Below the pieces are notes generated by a model. It made no database searches and had not been told where the DNA came from. It saw nothing but the letters and a program-made list of their open reading frames with translations. A stretch of DNA of 64,000 nt, taken from assembly GCA_002104905.1 (NCBI GenBank), contig MCFE01000046.1:124001-188000 (forward strand), read 5' to 3'. This document shows, piece by piece, positions 1-64,000 of the stretch. The DNA is from Basidiobolus meristosporus CBS 931.73 (lineage: Eukaryota; Fungi; Basidiobolomycota). Position numbers and translations under genes: made by a program. Within the stretch, counting starts at the first letter, position 1. Each line of letters begins with the position of its first letter.

Positions 1-170
1 ATAATATCTGGTATAATTAATGCTAATAACTAATCAGGGTAAACATCATATGGGGATAATATTGATAATATGGGCTAAGATTGGGATAATACCAATAAGA
101 TAAAATATGGATGAGTATATCATAATGGCTATATGAATGAACTTGTCTGTGGGAGGTATGTTTACCCTAC
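1..170. repeat. AT-rich low-complexity (ATAAT-type) end of an unidentified repeat that truncates Harbinger copy A
   Basis: Repeated ATAAT/GGATAAT words; homology to element B ORF2 stops at about 181. Confidence 0.35.
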
Positions 171-1241
171 CACAGCGTAGTTTTGACTGATGTGTGCCAG
201 CATGCTGGAGTTGCAAGGGATGGTAAGGAATTCAGCAAGGCATGCTGGTGCAATCTGGATGCTGTTGCTTGCAGTCTGTATTCTTCTTATTGAAGCTAAC
301 CTTCTGACTCCTCAAGGTATTCACCTGTCCTCTGTCTGATACTTGGGAATTGCTGCTTGGATGAGTCCTGTGTATATTGCTCTTGGAAGCCACTTAGCTC
401 TACTAATATATCATGTAGTACATTAGTTGTTTGTTGCAAAAACTCATTCAAAATCTCTTTGGTCCAAAGTGGAGGCACAAACAGATGCATCTGGCCTATT
501 CTGTGTAAACTTCATGCAAAGTTGTTCCCACACAGCTTCCTCATCAGATTACCCACTCTCAGCTAATTCTTAGTTTCAATACTTGTCTTGTTATACATTG
601 TCTTACATACATCTGCTGGTATTTTGATGTTGAGTTTATGCCACAGCTTTCTATTCAAACTCTTCCATATCTGTCAGCTCTCTGAGGTATTCAGCTCAGC
701 TTGACTGATGAGGTGTGCTTAAATATCAGTATTAAGGCTCATCATAGACACTTGGGCCATACTAAAATCATTTGGTAAGAGCTCACATGGATCTGACATC
801 AACTTTGCTTGTCTGGACCATGCTAGTGAGCTAGGGGATAGGTTTGTCTGGGTTGTAGTAAAGATGTGCTGAGACTTGGTATAGGGATCATAGTGATGGA
901 TTTGGATACTTATACAATAGTCAATTGGCATCAACCTGGTCTTATATGAAATATTTATGAAAACTAATATGATTGTTGAATTTTCCATATATTATGCATG
1001 ATGCTTCTTGGATTGCATTAACATGGATCAGATCACATCAATTGCAGATCTCATCTTTGTTTATAGAGTCATGCTTAAAGCATCATTAAACTAACAAGTC
1101 ATTGTTTGAGGATGACTTATGCAACATAATGATGGTATATATAGCAATTGATGGAGATTTAATCATAATGCACAGAAAATTAGATAAATAAACCTGATTG
1201 TGCCAAATTGATTCAAATCAAATCAGCCTGATCACCCACCA

Positions 1242-2900
1242 ATTTCAAAATGACTTACTCATCTGAATGGTCTTTTCTCATCAGTCCCATCACTAACACT
1301 GGATTTCCTTTGACACATTAGAGGAGATCCATACAAAGTATTGTGGGCCATCTGCCCCAATCTACTTGAGAAGATCCCTTGTTAAGGTTTTCTGCTATTA
1401 CAAGAACTATTGCCCTACAAGGTTTCATACCACCATACACGGCAACAAAAGTCCAAGAAGCTTTTATTCCCAGCTGACAGCAATGTTGAACCACCTTGCA
1501 GAGGGTATGAACAATTCAGAGCAAGCTTAGAATACTTGGTTTAGAAGCTCCTACAGACTTCCATATCCCAGAGTGTTGAGCAACAGGTTCCATGTTAGGA
1601 GTAACTTGGATACCTTCCTAGTTAGAATTAACAGACCTTCTAGAGGGCTGAGGCACTTTTATTCTGGTGTGTACAAGGCACACTGCATGAAGTTTCAACC
1701 ACTGTCTAACATTGAGGGTAATATCATCTGGCTCAGTGGGCTATTTGCTGGAAGTAGGCATGACAAAGCACTCTGGGTGTTGAATCATCCTAAACTCAGT
1801 AGTGGGGAGAAATGTATAGCAGGCCTAGCTTTTATAGGAGAGGATTGTCAGAGATTAGGATGTATTACAGCTTATAGCAAGCCAAGGAATGGTGTGCTTA
1901 GCAGGAAGCAGAAGCTCAACAATGTGATAATTAAACATCTCAGAGTGAGGGAAGAACACAAATCTGAATATCTGAACAGATTCATATATTAGACTTGTTC
2001 TGTTGGATAGTGCCATATTGAGCCACAGGGGCCAAATAGTGCCATTGTGTGCCAGAAAGGCATAGAAAACCCAAACCTGGCCACAGAGTGTGAAACATGA
2101 CCCTATATCTTCATGCAAAGCAGCCCCTGTGTTTCACCCATTGTGCTGGAGAAAATCCATTTTTTGACCTTTTTTTTGAGATCAATGCTATGCATGATGT
2201 GTAAGAGCACAAAAGGATTGAAGACATGCATCTGATACTCAAAACCCATGGCACTCTAAATGTAGCTCCTGTGGCTTGTAACATGTCACAAAAATGCATG
2301 GCACTATCTTAATGCACTGGTACTATCTGGCACTATAAGTGGTTTTTATAGGTCTTACTTTAGGGCTAATATTCAAATATAGTGCCAGATAGTACCAGTG
2401 GACCAAAATAGTGCCATGCATTTTTATGACATATTACAAGCCACAGGAGCTAGATTCAGAGTGCCATGGGCATTGAGTACCAGGCACACATCTTCAATCC
2501 TTTTGTGCTCTTACACATCATGCACAGCATTGATCTCAAAAAAAAGGTCAAAAAATGGATTTTCTCCAGTACAATGGGTGAAACAAAGGGGCTGCTTTGC
2601 ATGAAGATGCAGAGCTATGTTTCACACTCTGTGGCCAAGTTTAGACTCACTTGGCCTCACTGGCACACTATGGTATCATTTGGCACTCATGGCTCAATGT
2701 GGCACTATCCGACACAACAAGTCTATTGACAGGTAAAATAGAGGAAAGACACATATGGGAGAAAACAGCAGAATAGGTAGAGTAGCTATGACACTTGTTA
2801 ATGTACAGTATACTCATACAAGAAGATATCCACTCAGAGAGATGTGTTTAGAGCATTTTGAAGAGTAAATAAATCAAAGAAAGCACTATTCTGAGCAACA
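1242..2900 (+). pseudogene. DDE_Tnp_4-type transposase pseudogene interrupted by a MITE
   Basis: ORF 1573-1992 (LDTFLVRINRPS, HFYSGVYKAHCMKFQ, GSRHDK, RVREEH); homology to the copy B transposase resumes at 2728; ends approximate. Confidence 0.8.
1991..2724. mobile_element. Foldback MITE (734 bp, about 350-bp inverted arms) of the Harbinger-type family
   Basis: Termini AGACTTGTT...ACAAGTCT match the master TIR; ATT target duplication at 1988-1990 and 2725-2727; the halves are reverse complements around a spacer of about 40 bp; TAGTGCCA/TGGCACTA subterminal repeats. Confidence 0.9.
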
Positions 2901-3059
2901 TAAGTAAGATCAAGTAAAATTACCAGTAACTGTATCCTACCACTGGCATTATGGGAGGAACTTTAGCACCAGATAGTGCCATGAGTGCTAGATTAATCTG
3001 GCACTATAATCAAGCTGGCACTATGTAGCACTATCCAATGGAACAAGTCTGATGACAAG

Positions 3060-5490
3060 GAGATGGGACTTGTAAAGTCATTGGTTGAAAAACCTATAAA
3101 GATCATTACAGTGCCACACACACCCCAGTTATTCAAGCCTTACCCACTGCCCAAAGGACTCCATGCTGATGTGCATGATCTACTTAAGAAGAAGTTTGAT
3201 GCTGGTACCCTAGAGCCTTGGCATGGACCTTATGTTAACAGATGATATGTGACCAAAAAGAAGAATGGAAAGCTCTGATTCATTCAAGACATGCAACCTG
3301 CAAATGCTGTCACTATCAGAGATGCTGCAATACCTCCATCTGTTAATGACTTTGATGAGAGCTTTAGTGGCTACTCCATCTTCTCAATATAAAATCTCTA
3401 CTCAGGATATAACCAGATCCCCCTGGAAGAGATATTAGGAGATATGTTTACACTCAGATACCATTTGGACTATTAAGGATGACAAGACTCAGCCAAGGGG
3501 CTACAAACTCCATGGCTCAGCTCCAGATATGCATGGTGCATGTGCTGTACCAGTTTATACCTGGAAATATGCTGTCTTTGTAGATGACCTAGTCATCAAA
3601 GGACCAAGGTTCCAGGACACCACTGAAGCTATGCCTTGAGATGGAAAGTTTGTCTATGGGCACATCTTGGACAATGATGCTATATTAGGGGCCATTGAAG
3701 AAGCAGGACTCACCATCAGTGGTGAGAAGAGTAGCTTTGGTGTATCAGATATATCTATTGTTGGACAAAGATGCAACACTTATGGTTGCTCACCTATACA
3801 CTCTAAGACACAAAAGATATGAACTGGCCCACTCCCACAAACCTAACTCAAGCTTGTGGCTTTGTGACAGCTTGTGGGTTTGTTAGGATCTGAATACCAA
3901 GATTTTCTGAAATTGCAGAACCAAATTACCAACTACAAAGAAAGAATGCCCCATCTATATGGGGTGAAGGACAAGAAGAAGCAATGCAACTACTAAAGGA
4001 GGCCATAGTAACCCCACTGGTTCTAAGACCTCTTGACTTTCAGAATACCAATTGCCCACATTTATTGACATTTGATAGAAGCCCTTTAGAGAACATACAG
4101 ATGGCAACATGTAACTGTAGCAAAGTGGCAAGCTATAAACTGTTGGCCAGAATACAGAACTAATCTGAAACCAGAGATACTTAAGATAGAAGGTATTTGT
4201 AAGGGCAAAAGCTTTCCACTGAGAGCAATGCATTTGTTTTTCAAGAATATCCCTATACTGATGACCAACTTGTACATGGGGCATTTCAAGCTGAATCAGC
4301 TCTATGGGATAACAAGGAAGTTTTAAAGAATTGGCACAATATTGTAGAGTATCTGCTTCCCTAAGTATTTCCCATTGGCTCCAATCAACATTCATATGCA
4401 TATGCAACAATACAAGTGCAAGGACTGGATGAGCTGGATTTGTATTTATACAAATGGTCTTCTAAGCCATTTCTACCAGGAAGACATTGGAAGCATTGGG
4501 AGTCATATATTGACATTGTAGGAATATTTATCCAGTAACAGATCACCAATGCTAACTTGACAAATCAACAGCTATTGTGCAAACAGTTTGTGAAAGGATC
4601 TGAGTGGCTATACTGCAAATATAAAGCTAAACGCGTAGATCTCTGCTGCCACTGTATCCCTTTGTTACTCCATCTGGCTTGATGTGCTGGGAATATTGGC
4701 TTGGCTTCACCTTTTGGGAGTTTCTTATGGAGCAGATGTGTGGGGGTATTGGAAGACAAGTCAAGCCGCAGGTACTACCATATCTCAATCTCATCAAGAA
4801 TATTACCTTCAAGTCTGTCATGGATATGATGAGTTGGCACATGGACAATAGCAAGGAAGAGTTGAAAAACACTGAGAACCAATGTGCACATGGAGACACC
4901 TATTCCTATTGCATCAAGAAGCTAACCAGCCCCAATCAGTGGGTAATTGGTTAAGTAATGCAAAGTTGAGCTGGGTGCAACAAGCAACTAATTATTGTTA
5001 GGAAAACTCTACCAAGTTATGCAGAATTCCTCTTGGTCACAAGCCAACTTCTTCACCATTCAATATGGAATTCACACAACCAATAGCCAGAATGCACCTA
5101 TAAGGTTGACTAGTATCCAGCAGGGAGAAGGAATATATTGGCTAAATACCACAAAGCTCATTGTGGATATCCAGGAGGTAATCATGGCAGAAGTGGCAGC
5201 TACCAAGCACATGTTTGCAAGATTCTTATGTTACCATCAATACAAGGTATATGGCAACTTTGCAAGCATCCACTAAAAAGCCCTAAGGTTGAGGTGATAG
5301 AAGTATGTCAATTGCAGCAGGTGTGCATGTTTGTTGAGGTTAATAATCAGAAGGCCATTGGATTTTGGATTCAGACTATATGTGGATTACTCAAGGTGGT
5401 AGTGGGTAAGCAAATAAAGAGGGGTGATTCTACAGAGGGATATATGTATTGTGCCAGGGGAGGTAGAAAAAGGAAATACCATTTGGTATA
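3060..5490 (+). mobile_element. Degenerate Ty3/gypsy pol (RT, RNase H, integrase Zn-binding remnants)
   Basis: KPIKIITVPHTP..PYPLP, KKKNGKL.FIQDMQPANAVTIRDA..PP, YSGYNQIPL, FVDDLVIKG-like and H..GGNHG motifs spread over broken frames. Confidence 0.75.
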
Positions 5491-5499
5491 TTGATATGG

Positions 5500-6150
5500 T
5501 AGCATTATACAGAACTGGCTATAGGCCACCATACTGCAGTGATAATGCCATCAGAGGCTTGCAAAGTAGCCTTCAAAATACTGTCAAGCTTCTTGCCATA
5601 TAAGGCAATTGGATGTACAGGCCATTTAGATCCACTCAAATAGTTGTAAAATGCACCAAGACTGCTGTTGTTGTTATTACAGTAGTCTCCTGATGGGATC
5701 TTGGTGGCTGATCTGGATTGGATCCACCTGCAGGACCAAATTTTTTTTTGTAGGCAAAGATCTATGATTGTAAAGGTAATTGCCCAACCATTGGCTAGGG
5801 ACAAATTTGAATATCTTAGATCACAATTAAGATTAGCCAATATGGATATTTAGCTGAGTGGGAGTGTTGTAAATACTTTTAATTGCACCTAAATACCCGC
5901 CAAGTGTGTGAACTTAAACATTACCTACAAATCTTGGAGAATACTGACCAAGTCTTTTGTAAGGATTTATATAGATTATTTTCACCAAATACCTGGTACC
6001 CAGAACATGAAAATACTCAAAGTTGTCTAAACTGCCTCAAACTTTGCACACATGTTCTTGGGCCCTTCCTAAATCTTTTCTACATGTCTGCTATGCCAAG
6101 ATCATACAAGATATGAATACTACTCTTACACTCAACATATCATTAAGTCA
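5500..6150. mobile_element. Gypsy RNase H scrap (-) fused to a copia 3' end with PPT and LTR (+)
   Basis: HPIALYGKKL on - strand; PLARDKFEYLRSQL on + strand followed by GAGTGGGAG then TGTTGTAAA (LTR start near 5866). Confidence 0.65.
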
Positions 6151-6546
6151 AAACTGTTTCAAGAGTCATGGAGATTTTGAAAGTGATTGGGAGAACAAGT
6201 TGTATATGTGGTTTCACTCAATGATTTATTAAATGTAAATTTAATATTTATACTTTAACATGATCTTGGCATTGCAAACACATGGGATAGGGCTAGAAAG
6301 GTCTCAAGAACATGTGTTCAAAGTTTAGGGCTGTTTGGACAACTTTGAGAATTTTCATGTACTAGACTTGTTCCATTGGATAGTGCCACATAGTGCCAGC
6401 CTGTTTATGGTGCCGGATTGATCTGGCACTCTACAGCACCATCTGGCACTATAATTTCTACCATGATGCCAGTGGTATGATACAGTTACTGGTAATTTTA
6501 CTCAATCTTACTTATGTTGCTCAGAATAGTGCTTTCCTTGCTTTAT

Positions 6547-7431
6547 TTACTCTTCATAATGCTCCAGACACATTTCTCTCAGTGGATGTCTTCTTGTATG
6601 AACATACTGTGCATTAATAAGTATTTTAACTATTGTACCTATTCTGCTGTTTTCTCCTATATATGACTTTCCTCTGTATTTACCTGCCAATATGCTGAAT
6701 CTCTTCAGATATCCAAATGTGTGCTCTACCCTCACTCTGAAATGATTAAATATCTCATTGTAGAGCTTCTGCTTCCTGCTGAGCACACTATTCCTTGGCT
6801 TCCTATAAGCTGTAATACATCCTAATTGCTGACAATCCTTTCCTATATAGGATAAGTCTGCCATACATTTCTCCCCTCTACTGAATTCAGGATGATTCTC
6901 TACCCAGAGTGCTTTGTCATGCCTACTTCCAGCAAATGGCCCACTAAACCAGATGATGTTACCCCCAATGTCAGACAGTGCTTGAAACTTCACACAGTGT
7001 GCCTTGTACTTGCCAGAATAAAAGTGCCTCTGCCCTCTAGAAGGTCTGTTAATCCTCACTGGGAAGGTATCCAAAATACTCCTGATATGGAACCTGTTGC
7101 TGAACACTCTGGGATATGGAAGTCTATTGGAGCTTCTGAACCTAGTATTCCAAGCTTGCTCTAAGTCATTCATACCCTCTGCAAGGTGGTTCTCCATTGC
7201 TGTCAGCTAAGAATGAAAGCTTCTAGGACTTTTGTTGCCATGGATGGTGGGATGAAACCTTGTAGGGCAATAGTTCTTGTCATAGCAGGGAAGCTTGACA
7301 AGGGATCTCCTTGAGTAGATTGGGGTTGATGGTCCACAGTACTTGGAATAGATCTCCTCTAGTGTGTCAAAAGGAAATCCAGTGGTAGTGATGGGATTGA
7401 TGAGAAAAGACCATTCAGATGAGTAAGTCAT
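6547..7431 (-). pseudogene. DDE_Tnp_4 (IS5/ISL2-like) transposase with one in-frame TAG
   Basis: D(TFPVRINRP)...YSGKYKAHCVKFQ...GPFAGSRHD...ADLSYIG...YRKP...RVRVEHTFGYLKRFSIL..KYR; the TAG at about 7207 is CAG in copy A. Confidence 0.9.
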
Positions 7432-7883
7432 ATTAAAATTGGTGGATGATTGTATAAAGGCGGTTTGAATCAATTTGGTGCAATCCACGTTATTTATCTA
7501 ATTTTTAATACATTATGGTTAAATCTCCATCAATTGCCATGTATCCCATCATTATGTTGCAAAAATCATCCGCAAACAATGCCTTGGTACTTTTATTGAT
7601 GCTTTAATCATAGGTCTATAGTCAAATAGGAAATCTGCAATTGATGTGATCTGATCCGTGTCAACGCAATCCAAGATGCATCATGCATAATATATGGAAA
7701 ATTCAACAATCACATTAGTTTTCATATGTATTTCATATAAGACCAGGTTGATGCCAATACACTACTGTATAAGTATCCAAATCCGTTGCTATGGTCCCCA
7801 TACCAAGCCTCAACTCATCTTTAGTACAACCCAGACAAAACCCATCCCCCAGCTCACAAGCGCGGTCCAGACCGGAAAAGTCA

Positions 7884-9053
7884 ATGTTGGATCCGTTTGA
7901 TTTCTTGCCAAATGACTTTAGTATGGCCCAAGTGTACATGATGAGCCTTCATACAGATATTTGGGCACTACTGATTAATCTAGCAGAACTAGATACCTCA
8001 GAGAGTTGACAAAGATGGAAGAATTTGCGTAGAAAGCTGTGGCATGAGTTCTACATCAAAATGCCAGCCAATGTATGTAAAAAGATATATAACAAGACAA
8101 GTATTGAAATCAAGAGTGAGCTGAGAGTGAGGGGATTTGACAAAGAAGCCGTGCGGGAGCAATTTTGCGCGCAATTTGCACAGTACAAGCTGGACGCGTC
8201 TGTTTGTGCCTCAACTTTGGGAACCAAAGAGATTTTGAATGAGTTTTTGCCTCAAATGACTAAAGTGCTACATGATACCTTAGTAGAGCTAAGAGGCTTC
8301 CAAGAGCATTATACACAAGACTCATCCAGGCAACAGCTCCAAAGTATCAGACAGAGGGTAAGTGAATACCTTGAGGAATCAGATGGTGAGCTTCAGGAGG
8401 AAGAATACAGACCGCAAGCAACATTGTCCAGATTGCGCCAGCATGCCTCGCTGGATTCCCTACCATCTCTTGCAACCACAGCGCGCCAGTGCATGTCAGT
8501 CCAGACCACATCTACACCCCTTACCAGAACGCCCCGCATCAAGTCAACACGCATTGAGTCAACGCGTGTTGGGTCAATGCACATGCTTCAGAGCAAAACT
8601 ACAAGAACTTGCCAAACTGCTCATCTAGACACAAGTCCATTGGAGCAGACCAAGTCACATCAACTTGCAGCATCACATCAAACTTGGCCAAGGGCCATCT
8701 CAATGCGTCAAGGCGCGCCTGCGCGTGCTGTTTTGCCTGACCATCAGCAAGTTACTTCTGGTGAACTGACTGATGATGACCAACATGAAGTGCCTCAACC
8801 ACCAGAGCCCTTGGCAAGTAAAAGAACGCGTCAGTGCGTGGCACTACAGGCCGGTTCAGTTGGTTCAGTTGGAGCAATTCAGCGCGGCCATGCTGTAGCA
8901 TTGCACTCATCAACTAGGAGGCAAAATACTGACTACAAATACACAAGTAGCCAAGATGATAGTCAGCCAGGAAGTAGTATAGGTGTGCAAAGTGAGTCAC
9001 TACCAAATGCTTCAGTAGTAATCCCTGTGAGAAAAAAATCCAGGAGAAGATGA
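7884..9053 (+). CDS. Transposon ORF2 of unknown function (helical N-terminus with an F-box-like or Myb/SANT-like trace, low-complexity C-terminus); in-frame TGA at 8007-8009 may be intronic or a mutation
   Basis: 342-aa open frame 8025-9053 preceded in frame by MLDPFDFLPNDF...RWKNL; lies inside the TIRs; homologous decayed ORF in copy A. Confidence 0.6.
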
Positions 9054-9799
9054 TGCAATTGCTTTGAATTGCTCACATTTGTAATGATCCTGACAACCCA
9101 TTTTTTTTGCAATCCAAATTGAGCCATTGCAAATCAGTGATCATCAAATTTTTGATATAAGTAATATCAAGGTTGTCTCACATCTGAGACAGAACCCCTA
9201 TAAATAAACACCCTGCATATATATACGTTGTCTGTAATACCAGTGCAGCTATTGGATCTGTTTTGCACCTACACAATTGCTTGCGTGCTAGCTATGACAC
9301 CTTGCCCAATCACTAGGATCAGGGATTCACTTGCTCAATGGGCTCAATGGGATATTTGATGGCAAATCAGATAGCTTTTTTAGTAGTCAATGAGCCAATT
9401 GGGGGCTGCCAGCTTCAGGATACTTTTGGACCAATTAACCACTGAGACACCGTCCAATTAGAGTGAGGGTAACCAAAATGGTAAGTATTAGTGTACTTTA
9501 TAGTGTGATACACATTTATTTCCATTTACATTAAAGAAACATATCCAAATACCAGATTTTACCAGCCATAATAGTGGTATCCAATTGTGCACGTGATGCA
9601 TATATTACAAGTAGGCGCAATCATCCGTGCCAACCTCATTGTGTCAGATTGTGCCATAGTGTGCGAGATTGTCCTGCATAGTGCAAAATTGTCCAAGAAC
9701 AATCCTGCCTTCTGGTAGCTATAATATTGTGCCCAATTGTTCTTTACAACTGCAGATTGTGCTGCACGCCCTGGCACAGTACAATGGAACAAGTCTACT

Positions 9800-11330
9800 G
9801 TGTACCTGATATCTTGATAAAAATTTTTTAAGTAAATCCCAACCAGAATTTTGGTCAGTTTTATCTAGTACTTGAAGATAATGATCTAAGTGACCAAGTT
9901 AGGTCAATATTTAGGTGAGATTACAAGCTCTACAACACTCCCACTCATCCAAATGTCCATACTAACTAGTCCTAGATTTGACCTAAGATATTGAAACTTG
10001 TCTCTACCTAATGGCTTGGTAAGCATGTCTGCAATCAGTTCATCTGTAGGACAGTAGGTTAAGTAAGCCATGTTATTCTCTATAGCTTCATATATCAAAT
10101 GATGTCTAATATCTGTGTGCTCAGCTCTAGCATGAAAAGTTGGATTTCTACCTACTTGTATACATCCTTTATTATCTTGAAATAAAGTAATATGCATTTT
10201 TCGACATCTGCCTAAATCTTTAATAATATTCCTTAGCTACATTGCTTCTTTTGTAGCATCAGAGGCTGCCATGTACTCTGCCTCTGCAGTAGAAAGTGCC
10301 ATGGATAGTTGCTTTCTTGAATTCCATGAAATTGCTCCTTTGTAGTAAGAAAGGTGCATGCCTTGATGGATCTTCTGTCTTCCAAATTTTGTCCCCAATC
10401 AGCATCAGAGTAACCCACAAGATCCTGTTTTAAATCCTTATAAGTGTATCTTAGGTAGGTATTAGTATTTCCTTTTAGGTATCTAAAGATCTGCTTAACT
10501 GCTGCAATATGATCAGATCCATAATTCTGATTATGTTGGCTGACAACTTCCAATGAATATGAGATATCTGAACATGCTATAAGCATAAAATGCCTCAAAC
10601 AGCCAACCATAGACTGATAAGGAGACTTAGAGCTTTCAGATGGCACCTAGCTCTCTTTATTTGGTAGAGTTTTGTCAGTGTAGTGAAGGTTTGTCTCCAT
10701 TGGGGTAGCTGCCAGTTTACAGTCTTCTATTTGGTACTTCTTTAGTATATCTTGAATATAATGGGATTGGCTTAGGGTGAGAGTCTGGGTACCTCCATCT
10801 ATGGAGAACTTTATCCATGAGTAGTAACTGAGTTCTCCTAGATTGGACATCTTGAACTCCTTACATAGATTGGATTTGGTCTCTTCTGATGCTTCTAGGT
10901 TATTGGCAGCTATAATAATATCATCAACATATAGAGCTAATAGAGCTAGATTTGCTCTATCTGGCTTATACTATATACTTTTGTAGGAGTCTTGGAGATA
11001 TTGGAAGTGATGGTGAGGACAAGTAGATTATGTGGCTTTCACTTAATGTTTGTTGAATTTAAAAGTAGTATTTCTACTTTTACATGGTCTTGGCATACAA
11101 ACACATAGAATAGGCCAAGGAAGGTCCAAAGAACATGCGTGCAAAGTCTGGAGCTACTTGGACAACTTTGAGAATTTTCATATTCTGGGAGCCTGGTATT
11201 TTGGTGGAAATATTTCAAGTAAATCCCAACAAGGAATTTAGTCAGTATTCTCTAGTATTTGAAGGTAATGATATAAGTGACCAAGTTAGTTGCAACTTTA
11301 AGTGGACTTACAAACTTATACAACATATAC
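9800..11330 (-). mobile_element. Copia 3' fragment (RT C-terminus, RNase H, PPT, split 3' LTR) plus an LTR fragment
   Basis: DLVGYSDADWG, ADMLTKPLGRDKFQYLRS; CTCCCACTC (PPT) next to TCTACAACA at about 9937; LTR words at 10990-11310. Confidence 0.85.
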
Positions 11331-14292
11331 TATAGTCAGCATTACTCCTTTTGAAACTCAAAGATTCCAAATAAGAATCTATTTTGCAAATCCAGGCTCT
11401 TGGTGATTTTTTAAGTCCATATAGAGACTTTTTAAGCTTGCAGACCAAATGGGGGTCATCTTGATCAACAAACCCATCAGGCTGGTTCATATACATGTTG
11501 TGGTAATGTATAAGTCCAAGGGAGAGATACATCCAACACTTCTCAAGTGTTTTGTGTCTGGGATGTTCACTGGGTACAATAACCTCTGGCAAAAGCTTGC
11601 TAGGAATACTTGGGTTCTGTCTCTAATCTAATGTGATGGGGAATAAAGCCACAAGCTTGTCAAGGGAAAATTATTGAGCTGCACTCCCCAACTTAGTTGG
11701 CGTCTTAACAAAAGTATGTGCTGGGTTCAGCATCTGTTGAGATGACAATGTACTAAAGCTCCCAAAGTCAAAACAACTGTAAACTCCATCAGCAGGGACT
11801 TGATAAGAATGCAGCTGTGGTCAATAGTTACAAAGACAGAAAAGTATCTTTGCCTGTACAAGAATAAACTTGGAAAAGAATCAAATATAATAAAAGATAC
11901 CAACTCTGAGTATTCCTCACAAGTAGTGCCTCCAAGGTCAGTTTGCTGTCAGCGTGATTTCCTGGATGTGTCCTATTGTTGGGGTTGGAAGTTCAGGTAG
12001 CAGCAGGTAGCAGTGATCACACTAATCAACAAGTTGGTATATTGATAAAAGTGATGATTATTATTTGTTGAGGGATAGCCTCCCTTATATACTTTTCTTA
12101 CTGGCTAAGTGATTACTAATCATGGTGTTCCAGAAGGTTTCAGATATCAATAGATAACTTAATGACACCAGAATGACCTCCAAATGTTCTAAGTAGGTGC
12201 CAGAAGGTTCTAAGAGGTACAGCACATCCAACTAATCATGAAACAGTACTCTGAACCTGTGCAACATAGGGATACCATATATGGTATGGAAATGGTAGGG
12301 ATGGTGGCACAGGTTGTTCATATGTCACAGGTGCTGGTGTGTCTACCTGCCTATTATAGAAGCACTTACATTTAGTAATCTTACATATTGTGAGGGATAA
12401 CCTATGAAATAGGTAAGCTGGTGTAATAGTCAACTGGCTTATGGGATAGTGCTGATCAGGTAAGACAAGCGGGATAAAACTAAAATATGTGTAGTAGAGA
12501 AATAGGGAAGTAGAAAAATAGGAATGAGCACATCTGTCAGTGGGTGTCACTGTGACCCCACTGCAACATCCTGATCAAGTTCTCCATTCAAGAATGCAGT
12601 TATTGCATCCATTTGATGAATAAAAAACCTATATTTGGCTGCAATAGCCAATATTAATCTGATGGAATTAAACTTGGCTACAGGTGCAAAGGTCTCAGTA
12701 TAGTCAAGTCCTTTTGTTTGTGAGTATCCTTTGGCCACAAGTCTTGCTTTGCATTGTTCAGTGATACTATTGGCCTTGTATATAGTCATAAAGACCATCT
12801 GCATCCAATTGATTTTTGGTTAACTAGCAATTTGACTATGTTCCAAGTTTGATTTTCCATCAGAGCCTGATATTCCCCAGTCATTGCAGATTGCCAGAAC
12901 TCTTTCAGAGTGCTATTAAGGGCTTCTTTTACAACCTGGGGCTCATCAATATGGACTGAATAGGCAAAGGCTAAGTTTGTACCCTCTTTGATATAGAAAT
13001 TTAGGCTATTTCTTGTCTGGTTGGATCAGTGAGCATTTAATACTGGAATGATTACTTCTGGGATATTACTGTGCACTGACTCAGGCTGAGTCATGGTTGT
13101 CCAGTCCTCTGGAGTGAAGAAATTTTCATTGTTTTGCTAAGATTTAATCCTGACAATTGGTGGACTTGAGATCAAATATTTGTCATCATTTGATGTCATT
13201 TTTTGAAAACATCTTGAATTTTCATCAAACAACATATCTGTGGACCTGATCAGCTTCTTTGCTTTGGTATTTCAGAGTCTTTATGCTTTACTCTGATTGC
13301 AGTAGCCCAAAAATATGCATTTTATACTTTTTGGCTCAATTTTACCTGATTTACTGGCAGTTTCTTGGCATATGTTGTACACCTAAATATTCTTAGATGT
13401 TCTGCACTTGGTTAATATTCATCCCATGCTTTAAGTGGAGCAGAATCACAAATTATTTTGCCATAACTCCTTTTCTTAAAGTATACAGCTGTGGCAACCA
13501 AATTCACCCAAAAATTATAGGATAATTTTTGATCATAGATCATAGATCTTGCCACATCAATTATTGATCTGTTTGCACATTCTGCTACTCTGTGTTGCTG
13601 TGGAGAGTATGGTACAGTAGTCTCTTGCTTTATCCCATGAGTTTTGCACAAGTGGATGAAGAGTTTTGAGGTAAATTTTCCACCATTGTCAGAGTGTATT
13701 TTATTGATTTTTCACCAGTTTCTCACTCCTCAATGGCTTTGAACTCCCTGAGCTTAGTGAGAGCTACTTCCTGTCTCTCCATAAGGTAGACCCACATAAC
13801 TCTTGTATAATCATCAATAAAAGTGACTTAATACTTCATCCTGCCTAAGGATTAATTTTGCTTAAGTCCACACAGATCTGAGTGAATTAGATCTAATTTT
13901 TCTTAGTTATGAACATCCCAGAGATATTGAACAATTGTCTGGCTTGTTTCCCATACGTGCAGGCTTCATGGAGTTCCAAATCAGCTGGGGGATCAACTTT
14001 TACTCCAGGAATTAGCTAATCTGTGAGCATGTAGTGCAAATAATCAATATTGATGTGTCCAACTCTCCTGTGCAAAAGTATTGGTGTTTCTTCATTAAAG
14101 TTATTTATATTAGCTTCCAGATATGATAAAATATAAGTCACTTTATAGAGACTCTGATCTCTGATGCCCAAAGCAATATGCGCACCATTTTGATCAGTGA
14201 TCCTGCATCCAGAATTGTCAAAGCTGAAATGAGTCCTTCTGCTGTGGCCTTGCTTACAGATAGTAGGTTCTTAGCTATTTCTGGTACATAAA
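11310..14292 (-). mobile_element. Decayed copia integrase/RT segment interrupted by a 1.07-kb insertion
   Basis: LIHSDLCG-like, [61 protein letters not shown] motifs. Confidence 0.85.
11496..12568. mobile_element. Solo-LTR-like or non-autonomous insertion of a different family inside copia RT
   Basis: Splits RT ELDQDV/YMNQPDG; TGTTG...CAACA inverted termini; no coding capacity seen; TSD ambiguous. Confidence 0.5.
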
Positions 14293-14673
14293 AGACTTGT
14301 TCCATTTGATAGTGCCAAATGGTGCTATAGTGTGCTAGAGAGGCTAAGTGAGCGTATACTTGGCCACAGAGTGTGCAGCACAGCTCTGCATCTTCATGCA
14401 AAGCAGCCCCTGTGTTTCACTCATTGTGATGGAGAAAATCCATTTCTTGACCTTTTTTTTTAGGTGAATGTTGTAGAGGATGTGCAAGTGCACAAAGGGT
14501 TGAAGATATGCATCTGGTACTCAATACCCATGGCACTCTGAATCTAGCTCCTGTGGCTTGTAACATGTCACAAAAATGCATGGCACTATTTTGGTCCACT
14601 GGTACTATCCTTCACTATATTTAAATATCAACCCTAAAGTAAGATCAATACAAAGCACTTATAATGCCGGATA
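14293..14673. mobile_element. Half copy of the foldback MITE (one arm, spacer and about 15 bp of the second arm)
   Basis: Starts AGACTTGTTCCATT; colinear with the reverse complement of 2330-2724; ends just past the hairpin apex. Confidence 0.85.
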
Positions 14674-14674
14674 G

Positions 14675-15710
14675 AATTCCCTTACCAATCTATGGTGGGC
14701 AGTCTGATGCATTTTATGCTTGGAACATTTCCAGATATCTCATATTCTGTGGGAGTGGTTGGCCAGCATAATCTGAACTATGGATCTGATCATATTGCAG
14801 CAGTTGAGTGAATTTTTAGATACCAAAAAGGAGCTGTTAATATCTGCATAAGGTACACCTACAAGGATTCCAAGTCAGATCTTGTGGGATACCCTAAAGC
14901 AGATTGGGGAAGAATCTTAGAAGACAGATGATCCACCTCAGGATACACTTTTCTTTAATCTAAAAGAGCAATTTCATAAAATTCAGGAAAGCAACCAACT
15001 TTAGCACATTCTACCACAGAGGCAGAGTATATGGCAGCCTATGAAGCTACAAAGGAAGCAATGGGGCTAAGAAAGCTTTTTAAGGACTTAGTCTTATGTC
15101 AAAAAACACCTATTAAAGTATTTCAAAGTACTTGTGGATGTATACAATTAGGTAGAAATCCAGCTTTTCATGGTGGAAATAAGCACATGGATACTAGACA
15201 TCATATCATATGTAAAGCTATCAAGAGTAACTTAGCCAACTAAGTTAACTGTCCTAAAGATGAAATGATTGCAGAGCTATTTACCAAACCATTAGCTAGG
15301 GACATCTGAATCTCATAGATCACTTTGAGGATTAGTCAACATAAATATTCAGATGAGTGGGAGTGTTGTAAATATTTTCAATAGCACCTAAGTACCACCC
15401 AAATGTAGGCACTTAAATCATTATCTACAAATCTTGGAGAACAATGACCAGATTCCATGTCAGGATATACCAAGAGTATTTTCACAAAAATACCAGGCAA
15501 CTTGATCATAAAAATCCTCAGAATTGTCCAAACAGCCCCAAGCTTTTCATATGTGCTCTTGGGACCTTCCTAGGCTTGTTTATGTGTTTGTCATGCCAAG
15601 AATATAGTAGAGTATAAATACTACTTTTACACTTAGTATATTATTAAGTGGAAACCACATAATCACTTGTCCTCCAAATCACTTCCAATATCTTCAAGAC
15701 CCTTACAACC
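14675..15710 (+). mobile_element. Copia 3' end (RT tail, RNase H remnant, PPT, LTR from 15364)
   Basis: PYQSMVGSLMHF, MAAYEATKEA, LFTKPLARD; GAGTGGGAG followed by TGTTGTAAA. Confidence 0.85.
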
Positions 15711-15753
15711 GGAATTTGCTTACAATATTTTCACCAAGATATCAGGTACCTAG

Positions 15754-16102
15754 TGTTGTAAGAGTCTTGGAGATATTGGAAGTGATTGGGAGGACAAGTA
15801 GATTATGTGGTCTTCACTTAATGATTTATTGAATGTTGAAGTAGTATTTATACTTTTACATAGTGTTGGCATAGCAACCACATAGCATGGGGTGAGGAAG
15901 GTCCCAAGAACATGTGTGCAAAGTTTGGGGCTGCTTGGACAACTTTGAGAATTCTCATGTTCTGGGTACTTGGTATTTTGACAAAAATATTCAGAGTAAA
16001 TCCCAGCAAGAAATTTGGTCAGTATTCTCTAGGATTTGAATGCAATGATCTAAGTGACTAAGTTAAGTGAATATTTAGGTGGAAATACAAATTTCTACAA
16101 CA
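15754..16102 (-). repeat. 3' LTR of the full-length copia
   Basis: TG...CA termini; adjacent PPT GAGTGGGAG on - strand (16103-16111). Confidence 0.9.
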
Positions 16103-16136
16103 CTCCCACTCAGCTTAATGGTCATACCAACTAGTC

Positions 16137-19100
16137 CTAATTTGACCTAAGATATTCAAACCTGTCTCTAGCTAATGGTTTGGTAAATATGTCTGCAATC
16201 ATTTCATCTGAAGGACAGTAAACTAAGCTAACTAAGTTATTCTCAATAGCTTCACATATGAAAGGATGTCTAATATCTATGTGCTTAGTTCTGGCATGAA
16301 AAGTTGGATTTCTACCTTTTTGTGTACATCCTTGCTTATCTTGAAATAAAGTAATAGGCATTTTTTGACATAGGCCTAAATCTGTAAAAAGCTTTCTTAA
16401 CCACATTGCTTCTTTTGTAGCTTCACAAGCTGCCATATACTCTGCCTCTGTGGTAGAAAGTGCACAGTTGGTTGCTTTCTTGAGTTCCATGAAATTGCTC
16501 CTTGACAGTAAAGAAAGGTGTATCCTGTGGTGGATCTTCTGTTTTCCAAATTTTGTCCCCAATCAGCATCAGAGTATCCTACAAGTTCTTGTTCTGAGTC
16601 CTTATAAGTGTATCTTAAGCAGATATCAGCAGTTCCTTTTAGATATCTAAAAATCCGCTTAATTGCTGCAATATGATCAGATCCATAGTTCTGATTATGC
16701 TGGCTGACAACTCCCACTGAATATGAGATATCTGGATGTGTCCCAGGTATTATATTGATCAGACTGCCAAGCATTGACTGATAAGGAAAGTCTGGACTTT
16801 CTGATGGCACCAAGCTCTCTTGATTTGGTTGTGTTTTGACCAAGTTAAGGTTGGTCTCTATTGGGGTAGCTACTGGTTTACAGTCTTCCATTTTGTACTT
16901 CTTTAGTATATCTTGAATATACTTGGATTGAATTAGAGTTATAGTCTGGGTACCTCTGTCTATGGAGAACTTAATCCCCAAGTAGTTATTGAGTTCTCCT
17001 AGATTACACATCTTGAACTCCTTAGATAGGCTGGATTTAGTCTCTCTAATGTCTCTAGGTTATTGGTGGCTATAACAAGATCATCCACATACAGAGCTAA
17101 TAGTACTGTACTTGCTCTATCTGGCTTATAGCATATACTATAGTCAGCATTAGTCCATTTGAAACTCAAGGATTCCAAATAAGAATTTGTCTTGCAATTC
17201 CAGGCTCTTGGTGATTGTTCAAGACCATATAGAGACTTTTTAAGCTTGCAGACCAAATGGGGGTTATCTTGGTCAACAGGCCCATCAGGCTGGTCCATAT
17301 GAATGTCCTCATCAGGTTCACTGCTCAAGTATGCAGTTTTTACATCTATTTGATGAACAAAACAACTATACTTGGCTGCAATAGCCAACATTAATCTGAT
17401 GGAATTAAACTTGGCTACAGGTGCAAAGGACTTAGTATAGTTAAGTCCTTTTGTTTGAGAGTATCTTTTGGCCACAAGTCTTGCTTTGTATTGTCAAATG
17501 GTACCATCTGCCTTGTATTTTGTCTTAAATACCCATCTGCATCCAATTGATTTTTGATTGATTGGTAATTTGACTAAGTCCCATGTTGGATTTTCCATCA
17601 GGGCCAGATATTCTCCAGTCATTGCAGATCTCCAAAACCTTGTCTGAGGGCTATCAAGGGCCTCCTTTACAGTCTGGGACTCATCAATATGGACTGAATA
17701 GGCATAGGCCAAGTTTGCACCCTCATTGATATAGCAATTTGGGCTATTGCTTGTACAACTGGATCTCCCAGCATTTGATACTGGAATGATCACTTCTGAG
17801 ATATTCCTGGGCACTGTTTTGGGCTGAACCACAGTTGTAGAGTCCTCTGGAGTGAAAAAATTTTCATTGTTTTGCTCTGATTCAATACTGACAATTGGTG
17901 GACTGGAGATCAGATTTTTGTCATCATCTGATGTCATTTTTTGTCAGAATTTTGAATTCTCATCAAACAACACTTCCCTGGACTTGATTAGCTTCTTTGC
18001 TTTGGTATTGTAGAGTCTGAATGCTTTACTTGGATTGCAGTAGTCCAAAAATATGCATTTTATACTTTTTGGCTCAAATTTTGACTGATATCCGGGCAGT
18101 TTCTTGGCATATGCTGTACACCCAAGTACTCTTAGATGTTCTGCACTTGGTCTGTATCCATACCATGCTTCAAATGGAGTAGAAGCACAAAGTATTCTGT
18201 TATTACTCCTGTTTACAAGGTATACAGCTGTGGCAACTGATTCCACCCAAAAATCATAGGATAATTTTTGATCATGGATCATAGATCTTGCCATATCAAT
18301 TATCAATCTGTTTGCACATTCTGCTACTCCAATTTGCTGTGGGGAGTATGGTAGAGTAGTCTCTTGCTTTGTCCCATGAATTTTGCAGGAGTGGATGAAG
18401 AGTTTTGAGGTATATTTTCCACTACTGTCAGAGTGTATTTTCTTGAATTTTTTAACCAGTTTCTCTCTCCACCATGACCTTAAACTCCCTGTACTTAGAC
18501 AGAGCTTCTTCCTCTCTCTCCATGAAGTAAATTCACATGTATCTTGTATAATCACCAATAAAAGTGATTAAAAATGTCATCCCACCAAAGGATAAATTTT
18601 GCATAGGTCCACATAGATCTGAGTGAATTAGATCTAATTTTTTCTTAGTTTTGATTAACCCAGAGCTCTTGAACAGTTGTCTGGCTTGTTTCCCATATAT
18701 GCAGGCTTCAAGGTGCCTCAAATTAGCTGAGGGATCAATTTTTACTCCGGAAATCAGCTGATCTTTGATCATTTTGCGCAAATAATTTATTTGATGTGCC
18801 CAAATCTCCTGTGCTAAAGCATTGGTGTTTCTTCATTTCAGTTACTTATATTGGCTTCCAGATATGATGGAATATAAGTTAACTTGTACAGATTCCAATC
18901 TATGATACCCAAAACAATATGGGCACCATTTTGATCAATGATGTTGCATCCAGAATTGTCAAAGCTGAATTTGAGTCCTTCTGCTGTGGCCTTGCTTACA
19001 GATAATAGGTTCTTAGCTATTTCTGGTACATAAAGTACTTCTTTAAAGGTCAGTATATGGCTTCCTTCACTACTTCTTAGGCTTACTTGGATAGTTTCTT

Positions 19101-20070
19101 CTCCCACTACATCAAGTGCTCTATTGTCACCCATGAAAACCTTCCCAATTGGAATTTCTTGATATTGAGTAAAAAGATCTTTTTGGTGTGTAAAGTGTTG
19201 AGATGCTCCAGAGTCAATATACCATGCCTGAGAATTCTTGTTTGTGATGATATTTAGTGCAGATTTGAATAGTCTATCTTCAGTTGTTGCAGCATTTCCA
19301 TATTCAGGCTTTTTCTGCTGACTATCCCTCTTTTTGAAGCATTGGTCTGATGTGTGTCCTTTCCTTTTAGAGTAATTGCAAAACAAGTTGCTATTGCCTT
19401 TAAAAGGCCCTGGGTACCTCCTTTGCTGGTTATTGTTGCTTATTAAAGCATTTTCTTCTTCCTTCTTGTTGGTGCTTGATGTTCTTAATTCTTCATCAAA
19501 GAGCCTTCCATATACATAATTTAAGGTCAAATCTTCAGTACTGGACTCTAGGGCCAATACAAGGCCATGAAGCTTGTCTGTCAGGTTATTCAGGATGGTT
19601 ACTTTCACATCCTCATCAGTAGTTGGTACACCCACAGATTTCATCTCATCTACCAGCAGGGCAATTATGTTAATTATATTTTTCATTTGTTCTCCTGGAA
19701 GCCTCTTGGGAGTAGGGAATTTTTGTCTCAGATACACTTTCTTTACAGCTGAACATGACTGGTAGGTGTCTTCTAATGCCTTCCAGGCATTCTTTGCTGT
19801 TTTTGCTCCTGAGCATTGAATTAGCAATTTGTCTTTAACATTAAGGCAAATGCTGTTAAGGGCACTTTGTTCTTTCTTCTGGTACTTTAAGGCTTCCTCT
19901 CCCATGCTTTTGGGAGGGCATTCTTCTCCCATGACAATATCCCAAATGCCTCTTTCTTTTAGCAGCATCTTCATCTTCACCTTTCACACTTGGTAGTTAG
20001 ATCCATCCAACTTTTCAGCAGAGGGAAAAATTCCAGTAATAGCAATAGGAGACATTGCAGAGTGTGACAG
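16137..20070 (-). pseudogene. Copia gag-pol with frameshifts and stops
   Basis: Gag with CNYSKRKGHTSDQC knuckle, protease WYIDSGASQH, LIHSDLCGP, PQQIGVAECANR, YVDDLVI, GYSDADWG, ADIFTKPL. Confidence 0.92.
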
Positions 20071-20074
20071 CTTG

Positions 20075-20086
20075 GGGCTCATAACC
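20075..20086 (-). promoter_or_regulatory. Primer-binding site complementary to the tRNA-iMet anticodon stem-loop
   Basis: GGTTATGAGCCC directly after the LTR, complementary to GGGCUCAUAACC of initiator tRNA. Confidence 0.85.
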
Positions 20087-20418
20087 TGTTGTAAGAGTCT
20101 TGGAGATATTGGAAGTGATTGGGAGAACAAGTAGATTATGTGGTTTTCACTAAATGATTTATTGAGTGTAAAAGTAGTATTTATACTTTTACATGGTCTT
20201 GGCTTAACAAACAAGTAGAATTGGTTAAGGGAGGTCCCATGAACATGTGTGCAAAGTTTGGAACTGTTTGGACAACTTTGAGAATTTTCATGTTCTGGGT
20301 AAATATTCTAAGTAAATCCTAACAAGGAATTTGGTCAGTATTCTCCAGAATTTGAAGGTAATGATCTAAGTGACTAAGTTAGGTGAATATTTAGGTGGAA
20401 TTACAAATTTCTACAACA
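20087..20418 (-). repeat. 5' LTR of the full-length copia
   Basis: Homologous to 15754-16102; followed on - strand by the PBS. Confidence 0.9.
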
Positions 20419-21418
20419 CCCAGAACATGAAAATTCTCAAAGTTGTCCAAACGGTCCCAAACTTTGCACACATGTTCATGGGACCTCCCTTAACCAATTC
20501 TATTTGTTTGTTAAGCCAAGATCATGTAAAAGTATAAGTACTACTTTTACATTTGATAAAGCAATAAGTTATAACCACATGATCAACTTGTTCTTCAGAT
20601 CACTCCCAATATCTCCAGGACTCATACAACATATTTATGCCTTTGAGGCATACTTTATCACTTTTGCTCATGAGCATTGAATTAGCAATTTGCCTTTGAC
20701 ATTTAGGCAAATACAGTCAAAGGCACTTTGTTCTTTCTTGTTGTTCTGTAAGGCTTCTCCTACTGCATCTTTAGGAGGACATTCTTCCCCCATGACAACA
20801 TCCCCAAGGTCTCTTTGCTGCAGCAGTAACTTCATCCTCACCTTGCACACTTGGTAGTTAGATCCATCCAACTTTTCAGCAGAGGGGAAAATTCCAGTAA
20901 TAGCAGTGGCGGACAATGCAGGGAGAGACAGCTTGGAGCTCATAGCCTGTGGTAAGAGTTTTGGGGATATTGGAAGTAATTGGGAGAACAAGTGGTTTAT
21001 GTGGTTTTCACTTAATGATTTATTGAATGTAAAAGAGTTTTTCTACTTTTGCATGGCCATGACAAAACAGGTTGTAAAAGTTTGTGATTCCACCTAGATA
21101 TTCACTCAACTTGTTCACTTAGATCATTGTCTACAAATCTTAGTGAATACTGACCAAATTCCTTGCTGGGATCTACATGAAATATTTTCACCAAAAACAT
21201 CAGGTACCCAGAACATGGAAAATTCTCAAAGCTGTCCAAACAGCCCCAAGCTTTACACACATGTTCTTGGGACCTCCCTAAACATATTTTATGCGTTTTT
21301 ATGCCAAGACCATGAAAAAGTATAAATCCTACTATCACATTCCATAAATCATTAAGTGAAAACCACATAATCTACTTGTGCTCCCAATCACTTCCAATAT
21401 CTCCAAGACTCTTACAAC
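20419..21418. mobile_element. Stack of same-family copia LTR pieces and a gag 5' fragment
   Basis: Host LTR remainder 20419-20630; gag AEKLDGSNYQV on - strand 20668-20940; + LTR ending CTCTTACAACA at about 21418. Confidence 0.85.
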
Positions 21419-22282
21419 ACAATCAGGCACGGAATCAAAAGGAATGAATAGTATATTGCCACGGCAATCATCCTGACCTTCCCTACCAAGCTTTTGGTGG
21501 AAGTGGAACTCCTCAGGTGGGCAAATAAGTGTAGGAGTATGCAGTCTGTACACTGGCTTGACCAGACTAACCAAAGTGGGAAGCTTCATTGGAATGATCA
21601 ATATGGGAATGTGGTTGAGCACCGGTAGAACTACCCCTTGGAGTAGCAGAAGTCCGGGAAGTTTTCCAACATCACAACCCCAATTGGGAGGATTTTACTC
21701 TCTCCTCAGCCAGGTGTGAATTCTCTATGGGGATCACCTATGGCTCATCAGGTGCCAAACCGACTGCCCATCACCTTTCTTGGCCCAGCTAGGGCCCCGG
21801 GGGACGAATGCGTAGCAGAGGCCAGGGAGCTTCAAGGAACCCCGCTTTTGCCGCAAACGAATCAGATATGGGCATTTCTGGAGTGGGGGGGGAAGATTTG
21901 GGGATTTATTTATTTATTATTTAGACCGAATAGGGTGAGGTGGTAGGTGCGTATTTGGATATAGATATGTATATGGTTGTGGTAGTGGTGGTGGTGATAG
22001 AAATGGATCGAGTCGACCCGCTTGGCATGTATGGAATCAAACTGTGCATAGGGTTGGGGGATTGACAAGGATGGGTCTGTACTCGCCCAATGTTGGCGGC
22101 TGTTGCGTCCTGGTGGACCGATTTGGGCGAATGGGAATCTCTAGCCGCTCGCCCAAGCTGAACCCAACGCCAAACCAGAGCCTGGGCTCGACCTATTCGT
22201 GGCATTCCCAGCACCGTAATGTGGGACTCCGGGCGGATGGGACCACCGGTGCGGTGGATCGAATGGGGGGGGTGGATGCTTG

Positions 22283-23516
22283 TTAGGAGACCGGCCTCGC
22301 TTGGTTGGAAGCCCGTTTCGAGGAGGTCCTTCTGGGATATGCGCTACCAACCATCGAGGAGGTGGACCCGTGCGCACTGTCGGGCAACTTGTGGACCACG
22401 CAGGCCAATGGGAACGCACCCTCTCCACCACGGGTGACATTCCGGCCCACCGCCCAGCCATCGTCGAACATCCACAACACCAGTATACTGTCGCCCGGCT
22501 CGATACATAGCTCGTCCGCCATGGTGGGGGAGTACGGGAACTCGCACACGCACTCGTTGACCGAAGAGACCGCCGAGTTGACCCTCAGCGTGCTGGTCGA
22601 CGGCTTGGCAGCGTCCGGCTTCGGGAGCTCGCGCTGGGCCCGGTCGATCCTTCTCCGCTTGAGGAACAGGGCGATCCCTGCGATGAGACCGATCCCGCCC
22701 AGACAACCGAACACGATCGAGCACACGAGAATGGTGAGATCCCTGGGGCTGGATTCGGCCGGACACACCATCGCATTGCTGGAGCGGCAGCACGGGTCGG
22801 CCGAGAATTTACAGAAGGAGCAGAGGTAGGGGAGCTGAAGGGGGAGCAGGAAACCTGACCCGAGCAGAAGCGACGGTTAATAAAGACATGCCATGCGAGG
22901 CGAACACGGGAACTTTCTACATACCACACGTTCTCTCCTGCTCCTCGGAGCCGTCGATGCACTGACCCACCGTACCGTTGAATGGGGTGACGTCGCACCA
23001 GGCCAGCAGGTTCGCCATCTTCCTGTCCTCCTCTTCCACCGGCGCTGGACAGGCGGTCTCGTTTCGGATGACCGTCTCCCAGCCCCGGGTGTACTGCTGG
23101 CAGGTCCCTTTACAGAGAGGAGGGATGGGGTTGGCCTGGTTGCATATCGAGGTGCTTTCGTCCATAAGAATACCCCGACAGGTGAAGCTGGACCGATACG
23201 GCGGCTCGTAAGTCCCGTCCCAACCCGAGCCACCTTGGCAGCCGAACCTGTCGTTGATGTCTTTCACGTCCGAGGGCGAGCCGAAGTAGAAGCTCATGGC
23301 TCGGTCGAAGGCGGTGACGTCCGTGGTGGGTATGCCGTTGACGATGGTCTTACTGGAGATGAGGTACTCCCCGAAGCTGGCCCCGCAGAAGTGGGAGTCC
23401 TTCAGGCTGAAGCAATCGGGTTTGGCGGGGGGGAGGGGCAACGGCTCCGGCAGGGAGACGGTCTGGGCGTGGGAAAGGGTGAACAGGAGGGGGAGGAAGG
23501 GGAATAGACTCGGCAT
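22283..23516 (-). CDS. Single-pass membrane protein: signal peptide, Cys-rich ectodomain, TM helix, cytoplasmic SH3 (2 exons)
   Basis: MPSLFPFLPLLFTLSHA signal; multiple Cys incl. PPLCKGTC and DPCC; TM ILVCSIVFGCLGGIGLIAGIALFL-KRRR; SH3 PYSPTMADEL.I.PGD....FDDGW.VG.N.....GAFPL.CV; intron about 22851-22919. Confidence 0.85.
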
Positions 23517-24053
23517 GCTCTACTGGGGAGTTCGGTGGACAGGATCTGCTTGGTTGGAGGAATGCTTCATTCGACAAGAGACCCGTGAAGGCTGGCCAAG
23601 GAGGCGATTGCGTTGTGGAGAAGAAATTAAGCTATTTTTCAGAAACATGGACAATACCGGTTTTGGCTCAGTGGAAGTTTCCCAAACAAATAGATCGCAC
23701 CCACTTTAATGAAGACCACATGACCTGATTCATCGAAGATTCCATTCAGCCTCGTCAGCAAAGCTTATTTTTGTCAGCCTAAGGGCAGCCATCCCCATCC
23801 CCATCTCCGTCGCCGTCGCCATTGCCATTCCATTGTCGGTGGGTGGGAACTGCGGCCAACCTAGCCCATGCGGCCCACGCGGCAAATACGGGCATTTAGG
23901 GATTGGGAAGCAGGAATTGAGAATTGGGAATTGGGAGTGAAGAAAGCTTTTATTAATCACATGCTTGGAGATGAACGTTGTTGAGAATGAATTGATGGGG
24001 TTATATATCTATATATAATTTCGGGTGATAGACAGGGATGCTAGCAATGGCGC

Positions 24054-25058
24054 TTAGAGGCCATTCACGTTCAAGAGAAGGTTGGAGCCACCTTGTTGGG
24101 AGGGAAGGTAGGTGACGTTGCGAGCGGCGCCCAAGGTTCCGGCGATCTCTCTGGAGGCTTCGATGCGACGCAACTCGATCAAGCCGGCACCAGCCTTGTT
24201 CAAGGCGTTGTTGATGGTCTCGGCGGCTTGGGCTTCACCCTCGGCACGGATGATGGCAGCTTGCTTCTCCTGCTCGGCCTTCTCCACAACGAACTTGGCT
24301 CTCTCGGCCTCCTGTTGGGCAATCTGCTTCTGTTCGACGGCGTGGGTGAACTCGCGTCCGAAGGTCATGTGGGTGATGGAGACATCTTCGAGCTCGATGT
24401 TGAACTCTCTGGCTCTCTTCACCAGTTCCTCACGGATTCTGGAGGAGACCTGTCAAGAAATGGGTGGTGAGCAAACGAGCGTACGAATCATGGTGGGATG
24501 GGTTGGAGGAAAGAAGAGAGGGGAGACGAGGACTTACGATCTCACGCTGAGTAATCAATTCACCAGCATCGAATTGGGCCACGACAGCCTTGAGGATTTC
24601 GTTACCGATAGAGGGCAACACTCTCTCGTCGTAATCAAGACCCAACGATTGGTAGATCTTGGGGAGGTGTTTGTTGTTGGGTCTGTGGAGGACACGAAGA
24701 GTCAAGCTGACGGTTTGCATGTCCTTGGAACCGGTGGTGGTGGAGATGCTTCTGGGCTTGGTGCGGACATCATAGATAATGGCGCGTTGGAGCCAGGGGA
24801 CGAGGAAATGGGTACCTTCGCCAACCACCTGGGACTTGACACCCTGAATACGATCGAAAATGACGGCTTGGTATCCACCCTTGACTACAAATGCAGAGGC
24901 GAGATTAGACAACCGAACCCGCTACCACGCTGACAACCCAAGGGCTAAAAGAACTTACCGTCATACATGGAGTAGTTGACGAAGGTGGCGGCAGTACCAA
25001 GACCGATGGCGAGCTTGGAGACTTTGCTGAGTGCAGAGGTAGCAGCAGAGGAGGCCAT
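24054..25058 (-). CDS. PHB1: Prohibitin 1 (3 exons)
   Basis: [67 protein letters not shown]; GT-AG introns keep the frame. Confidence 0.97.
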
Positions 25059-25371
25059 GATTAAACAGGGAGCAGTGGTGAAAGTGTAGAATAGAGCAGT
25101 TGGGAACTGGCGAGGCTATCAAGTAAAAATTTGAATATCCGTAGCCCAAAACCAGGGTGCGGAATAATTTTTGGGGGACCCTGGACCGGGAGAAAGAAAT
25201 CGGGTGGATGAATGGCACAAATGATGGAGGTTTATTTCACTGGCGAAAAAATCCGATAGTTTACAAGGGGGATTCAGGTAATCTCGATTCGAGGCGATCA
25301 TCAATGGCCGTCTCTCAGCCAATGGGGGGGGAGGGTGACTCGATTCGGTCGAAGCAACGCTTTGGGATAAA

Positions 25372-26148
25372 CTACTCGGTCATGTCGTTGGAATTGGTGC
25401 TCTCTCTCGATTGAGGGCTCTTGATTTTGATCGTGCGGATCAATTTGATGGAGTTGATGTCGCTGTCCCATTGACGTAGGGTTTTCACGTTTTTGGCGAT
25501 GGTCAGGTCAGGAATCACTGCAGAGCGTGTGGTGGAGGGGGATTTAGCAAATATAGTCCCGGGTGGTACATCTGGATGCAAGCTTACCGAAGCCATTGTT
25601 GAATTCCTCGGTCTCCTTCTTCTTGAGGATCATGATCAGATCCTCTCTAGCAGCCTTTGGTCGTGGCTGTCCCGGGCGGTGCATAGCCTTTAGCTGCTCC
25701 AATTCTTCATCATTTCGATTTATATACCTATGAGGGAGGTTTAGTTCGCTCTGTGACAACCAGTTCAGGCAAAACCACTCACATCTCAATGAACTCCGCC
25801 AATTGCTCTCGGGTAGCAGTCTCTTGCTCCTCGTCCAACACCCAGCGGAACCACAGATATCTCTCAACTATTCTCGTTAGCCTCCATTCGGCACTCTGTT
25901 TCCCAGGAAATGCTCGGGCTTACCAGTAGGATTCGCTTGGTTCAACCAGTCACTCTTGCGTTTGTCGAGTTTATCCTGACGCAGATGGATGCGGTTGATC
26001 TGCAAGGCTTTGCGCGAGTAAGGGTGAGCCTTATCCTTTCCCTTGACTGTTTTCAGGGTTTTTCTCTTGTTGTTAGGCTAAAGGACGTAAGATGGCGTGA
26101 ATATTGGCAACATGCGTCGAGGGGGTGTCTGCTTCGATTACGAACCAT
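25372..26148 (-). CDS. TMA16: Translation machinery-associated protein 16 (60S biogenesis factor), multi-exon
   Basis: MPNNKRK..HPYSRKA, YINRNDEELEQL, EEFNNGF/VIPDLTIAKNVKTLRQWD; ATG-only first exon at 26146-26148. Confidence 0.85.
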
Positions 26149-26675
26149 ACTGTCTCGGGGCTCGCTAAGAAATGCTCAGGGATCTGGCCAAGGGAAGCGC
26201 CTTGTCAAGCAAGTGACCGTTTTCTAGGTTTTTTTTCTCGCCGCCCTTCGAGCGGGTTTTTTTCCACTTAATATGGAAGAACGATCAACGATTCACGTAT
26301 CGAATTCATCTGGATTAATCAGTGAACATTCTCGATCAGGAATTGATCCGCATGATTCATTGTCCTTGTTCCCAAGGTTTTGTTCCCCCTGAAACATGCC
26401 TTTGGATGGAACAAGGTGTGCCCCACCGTTGTGTGCCGCAAGGAACAAAGACTGTGCGACAGTGTAAAGAAGCAAGCATGTTTATTCAAGGGCATGGAAA
26501 TTACATCTGAACTGACCATCTGGTTATGTACATGTGCCAAAATTGTTACATTAGGCCAGCGGGTGTGGGTCGCTCATTTAATTTACTGTTACATCCATGG
26601 ATGGTGTGGTGATTCTACGAATGATTGAAAATGAAGCTCAACGGTTGCATGGGTTGAATGTTATGCGAAGGTTGC

Positions 26676-27869
26676 CTAGACCGAACTTCTGACTCCAAGT
26701 GGATTCTTGGAAAAGCTTAGACGGATCCCCCCCTTGATCGAATTGCTAAGATAGTGACCTTGTAGCTCTTGAAGGCTGTGGGTGGCATATTGGATATCAT
26801 CAAACTCAACAAAGCACATGGGGCCAGCGTGTGGCTTCATTCGGAAGCAGAGTCGCTTGTAGCCAGGCTGGAGAGTGAAAAGTTGTCGAAGCTCTTCTTC
26901 CATGGTGCTCATAGGGAGGTTTCCGACATACAACGTATTGCACGGGGGGTTCTGATCGCCAGCATTGATCCTGGTTGGTGGCGTGGTGAGAGAAGGGTTG
27001 GAGGTAAAGGAAGGGAGCGATGAAGACAGTCCTGCGTCGCTACCAGATGAGGCGGAGAATGAGAAATGATCACTGGTGGGAGAGGCGTTCACGCTACCGA
27101 ACAGCATACTCTGTTGATCAAAGGCAGTGGATATGTTGAATTTTGGGAACGAAAAGGAAGTCCCGACACCATCGAAATTCGCAGGGGCTGATGCGGATCT
27201 CTTGGGATTGTAGCCTACAACCCTTGATGCGGCCGAGGTCAAGGGGCCATTTATCTCGTCTAGGTTCATATCAAACGGATCGTCATCGTAAGATGGAGAC
27301 GAGGAAAGCAGGCTGGATGTTTCGTGCTCCAGACAGAAGTCATGGACTGGCAGCTGGGGGGAAAGAAGGCCAGCAGGAAGTATAGGGCCCCCGGGAAACA
27401 ATGCATCAAATACACCGCCACCAAACTTCTTCTTGATGGAGCCGTGGATTCCGTTGGGGGCCAAAGCCTGAGCCAAGCTGGTGGTTGAGCTGATGAAAGC
27501 TCCCTCGGGAGTGCTCATTTTCTTGATAAGAAGATTCTTTTTTGCCATCTCTGCCTTGAGAATGCATCCGCGCTCGTTATCCACTTTCTTCCCGCTGAGG
27601 ATGTCCCGGGCCTGAAGGGCCTCGAGTCTGGAACGGAATTTCGCGAAGCCGATCTATAAGGGGTGGGGGTTAGAGACAGCAGGAACGAAAATCTCAACAA
27701 TGCCGCTTACAATTTGCTTGCGAGCCTCAAGCTCGTTTCCCAGAGGGAATTTCAGTGTCGCCCCCTCAAATCCCGGAGAAAAAATGAACATGTTCTGGAA
27801 TTCACGGTCCTGTATATCCTCGGGGAAGCCAATCACGAAAATGGTGGTGATTTCTTCGCTTTGATTCAT
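26676..27869 (-). CDS. Two-RRM RNA-binding protein, Whi3/Whi4/Scw1 (RBPMS-like) family
   Basis: [33 protein letters not shown]; [45 protein letters not shown]; one intron at about 27657-27710. Confidence 0.9.
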
Positions 27870-28808
27870 GGTTTAATGAGTAGGTGTGGTTGAGCGGTGT
27901 TGAAGTGAAGAAGATGATGAAAGTGTGAGTAGAGATGTCCGATCGTGGCTGGTTTTATAGTGCTGGGCAGAGAGTGGTTTCACCCAGGGAATCAAATGGG
28001 CTTCTGTACAATAAAAATCTATTGAAGTAAAGGATCGATGTATATTAGATTACTCCGCTGAAATGAAACAAACCATTATTACGCCTCTGGTCCGAAATCA
28101 GGTTCACACCTTCAACACTGCGTGCATACTCTTGGAAGGTTGTATGATGCACCGCTTGTTAAGCCTCTCGTTGGCGTCAACAAGCACAATGCAAGTGTTG
28201 TGGGGTCACATTGTTTTCTGCTGATCATCGCTTTCCGAGTCCAATCAGCAGCCAGGCTAGGATATTGTCCCTCCCTCATTTAGTTAGCTTTTCGTTGCCA
28301 CCTCGCTGCAGAGCCCATGTCTGCCCTACCTTGCGCTTGTGGAGGTGTAGCTCCATTCTCCCATCTTGTGATGTCCTACTATGTTGTAGAAAGGGGGCTC
28401 TGGATCAGAAACCGGGGAAATTAAGGTGGCTTAGTGTTGCTAGGATACATGCGAGTGTTACCAGAATGTATGCTCTATCCGATAAGTGCCACCAGGGTGT
28501 ATGCTCGATGCGATTGCCATATTGTCCACCCTAGTGCCAATGAGGTGTTGGCCAAACAACAAAATTCCTTTCCCAATGCCCGTAGATACATTGGGAGATG
28601 CAAGTGTAGGCTCTCTGGTATCTAGCAGGCTTCTCCCTAACGAGGGGTAAGTTGGTGTAACCACCTAGATTTGAACCTAGTTTGGTTGACATTCATTGTT
28701 TGATCTGAACTAATGATCGATTTCGAGATGAATATGAATATGATACTCGAAGTGGCGTGTTGCATTCATTTCAACCTATTAAGAAACTAGCACCTCGCAG
28801 GTCCTAGA

Positions 28809-29873
28809 ATGACAGTCGATCCCAAAGATACTTCTACAGCATCACTAACCTCTACCGAAACTCTCTCCACACCGGATAATATCCTCCCCATTGGTAACTT
28901 GGCCGCATCCATCGCTGATTTCCTTCAGCAATTGGAGGGGATTGCTGAGCATGAAATAGAGAAGATCTCGGAGCGACGCAAACTTTGGGAAAAGGAAATG
29001 GATGTGGTGGAAGGTAATATTACGACTTACTTCACTCCACCAAAGCTCGTCTTATCTGATGGAATTCTTCGAACAGCCAGCAATACCCAGTTTCGACACG
29101 AACTCCGAGAGCTTAAAGACCGAGAAAAACTCTATTCCGAACGTAGGTTCTGGTGGTTGTCCTCAGGGTGTATGTGCCCAGCCAACTAACAGTACTGTTT
29201 GGATAGTGCAAGTCGAGGAGTCAAGAGCCCTCTCTGAACTAAAAACCGACCTCTTAAACTTGAAGAAACGCCAAGAGGAAGTCAAATTTAACATGGACGA
29301 GCTCAGACTTCGAATTGAGCTGAAACGGGATGCCATCGCCCGAAAGAAAGAAGGTACCTCTTGAAAGAGACTTGGGAACACACTGGCAGTGCATTTTATT
29401 TATACTGGGTATTTAGAAAGAGCTGAAGTGTTAGAGGCTTTGCGACTACAGCGGAAGAGAAACCAGCTGCGATTGAACGCTTGTGAGGACTCTACATGCA
29501 TGAGAATCTACGGAGCGCAAGGTACGGAAGCCCATACCACCAAGCAGTTCCCCCGTACTCAAGGAATTGGCCTGTATTGTTAGAGGATAAAATCACGTTC
29601 ATCTTTACTGAAATCCGGGAGGACAAGCCGCATCGTGAGCATGCATTTACAGTCGATGTGAGCCAAGAACAGTATCAAGGTACATGACCTTGGTCTTCTA
29701 CGAAAGCCGATTCTAGGCTAACCTTCTGCCCAGTGACAGAATGTTTTCCACGTCTGAAAGAGCTTGACCAGATCGTCGAATGGGTCAACACAACAGGTGA
29801 TTTCTATACATTTCTCAAGAAAATGCGGGCATCTTTTGCGAAGAATAGTAGGAAACGCAACCAACTGAAATGA
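28809..29873 (+). CDS. SPC25: NDC80 kinetochore complex subunit Spc25, multi-exon
   Basis: N-terminal coiled coil; C-terminal DKITFIFTEI.EDKPHREHAFTVDVS..Y/VTECFP.L..LD..V...N.TGDFYTFLKKMR.SF. Confidence 0.85.
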
Positions 29874-30091
29874 AATCCTTCATCAGAATCTGAAGCATAT
29901 CTGCTTGCCCCACCAGCACACCTTCACTAGGTCGACAGATTCCAGAGTATGGGATGCGTATATATCTTGATTAAAGACATGCGGAAACCTTTGTTTATTA
30001 ACTCATTATAGAGAATGCAATTTGATCGCTGTTCGGGTTATCAATTTTCACCTAACGAACAAACGAGGGCAATGATGTGGGTGACGGTTAC

Positions 30092-30499
30092 TTAATGGTG
30101 TTCACCATGGGCATGGGTGTCTTGGTGGTGCTCTGGCAAAACAGAAGAAGCGGGTTAGTTAGTGACACAGTGGGGGAACTTTCAGGCACCAGAAAACTTA
30201 CTGTAGTGAAGACCAATATGAATGGCACCAACAAGGAGCATAGCATGAATGAAAGGAGTGAAAGAGGCGTTCTCTCCTTCCCAATATTTGGCACGATAAC
30301 GAGCAAGCAATCCGCGAGGCTTGGTGGCTTCAGCAGCTCCCTTGGGGATTCTCTTGTAGAAATCGACCAAACCGCTCAAATCGCCACTGCTGGACTCAGC
30401 CTTGGGGGTGGCGGACTTGACAGCAGCACCAAGATTGGGAGGGATGTAGGATCTAGTAGAGTAGGCTCTACGAGCAACAGTACCAATGACAGAATTCAT
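30092..30499 (-). CDS. ATP17: Mitochondrial ATP synthase subunit f (2 exons)
   Basis: IPPNL, LVDFYKRIPKG, LARYRAKYWEGENAS.TPFIH, TM, spliced His-rich tail YKHHQDTHAHGEHH*. Confidence 0.9.
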
Positions 30500-30845
30500 G
30501 TTGAAGTTTGAGCAAATGTCAGAGAAGAGCAAGGTAAAACCTACAAGTATCTGAAGCACTGAGCTTTGTGGAATTCAAATGATATTTCCCTTTCTAATCA
30601 ATATCCTACTCGCACATCTGTGGGGAAGCAATACTATGTTTGGGGGCCATATTTAGATTTGATGGCTCTTTACCTATCACACCAGCTACAGGCGGCCATA
30701 TACAGCTTTTGGGGTAGATGCAATTGTCATGGAGCCCAACCCTAACCCTAGTTCTAAACACGAATGCGTAATTTCATGCTTATCTTGATGCGTATTTGCG
30801 TGTTTATTAGGATTCTTCATTGATGATGGGCATTTATGGAATTAC

Positions 30846-33800
30846 CTAAGAGGAGGATGGTGGTGGTAGTGGTGATGGCGGTGGAAGAGACGTTGGGTCG
30901 GAAGCAGAGGTTGTAGTGAATGAACACTGGTGACCACAGCCTGTAGGGCATGTGGAGTTCTCTTTAAACCATTCCTGCATATGTAGAAGGTGGCCGCCAT
31001 GGCTGCAGCCTTGGCACCAAACATAGAGCCCCCGAACGGTTTGATGACTAGTTTGACAGAAGTTAGCTACGAGGCCAAGCCAGCAGAGGAATGTGGATTC
31101 TACCATAAAGAGCAGGGGTTCAAAAGCTTTCTGCACTTGTCGCACACCCAGTAGCCATGCTTGGAGTTGAGTAAAGGCTTGAAGCAATAATTACAGCTGG
31201 TATGTATCGTGGTGGATTCCTGTAAGTGGTTTAGCAAAAAAGTCGAGGCATTAACAGCGTTGATCAGAAAGGACCATACTTGGCTTTGCTGTCTGACGGA
31301 CGCAAGCTTGCAGGCCAAGCGAACAGCCGCCGCAGCAGACCACAGCTTGAAGCGGTGCAGTAGATCTGTAAATAGTCCAGTTAGGGCTTGTTGCGGATTG
31401 TTCACGAGGAATGCGCCACCTACCAATATAAGACCAGAACCACTGCTCTTCTAGACTGAATTGATGCTTGATATGCTTGTCCAATACGAGGAGTAGGGTC
31501 ACACACATTTGGACATCTCCCTAAGTGGGGTCTAGTTAGTAATAATGTGCTTGGTTCGCAGGACTTGCTACTAGTGATTACCTTTTCACCGTAATACTCC
31601 ATCAAATTGTTGAGGATGGCCTCTTGTCCCCATTCAAGATCAGGCTCTTCCGTAAGCGCAAAGGTGTTCACCACCGTTTCGGAATTGGTTCTTGTCTCGC
31701 TCTTGAAGGGCTTTGTAAGCAAAGAGTCGCTGTCATCGCTCTCACTATCCGAGTCGCTTTCAAGCGTGTCATAAAGGTCCGAGTTCTAGAAAGAAGTGTT
31801 AGCGTAGAGTTGACATACGTGAGATGTGAGCTTGCCTCGATCCACTGCGACTCCTCGGTCAGCTCGCTGTTGGCCATGGTTGGTAGTATCTGGATTTTGA
31901 TGTTGGCCTTTTGGTCTGAGTTGATGAAGCGTCAGTCGGTCACTCAATCAAGATGAAGGCCAGGTGAGCTTACCAAGTGGAGAGGATGCAGGCGAATAGC
32001 TTTTCCCCTCGGCGACCGTTTCCTTTGGTTTGGATGCTGTTGCATACAGCATCTGGATGATCTTCCAGGTTTGAGCAGTGCGGAATTGCTGTGTGAAATG
32101 GGCGACCTTTGCGTTGTGCTCGCAAGCTTCCCATAGATTATCAGACGATATCTCGTAGTTCTCCGCCATAAATATGAAGCTTTCGTAATCGAACGTGGGA
32201 AGGTGTATGATTCCGGTGTTCTGGCACTGGGAAGACTGGGAAAGCCAGGGGTTACTAAGGGAGAGGGGATCTGCGGGGCCGGAACACGACCTACCTGCTC
32301 CGTCATCTCGGAGGTTCTTCGGGTAGTCTTCTTTAGAGGAGATGTCCCCAGGACAAGCCGGAAGCTAGATGAACCAATCAGTACACATCGACGCTACATA
32401 CCAACAAGACGACCTTACCCATCATCCGCAACGCTCTTGTCTTCTGTGGTAAATGCCACGTCACCGTAAGCGTTCCAGCCAAGACTAGATGTGCTGAGCA
32501 GGTCTAACGGCTGCACCGCATTGCGAACGTCGTGGCGAATGAAGTTCCTGTCCTTGGAGCAGGACCAGAGGACATCCGGCCCACGCCATAAGAACCCTGA
32601 GCAGAAGGTTAGGCCTCACTGGAACCACAATAGCCCATGTAACTCATACCAGTAGCAACGTTCTCGTGGTCATCCAGGAAGAATTTGGCGATGTAAGGGC
32701 GGCGGATATCCTGGACGACGATTCGATTGTCAGTATTGAGCGCGCACGATGCGATATGATACTCGTGACCGGGCCTCCATTGCACCCGCGCCACACTGGC
32801 GATAGTTTGGATGTACGCTTGAGGCTTGCGCCCATCAGACTTCATGTCCCAAATCTTTTACAAAGCGATCAGTAGTCTGGAACAGGTGGTGGGCGGACAA
32901 TGCGTACCTTGATCATTTTGTCTCGTCCCCCGCTCGCCACAAATCTCCCATCCGAATGCCAGTCAACAGACAACGCAATCCCATAGTGAGCGCTGATCTT
33001 TTTCTCGAACACACTCGGGTTCCGTATGTCCCATTTCTAGAGAAGCTTGATCAGCACAGGTCGCGGCGCACTTTCAACCATCGACACACACCTGTATGGT
33101 TCCGTTCTCGAACGCCGCGATGAACTCCGTGGGGTTCAGCGGGTTGAATTGCACGTCACGCACGCTCTCGGACTTGCCATGAAAGGTAAACTTCGAGGCG
33201 GCTTTTTCCCTCAGATCCTATGAGATAGATGTCAGCTCCAGCCGTACTCTCTTCCTCCGTTGCTTCTTACCCAGAGCCTCATGGTGGAATCCTGCGATGC
33301 GCTTATCAAAACGAAGCCGGAACTACTCTCGTATGAAATGCGGTTAACCGCTCTAGAATGCTCCGATATGACCCGCTCTGAAGCGAAAACACTAGCCGTT
33401 AATACCGTGGCAACGTTGGCGGGTAGCCTATGTACCTATTTTCTGGCCAGTCCGGTTCAGGTCCCATAGAAGAATCGCGCCGTTGGTGGCTGCGGTCGCA
33501 ATCTTACCCCTTGATACTGAACGGGTGATTGGTTTGCATGTCAGCTAGATGGGGGTATTGGAAGTTTATTTACGTACACCATTTGACGTCGTTGATGCTG
33601 AAGTTCAGATTCAATTTGCTCCCGGCCCGAAGGTTCAGCACTTCAGTTGCCTCCTGTTCGGTCACGCTTAAAATCTTCAACACTGTTTGCCCAGAAGAGA
33701 TGCGTCAATAAAGCACAACTGTGGTAAAGCCTGTTATGTTTTTAACCTTCACGCCCCGCAATTACCACCTGCTCTTGGTCAGGGCAGGCGGAGAGGGCGG

Positions 33801-33930
33801 TGAGCGCCCCGTTGGAATTGAACGATATCGGGCTTTTCCAGCTTGTGGAGAAATCGGAGGAATAGGTTGTTGGCAGGGGTTTTGTGTCGGCAAATCGATT
33901 GTACAGCTGACTTTGAAAAGGAAGCATCAC
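30846..33930 (-). CDS. RTC1: GATOR2/SEACAT WD40 subunit WDR24/Sea2/Rtc1, many exons; start uncertain (up to about 34060)
   Basis: VVIAGRE.LKIL, EHSRAVNRI, SASQDSTMRLWDLR, SESVRDVQF, AH.G.ALSVDW, SGGRDKMIKVWD, WDIRRPYI-type; C-terminal C..C and VWCQGCSHGGH..H..EWF....CPTGCGH.C RING. Confidence 0.92.
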
Positions 33931-34249
33931 ACCAGTCTACAGTAAAGAAGCATCCACAGGAAGCGTCTACACGCTGACCATCCAGATAAATTGGAAATCG
34001 CCAAATTGTTCCATCATCTGGGCCATAGGCAACCTTATGGCATTTAATGACCATGGGCTTACCATATCAGTGAATCATGCTTGGTGGGAATGATTTAACT
34101 TGTTTAAATGTATTTAGGGTTCAATGTCTATGTATATACAGCAAACAGCAAACAGCAAACAACCAAAGAGATATCACACAACAAATGAGCATCACTCAAC
34201 AATTGGCCATCACTCCAGATCGTTGTCAGGTTGCGCCCCGTAATTCATG

Positions 34250-35042
34250 TCATACTGCTGAGGCTGCCAGTCGTTGTTTGCTGCCGCGTGGGGCAGACGG
34301 GCTCCATCGGGCAATTTGAACGGCGGGAAGGGGTTGTAGTTGGAATACTCTGGTGCTTGTGCCTGAGTGTCCATCATCTTTCTGGGCTTTCGGGACATCC
34401 ATGACTCGGCTTTGAGGATCATTCGGGTTCCCTGTGCCCCCGTAGATGGAGTTAAGCCCACGGCTGCGCTCGAGCATATCCGCCTCAGTATTTGCCAGCT
34501 TCGAGTTAAAGGCCTCGATAGCTTTCGTGAGTAGCCCGTTGAGACGCTGCGCTGAAGAAGTCCTCGGCGTTGGAAACGGAGACAGATCTGGTGCTGAGGG
34601 AACCGGTCTATTTGTCTGTAGTCGAGCCCATCAGTATCCACCTGCATGGACATCTATTCGGGAATGCAAAACTCACCTGCTGTGGTTTGAGGAAATGATC
34701 GGCAACTGTGGCGAGGTACGTCAGATTGGATTGCAGCCGAGATTGATAACTATTCGCAAGTGAAAAAGTGAGTTTAAAACTACCCCTTGACGACGCTACT
34801 TTCTCTACAAATTACATTGCGAATTCAGGGTCGTTTACCCAGCCTTTGTTCTGGAAATCCACGCAGACGCGGATGAGCTCCGAATTGATGTCCAACACCT
34901 AAGAAAGTGGAGAGAGAACGGTTGGTCAATGTTACGATTGTTACAACGAGCCGCTTGGGAGTATTGCGGGTACCATTTGGACATTTCGAGCGCTGAATTC
35001 CGGTAGTAGACTCGGCTGATACTCCTGTTGCTCCGGCTCCAT
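34250..35042 (-). CDS. SSXT-domain protein (SS18/Snf11-like SWI/SNF subunit), 4 exons; C-terminus uncertain
   Basis: Spliced MEPEQQ...[22 protein letters not shown]...[20 protein letters not shown] matches the SS18 N-terminal motif. Confidence 0.8.
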
Positions 35043-35261
35043 GTTGTTGTTAGGCGAGGAACCTTGGCCGCTCGTGTTTATTATGAAATCGGAAAGGATC
35101 AATCAGCAAGGCAACTGAGATTGGACCCAAAAATCAGCCGTGAAAAATCAGGGGCGAGCTCCGCATCACCATTGGTCAGGGAGGAATTTTTCTCTACTTT
35201 AATAACGGATTTCATGTCAGGAGACCCTTCTCTTTCTCTTTCGAAGTCGTACTGCGAAAAC

Positions 35262-35432
35262 ATGGCTCACGAAAACGTTTGGAACTCCCGCCCCCGTCAA
35301 TACGGTAAAGGTTCTCGTCAATGCCGCGTGTGCACCCATCGCGCCGGTCTCATCCGTAAATACGGTTTGAACGTCTGCAGACAATGCTTCCGTCAATATG
35401 CTTCTGACATTGGTTTCGCCAAGTACCGTTAA
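35262..35432 (+). CDS. RPS29: 40S ribosomal protein uS14 (S29), intronless
   Basis: [52 protein letters not shown]. Confidence 0.97.
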
Positions 35433-35766
35433 ACCACTCAGTAGTCGTTTTGCTCCGACTTCCGATCATAAACCTTTTGTGTAGCTTTCCTTTAAACTCG
35501 CAAAATAAAAACCTTCGGATAATTCGTCGTACCTTTCACATTGCATTCCACTATTATGTGCAAGGAGTGACCATCGTTGGCAATGGATGTGTAGTGCAAC
35601 AGGATAGATATCAGCGCGAGCCGAGGAAACACAGACGCAGGTGGATTCGATTAATATTTTTGAGATTTTTATTTCACTGCATTTAGAAAGATTGCTAGCC
35701 AAATCCAAAGCATCATATACTGGATGATTGGCACTAGCTCCATGTGCACATCGCGAAAGACTAGTA

Positions 35767-36428
35767 CTAACGGTTGCCTGCGAGGGGAAAAACATGGTTA
35801 GCAAGCTATCGATCACACGGGAAACGAACTGCAACATACTCTTGGCAACACGCTCCAACTCGTCCTTCTTCTTGATGGCGTAGCTGTTGGAGGAGCCCTT
35901 GGCAGCGTTGATGAGTTCATCAGCCAAGCACTCGGCGATGGTCTTGACGTTTCTGAAGGCAGACTCACGAGTGCCGGTGGTCAAGAGGTGAATGGCCTGG
36001 TTGACTCTTCTCAAAGGAGAAACATCAACGGCCTGTCTACGGACAGTACCGGAGCTACCGATACGGGTAGAGTCTTCACGTGGGCCACTGTTGATGATGG
36101 CGTCGATGAGGACTTGGATGGGGTTCTGGTCAGTGAGAAGGTTGATAATCTCAAAAGCGTGCTTGACAATGCGGACGGCCATGAGCTTTTTGCCGTTGTT
36201 GCGACCGTGCATCATGAGGGAGTTGGTCAAACGCTCGACAATAGGGCATTGGGCCTTTCTGAACTTCTTGGTGGCGTATCTACCGGCGGTGTGAGGCAAG
36301 TAGACGGGGGCTCTCACTTGGAGGTAGTCGGTCAAAGAGATGTCCTTGATCTCAAGATCTTCGTAGGACCACTTGTTGAAGAGCTGAATGCCCTGAGCAT
36401 CCCCAATGATTTCAGCAGGAAGAGCCAT
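35767..36428 (-). CDS. RPS5: 40S ribosomal protein uS7 (S5); terminal intron 35778-35839; a short upstream exon is possible
   Basis: [65 protein letters not shown]. Confidence 0.98.
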
Positions 36429-36795
36429 GTTCCGGTATGCCTTCATAAGCAACTTGGTTAGTATGCGCGTAGAGGATGGATGTACGGCGACTATGGCTGT
36501 TCATGTCAACTGTACCGTTAGCTAAAGGAAGTTAAACCCGACAGGAAAGGAGGATCCGGTCAGATTTCGCGGTGTATTTTGTTCATTGAGATTCCGATTT
36601 TTTTACCCAGCCAATCACTTAGGACTGCATCTCACCATCATCATCATCCTAGGCATTGTTCTTATTTCTCCGAGAGTCGGTAGACACAAGAGGCTTGTGC
36701 AACCACATGGGCTATATTTTACCTTGGGTCGAGTGATGAGTGATGAGTGATTGCACTGGTCTCGATTTCGTTTTTTCCTCTTCCGTTTTTCTGAC

Positions 36796-37784
36796 ATGCT
36801 CTCTTCGGCCAAGTATTCTGTGGTTATCTTAGGCGGTGGTGGTGTGGGGAAATCCGCCATCACCCTGAATTTCGTTCGCAAGCAGTAAGTCTCCCTTCCG
36901 CTGCCCTCTTTCTCCCTCTTCCCCCTCTTTCCCCCCGCGCTAACTTCCATTCGGTCCAGATTTGTAGAAGAGTGAGTTTGCCTGTTCCATTTAAAGTCAC
37001 CCCGGCCTGTACTAAGTTGTTGCCATGCGTCGCTTGCCATGCTAGATATGACCCAACCATTGGTATATATTTGTCTTCTATTCTATGGTCTTGACTCCCA
37101 CGCTCAACAATATATTAGAGGACTGCTATTGCAAAGCACTTGTGTTGGATGGTGTGGAATACAACCTCGATATTACTGATACCGCAGGTCAAGAGGAATA
37201 CCGGTATATTGCCTTTCTCTAAAGTCTCGAGTTTGCCTCGACCATTGACCAAGCAATGTGATGTAGCGGCCTGTTTGGTGACAAGTTTATGCGACAAGGA
37301 GACGGCTTCATCTGCGTCTACTCCATCACCTCCAAGGACTCCCTTGAGGAGTTGGACGCCATTGTCAACCAAATCTATCGCGCCAAAGAGGGCGAGCCAG
37401 TATGTTTTAGCGACTCCCTGGCTGCCTATTTTCGATGATAACATTTGTCTGTAGTGTCCCATTGTAATCGTAGGGAACAAATGCGACCTGGAGCAGTTGC
37501 GCGAGGTATCCGTCGAACAGGGCCGTGCGTTCGCCCAGCACTCGAACGCCTCATTTTTGGAAACCAGGTAAACCTCCTCTCCTCCCTCGGCCCGCGCCAC
37601 AAATTGCTGATGTTTGTGTATGCCAAGTGCCAAAACCCGGATCAACATCGATGAAGCCTTCGAGCTGATTGTCCAAGAAATCCGCCGGCAAACCACAGGG
37701 TCATCACCCGTGAAGCCAGCTTCAAAGCCCACCGCCGAAGGTGACCGCAAGGATGAAGGCTCTCACTGCTGCATTGTTCAATGA
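36796..37784 (+). CDS. Ras-subfamily small GTPase, about 7 exons
   Basis: GGGGVGKS, YDPTIEDCY, DTAGQEEY, GNKCDL, ETSAK, C-terminal CCIVQ CaaX. Confidence 0.93.
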
Positions 37785-38128
37785 ACCGCTTTACTATTGT
37801 ATTGTACAATAACCTACGAACTCATAGTATTTAATAATAATCATGCAAGTTGCTCTATATAACCATGATCGTATGTTGGCGTGTCTATTAAACCAATCCC
37901 AATCCCTTGGGGCGAGTCAGCGCCTATTGACAAGCCATCTCCATCTATCTCTCGCTGCTAGCACCTTCTGAACAAGGCCTTGGACACCCCTAACTCTTCT
38001 GTCCAAGCCAACACCTATTAAACTAAGCATTTCTATGTAACCTGAGTTGGTCTTTATTTGAGTAGCGAGACTGTAGGCAAACATGGGATGTAGGGCCCAA
38101 GTCGAGTACATCCAGGAATTGAATTCGA

Positions 38129-38468
38129 TTAAGATTCCATCAATTCACGAAGACGACGGACAGTGCTTCTGACGGTGGCAGCAGCGGTGGTAGAGACAGT
38201 CCAGGCACCACCAGCCATCACCTTACGGCAACCACGGCATTCCCAGATACCAACGGATTGACGCTTGACGGCATCCTTGCCACAGAAAGTGCAGGTGTAC
38301 TTGGCGTGCTGGGTGATTTCCATCTTCTTCACTTGCTTTCTGAGGGAAGCACCATAACGGGTACCGTACTTACCGACGACTCCGACCTTTTTAGTGCGCT
38401 TGGCCTGTGGGCGGGAACGTTAGTTGGTGCATGGATGGATGAATTGGGGTTCGATGCTAACTGACCAT
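38129..38468 (-). CDS. RPL43: 60S ribosomal protein eL43 (L37a); ATG-only first exon
   Basis: [53 protein letters not shown]; intron 38405-38465. Confidence 0.98.
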
Positions 38469-38847
38469 TTGGACTGTAGTTGATCCTGAAAAGGATGAAA
38501 AAGAGAGAATCTTCTCGTCGCAATGCTACTTTTCATAAGCCTCAGAAGAGTGACGCTGATTGGCCCACATCTCGTACGATCTAAATTGCCTACCTTTGGC
38601 CAGCAAACCGCACCGTGATTAAGTTGGCCGGCACATCGACTGCGGTACGGGGTTCAGTGGTCCCAAAATATAGGCATTGATCAAATCAGTTTTTTTCCCA
38701 TCTGGAGGGCTGGGTTTAAATGTTTATTTACACATACTGTACGGAGCAGACACCGGCTATTTGACTCAGTTTCCGATTCTTACCTTGGAAAGGTGCATTT
38801 TCGCGTCCAACAAGCCTTGGTCGTAAACACCAAAAGCTTTACTTACG

Positions 38848-41800
38848 ATGGGGGTTAGGCATTTCAATGAGCACCTGCATAGATGTGTTGTCTGGTATTA
38901 ACCTGTGCCGAACCTGCTTGTTCTGGGTTTCCTTCCCTCTAGGCCGAAGCACAACTTGGAGTTATCGAGTCGATCGAGCTGGTGAATTTTATGTGCCACC
39001 GCTACTTAAAAGTGAATCTTGGTCCCAAAATCAACTTTATCATTGGTCATAATGGAAGTAGGTGGTTTTCTCCTCGATTGCCCAGGAATCCTGTTAAACG
39101 ATCTCCCTGTACCGTTAGGTGGAAAGAGTGCGATCCTTTCGGGTATCACCATTTGTCTCGGTGGAAAGGCCACTGTGACCAACCGTGCTAGCAATCTCAA
39201 AAGCTTGATCCGTGAGGGCTCCTCGTATGTTTTTGGATTCCTTTGTTTGGGTTACGCAAAACCCGGCTAACTCGCAACGTGTACGGAAGTGTAGGTCAAG
39301 TGGTTGTGAAACTTCGTAATCAAGGATCGGAGGCTTACAAGCCCGAAGTTTATGGTGATTGCGTTATGGTGGAGCGTAGGATATCGCGAGACGGCAACAA
39401 TGGTTATAAAATCAAATCTTCTGACGGTAAAACGATTTCCACCAAACGTGAAGAGCTCTCTGCCATTTGCGACCACATGGGAATCCAGATCGACAATCCC
39501 ATGAATGTGCTGTCCCAAGACACCGCTAGACAGTTTCTTAACTCCACCTCACCCGAGGAGAAGTATAAGGTGAGTCGAAGGGGATGATTGCTCTATGTAT
39601 CAATGAGCTACTCTGACAAACCATTCAGTTCTTTCTCAGAGGAACTCAGCTGACCCAGCTCAGTGAGGACAACGAAATCATACGTGAAAGTATTGACACT
39701 ACCGAGAATATTATACGGAATAAGAAGCAGGTAGATATTCGCACTAAGAGACAGTCACACAGAGGCACCCGCTGACCGAGATTTCATATTCTCCCAGGTT
39801 CTGCCTGATCTTCTCAAAGAAGCAAAAAACGCCGAAAGTCGGTTCAAAGACATGGAGCAGGCACGTGAGTTGCGTCTAAAAGTCGAGGCTTTGAAGCGCG
39901 AAATCGCGTGGGCGCAGGTGGTAGAGAAGGAGGAATCCCTGCATATCGCCGAAAGCCGACTACAAAAAGGCCAGAAGAAGCTCCCGGCCATTCAAAACGA
40001 ATTGGACAAAGAGAGCAATCATTTTGAACGAATTACCGCCCGCATCAGCGAGCTTGAGGAGGAGAAGGAAGAGCAACAAATGGCACTGCGGCCACTCGAA
40101 AAGCGAAAGCAAGAGCCCATAGAGGCACTCAAAGAGAAACGGCGGCAGCTTCAGGATTTCCAGCACGAAACACAGGAAATCAACGGCACCTTCAAGAGCC
40201 TAAGGTCCAACCTGGCCGAATTGGAGAAAAAAATCCAGGATGAAACTAGCAAGCTCAACGGGGACAATTCCAACAGACGCGAAGAAATCCTGAGCAAAAT
40301 CAAAGCGCTCGAGTCGGAGATAGAAACTGCCAAGCGGGAGATTGAGGAATCGCGCGAGAAGCAAAAGGAATACGACGTATCAAGTGCCGAGGCCAAAGAG
40401 CGCTACTCCCAAATCAGGGAGTCCATCAAGTCGATCGAGCGGGAGGTCTCCGAGCTCAAGGAGAATATCCAACGCTTGGAGGATCAAAAAACCAATCGAC
40501 TGAAGGCGTTCGGGCCAATGATGCCGGAGATCTTGAAGGAGATCGAGCGTGAAGGCCGCTGGAAGTCCAAGCCTGTCGGGCCGATAGGTGCGTATACGAA
40601 GCTGCGGAAAAGCGAATGGGCCGACACCATGGAGTCCCTTGTAGGGAATCTATTGGACTGCTTTATTGTGGAGTATCATCAAGATCGACAGCTTTTGCAG
40701 GGCATTCTGCACAAGTACAAGTGCCCCAGCAAGATTTTCGTCAGCAGAAACGACGACTTCGACTACTCTGCCGGCGAGCCCGACAAACGCTTCCTCACGG
40801 CGCTCCGGGTCTTGGAATTCAGCCATGATTTTGTGAAGAGACAGATGATTGTGCACGCCAACATCGAGCAGACCATCTTGATAGAGAGTCGTGCCGAGGC
40901 TAATCGTGTCATGGGAAACGGGTTTCCAACGAACGTGAATTCGTGTTTCACCATGGATGGCTTTAAGGTTGGTCATCGAGGAGGAGGCTATGCCACGCAA
41001 GCGATGAATCAATACAGAGGCCCGCCACGGTTTACGCAGGACCTCGACAAACGAATCCAGCAGTACCAGTACAGCGTCCAGGAGAAGCTGGAGACGCTCA
41101 GCACACAGAACGATCGGCTGAAAGAAGTTGATTTTGAGATACGCGAGGCGGATAGAAAGAAGCAAATGCTCAACAACAAAATCGGCAACTCGCAGAAAGA
41201 CATTGCATTCAAGAGTCGCACCATCCGCCAGCTACACGATCAGCTTCAAGAGGATGAGCCGGCCAACATCGTAGCTCTGGAAGAGGCTAAGCAGGATACC
41301 GAGCGCCAAATAGACCTGATCAAGAAGCAGTTCGAGCAGCTTCAACTCCAGAAAACCCAGATCGCTGAGGAGGAGAAAGGGCTAAGAGACGAGCTGGACG
41401 AGATCAAGCGCGAGATCGAGTCAGCGTTGGACAAGCTGGAGCAAATCAAGAACAAGATTGACGACCAGGTCAACGAAAGAATCCAGTGCGAGACGAACAA
41501 GCAATATTGGATCAACAAGCTGGAAGACGAGCAGGGGAAACTTACCGAGCTGGAGAACGAGGTTGCTCGACGTCAGCTAGTGGTAGACGAGACCACCGCA
41601 CAGGCCAGAGAATACTGTCCGGAGCGTGTAGAGGTCACAAAGAACGCCGCTCAACTGGATCGCGAGATCAACCAGATTCAGCTGCGGTTGAAGGAATCAG
41701 AGAAGGGATTCGGCGGCACCATAGAGGAGGTGCTGCGGGACATGAAAAGCAAGGTTGACTCGTACCGCAAAGCCAAGACAGAGATAGCCAACATGGAGCG

Positions 41801-42359
41801 CTTCGTGCGCGACCTGAAGTACGCTCTAGGGCTGCGACTAAAGCGGTGGGATGACTTCCGGAGCTACATCGCTAAACGGGCCAGGATCAATTTCCATTGG
41901 AACCTTGCCCAGCGTGGCTACAGCGGGAAATTGGAGTTCGATCACAAAAGCCGCAAGCTCAATCCACGCGTTCAGGTCGACGACCAGGCCGAGAATCTCA
42001 CCCGAGACAAAGACCCAAAGTCGTTGTCAGGGGGAGAAAAGAGCTTCTCAACCATTTGCTTGCTCTTGTCGTTGTGGGAAGCTATGGGGTGCCCCATCCG
42101 ATGGTAGGGTCCAGTCCAGTTGTTCTGCGTGTGCTAGCTAACTAACCTCTTATCCAGCCTAGATGAGTTCGACGTGTTCATGGATGCTGTGAATCGTAAA
42201 ATAAGCATGCGAATGATGATTGAAAGCGCGCGGCAGGCCGATGAGACCCAATACATCCTCATCACCCCTCAGGACATGAGCAACGTCTCCCCAGGGCCGG
42301 ATATTCGAGTACATCGACTGAACGACCCCGAGCGCAACCAGCCGACCCTCCACGATTAA
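38848..42359 (+). CDS. SMC6: Structural maintenance of chromosomes protein 6; start approximate
   Basis: IESIELVNFMCH, NFIIGHNGS/GKSAIL Walker A, ATVTNRASNLKSLI, hinge, LSGGEKSFSTICLLLSLW, CLDEFDVFMDAVNR, QYILITPQ. Confidence 0.96.
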
Positions 42360-42625
42360 GCAGTGTACATCCGCCTTGCCCCCATCCCTCACATGCCATC
42401 CTAGTGTATAATAAGTTGGTAATGCTTCTTGGTTCTCCCAGCCAATCCGATCTTTGCGCTCCCTGTCTAGCAACCATAATACAACGCTTAGTAGATACAT
42501 CCACGCCTCCGCACATTCACCTCGTAGTTGGTTTATTTCCCTATTTACTGAATGAATTTCCAAGATCGGACCAGCCGACCCACAATAGACAACGAATAAA
42601 ATAGACCGAATCGCAGTTTAGGCAA

Positions 42626-42699
42626 ATATCCCGGACACAATGGGCAACCATTCACCGAATTCATATCCCGGATACAATGGGCAATCGTTCACCGAATTC
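42626..42699. repeat. 37-bp tandem duplication in the tetraspanin promoter
   Basis: ATATCCCGGA(C/T)ACAATGGGCAA(CC/TC)(A/G)TTCACCGAATTC twice. Confidence 0.85.
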
Positions 42700-42773
42700 T
42701 CCGCTGCAGCATTCGGCGGATTCCACCTCGTTTATATTGGCGTGGTGGGGCTTCTCTTCAGACAGCTGCTCGG

Positions 42774-43528
42774 ATGACGATAAGCTTCAGCATTAGGATA
42801 TCCTTCTTCATTCTCACCCTGATCTTCATGGCATCGGGGTTTGTGGCCATCAGCGTGGGCACGTATTTCTGGGTCACCCCGTACGCTCGGCGGCGAGTGG
42901 TGGTCACGCACGACATGTTAATTGGTTTGGGGGATTTCACTGCGTTCTGCTTCATCCATCGGATACTAATCGACAGCATAGCCGGGCTGACGATTGGTGT
43001 ACTGGCCATACTATCATCGTTTACCGGATTCCGTGGTTTCACCCATCCCATTCGAAACAAGAAATGGCTGATGCTCTACGGTTGGCTGGTGGTGGGGATA
43101 CTGGTGATCGAGCTTGCACTAGGGGCGGTCATTTGGTTCAGATCGCTGGGGATTCGCGATGATTTCTCGGCCAAATGGAGATCTTGGGATCCCGCGCTGC
43201 GAGGGCTGTTTCAAGAGACGGTACGGTGGTTAACTTGGCGGTTATCTCCGAATGATGGTTAACTTCGTGATTACAGGACGGCTGCTGCGGATACTACCAC
43301 AGCAGGGACTTTCCAGCAGACACCCTCTCGTGCAGGAACCCCGACCGTGATTGGCCAGGCTGTGTGGACATGATCTACATCTACTCGGACAACTACTTGA
43401 GAAACATCTACACCGTGTTGTTCGGGTTCGTGGTGGTGGATCTCTGCGCATTCTTTGGCCTGGTGGTTCTGGTGCAGGCGAGAAACAACCAGGAGAGATA
43501 CGTCAAGGCGGACATGCCAAATCACTAG
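42774..43528 (+). CDS. Fungal tetraspanin (Tsp2/Pls1-like), 3 exons
   Basis: Four hydrophobic helices; large loop with GCCGY and GC motifs; spliced end RNNQERYVKADMPNH*. Confidence 0.85.
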
Positions 43529-43835
43529 ATACCACGTAGAGTAGCAATGCTTCATATTTATTAGGAGGCGGTGTCGACCAATAAAATCATCACACAGTCA
43601 CTTCCGATGGTGGTTTCACTTGACGATGTCTGTTGTCATCTCACTCAACCACGTCAAAGGCTAGAAAACCAGGCCAGAAAGCCAGGCCCTTGATACTTGG
43701 TATCTGTTGCGCATTGGGTTGCATTCCAAAGGCTGCATTCCCAATCCTGCTAATTCCTTAGCCCACCTACACCGACGTGAATCAATTGGATGGAGTGACG
43801 TATGGGCGGGCGAAAAGTTTTCTTCTTGGCACGTG

Positions 43836-43842
43836 TATATAA
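43836..43842 (+). promoter_or_regulatory. TATA box
   Basis: TATATAA about 50 bp upstream of the ATG at 43892. Confidence 0.55.
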
Positions 43843-43891
43843 GCAACCGCCTGGCCACCCAGGACAACCATCGCATTAGCTAGCAGCTCAA

Positions 43892-44524
43892 ATGAAGGGA
43901 TTTCATTTTCACGGTCTTCTTGCCTACATCGTATATCTCACATCACTGAGATCCGCAGCGGGATCACCAATCTACGGTTACGATGGTGAATCCAAGTTAC
44001 CATCACAGCAATGCTTGGAGGTGTTCCAGCAAGTCCAGGCCCAGAATCAGGATAACGGCTGCGTGCCCATTGACAAGATTCTCCCCGTCGCCGCGCAAAT
44101 CAAACTCGATCCGGCCAACGCCGGCCCAAAAATGACCCAGATCGCCGACATCATCTGTCAGCAGTCACCCGCGTGCACACCGCAATTCCTAAACAATTTC
44201 AAGTCGAACATAACCGCCCGCTGTGTTGGAGATGATGCAACCAACCCCATGGTAACCGGTTCCGTCAGACTCATCGACAACTATACTCCGTCCCGAGAGA
44301 TGGGATGTCTGAAGGACCCAACCAACGGGGCGTACTGCGCAGTCGAAGCCGCCGAGTGGGTGATCAAGAACCATCCAGACCCAAACATGCAACCCACCAA
44401 AGAGATGTGCACGCCGTGCACAAAGGGCTGGATAGAGCAGTATGATAAATATTCTCCACAATATCCCGATTTGAAGGACGATCCTTACCTTCCTAAACTG
44501 AAGGCCGTCTGCCAATCACAGTAA
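43892..44524 (+). CDS. Secreted 10-Cys protein of unknown function (210 aa, intronless)
   Basis: Hydrophobic N-terminus, 10 Cys incl. GCLKDPTNGAYC and MCTPCTKGW; TATA upstream. Confidence 0.8.
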   Translation: MKGFHFHGLLAYIVYLTSLRSAAGSPIYGYDGESKLPSQQCLEVFQQVQAQNQDNGCVPIDKILPVAAQIKLDPANAGPKMTQIADIICQQSPACTPQFLNNFKSNITARCVGDDATNPMVTGSVRLIDNYTPSREMGCLKDPTNGAYCAVEAAEWVIKNHPDPNMQPTKEMCTPCTKGWIEQYDKYSPQYPDLKDDPYLPKLKAVCQSQ

Positions 44525-44590
44525 CCATGAGCTCAGATAAATAAATTTTATGTGATGATCAGAAAATATACATAGATGTCTCAACGGTTT

Positions 44591-45637
44591 CTACTTAATG
44601 AGCGGGAGTAGCACCCCCAGCACTGCTAGCCAGCCAACCTGGCGAGCCGTGCCAGGAGACGGTACGCTCGGTGTCTCCAGGTGATTCTGGTAGATAGTTG
44701 AGTCATTCAAACACTGGCCTATGCTCATCATCGAGTAGCCTGCAGATTTCATGATCTCCATAGCCACCGGGAATTGCTGTACTCCCTCCATCCTTAGATC
44801 GTGCTCCAAAGAGATCACTCCATGTGCCAGAGTAGGGGCACGAGTGTTGATGAAATCGCGGAATGTCTGCTCCACGTTGGCAGGGTTGTACTTGCTGCTT
44901 GGGTCATTGAGCTTCCAGTCGGAAGTATCCATGTCCCACAACACCACCTTGTATCCCAGGTTGCGGACAATCGTGCGAACCCTGTCGTCGATGTCGCCGA
45001 AAGGAGGGCGCATGTATTTCGGAATAACGCCAATCGTATTAAAGATGGCCTTCTCCGTCCACTTCATCTCGGCAACGATCTGCTCGTTTGTCTGGGTAGT
45101 GAGCCCTCGATGGCTCCAGGTATGCGAGCAGATCTCGTGTCCTAAGCGAAGCAGGTTAATACCGGTGCAGATCCCCCTCGAATTTCCATTCTAACCTTCA
45201 GCATAGGCCCTCTTCAGGATTTCCGGGCGTTCAACAACCCGACTACCGATAACACAGAACATCGCCTTCAGATTCTGCTGTTTCAAGTAATCTAGCAGGA
45301 AAGTAGTGTTTGTCGATGGGCCATCATCGAAAGTGAGGCCCCACACCTTTGGTTGCGGACAGGCGACGATGTCATCTGGTCGAACACAATTACCACATGT
45401 CCACCAGCAACCGCAATCAGGTCCGCAGGGATTCTGGGTGCATGTTGGGGGCGAGCCAGCCATTGCGTGCGGTCTGATCGGGACAGTAGGGATGGTCATG
45501 TTGGAGGTCAGCGTGGCGAACTCGGGGTTTATTGGCGGTGGTTGATCCCACTGCGGCCAGCCTGGAGTCTGGGCTTGCACCAGGGCATTTGACACTACGA
45601 GCGATAATAAAACAGCGAAATCTTTCCGGGTGGCCAT
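44591..45637 (-). CDS. Chitin deacetylase (CE4), secreted, probable GPI signal (2 exons)
   Basis: Signal peptide; CWWTCGNC; TFDDGP, HTWSH, RPPFG, LEHD; hydrophobic C-terminus; TATAAA on - strand at 45690-45695. Confidence 0.93.
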
Positions 45638-45910
45638 GGTACGTGGCTAAGCAAGGAATCTAAAGGAAGGAGCTCCAGACAGGTGCTCATTTATACCTCA
45701 CTGCTGCTTACGCCCTGCATTGGTTAATCGTCGGCTTTGTTGTTCTGATCAACATATTTGCATCACTTGAGGCATAAACCCAGGTGGTTGTCCAGCAGCC
45801 CAAACAAATCTGACATCTCTACCATCGATCGGTCAAGATCTTGATCGGAGGATTTTTTACTGCTCATGCTCGATTCAATGGAAGGGGGTTTCTACCTGAC
45901 ACAGACCACG

Positions 45911-47325
45911 ATGCAGACTCCTATATTGGATTCATACTTGGCCCAGCATTTCCTACAGTTATGTTCAGACGAAGCAAAAATCCGACGTTTGATCTCTAGT
46001 AGACAATTCAAGCCTGGTGACATCGTGGTAGCTTCTCCTCCCTTGGCTAGTTTCCCTTTGCCGGAGTACCGAAGTGAGATTTGCGATTTCTGCATGAAAG
46101 AATCGAAAGATCTATTGAGATGCTTCCGGCTGCCTGGAGGCTCATTACTGCTCCACCACGTGTCAGACAAAAGCATGGAAAAAATACCACAAATGGTCGT
46201 GTAAACTATGGCACGATCAGAAAGATAGTGATTCCATTATGCTCAGACGTGTGGTGTTTGGGATGCACAGGAAGCCAAATGTAGTCAAGTATCAGCTCGA
46301 CAGAGAGTACCTATTCGATGAACGGATCAACCAGGAGGCGTTTGAGACCTTGACGCATCATTCCGCTAGTTGGGATGAGCAGACCAAGCGCCAGTTTATA
46401 GTCACAAGTTCACAAGTTCTTAAGGCGCTCCTGAGTACGGCCTTTCCGATCCCACCGAATATAACGGTGTCTAAACTCGCGGAATATCTTGGCCGCTTCC
46501 AGTGCAACAATTTCACCATCCACGATCGCGAGCTCTTTCCAGTCGGAGAGGGCACGTACCCTATCGGGTCGTTGTTCAATCACTCTTGCCACCCGAATTG
46601 TATTGTTATGTACGAGAAAGATGTCCAAATCATTCGTAGTATTCGCCCTATAGAAGCCGGTGAGGAGCTGTGTATCGCTTATGTTGACAGCTTCGTACCA
46701 AGAATACAGAGAAGAGCTCAGCTGCAGGCGAAGTATTATTTCCAATGTGATTGCATGCTCTGCTCAGATCCGGTCCTAGGTAGACTGGACGCGGAGGATG
46801 TCAATGATAGCACTGTTCTAGCCCAGTTGAAGCCAGGGTCGGAAATCTCTCACAGGAGTAGGTTTATCGTATCGACCTTTTGCACGCAGAACAAGAAGGA
46901 GCATGAGAAGCTTCAACGGAGCCTCGTCTCATCTCTAGACGACTCATTTTTCACGTTGACCATGCTTCAAGCATGTAACTCCAGTCCATAGAGAAGCCTT
47001 GAAATCGGCCAACTGGGAGATCGCAGCAGAGACCGGATGGTATATGCTCTCCATGTACTTGCTGCGCTACCCTTGCAATCATCCATTGACGGGTCTGCAT
47101 GCATTCACACTAGCCAAATGTGTGTGGAATTGTCGGAGTGAAAGCATCGGAGATTGCGAACGTCTGCTAACGCTTGCTAAGTCCATCTTGGCAGTCACTC
47201 ATGGGCACAATGAGGAAGTCGTCAAGGAGATCTCAATCATGTCAGATATGGTGCAGGATATGGTGCAGGATATGGTGCAGGATATGGTGCAGAGTGAACA
47301 ACAGCCATTATCGGAAATTAGCTGA
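45911..47325 (+). CDS. SMYD-type SET/MYND lysine methyltransferase with two apparent +1 frameshifts (about 46124 and 46983)
   Basis: Split SET (FKPGDIV; RFQCNNF; SLFNHSCHPN; GEELCIAY; YYFQCDC.LC); MYND CDFC...CSGC..AHYCS.TCQ..AW..YHK.SC restored by removing one base; C-terminal YPCNHPLTGL..F.LAK. Confidence 0.85.
47245..47292 (+). repeat. Perfect 12-bp x4 coding repeat (DMVQ)4
   Basis: GATATGGTGCAG four times. Confidence 0.95.
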
Positions 47326-47407
47326 TTGTCGGTGTGCGCCGGATATTTGCCAGGCAACTGTATATATCTCTGAGCCTGTCGAGGAATACCCCAACAGCAT
47401 TCCTACC

Positions 47408-48434
47408 ATGATTCCAAGTGTTGCCTTCGTTAGCTTTGCCTTAATAAATATGGTTCCAGCGTATGCGCGCGTAAACGTAGACGTATCATTGGCTACCCGC
47501 CATAAGGGATATATCCCGTATTTCGCAAAGCAGCGTGATCCGATACTTGGATCAAAAATGCGGAGCGGAGTACGGATCTTGCGGCGAGGGGTTGTGCTGT
47601 AGCGAGTACGGCTACTGCGGGTACACTTCGGATCATTGCGAAGCCGGCTGCCAGTCCCAGTACGGATCCTGCGACGATGGAACTATGGCCAAATTAATGA
47701 CTGGCTGCACTGAGCCAGGGACCTTTGCCGTCACCTTTGACGATGGCCCAAGCGTGCTTACCTCCAGGTTGCTCGATTATCTGGATTTCCAGGGCGTTAA
47801 AGCAACCTTTTTCATGAACGGACTAAATTGGAAAAACGCTGACACCAAAAATCCTATCCTCAGCATCTATCAGTTTGCAGATGTGGTCCGGCGCATTTAC
47901 GCCTCTGGCCACCAAATCTGCTCTCACACCTGGGGTCATGTTGATCTTATTACCGTCAACGAGTATAACGTGACTTACGAGCTGACCCGGCTGAACAGTG
48001 CCTTCGCCAACATCCTGGACAGGGTGCCTACCTGCGTGCGGCCACCATATGGCGATGCCGACACGACTGCCCTGAAGATTCTGAAGCGTATGGGTTACAC
48101 GGTTGTTAACTGGAACGTGGATCCAGTGGACTGGAACCCGGCGAATACCATCGACCAAATGTTTGCCGAATATGTTGCGCAGACAGGAAGGACGGACCCA
48201 AAGGAGGGCAAATTCATCGCTCTTAACCATGACGTTTGGAACACCACGGCTGACTTCAGGCCAACAAATTACCCAAAAACCATTCCTTTGGCGCAACGAG
48301 CTATCGAGTATCTGAAAGGCCGTGGATGGCGTCTTGTCAACCTTGCTGAATGTCTAGGAAGTGCGCCATTCTATCGCAGCCCAACACCATCGGATGAGAG
48401 CTGTGGTCCGACTGGATGCCCTTCAAATGACTAG
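47408..48434 (+). CDS. Chitin deacetylase (CE4) with N-terminal CBM18/hevein module; apparent +1 frameshift after the signal peptide
   Basis: CGAEYGSCGEGLCCSEYGYCG....HC.AGCQ..YGSC; TFDDGP, HTWGH, RPPYG, LNHD; signal MIPSVAFVSFALINMVPAYA lies in the neighbouring frame. Confidence 0.9.
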
Positions 48435-48532
48435 AGTTGCTTTTGGTGCAAAATACCCCCGTAATACCGCTAGATGTGCCCAAGAATTTGTCAAAACAAT
48501 CCTTCCTCCTTCTATACCTAAAACATGGTGAA

Positions 48533-48604
48533 ATAAACATTCCTTCTTGTATACCTGATAGACATTCCTTCTAGTTTACCTGATAAACATTCCTCCTAGT
48601 TTAC
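48533..48604. repeat. 25-bp x3 degenerate tandem repeat between convergent genes
   Basis: ATA(A/G)ACATTCCT(T/C)CT(T/A)GT(A/T)TACCTG units. Confidence 0.8.
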
Positions 48605-48815
48605 TCTTGCCCTACCAAGACTGGGGCGTGGTTGGTCATATCAAGGTTTGATATGTAGGGCCAGGGTTGGATTATTGTGCCAAGTTGCAACTTTACTCGT
48701 ACTTCCGGGAATTTACCCCAACTACATCGCCGAGTCATAGGTTATTTTAGTTATTAGATAGTTTTTTTAATGCATAATCAATCAGAATTAGATTTCATAG
48801 TGAGCCACCGAAAAC

Positions 48816-49688
48816 TCAATGGAAAGAGCTTAGCACGTCGGTCAGACTGACTACGTTTCCCTGAGCTGGCATCATGCGGGTAGTGAGCAACTCCCAGGCC
48901 GCGCTGTTGGCATCGTTTGCTGTTTCCTTGACGACGGTGACCTTGTAGTCCCGGTCCACACCACCACGTAAGGTACCAAATACAGAGCCCCTAGAGCAAT
49001 ACAGTGTAGGACATGGTAAGTTCACACACACACTCATGTATGTTCATTCACGAGGTTAGCCACTTACGTAGCAAAGCATCCGGATATAATGATATGCTCG
49101 ACACCAAGGGATCTCAGCACAGTATCGAGGTCAGACCCAAAGAAAGCATCGACACGTCTCTTGACAATGACAATGTCCCCCTTGCGAGGGGACATGCCTC
49201 GAACGAACCTAGCCCCGTAGGTGCCCTCTACCAGCTGATTGGCTTGCTTTCTGCGTTGGAAGAGTGCATTGTTGGGATGGATGTCAATGTGACCGGGTCG
49301 AAACTATGCAACTCGAGGGTCAGCAAATGCTCTCTCTTCCTCCAGTGGATGAATACTCATCACATACCTCCTGCTTCACGGCAATGACAGGAATGCCTTT
49401 CCCGTGGACCTCGCGGAATAGGCGGCGAGAATCGGAGAGGAATTGATGCTTTCTTGGGTCAGTGTTGTTCCATCCGGCTACGATGTCCTCCTGGAAATCG
49501 AGGAAGAGGAAGCTACAAAACTTACGCGGTCAGTTGGGGCTCGTAAAGGTGCAAGCAGAACTCGAGTCATACGCAGTGTTGGTCAGCTGAACAGACTGGC
49601 TATTTTGTCTCTTCTCAAGTGAAGCCTCACCTCTAGTCAGTGCTAGGGTTGTCAGGGCAAGTAACGCAACAGTCTTGAAGAATCTCAT
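48816..49688 (-). CDS. Isochorismatase-family (cysteine hydrolase fold) protein with signal peptide, about 4 exons; two apparent -1 frameshifts
   Basis: MRFFKTVALLALTTLALTRG signal and EKRQ; TA/LLFLDFQ, GIPVIAV, FRPGH, KRRVDAFFGSDL..VLR.LGV, GCFAT/GSVFGTLRGG.DRDYKVTVV. Confidence 0.85.
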
Positions 49689-50420
49689 TTTGTGACTTGG
49701 AAAAGGAGCGAGTGTCTGAGAGTACGGATCAGTCAAACAGGTATAAATAGTGATGGCCAATGATTATCCGAATCTGAGGGATGTTACACGCCAGGCAACC
49801 ACACACCAAAGCAGGTAGGCATTCATAACTTTACCTATCAGTAGTATGCTTCAGGGAACTTGGAGCTATTGAAACTCCATTGAGCACGTGTAACATCGGA
49901 AAGCGGAGAATGGATAGAAATGAACTGGTGGAGTGACTACTGGAAATTTGTATCAAAGTGCGGAATCAGTTTAGATTTCGATGCCTTCATAATAATACCC
50001 TGTAAATCTAAGGGTAGAATATTCTATACGATTACCAAGTATAGTAATGATGTGATGAACAGACCCAAGTATGAGATCGGGTGTTCTACAGAATATTGAG
50101 GGAGCATTGTAGCATTGAAGGAGCATTCTAGCGTTTTGTTATCGTTAATGATAACCATTTGTTACACATTTGCGTTGGGAATGACCGTGAGCCTCATAGT
50201 GAGGAATCTCATTTCGTGACTTGAAAAGGAGTGAGTGTCTGAGAGTACGAATCAGTCAAACAGATGATTATCCGAATCTGAGGGATGTTACACACCAGGC
50301 GACCACATACTAATGGAGGCATGTAATCGAAGCTATCACTAACTGGAGCACGTGTAACACCACAAAGTGTGTAATGGAGAGGAATGAATTGTGCAATGCA
50401 AATACAGGAAATTTGTATCA
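49681..50420 (-). repeat. Degenerate tandem duplication of the isochorismatase start codon and upstream region (49681-49960 vs 50206-50420)
   Basis: AATCTCATTT.GTGACTTG.AAAAGGAG.GAGTGTCTGAGAGTACG...GATTATCCGAATCTGAGGGATGTTACAC...GGAAATTTGTATCA in both copies. Confidence 0.85.
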
Positions 50421-50664
50421 TAATAGCTTGATGCATGATAAGGAGGCGTCAACCTATGTTGAAGATAGTACAAGTAAAATTAAGCAATACCCAGTAGCTT
50501 GCCGAGTTAATGTATATCACTTCTAGCTGTTTCAAGTTAGCTATTTGAGAACCATGTGCATCATCAATCAATGAAGCCCAGCACGGTTTGACAAACATTA
50601 TCACAGTATTGTTGTAAATTTCGTAATTCCGACCATGTATGAGTATTGACACCACTTTTACATG

Positions 50665-50738
50665 CAATAAATCATTAAGTGAAAGCCACCTAATCTACTT
50701 GTTCTCCAAGTCACTTCCAAAATCTCCAAAACTCTTAC
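50665..50738 (+). mobile_element. Short fragment of the copia LTR 3' end
   Basis: AAATCATTAAGTGAAAGCCACCTAATCTACTTGTTCTCCAAGTCACTTCCAAAATCTCCAAAACTCTTAC. Confidence 0.8.
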
Positions 50739-50948
50739 TGGGCTGATATCTAATATTAATGCCCGCAGTTCTGATAATGATACAGGGGTGTGCAAGTAAA
50801 AAGGCTGGAGATACAGTTAAAGATAATCACAAGTAACAACAAAGATAAGTATGTCATTTGAATTTTATTGATTGAGGATTTCCAGTAATAATGTGGTGAT
50901 GACCACCTACATTTTCAGCTCATTGAGTTAGGCGCAATTGCCACCACA

Positions 50949-51223
50949 CTAATTGTATTGAACGTTTTGCTCTGTCTCTGCCACAAGGGTTGTGTATTGT
51001 ACATCTTGGGTGGGATGCATCAGAACGTATGGATATGAAGCGCTATCGTCTGAGTGTTCCGCTCCCTTTTGCTTTGCATATTCTAATGCGTTGGCCCCAC
51101 CCTCCAGTTCGAGACCGGGCCCTGTTTGATACTTGACATTGAAGCCTTTATTTAGGTTGGGGCAGCAACGGCAACTTGATTCGCGGCAAGGCCTAGAATC
51201 ACTGCTATGGTAGTAGAGCGCAT
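50949..51223 (-). CDS. Small secreted protein (about 91 aa) with an apparent -1 frameshift in a C run (about 51160)
   Basis: MRSTTIAVILGLAANQVAVAAP joins NLNKGFNVKYQ...QYN* if one base is added; TATA-like TATTATATAG upstream. Confidence 0.55.
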
Positions 51224-51600
51224 GCTGAAGAATAGCTGAGCAATAAGTTAGTTGCATAGGCCGCTATATAATAAGGTTTGACCGAGGGCATAAAGTATGG
51301 CTGAACATTGGAAATATCGAACCCTTGCAACCCAGAGAACCCTGGCTGCTCACCCGAAGTCTCGCTTGTCTGCATTGGCTCACTCATCTCCGAATCATCC
51401 CCTTCCTCAATTGATGGCTGGTATTCTTGACTAGGGACCGAAGTGTCCTGATAACAGGCATCCAGTTGTTCGACACATGGCTCATTGGTGTAGGCTACCT
51501 GGGAGTCGCCGAGTGGGGTAGCGGAGATTGCTTGCAATGAAGCGATGACAGAAACTAGCAAGAGGAAAGAAAGCTGCATGACTGGCTGGTGGAGTCTCAT
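51205..51600 (-). CDS. Small secreted acidic protein (start at 51600 or 51579)
   Basis: MQLSFLLLVSVIASLQAISATP signal; Glu/Asp/Ser-rich body with C..(6)..C. Confidence 0.6.
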   Translation of the reverse strand: MRLHQPVMQLSFLLLVSVIASLQAISATPLGDSQVAYTNEPCVEQLDACYQDTSVPSQEYQPSIEEGDDSEMSEPMQTSETSGEQPGFSGLQGFDISNVQPYFMPSVKPYYIAAYATNLLLSYSSACALLP

Positions 51601-52150
51601 GCAAATTATCCCGATTTATATCACCTTCTCGTACCCACTCAATTAGGCTTTGCGCTCATAGCACTAGCTTTAAGCGAGCTAGATTGATGGAGAACAGCGT
51701 CGTGTTAAGAGCTCAACCACCACAGTAACCTGTTGTTACAAGAAACTAGGGTTGTTGCTGATTACCTACGACTGTCATGGTGTGTACAGCACAGTACAGG
51801 CGAGAATAAATTGATTAGTTGTTTGCCAAGAGTTGGGGATATTGAGTGTATAGTGCTTGGGATAGTTGATGCTATCTTAGAGTTTCTTATTGCAGTACGC
51901 GCGTTTTCAATCAGTTATTTGTCAAGAAACAAGCCAAATGTGATCTTTATTTGTGTTACGCTTTAGCTATGCTACTTCGATCGATAGCTTGGATGGCGTA
52001 GTGACAAGTTACTACAAATATTTACAGATATATCAGACTCCGAGATTCCCACGGTTGATTTCGACAGAGTGTGTTTTTCCTTTTTTTAGCAGTGTAGCTT
52101 GCCTGAATAAAGGTTTGACCAAAGGAACTGCCATCTCCGGTAAGCTTGAT

Positions 52151-52278
52151 ATGCGAGCCTTTTGGTACCTATGCTCCATCGCTATGCTGAGTGTCTCTTG
52201 CGGTAGTCAAATCATTGCCTAGCAGATGATGTACGCCATTGTCAGCCAGCATGTTGTAAAACTTGTTTCCTCAGGTAA
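52151..52278 (+). CDS. Possible 42-aa secreted Cys-rich peptide (requires one extra A at about 52210)
   Basis: MRAFWYLCSIAMLSVSCGSQ plus NHCLADDVRHCQPACCKTCFLR* in the -1 frame. Confidence 0.3.
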
Positions 52279-52511
52279 TGTTGCAGATTTGGCCTCATTT
52301 GTAGCCATTCATGATCTCTCGATCATTTCTCCAAGCTTGGCCTAAGACTCAGCACTTTAGGTGGGAAGCCACTATACTTAGTAGAAAAGGGCACATGAAG
52401 CAGCCGTTAGCATAATGACCCAACACTAAGCCACCACCTGAACAAGGTGATATAAAGCAGCTGGTGTGGGCTTGTCAGTCTTAAGACTTATTGCACTGCA
52501 CTTCCTCTGCC

Positions 52512-52730
52512 ATGGTGTTCGATCAAGAAGCCCGTTTGTATTCTGCCGATGTCAGAGAAGAGATTGCCAGAGCCAAGAGAGTTAACAATGGAAACTACAT
52601 CTCATTCACAGTCAGAGGGATTCGCTGGAATTGGAGAGGACCTGGAACTGGCGAGCTGTCCTTCAAGCAGATCCTCGAAGGCAGAAAGGGAACCGCCTAC
52701 GTGGATAGCCAGACATGGGTAATCTCGTAG
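52512..52730 (+). CDS. Small orphan protein (72 aa)
   Basis: TATAAA at 52451; ATG in GCCATGG context; CpG retained; no family recognised. Confidence 0.45.
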   Translation: MVFDQEARLYSADVREEIARAKRVNNGNYISFTVRGIRWNWRGPGTGELSFKQILEGRKGTAYVDSQTWVIS

Positions 52731-55700
52731 GGTTTGGTTGGTGCTTGCGTAGCCGGTGGACTCTTGGAGATGTTGCTGTTAAGGATATCTAGCTGAAGCA
52801 TTGCGAAATAAATGAGTCCAAATCTTGCATTCCTTTGACCCAGCTATATTATGCTCGTTGCACTGTGAGAATTTAACTCTCCTAGAAGAGCAAAACACTT
52901 TATTAAATATTTGTAGATTACTACTTTGAATGTCCAAGTGTAGCGTGAGAGCAGAGTTTTACATGCTTTTGATCAGATATACGTGTACAACTGCGATGTA
53001 CAGGCAGTTCTTGGTGTCGGCATCCGTTCCAGTAATCAGTATCGTGTACACACGCTCCATACTTCTGAAGACAATCATTTCTGTTACGGTCAATATGATA
53101 TGGCACTCCTGAGGACTTTTTAACATATATCCTAAATAACCTTGAGACGCATTAGCATCTATCAGCAGAACACCACTTTGAGTCTGTAAAGGCTATTATC
53201 GCTGATCTATGCAAGAGCTAAAGAAATCAACGTGTTTCCACTGGTCTCAAGAGGAAAATACAGTATCTTTAATAAATCCTAACCCTAAGCCTTGAAAACC
53301 ACTTTTTTGGTGCTTCCTCAAGATATCCTTATGGTTAGTTTCAAAGAGAGTTTTTGCCAGAGTATATAAGCTTTGCTTCAGCCCTACCTACTACTACTGC
53401 AATGTCAGTTAGTACTATATATTTCTTTTGGTTTGGCAACACTTACGGCTTTCAGTATCTCAGGTCCTATCATTTTACAGACAAGGATGAATATTTTCTA
53501 GGGAGTGAATAGGTCAAATAACCTATGCACAAGATTTAGCAATACACTACTCACAACTTCTATGATTATTTATAGCTAAACCTAACCTTGGAGAAAGCAT
53601 CAATATTTGAATCAGTCTAATGACTATTTCAAGCATTTGTATAATGCCTAGCATACTTTGTGTGGTAAGTCATAGTGTTTGTTAGGTGGCTTGCTTACTC
53701 CTCTTTGATGCAAGCAGTTGTGACATTTAAACTTACCAGGTGTGGGACAAGGATTACTGTTGGAAGCACTAACCTAAGGTTTACAATTCTGTACAGAATA
53801 GAAAATTTCAATGGTGCCTCAGTTATACCTTTTCTGGATAACTGTCACACAGACCTCAACTTCATCTAAGGTGGTGGGATAGGGCATAACACTCTTGCAT
53901 TCTCCACTCTCTGCCTGCATTTACATCTATAGCTTTTGGTGCCAAGTGCATATTGACAATGTGAAAGGGTTTACTATATATTATAGGGGATACATAAGCT
54001 CTCATCAAGTCAAATTCTGCTTTTACTTCCAAATTGAATGATGGCTCATGTGCATATAGCAACCATCTGCCACATGGATCTGCATTAATAAACATCCTGA
54101 GAATTCTGATTTTAAGTGATTTATTTGCATAAGGGACTAGTTTAAGAATACTTAGATCCAGTTCTATCCACACATTCTTGGCTGAACAGAGAAGTCATCT
54201 GCAGAGCTGTTGTGGTGCTGTGATCCAGGATTATAGGCTGCAAAACTCCACAAAAATGCTCATTGTCACTTTTACAGCATTACCAAGGTTTTACCACTAA
54301 GGGAACTTTGCAAAAAGATGCAGCTTATCCAAATGACTCCCAAAATCATCAACAGTCACCTCTTATGCTGATAGCCATTGATAAGCTGCCTCAAACATCT
54401 TGCTATATTAGATCTTAACTTGGGCAATTCTTATATACAGAGTTTGGGGGAAGTAATGGGTTCCATATCTACTGAAGAACTCATCCAACTTTTAAGTACA
54501 ACTCAAATGGCCTTGACAGGTCTTTGTATGGTTGCATATAAGAGCATATAGATTTCTAGGGGAAGTGAAAGTCCTCACAGGGGTGAAATCTTTATTATTG
54601 CACAGTAGGGGGTGACAAGGGTTAAGGTATAGTGCTTATAGCAGAAGTTAGAACTGCAAGAGCCCTCAGAGATGTGGTAACCCAGAGAATAACAGAGGCA
54701 GGGGTATGGGGATGCAATCATTTAATATACTTCCTTCAATATCAATACTATCATATACCTTATCTATTAAAATCTTGGATATGTTACACATCTATTTAAT
54801 TGGTTTTTCCAATTTTTCTGACATTAATCACTGCTAGATGAGAGTATTTTAGTAATAGTTAGAGTAGCAACTGATGTGAGAGATGTAGTCCTCTAGTGAA
54901 TAACACAATTAGGGTGTATCAGGGGGGCAATCCCTCATGTACTTTCTAATCATTGCTATAATTTCAAAATCTCTCATATGACAGCTATAAGATTCTAATA
55001 GCTTAGTTACACACCACTCTGCTATAATGCTTGAGGAATTATGTGAATACAGGAGTTGTGGTAAAGGTTGAATAGGGTAAGAAGACAAGAGGTCTGGAGC
55101 ATGCAGTCTCCCAGACAAAAAACAATGTGGATGTCTTATGGATGCAATCCCTCAACATATTTCTTTCAAATCAACTTTGTCTTTGCTTTTGATTATATAT
55201 CCAGTTAGCAAAACCAGATTTAATGATACCAATTTTTCTAACCCTAAGCATTATTTGGTTTGATACAATTATCAATATAATATATCTATGGCTATATATA
55301 TTATATATAGATCATGGTCTTTACCATTTTGGTGTAATTTTTAGATATAATGGAGTCATTTCCCTGTAATCAATAAGAACTAAAATAAAAAATGCTATAT
55401 AACATTTCAAAGTATACTGAAATAATATGGCTTAGTTGAATAGTATAGATCTTCAATCAATATTGCAATAAAATTCAAGATTGACAATTTTAGCACTATT
55501 TTCAGAGGTCTCCTCAGATAATCGATCTACATTTATTTGGTTTGAAATATTACGATCAAGAGAAACATTACAAACATAGTTTCTAATAACATCCTACGGA
55601 TGACATAATTTATTCGAGGGCGATCAAGAGAAACCTCAGGGAAGAAGATTTACTCGCGCATATTACCGCACCACACCACAATCTAGCATAGAGAGCCAAT

Positions 55701-56108
55701 GCATCCGCTGCTTTTACAATAGGAGTGAATACTCTCATGTGTGTACTAGGAACCAGAGAGGATACATAATCTATTGTGGAGTGGCCTAGACAGCAGCTAT
55801 CTCGACCTCGTCATATCCTCACCTGTGTATCGGAGAAGATAACCCTCATGCATAGTATACGCAATATTGTACTCGTGTATGCACCTGGTTGGTTGTCTCT
55901 TACATCATGGGCGAGGGGTGAGTGAGGGGTGAGCTATACACCGGGATTGTCAAACAGCCAACTCATTATTCTCCTGTTGACAATAAAGATAACGGGACAA
56001 TTTCAAAAGTGTGGGTGATATCAACGCTGAATTGCTGCGTATCATATCGCTCAAGAGATCACACGTAGGCGGTGGCCAAAGCGACGCTCCAGATGCTACT
56101 CATTTAGC

Positions 56109-56116
56109 TATATATA
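56109..56116 (+). promoter_or_regulatory. TATA-like box upstream of the LuxI-like gene
   Basis: TATATATA about 100 bp before the ATG at 56213. Confidence 0.45.
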
Positions 56117-56212
56117 GCACTCCGCAACCTGGCTTTTCTGACGCAAATCCCTCTCTTTTTGATACGGAATTGATCACAGCGTCCACACAGACTGATCGAC
56201 AACCACTCAGCA

Positions 56213-56811
56213 ATGGTATATCAAATCAGAATCGTCCAAGATGAAGAAGGAATTAACCAAATCCAAAGACTTCTTTACACGGTCTACATCGAGGAGGGCA
56301 AGTGGAAGTTCAACCCTGCCAATCCAGCTGGGATAAGGATTGTGGACGATAGGCTAATTGACAACCGGGATGATATCGCGACATACTTTGGTGCATTCAG
56401 CAACAAGAAACTAATAGGCTGTTGCCGAATCTGTCCAAGACATGAAGGTTTATTTGAGATCCAGAGTTACACCAGCAAACCTTTGAGCCTACTGAATACA
56501 AAGAACTTGGTGGAGGGTTCAAGGAGTGCAGTACTGCCTGAGTATAGAGAGCACGGAGTATTCCGTATTATGTTTCGTGAAGTTCTCCAATACTGTTATC
56601 AACGAGATCTTTTGCTATTTACTTGTACTAGTTCAAAGGAACTTCGACGTGTTTTTCAAATTATTGACTTCCAATGGTTGAGAATTTCTCATTCAAATAT
56701 GAATCCCACGACCCAGAAGAGTGCCAACTGTTTATGGTCAAGTCCCGACGAGACTTACTCAATAGTATTTCAAAACTTTGCCCAACAGTTCCATTACATA
56801 GCCATCTCTAA
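56213..56811 (+). CDS. Intronless LuxI/FeeM-like (GNAT-fold) N-acyltransferase; apparent -1 frameshift at about 56671 (uncorrected ORF ends at 56824)
   Basis: RLLYTVYIEEGKW, IDNRD, LIGCCRI, VEGSRSAVLPEYREHG, FTCT; corrected tail PMVENFSFKYESHDPEEC...SHL* gives 199 aa. Confidence 0.75.
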
Positions 56812-57537
56812 GCTTGATAAATAAATCCAACTGATATTTTACCCTATTTTATAATATCCTAATTTTGATCAAAGCCTGAATACATTCTATTTTGCATTAT
56901 CCTAATTGCTGAATAATGCATAGTTACACCGTTTTCTATCTTTTCCTAGCTTTCAATTAATGTATATGCTCAATATATTTCTAATATTACTCTTCAACTA
57001 TTCAGCATTCTTATGTATGGTTTTTTATTAATCAAATTATTATAAAGTATATCAGCCATCATTCAAATGGCTATCTATCTTAAAGCCATCCTAAAGGCTT
57101 ATATACAATAATTAAATCTCAAATACATTAGACTTGTTCTGTTTTGTTGTACCAGGTAACTCCACTTCATTCTTTTACTTACCATGTGCTGATATTTATT
57201 ATGATATTTGTTCAAACTATGGTATGATGCCTTTTATTCATTTTCAATTCTCCCTCATATGCTGCTAAATACAACTCCCTGAACAGATATATGTGAATAT
57301 AAATATACTGTATATCTACTAATATCAGAGCTTTTTCTTCAACTAGCAATTTTTCCATATTTGATGAGAAAACTTAGAGATTAGTGTAACCTAGATAACA
57401 GATATGACAAATATATCCACATGAAAATACTACACTAGTTCCATTATTCCCAACTGATCTAGTGCTATAGTAAGTCATTTATGCCATAAATAATGTAGCA
57501 ATCTAATGGACCACAAAGACCAGATACCAAGTGTTAT

Positions 57538-59180
57538 GTGTGGTAAAAACTTGTAATTCCACCTAAATATTCACTTGACTTAGTCACTTAGACAATCACC
57601 TACAAATCTTTGAGAATACTGACTAAATTCCATGTTGGAATATACTCAGAGTATTTTCACTAAAATATCATGTACCCAGAACATGGAAATTATTAAAGTT
57701 GTCCAAACAGCCCCACACTTTGTGCACATGTTCATGGGACCTTCCTAAGTCTATTCTATGTGCTTTTCATGCTGGGATCATGTAAAAGTATAAATATTAC
57801 TTTACACTCAATAAATTATTAAGTGAGGACCACACAATCTACTTGTTCTCCCAATCACTTCCAATATCTCCAAGACACTTACAGCAGGCTATATTCCCCA
57901 AGCTGTCACTCTCTGCAAAGTCTACCACTACTATTAATGGAATTTCTGTCCCTGCTGAAAAGTTGGATGGATCTGACCACCATGTGTGGTAGATAACAAT
58001 GAAAATCCTGTTACTAGAAAGTGGCCTTTGAGACATTGTCATGGGAGAGGAGATCCCTGCTAATGACATGGGAGAGGATTTATTCAAGTACCAGAAGAAA
58101 GTACAACATGCCCTCCACTGCATTTGACTTAATATCAAGGACAAATTGATAATTCAATGCACAAGTGCAAAAACAGCAAAGACTGCCTGAAAAGCACTAG
58201 AAGACACTAGCCAGTCATGTTCAGCTGCTAGGAAAATGTTTCCTAAGAGAAAACTCCTTACTACAAACATGCTCCCAGGAGATAAAATAAAAAATCTAAT
58301 TAACAAAATTACCCTACTGGTGGATGTGATGGAATCTGTGGGCATACCAACAACTGATGAGGATATGATAGTTATCATGTTGAATAGCCTGACAGACAAG
58401 TCTCAGGGCTTTGTATCAGCCCTAGAGCTTGTAACTGAAGATTTGACCTTGAATTACATATGTGGAAGGCTCCTGGATGAAGAATTAAGAAAATCAAGTG
58501 CCAATAAGCTAGTAGAAGAAAATGCTTTAATAAGCAATGATAACCAACAAAGGAGGTACTCAAGACCCTTTAAAGACAACAGCAACCTGTTTTGCAACTA
58601 CTGTAAAGGGAAAGAACACACATTAGATGGGTGCTTCAAAAACAGAGACAATCAGCAAACAGAAGCCTCTACATGGAAATACCGTAACAACAGAAGATAA
58701 GCTATTTGCATCTACACTACATGTGACTACACACAAAGATTCTCAGATGTGGTACATTGACTTTGGAGCCTCTCAACACTTGAAACACCAAAAAAAAACA
58801 TTTACCCAATATCAGGATACTCTAATCAAGAAGGTGTTCATGAGTGACAAAAGAACACTTGATGCAGCAGGAGAAGGGACTTTCCAAGCAAACTTAGAAG
58901 CAGTGAAGGAAGCCATACACTAAGTGACCTTTAAAAAAGTACAATATGTACCAGAAATAGCCAAGAAACTACTATCTGTAAACAAGGCCACAGCAGAAGG
59001 ATTTAGTTTCAGCTTTTGCAACTCTGGATGCAGGATCACTGATCCAAAGGTACCTATATCACTTCAGGTATCAGAGAACACAATCTCTACAAGTTGACTT
59101 ATATTCCTATCATATCTGGATGTCAATTGAAGTAACTTAGATGAAGAAATACCAATGCTTTGGTACAGGAGGTTAGGGGG
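57538..59180 (+). mobile_element. 5'-half decayed copia (LTR 57538-57886, degenerate PBS, gag, protease, pre-integrase)
   Basis: Family LTR; AEKLDGS, LTLNYICGRLLDEEL, CNYCKGKEH, WYIDFGASQH, YVPEIAKKLLSV, LWYRRLG. Confidence 0.9.
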
Positions 59181-59699
59181 GAGACAGTCACCAACTGGCA
59201 AAATCATTATTTCAGCTGAAACAGAGAAGCCAGCGCTACTGTTGTAGCTTTGATACAGAGTGTGTACTACTACTGTTGTAGCCTTGATACTGTTGTGAGT
59301 AGACACAAGGCAGGAGAGTAGAGCTAGGCAAGGCAGGGCCAGGAAAGGACTTAGGTGTGGATCAACAAGGAAAGGCTGGATTATTCAAGCAAGCTGTTTA
59401 TTCAAGCTGAGTTATCAGACTGAGGAATACATAAGGGGGGATAGGACAATATATACTTTTTGGCAATATAGATGCCAAGAGATATTGGCTAATACTGATG
59501 GCATTCTGGGGTGAGGCACAGTAGGTGTTCCAAGATAGAAATATACTTAAGAGCAGACTAGAATAACACATGGGGATATGTCAGGGGTCAGCTGACCATG
59601 TGACCTGGTCATGTGACATGCAAATACCATGTATGGTATTCAGCTACATATATTCCAAAGGGGAGCTTCCATAAAATGTTGCATTGAATGACATTGACT

Positions 59700-61974
59700 T
59701 GGAGCTTTGCAGAAGTTACTAAAATGTAGTAGTGATCCTAGTTTCTTATAGTCTAATTTGTCACAAGAATGGCTGGTAACATTTTTTCTTCTCCGGAGCC
59801 ATACTGAATCTTCTTCATTAAGCTGGAGGCAAGGCCGGTGTTTGTTGTCTGCAAACTTCTTGTACCCCTGATGGGCTAAGGATAGTTCTTTCTTGAGTGT
59901 TACTAGGATTTCTATAATTGTTGATGCATGTTCAGCTGCATGGGGACTAATAGGGTTTGTTTGGATCTGAGTATCAAATTGGGGATGAAAACATTAACTT
60001 GCATAGAATGGGGTGAGACCAGTTACACTAAGACATGAGTTGTTGTAGGCAAATTCTACAGATATTAGCAACCGGGTCCAATTGTCTTGCTCATAGTTGA
60101 TATAGCACCAGAGGTATTGGTCAAGGATCTGGTTAATTCTCTCTGTCTGACCATCCTACTGAGGATGAAAAGTGGTTAGGAGCTTGATTTGCACACCAGA
60201 TATTGCACAAAGTGTTTTCAGAATTTTGATATGAAATGGGCCCTCTATCAGATACAATGTCTCTTGGAAATACCATGCAGCCAGAAAATGCTCTTGATTA
60301 CTAGGTGAGTAGTCTCCTTGGCGTCTACATTCTTGGAGCAGGAAATGAAGTGAGCCATCTTTGTGAGTCCATCAGCCACTACCAGGATTGAGTTGAATTG
60401 GTAGGATTCTGCAAGGTTGGTTATGAAGTCCATTGAAATGGACTTCCATTGCTGGTCAGGAATTTGCAAGGGTTGAAGAAGTTAATATGGCTGGTGTATG
60501 GCAGATTTTGCACAATTACATGCATCACAGGATAGGAGGTACCCCTTAACATGGTATATCACCTTGGGCCACCAGAAGTCTCTCTTGGTTGCATTTATGG
60601 TTTTGGCGGTACCAAAATGTCCTGCAGCCATTGAATCATGGCACAAATGGATGATATCTAACTGAGTATCAAGGTCTGAGACAAACAGTTGGTTCTGGTG
60701 ATAGATAATGTCATTGACTAGATGTAGGTGCTAGAGGTTTGGGAACTTGAGTGGCAGGTCAGTGGGAGAAATGAGGTATTTCTTTATCATTGCCACCATG
60801 GAGTTGGTGGCTTAGCTGGTCTTGACTTTCTCAAGGAGTAAAGGAGCTATAATAAGGGAGGACTGGGTTGCAAGGAGTTCAAAATGTCTTTTGTTGAGTA
60901 CAGGGCTTTTCATTTGCCAACAGGCATCATCCCTTCTTCAAGGGAATACTCTATTGTTCTGGAAAGGGCATCAGGATTTCCTTGTTTCAAACCTGGTCTA
61001 TAGGTGATGACAAAGTCAAAGCTAGACAGCAAGAGGAACCATTTGGATTGTCTCTGGTTTAGCACCTTTGAGGTGGTAGAGTGCTCAGGGTTCTTGTGGT
61101 CCCAGAAGATCTTTATATTTTGGGCTGCACTATCAAGGTAGTGTCTCTGTTGTTCAAAGGCAACAAAAAGTGCAAGTAGCTCCTTGTCATAGATATTATA
61201 GTTTACTTCTGCTGCAATAAATTTCAAGAGTAAAGTGCAATAAGGTGTAGTACATTTTTGTTATCACACTGGGAAAGGATGGCACCTAGGGCAGAATCAG
61301 TGGCAATGGTTTCCATGATGAAAGGTCTCCCAAGGTCAGGGTGGGCAAGCAATGGGGCACTCAAGAAGGACTTCTTGATAGAATCAAAGGACTCTGACTG
61401 CTCCTAATTCCAGGCAAAGGGCAGATTATACTGAGTGAGCTTTGTCAAGGGTGTGACTATCTTGGAGTAGTTGGCAATGAATCTATGGTAAAAGTTGGCA
61501 AATCCAAGGAAGGATTGCACTTCTTTTCAGAACAGAAAGTTTCCTGGACTGGATGGCCGCTACTTTCTTGGGGTCCATTCTTGTTCCTTTAGAGCTTATG
61601 AGTTAGCCTAGGAACTCAATTTCTTTCAGGTTGAACTCTCATCTTTCCAGTTTTACATAGAGGCCAGCAGCGTCAAACTTGGTCAAGACTTTCTTCACAT
61701 GGGAATGATGTTCTTCTTGAGTCTTGGAGTAGATCAGGATATCAACAAGGTAGATACCCATAAATTGGTCTAGGTATTCAAAGAATATGTCATTCATCAG
61801 TTATCAAAAGACAGCTGGAGCATTGGTAAGGCCAAATAGCATAACTCTATACTCCAAGTGACCATACTTGTTCTGAATGCAGTTTTTCATTCATCTCCAG
61901 GCTTGATTCCAACAAGGTCATAAGCTCCACTGAGATCAATTTTGGTAAATATTTTGGCAGAAGAGAGTAGATCC
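59700..61974 (-). mobile_element. Decayed Ty3/gypsy (Tf2-like) pol: RT, RNase H, integrase
   Basis: IFTKIDL, YLVDILIYS, NYNIYDKELLA, YRPGLKQGNPDALSR, WKSISMDFITNL, VVADGLTKMAHF, KLDYKKLG. Confidence 0.9.
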
Positions 61975-62900
61975 TGTTGTAAAATTTGTAATTCTACCTA
62001 AATATTCTGCTAACATAGTCACTTAGAGCATTACCTACAAATCCTAGAAGATACTGACCAAACTCCTTGTTAGGATTTACTTAGAATATTTTCACCACAA
62101 TACCAGGCACCCAGAACATGAAAGTTCTCAAAGTTGTCAAAACAGCCCCAAACTTTGCACACATGCTCCTGGGACCTTCCTTTGCCTATTTAATGTGTAA
62201 AAGTATAAATATTGCTTTTACATTTGATAAATCATTAAGTGACAACCACATAATCTACTTGTCCTCCCAATCACTTCAATATCTCCAAGACTCTTACAAC
62301 AAGTTATGAGCACCAAGCAGTCACTCTCTGCAATGTCCACTACTGCTATTACTGGAATTTTTCTCTCTTCTGAAAAGTTGAATGGATCTAACTAACAAAT
62401 GTGCAAGGTGAAGATGAAGATGCTGTTACAAGAAAGAGGCCTTTGGAATGTAGTCATGGGAGAAGAATGCACTCCTAAAAATGTGGGAGAGGAAGCCTTA
62501 AAGTACTAGAAGAAAGAACAAAGTGCCTTTAACTGCATTTGCCTTAATGTCAAGGACAAATTGCTAATTCAATGCTCAAGAGCAAAAATGGCAAAGAATG
62601 CCTGGAAGGCATTAGAAGACACCTACCAGTCATGTTCAGCTGCTAAGAAAATGTATCTGAGACAAAAATTCTTTACTACAAAGATGCAGCCAGGAGAAGA
62701 AATGAAAAATCTAATTAGCAGAATTACCCTGCAGGTAGATGAAATGGAATCTGTGAGTGTACCATCTACTGATGAGGATGTGATAATTACCAACCTGAAT
62801 AGCCTGACAGACATGTTTAAGGGCCTTGTATCAGCCCTAAAGTCTAGAACTGAGGATTTGGCCTTAAATTACAAATATGGAAGGCTCCTGAATGAAGGGT
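61975..62900 (+). mobile_element. 5' copia fragment (LTR 61975-62301, PBS AGTTATGAGCAC, gag) inserted in the gypsy RT
   Basis: TGTTG...CAACA LTR; gag AKNAWKALEDTYQSCSAAKKMYLRQKF. Confidence 0.9.
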
Positions 62901-63354
62901 TAGGATAAGGGGGGAGAGAGTCACCAACAGGTGAAATCATTATTTCAGTTGATACAAAGAAGCCAGCACTACTGTTGTAGCATTGATACAAGAGTGTGTA
63001 GCTGAGGGGAACTTGTAGGTAAGTTTACAAGAAGTGATGTGTTGTGTTGTATTATGATTAGTTTGGGGCTTGTTCTACAATGTAGAGGCTAATCAACAAT
63101 ATACAACAACTTCCAGTATGCTAATACTGCAATAGGTTATTGGGAGTTTGATATACCAATAGAAGATATAACTTTCACTAATTTCCTCAATCTTAGGCTC
63201 AAAATATACTGTAGGCAGTGTTTATCACTTCTACAGCAGTGTTCTGACCTTGTCTTGACTAATGGGCTTATTTACTTTTATAGTAACTTTTCTTTATTTG
63301 GAAGTCACTTTCCTTTCTGAGAAAATATTTCCTAATATGGAAATTCTGAACTCC

Positions 63355-63595
63355 CCTTTAGCCTAAAGGGGTGTGTTGTAGAAGTCTCTAAAGGGGTCTT
63401 TAGACCTAAAGGGGTGTCTAAAGGGGTGTCTTTAGAGTAAAGGGGCTTCTTGTAGTGGTCTCTAAAGTGGACTTTACACTAAAGGGGTGCCTAAAGGGGC
63501 TTCTTTAGAGTAAAGGGGTTTCTTAAAGGGGTCTCTAAAGGGGTCTTTAGACTAAAGGGGTGTCTTTAGAGTAAAGGGGTTTCTTAGAGGGGACT
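63355..63595. repeat. Degenerate minisatellite built on TAAAGGGG(T/C)
   Basis: More than 10 occurrences of AAAGGGG/TAAAGGGGT with short variable linkers and a higher-order repeat (TTTAGAGTAAAGGGG). Confidence 0.85.
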
Positions 63596-64000
63596 TTTCC
63601 AACAGAAAAGTGGTAGTTTCTTGTAGAACTTAGATTGGATTCTTGTGAGCTTTGCAGTCTCTTTACTGATGTAGTACCAATCAAAGTCAGAATACTCAAC
63701 AGTGCAAGTGATGCAGGGGAAGTCTTATAACCTTTAAACTTGTAATTGTAGTGTGGAGATTCTGGAAAGAGAGGCTCCTTTATTTTTCAGCTGGGGAAGT
63801 CATATATATGAAAATTTTGAAGGATCAAAGTTTTTGGGCGATTGCGCAAGCAATACACATGATACAAAGCTAAAATTTTGCAGTGGCACAGATCGGACAT
63901 AGGCGCAGCACCTGTGAAAATTTCACGAGATTTGATTGGCTGGTTCAAAAGTTACACGCGATTAAAGTCACTATAGTAATCCTAGCAATAAGGCATAGTA

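What the first reader, a model, noticed from the sequence alone, without database searches (positions are those of the whole stretch)
56213..56811. LuxI (AHL synthase)/FeeM-like N-acyltransferase in a fungal genome
Seen: an intronless ORF of about 199 aa (after adding one C at about 56671) with L21-x3-Y25-x5-W31, D50-x2-D53, GCCR72, E101-G-S103-R104, VLPEYREHG and FTCT. Known: LuxI synthases share R/F/W/D/D/R/E/R (LasI R23, F27, W33, D44, D47, R70, E101, R104, numbering from memory) with the same spacings. Six of the eight are identical here, F becomes Y, and the first Arg is Leu. The YRxxG loop is GNAT motif A, also seen in FeeM/OlsB-type N-acyl amino acid synthases. Inference: a horizontally acquired bacterial-type acyltransferase that might make AHL-like or N-acyl amide signals, i.e. 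fungal quorum-sensing mimicry or interference. No LuxR partner is in the window. Loss of the first Arg may mean a different amine substrate than SAM.
Basis: partly seen in the sequence, partly recalled or inferred. Interest (0 to 1): 0.82.

Follow-up and report, generated by a model that had tools for sequence, protein, structure and literature searches.

The report
Bacterial-type LuxI/FeeM-like acyltransferase in Basidiobolus
A gut-dwelling fungus (Basidiobolus) carries, as the last ordinary gene before a chromosome end, an intronless gene for a small enzyme whose closest relatives are bacterial and which has the fold and key residues of the enzymes that make bacterial N-acyl signal molecules; what it makes is untested.

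Summary

With one more base the gene encodes 199 aa ending at 56811. This matches Basidiobolus meristosporus K493DRAFT_302639. All public-run contigs across the site carry that extra base, so the shift is probably an assembly error or specific to this copy.

The protein passes Pfam FeeM (N-acyl amino acid synthase) but not Pfam Autoind_synth. A profile of its family nevertheless finds LasI, TofI and BjaI as its best solved relatives. The predicted structure (pLDDT 95) matches BjaI, RpaI, LasI and FeeM best. Seven of the eight LuxI signature positions are kept.

The family is small (260 representatives) and mostly bacterial. Myxobacteria are nearest at 40% identity. At least one other fungal lineage (Mariannaea) has it.

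The gene lies in fungal DNA, has fungal GC, is syntenic with B. meristosporus and is under purifying selection. It appears multi-copy. Two unchecked first-reader notes of this scan report intact subtelomeric copies elsewhere in this genome.

Bacterial relatives are fused or adjacent to PAS_4 sensor kinases or LuxR-type regulators, which hints at signalling. Product, expression and any quorum-sensing role remain untested.

The parts
56213..56671 (+). Codons 1-153 of the acyltransferase gene. They cover the N-terminal LuxI-like block (L21, Y25, W31, N37, D50, D53, R72), the family-conserved E82 and Y86, the catalytic strand E101-G-S103-R104 and the motif-A-like loop YREHG.
   Evidence: ORF list and sequence. 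tblastn to P0002 gives 87.6% identity over aa 1-153. Pfam FeeM, Acetyltransf_5 and Acetyltransf_1 match. Family conservation is. dN/dS is 0.25 against B. meristosporus.
56669..56672 (+). Site of the one-base deficit: ttcc here, against ttccc or tttcc in every other copy seen. Downstream of it the homologous reading frame is +1.
   Evidence: Frame jump in tblastn. Direct comparison with B. meristosporus DNA. Logan contigs of runs X1 and X2 all carry one extra base here. One 225-nt contig is otherwise identical to the window, has C inserted behind 56670, and has single-copy depth (82.7 against 79.1 in the unique flank).
56671..56811 (+). Codons 154-199 plus the stop in the +1 frame (PMVENFSFKYESHDPEECQLF...HSHL*). 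This is the conserved C-terminal part of the GNAT fold and holds the family's F-K-Y-E motif (F161, Y163).
   Evidence: 78.7% identity to P0002 aa 153-199. F161 and Y163 are at least 90% conserved in the family. dN/dS is 0.29 in this frame.
56213..56824 (+). The ORF as the window stands (203 aa). Its last 50 residues (WLRISHSN...SKLDK) have no homologue and are out of frame relative to the family.
   Evidence: P0001 aligns to P0002 only over residues 1-155.
56109..56116 (+). TATATATA, about 100 nt upstream of the ATG. It is a possible eukaryotic TATA element. The ATG has A at -3 and G at +4.
   Evidence: Read directly from the sequence. Function not tested.
56820..56825 (+). AATAAA just after the stop of the 199-aa frame. 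It is a possible polyadenylation signal.
   Evidence: Read directly from the sequence. Function not tested.
50927..57155 (.). Block colinear with B. meristosporus scaffold MCFE01000234.1 (L001 5101-10897) at 75-91% nucleotide identity, non-coding DNA included. The acyltransferase is the last host gene before retroelement fragments (from about 58.2 kb) and repeats shared with the B. meristosporus scaffold end (59171-59266, 62908-63039).
   Evidence: blastn of L001 against the window. Pfam of neighbouring ORFs finds chitin deacetylases and a SET-domain gene upstream and copia gag/pol fragments downstream.

Best explanation
This is a nuclear, intronless Basidiobolus gene for a protein of about 199 aa. 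The protein is an N-acyltransferase of the GNAT subgroup that contains the LuxI acyl-homoserine-lactone synthases and the FeeM-type N-acyl amino acid synthases.

Shown here:
- The family assignment, the fold and the conserved residues.
- The mainly bacterial range of the family, with myxobacterial proteins nearest.
- The fungal chromosomal setting at a subtelomere, synteny with B. meristosporus, and purifying selection.
- Evidence for several copies.

Inferred:
- The enzyme takes an acyl group from an acyl thioester and puts it on the amino group of an amino-acid-like acceptor, with E101 on strand beta-4 as the base. The donor is probably acyl-CoA in a fungus. The product would be an N-acyl amide, either an N-acyl amino acid or possibly an AHL-like compound.
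- The gene line came from bacteria by horizontal transfer and has since taken on fungal base composition.
- The one-base deficit in this window is more likely an assembly error, or a lesion of this one copy, than a property of the gene family.
For: Family:
- Pfam FeeM scores 41.9 bits (P0002) and 32.5 bits (window ORF) against a cut-off of 27. Acetyltransf_5 is also above its cut-off.
- 52 of 66 relatives match FeeM and 53 of 66 match Acetyltransf_5.
- The family profile against PDB sequences has as its best hits LasI 1ro5 (E 3.5e-5), TofI 3p2f (2.4e-4) and BjaI (7.9e-4). These align D50/D53, R72 and E101-x-S-R104 to LasI D44/D47, R70 and E101-x-S103-R104.

Fold:
- The AF2 model has pLDDT 94.9.
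- Foldseek's top hits are BjaI, FeeM, LasI, TofI and RpaI.
- VIA-align gives Z 18.2 for BjaI (179 aa, 2.5 A), 18.1 for RpaI, 17.2 for LasI and 17.1 for FeeM. Ordinary GNATs align over only about 140 aa.

Conservation: D50, Y86 and E101 are invariant. W31, N37, R72, E82, R104, F161 and Y163 are at least 90% conserved.

Range and origin:
- The whole-library search gave 260 relatives among 1.84 billion representatives. The best is 40% identical, from Pyxidicoccus. Corallococcus loci also carry it.
- Other named relatives are from Burkholderiales and Gammaproteobacteria MAGs.
- Neighbouring Atlas clusters are 80-100% bacterial.

Fungal setting:
- ORF GC is 41% against 40% in the flank. The myxobacterial genes are 56-61%.
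- The locus is syntenic with B. meristosporus, with fungal neighbours.
- dN/dS is 0.25 and 0.29 for the two parts of the gene.

Copies and frameshift: all contigs in runs X1 and X2 carry the extra base. Depth over the gene is about 450 against 60-80 in the flanks.
Against: - No substrate, product or transcript was observed.
- Pfam Autoind_synth gives no hit, so SAM use is unsupported. FeeM's own sequence (2g0b) is not reached by the family profile, so 'N-acyl amino acid synthase' also rests on a broad Pfam model and on fold.
- Fungi lack free cytosolic acyl-ACP, and the donor is a guess.
- Other fungal members exist (Mariannaea P0058 and the HET-flanked contig L009). In the careful tree the five fungal rows lie on one side of a branch (86/64). 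Transfer may therefore be old, single, or between fungi, and the direction is argued only from distribution.
- The runs that show the extra base are Logan contigs of uncertain strain identity (share of words 0.56), so a true frameshift in this copy is not excluded.
Confidence: 0.7

Rival explanations
1. It is a true AHL synthase. It would bind SAM in the N-terminal pocket, acylate its amine from acyl-CoA and lactonise, releasing an acyl-homoserine lactone and MTA. The fungus could then talk to, or jam, LuxR-type receptors of gut bacteria.
For: Seven of the eight LuxI signature positions are kept with LuxI spacing: Y25 for F27, then W31, D50, D53, R72, E101 and R104, plus S103. The best solved relatives by sequence profile are LasI, TofI and BjaI. 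The best structural matches are the CoA-dependent AHL synthases BjaI and RpaI, at Z about 18 over about 180 aa.
Against: There is no Pfam Autoind_synth hit for the protein at E<=10, and only 5 of 66 relatives hit it weakly, best 0.0025. The first signature Arg is Leu across the whole clade. The family-specific invariant positions N37, E82 and Y86 are not LuxI features. The bacterial relatives pair with PAS_4 sensors, not with Autoind_bind LuxR receptors.
Confidence: 0.12
2. The copy in this window is a real pseudogene. A one-base deletion replaces the last 46 residues, including the conserved F-K-Y-E strand, while intact sister copies at other chromosome ends carry the function.
For: The window as given lacks the base. 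The family is multi-copy in the public runs. Two first-reader notes report intact 600-nt copies elsewhere in the same genome (unchecked). Subtelomeric families commonly hold dead copies (general knowledge).
Against: No contig in X1 or X2 lacks the base. The one contig otherwise identical to the window over 225 nt has the extra C at single-copy depth. dN/dS of the shifted part is 0.29, so any lesion would be very recent.
Confidence: 0.25
3. It is an ordinary, vertically inherited fungal GNAT acetyltransferase with no link to acyl-amide signals.
For: Pfam Acetyltransf_1 also matches (27-28 bits). Many plain GNATs reach Z 14-17. A few other fungi have relatives.
Against: Only two fungal lineages were seen among the 30 hits whose origin was looked up. 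The Mariannaea protein has a single close relative in the word search of 5.8 billion sequences. The best bacterial hit scores 147 bits against 71 bits for the best other-fungal hit. The N-terminal block of about 50 residues and the full-length alignment are specific to LuxI and FeeM enzymes.
Confidence: 0.05
4. It is bacterial contamination of the assembly.
For: The gene is intronless and its closest relatives are bacterial.
Against: The gene lies on a long contig between intron-bearing chitin deacetylase genes and copia/LINE elements. It has the GC of its surroundings. It is syntenic, non-coding DNA included, with an independent B. meristosporus assembly.
Confidence: 0.01

Closest known systems
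LuxI-family AHL synthases (LasI 1RO5, TofI 3P2F, and the CoA-dependent BjaI 5W8A-G and RpaI 6WN0)
   Same: Same fold over about 175-183 residues (Z 16.4-18.2). Same size of about 200 aa. Equivalent W31, D50, D53, R72 and E101-x-S103-R104 with the same spacing. These are the best solved relatives of the family profile by sequence.
   Different: No Pfam PF00765 match. The first signature Arg is Leu and the Phe is Tyr. The clade has extra invariant positions (N37 in an N-P-S/A-G loop, E82, Y86). It has a GNAT motif-A-like Y-R-x-x-G. It is not paired with an Autoind_bind LuxR receptor. It is found in a eukaryote.
FeeM and other N-acyl amino acid synthases (Pfam PF21926; structure 2G0B)
   Same: Pfam FeeM is above the gathering score (41.9 and 32.5 against 27). 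The fold match is Z 17.1 over 170 aa. It has Tyr before the conserved Trp, as FeeM does (FeeM Tyr27 and Trp32, listed in PMC9654057). A Glu on strand beta-4 is conserved.
   Different: The sequence of FeeM itself is not reached by the family profile at E<=10. Here the catalytic strand reads E-x-S-R as in LuxI, whereas PMC9654057 Table 1 lists Glu94-Val95-Val96-Gln97 for FeeM. There is no fee-type gene cluster or ACP gene nearby.
OlsB ornithine-lipid N-acyltransferases (Acetyltransf_5; NCBIfam NF052555 and NF052554)
   Same: Weak homology over the N-terminal 140 residues and the same GNAT subgroup.
   Different: Scores are 26 and 20 bits against cut-offs of 320 and 350. The protein is shorter than OlsB, and there is no OlsA partner.
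PAS4-LuxR 'solo' receptors of Photorhabdus (PluR, PauR), for the bacterial relatives only
   Same: Bacterial members of this GNAT clade are fused to, or sit beside, PAS_4 + GerE proteins of the same domain make-up.
   Different: To my knowledge, the known PAS4-LuxR signals (photopyrones, dialkylresorcinols) are made by ketosynthase-type enzymes, not GNATs. No such partner is present in the fungal window.

Membership tests
LuxI / Autoind_synth (PF00765) | Match to the Pfam family model above its gathering score | tested here: not met
   No PF00765 hit for the window ORF or P0002, even at E<=10. Only 5 of 66 relatives hit it, best E 0.0025.
LuxI / Autoind_synth (PF00765) | Eight signature residues (LasI R23, F27, W33, D44, D47, R70, E101, R104) | tested here: inconclusive
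   W31, D50, D53, R72, E101 and R104 are identical and aligned by HMMER to LasI and TofI. F is replaced by Y25. R is replaced by L21, and this is so throughout the clade. The residue numbers of LasI are from memory, checked only against the alignment.
LuxI / Autoind_synth (PF00765) | LuxI-type GNAT fold with the N-terminal substrate-pocket helices | tested here: met
   Model pLDDT 94.9. BjaI Z 18.2 (179 aa, 2.5 A), RpaI 18.1, LasI 17.2, TofI 16.4.
LuxI / Autoind_synth (PF00765) | Uses SAM as acyl acceptor and releases AHL plus MTA | not testable with these tools
   Needs enzyme assays or LC-MS.
LuxI / Autoind_synth (PF00765) | Genetic pairing with a LuxR-type (Autoind_bind + GerE) receptor | tested here: not met
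   tblastn with PAS_4-HK and PAS_4-GerE partners of bacterial relatives found nothing in the window at E<=1. An Autoind_bind domain was not itself searched for in the window. In bacteria the partners carry PAS_4, not Autoind_bind.
FeeM-type N-acyl amino acid synthase (PF21926) | Match to the Pfam family model above its gathering score | tested here: met
   32.5 bits (window ORF as it stands) and 41.9 bits (P0002) against a cut-off of 27. 52 of 66 relatives match at E<=1.
FeeM-type N-acyl amino acid synthase (PF21926) | Fold like FeeM (2G0B) | tested here: met
   Foldseek E 1.1e-7. VIA-align Z 17.1, 170 aa, 2.8 A.
FeeM-type N-acyl amino acid synthase (PF21926) | Makes an N-acyl amino acid from an acyl thioester and a free amino acid | not testable with these tools
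   Needs expression and LC-MS.
OlsB ornithine N-acyltransferase (NCBIfam equivalogs) | Score above the equivalog cut-off | tested here: not met
   26.3 bits against 320, and 20.4 bits against 350.
GNAT superfamily | GNAT core fold and a motif-A-like pyrophosphate loop | tested here: met
   Acetyltransf_1 is above its cut-off (27.3 against 20.7). 933 of 999 aligned chains, overwhelmingly GNAT acetyltransferases in the rows shown, score Z>=8. The loop Y111-R-E-H-G115 is read from the sequence.

The most novel reading that the evidence does not exclude
Basidiobolus, which lives among gut bacteria, makes a bacterial-type N-acyl signal with this enzyme. The signal would belong to an undescribed bacterial signalling system in which LuxI/FeeM-like synthases of this clade are fused or adjacent to PAS_4 sensor kinases and PAS_4-LuxR-type regulators. 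The fungus would thereby address or jam bacterial receptors, and the gene's spread over several chromosome ends would reflect selection for dosage or variety.
Probability: 0.12. Interest if true: 0.85.

Novelty: new member of a known kind. Interest (0 to 1): 0.55.

Why it matters
Enzymes of the LuxI/FeeM kind make the N-acyl signals and lipids of bacteria. I found no paper that describes one in a fungus. Automatic annotation calls the B. meristosporus protein a FeeM-domain protein, and Tabima et al. 2020 (PMC7466969) count 28 N-acetyltransferase gene models among Basidiobolus candidates for horizontal transfer, without describing them individually.

Here the gene is conserved, under purifying selection, apparently multi-copy and subtelomeric in a fungus that lives in animal guts. 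That makes cross-kingdom signalling or interference a concrete question that can be tested at the bench: express one small intronless gene and look for acyl amides.

The bacterial side may matter more. The consistent link of this GNAT clade to PAS_4 sensors suggests an undescribed synthase-receptor pairing.

Tried and rejected
- Single-sequence phmmer of P0002 against PDB sequences found nothing meaningful. Only the family profile reached LuxI enzymes.
- The word-index protein search found only the B. meristosporus protein. With the family alignment it added few proteins, almost all unnamed. The whole-library search was therefore needed.
With the myxobacterial protein it returned only three myxobacterial loci.
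- P0003 itself is not on record for contig look-up, so its context was read from L002.
- No supplementary tables of Tabima et al. are held, so I could not check whether protein 302639 is on their list of transfer candidates.
- No listed run that holds the stretch is on record as RNA, so expression is untested.
- Two of the three cluster look-ups returned mostly unnamed metagenome proteins, so the taxonomic range of the family is only sketched.
- An intron that would rescue the frame was considered and rejected. The only GT..AG pair near the shift would be about 34 nt long and would remove the conserved 'VFQIIDF' segment (read).
- Contamination and a vertically inherited ordinary GNAT were rejected, as set out under the rival explanations.

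Full report
**The observation**

The window has an ATG at 56213 that opens an ORF of 203 aa running to 56824 without any edit.
- L21-x3-Y25-x5-W31
- D50-x2-D53
- G-C-C-R72
- E101-G-S103-R104
- VLPEYREHG
- FTCT

The only close relative in the word-index search is a 199-aa protein of Basidiobolus meristosporus CBS 931.73, K493DRAFT_302639 (P0002). It is 88% identical, but only over the first three quarters of the ORF. tblastn shows why. P0002 residues 1-153 match 56213-56671 in one frame, and residues 153-199 match 56668-56808 in the next frame. The window reads gacTTCCAatg where B. meristosporus reads gacTTTCCAatg.

**Is the frameshift real?**

Two public runs of one sample (X1, X2; Logan contigs) hold the locus. 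Every contig that crosses 56668-56672 has one base more than the window.
- Diverged copies have T inserted behind 56668. This is the B. meristosporus spelling.
- One 225-nt contig is otherwise identical to the window and has C inserted behind 56670. Its depth is 82.7, like the unique upstream flank at 79.1.

No contig supports the window's spelling. The strain identity of these runs is not certain: the share of words is 0.56, and the contigs collapse repeats. I therefore put about 3:1 on an assembly error over a lesion specific to this copy.

Against B. meristosporus, dN/dS is 0.25 for codons 1-153 and 0.29 for codons 154-199 read in the shifted frame. The 199-aa frame is thus the one that selection has kept.

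**What the protein is**

By Pfam:
- FeeM (N-acyl amino acid synthase, PF21926) scores 32.5 bits for the window ORF and 41.9 bits for P0002, against a cut-off of 27. Acetyltransf_5 and Acetyltransf_1 are also above their cut-offs.
- Autoind_synth (LuxI) does not appear even at E<=10.
- NCBIfam gives only far-sub-threshold OlsB matches.

The whole-library search with P0002 gave 260 relatives at E<=1e-3 among 1.84 billion representatives, and only four at E<=1e-30. In an alignment of 66 single-domain members, D50, Y86 and E101 are invariant. W31, N37, R72, E82, R104, F161 and Y163 are at least 90% conserved.

A profile of that alignment, searched against all PDB sequences, has as its best hits LasI (E 3.5e-5), TofI (2.4e-4) and BjaI (7.9e-4). 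These align D50/D53 to LasI D44/D47, R72 to R70, and E101-x-S-R104 to E101-x-S103-R104. FeeM's own sequence is not reached. Across the 66 members, 52 match Pfam FeeM, 53 match Acetyltransf_5 and 5 match Autoind_synth weakly.

The AlphaFold model is confident (pLDDT 94.9). Foldseek puts BjaI, FeeM, LasI, TofI and RpaI on top. VIA-align gives:
- BjaI Z 18.2 (179 aa, 2.5 A)
- RpaI 18.1
- LasI 17.2
- FeeM 17.1
- MesI 16.9
- TofI 16.4

Plain GNATs score 14-17 but align over only about 140 residues.

The protein therefore belongs to the LuxI/FeeM subgroup of GNATs. It passes the FeeM family test, fails the LuxI family test, and yet keeps seven of the eight LuxI signature positions. The first Arg is Leu in the whole clade.

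A review (PMC9654057) notes that the first 100 residues of AHL synthases serve SAM binding and catalysis, and that FeeM resembles them in structure but not in sequence. Its Table 1 lists Tyr27, 'Try32' and Glu94-Gln97 for FeeM, against Phe27, Trp33 and Glu101-Arg104 for LasI. The Basidiobolus protein has FeeM's Tyr together with LuxI's E-x-S-R.

**Is it fungal DNA?**

Yes.
- Upstream lie chitin-binding and polysaccharide-deacetylase genes split by introns, and a SET-domain gene. Downstream from about 58.2 kb lie copia gag/pol fragments.
- ORF GC is 41% against 40% in the 5 kb upstream.
- A block at 50927-57155 is colinear with B. meristosporus scaffold MCFE01000234.1 at 75-91% nucleotide identity, non-coding DNA included. 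It is followed by shared repeats.
- In B. meristosporus the gene also lies about 8 kb from the scaffold end.
- An earlier follow-up of this scan identified the end of this window as a Basidiobolus chromosome end.

The gene is thus the last ordinary gene before the subtelomeric repeat zone. A TATATATA lies about 100 nt upstream and an AATAAA lies just past the stop. Both were read from the sequence and not tested.

**Copy number**

- The window has one copy.
- In runs X1 and X2, depth over the gene is about 450 against 60-80 in the flanks, with contigs at 83-99% identity.
- Two first-reader notes of this scan report intact 600-nt copies at other subtelomeres of the same genome. I did not check those notes.

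**Origin**

- The nearest relatives are myxobacterial. Pyxidicoccus caerfyrddinensis WP_163993469 is 40% identical, and two Corallococcus species also carry it.
- Other named hits are Burkholderiales and Gammaproteobacteria MAGs.
- The contexts I read are bacterial operon-like stretches.
- Neighbouring ESM Atlas clusters are 80-100% bacterial, and one is mostly Nucleocytoviricota.

The family is not exclusive to Basidiobolus among fungi.
- P0058 is from the ascomycete Mariannaea sp. PMI_226, on a 1.14-Mb contig, and is intronless.
- P0119 lies between two HET-domain genes.
- P0122 is 50% identical to P0058.
- P0058 has no other close relative, so the ascomycete occurrence is also patchy.

In a careful tree of 52 rows the five fungal rows lie on one side of a branch. 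Support is 86/64, and 91% of bootstrap trees agree. The myxobacterial clade is next to them. An AU test does not reject Basidiobolus plus myxobacteria as a clade (delta lnL 0.49, p 0.34).

By score, Basidiobolus is much closer to the myxobacterial protein (147 bits) than to the Mariannaea one (71 bits). The myxobacterial genes are 56-61% GC in 69% GC surroundings, so they may themselves be imports.

My conclusion is that a bacterial origin for the fungal genes is the economical reading of the distribution. Whether there was one transfer or several, and from which donor, is open.

**Function**

In bacteria the clade is tied to PAS_4 sensors.
- All 18 long relatives I scanned are GNAT-PAS_4-histidine kinase (some with a receiver domain), GNAT-PAS_4-GerE, or GNAT-PAS_4 with no further domain recognised.
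- The fused proteins form one clade (96/88).
- Five of nine unfused bacterial members whose neighbours I read have a PAS_4 kinase, a PAS_4-GerE or a GerE gene next door.

This is the pattern expected of a signal synthase and its receptor, but it is inference. I found no paper on it.

The fungal window has no such partner. Fungi offer acyl-CoA more readily than free acyl-ACP, and the best structural matches are the CoA-dependent AHL synthases. I therefore favour an acyl-CoA-dependent N-acylation of an amino-acid-like acceptor. Conditional on the enzyme being active as inferred, I put a plain N-acyl amino acid or other amide at about 55%, an AHL at about 12%, and something else for the rest.

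**Verdict**

- It is too strong on 'LuxI', and untested on signalling.
- HGT into Basidiobolus is already a published theme (PMC7466969), which tempers the surprise.
- The specific gene, its LuxI-like residues, its subtelomeric multi-copy state and the PAS_4 link of its bacterial kin make it a worthwhile and cheaply testable lead.

Noticed in passing
Proteins P0006, P0008, P0013, P0014, P0018, P0022, P0024, P0027, P0029, P0031, P0032, P0042, P0064, P0074, P0087, P0095, P0099; loci L006, L007, L010, L013: Bacterial relatives of this GNAT are fused to PAS_4 + histidine kinase (some with a receiver domain) or PAS_4 + GerE (LuxR-type HTH), or sit next to such genes. The fused ones form one clade. 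This looks like an undescribed signal synthase-receptor module, and I found no paper on it.
   Followed up: partly
L008 10001-10666 (Mariannaea sp. PMI_226, KAI5457081.1); L009 8001-8765 (metagenome contig with HET-domain genes on both sides): Ascomycete members of the same clade. They are intronless, 23-26% identical to the Basidiobolus protein, and have almost no close kin. This is a second patchy fungal occurrence.
   Followed up: partly
L002-L004, gene at 5001-5660: The myxobacterial homologues (Pyxidicoccus, Corallococcus) have 56-61% GC in 69% GC surroundings, so they may be imports there too. In Pyxidicoccus the upstream neighbour is a 1160-aa TPR-CHAT protein.
   Followed up: partly
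window 59171-59266 and 62908-63039; L001 11318-11453, 11708-11840, 13732-13868: Short repeats downstream of the gene are shared, at 88-93% identity, with the end of the B. meristosporus scaffold. The subtelomeric layout 'acyltransferase, then repeats' is thus conserved between the two assemblies.
   Followed up: no
window 44591-45637 (-) and 47535-48434 (+): Two polysaccharide (chitin) deacetylase genes flank a SET-domain gene (46239-46991). One deacetylase is split by an intron and the other has an N-terminal chitin-binding domain. A DUF7729 protein is at 43892-44524.
   Followed up: no
window 22001-50000 against the rest: A compositional domain. GC is 46-58% between about 22 and 50 kb, peaking at 58% at 22-24 kb, against 36-43% on both sides, including the acyltransferase region.
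   Followed up: no
ESM Atlas neighbours of P0002: One neighbouring cluster of FeeM-domain proteins (110 members, about 250 aa) is mostly from Nucleocytoviricota. Giant viruses may therefore also carry this kind of acyltransferase.
   Followed up: no
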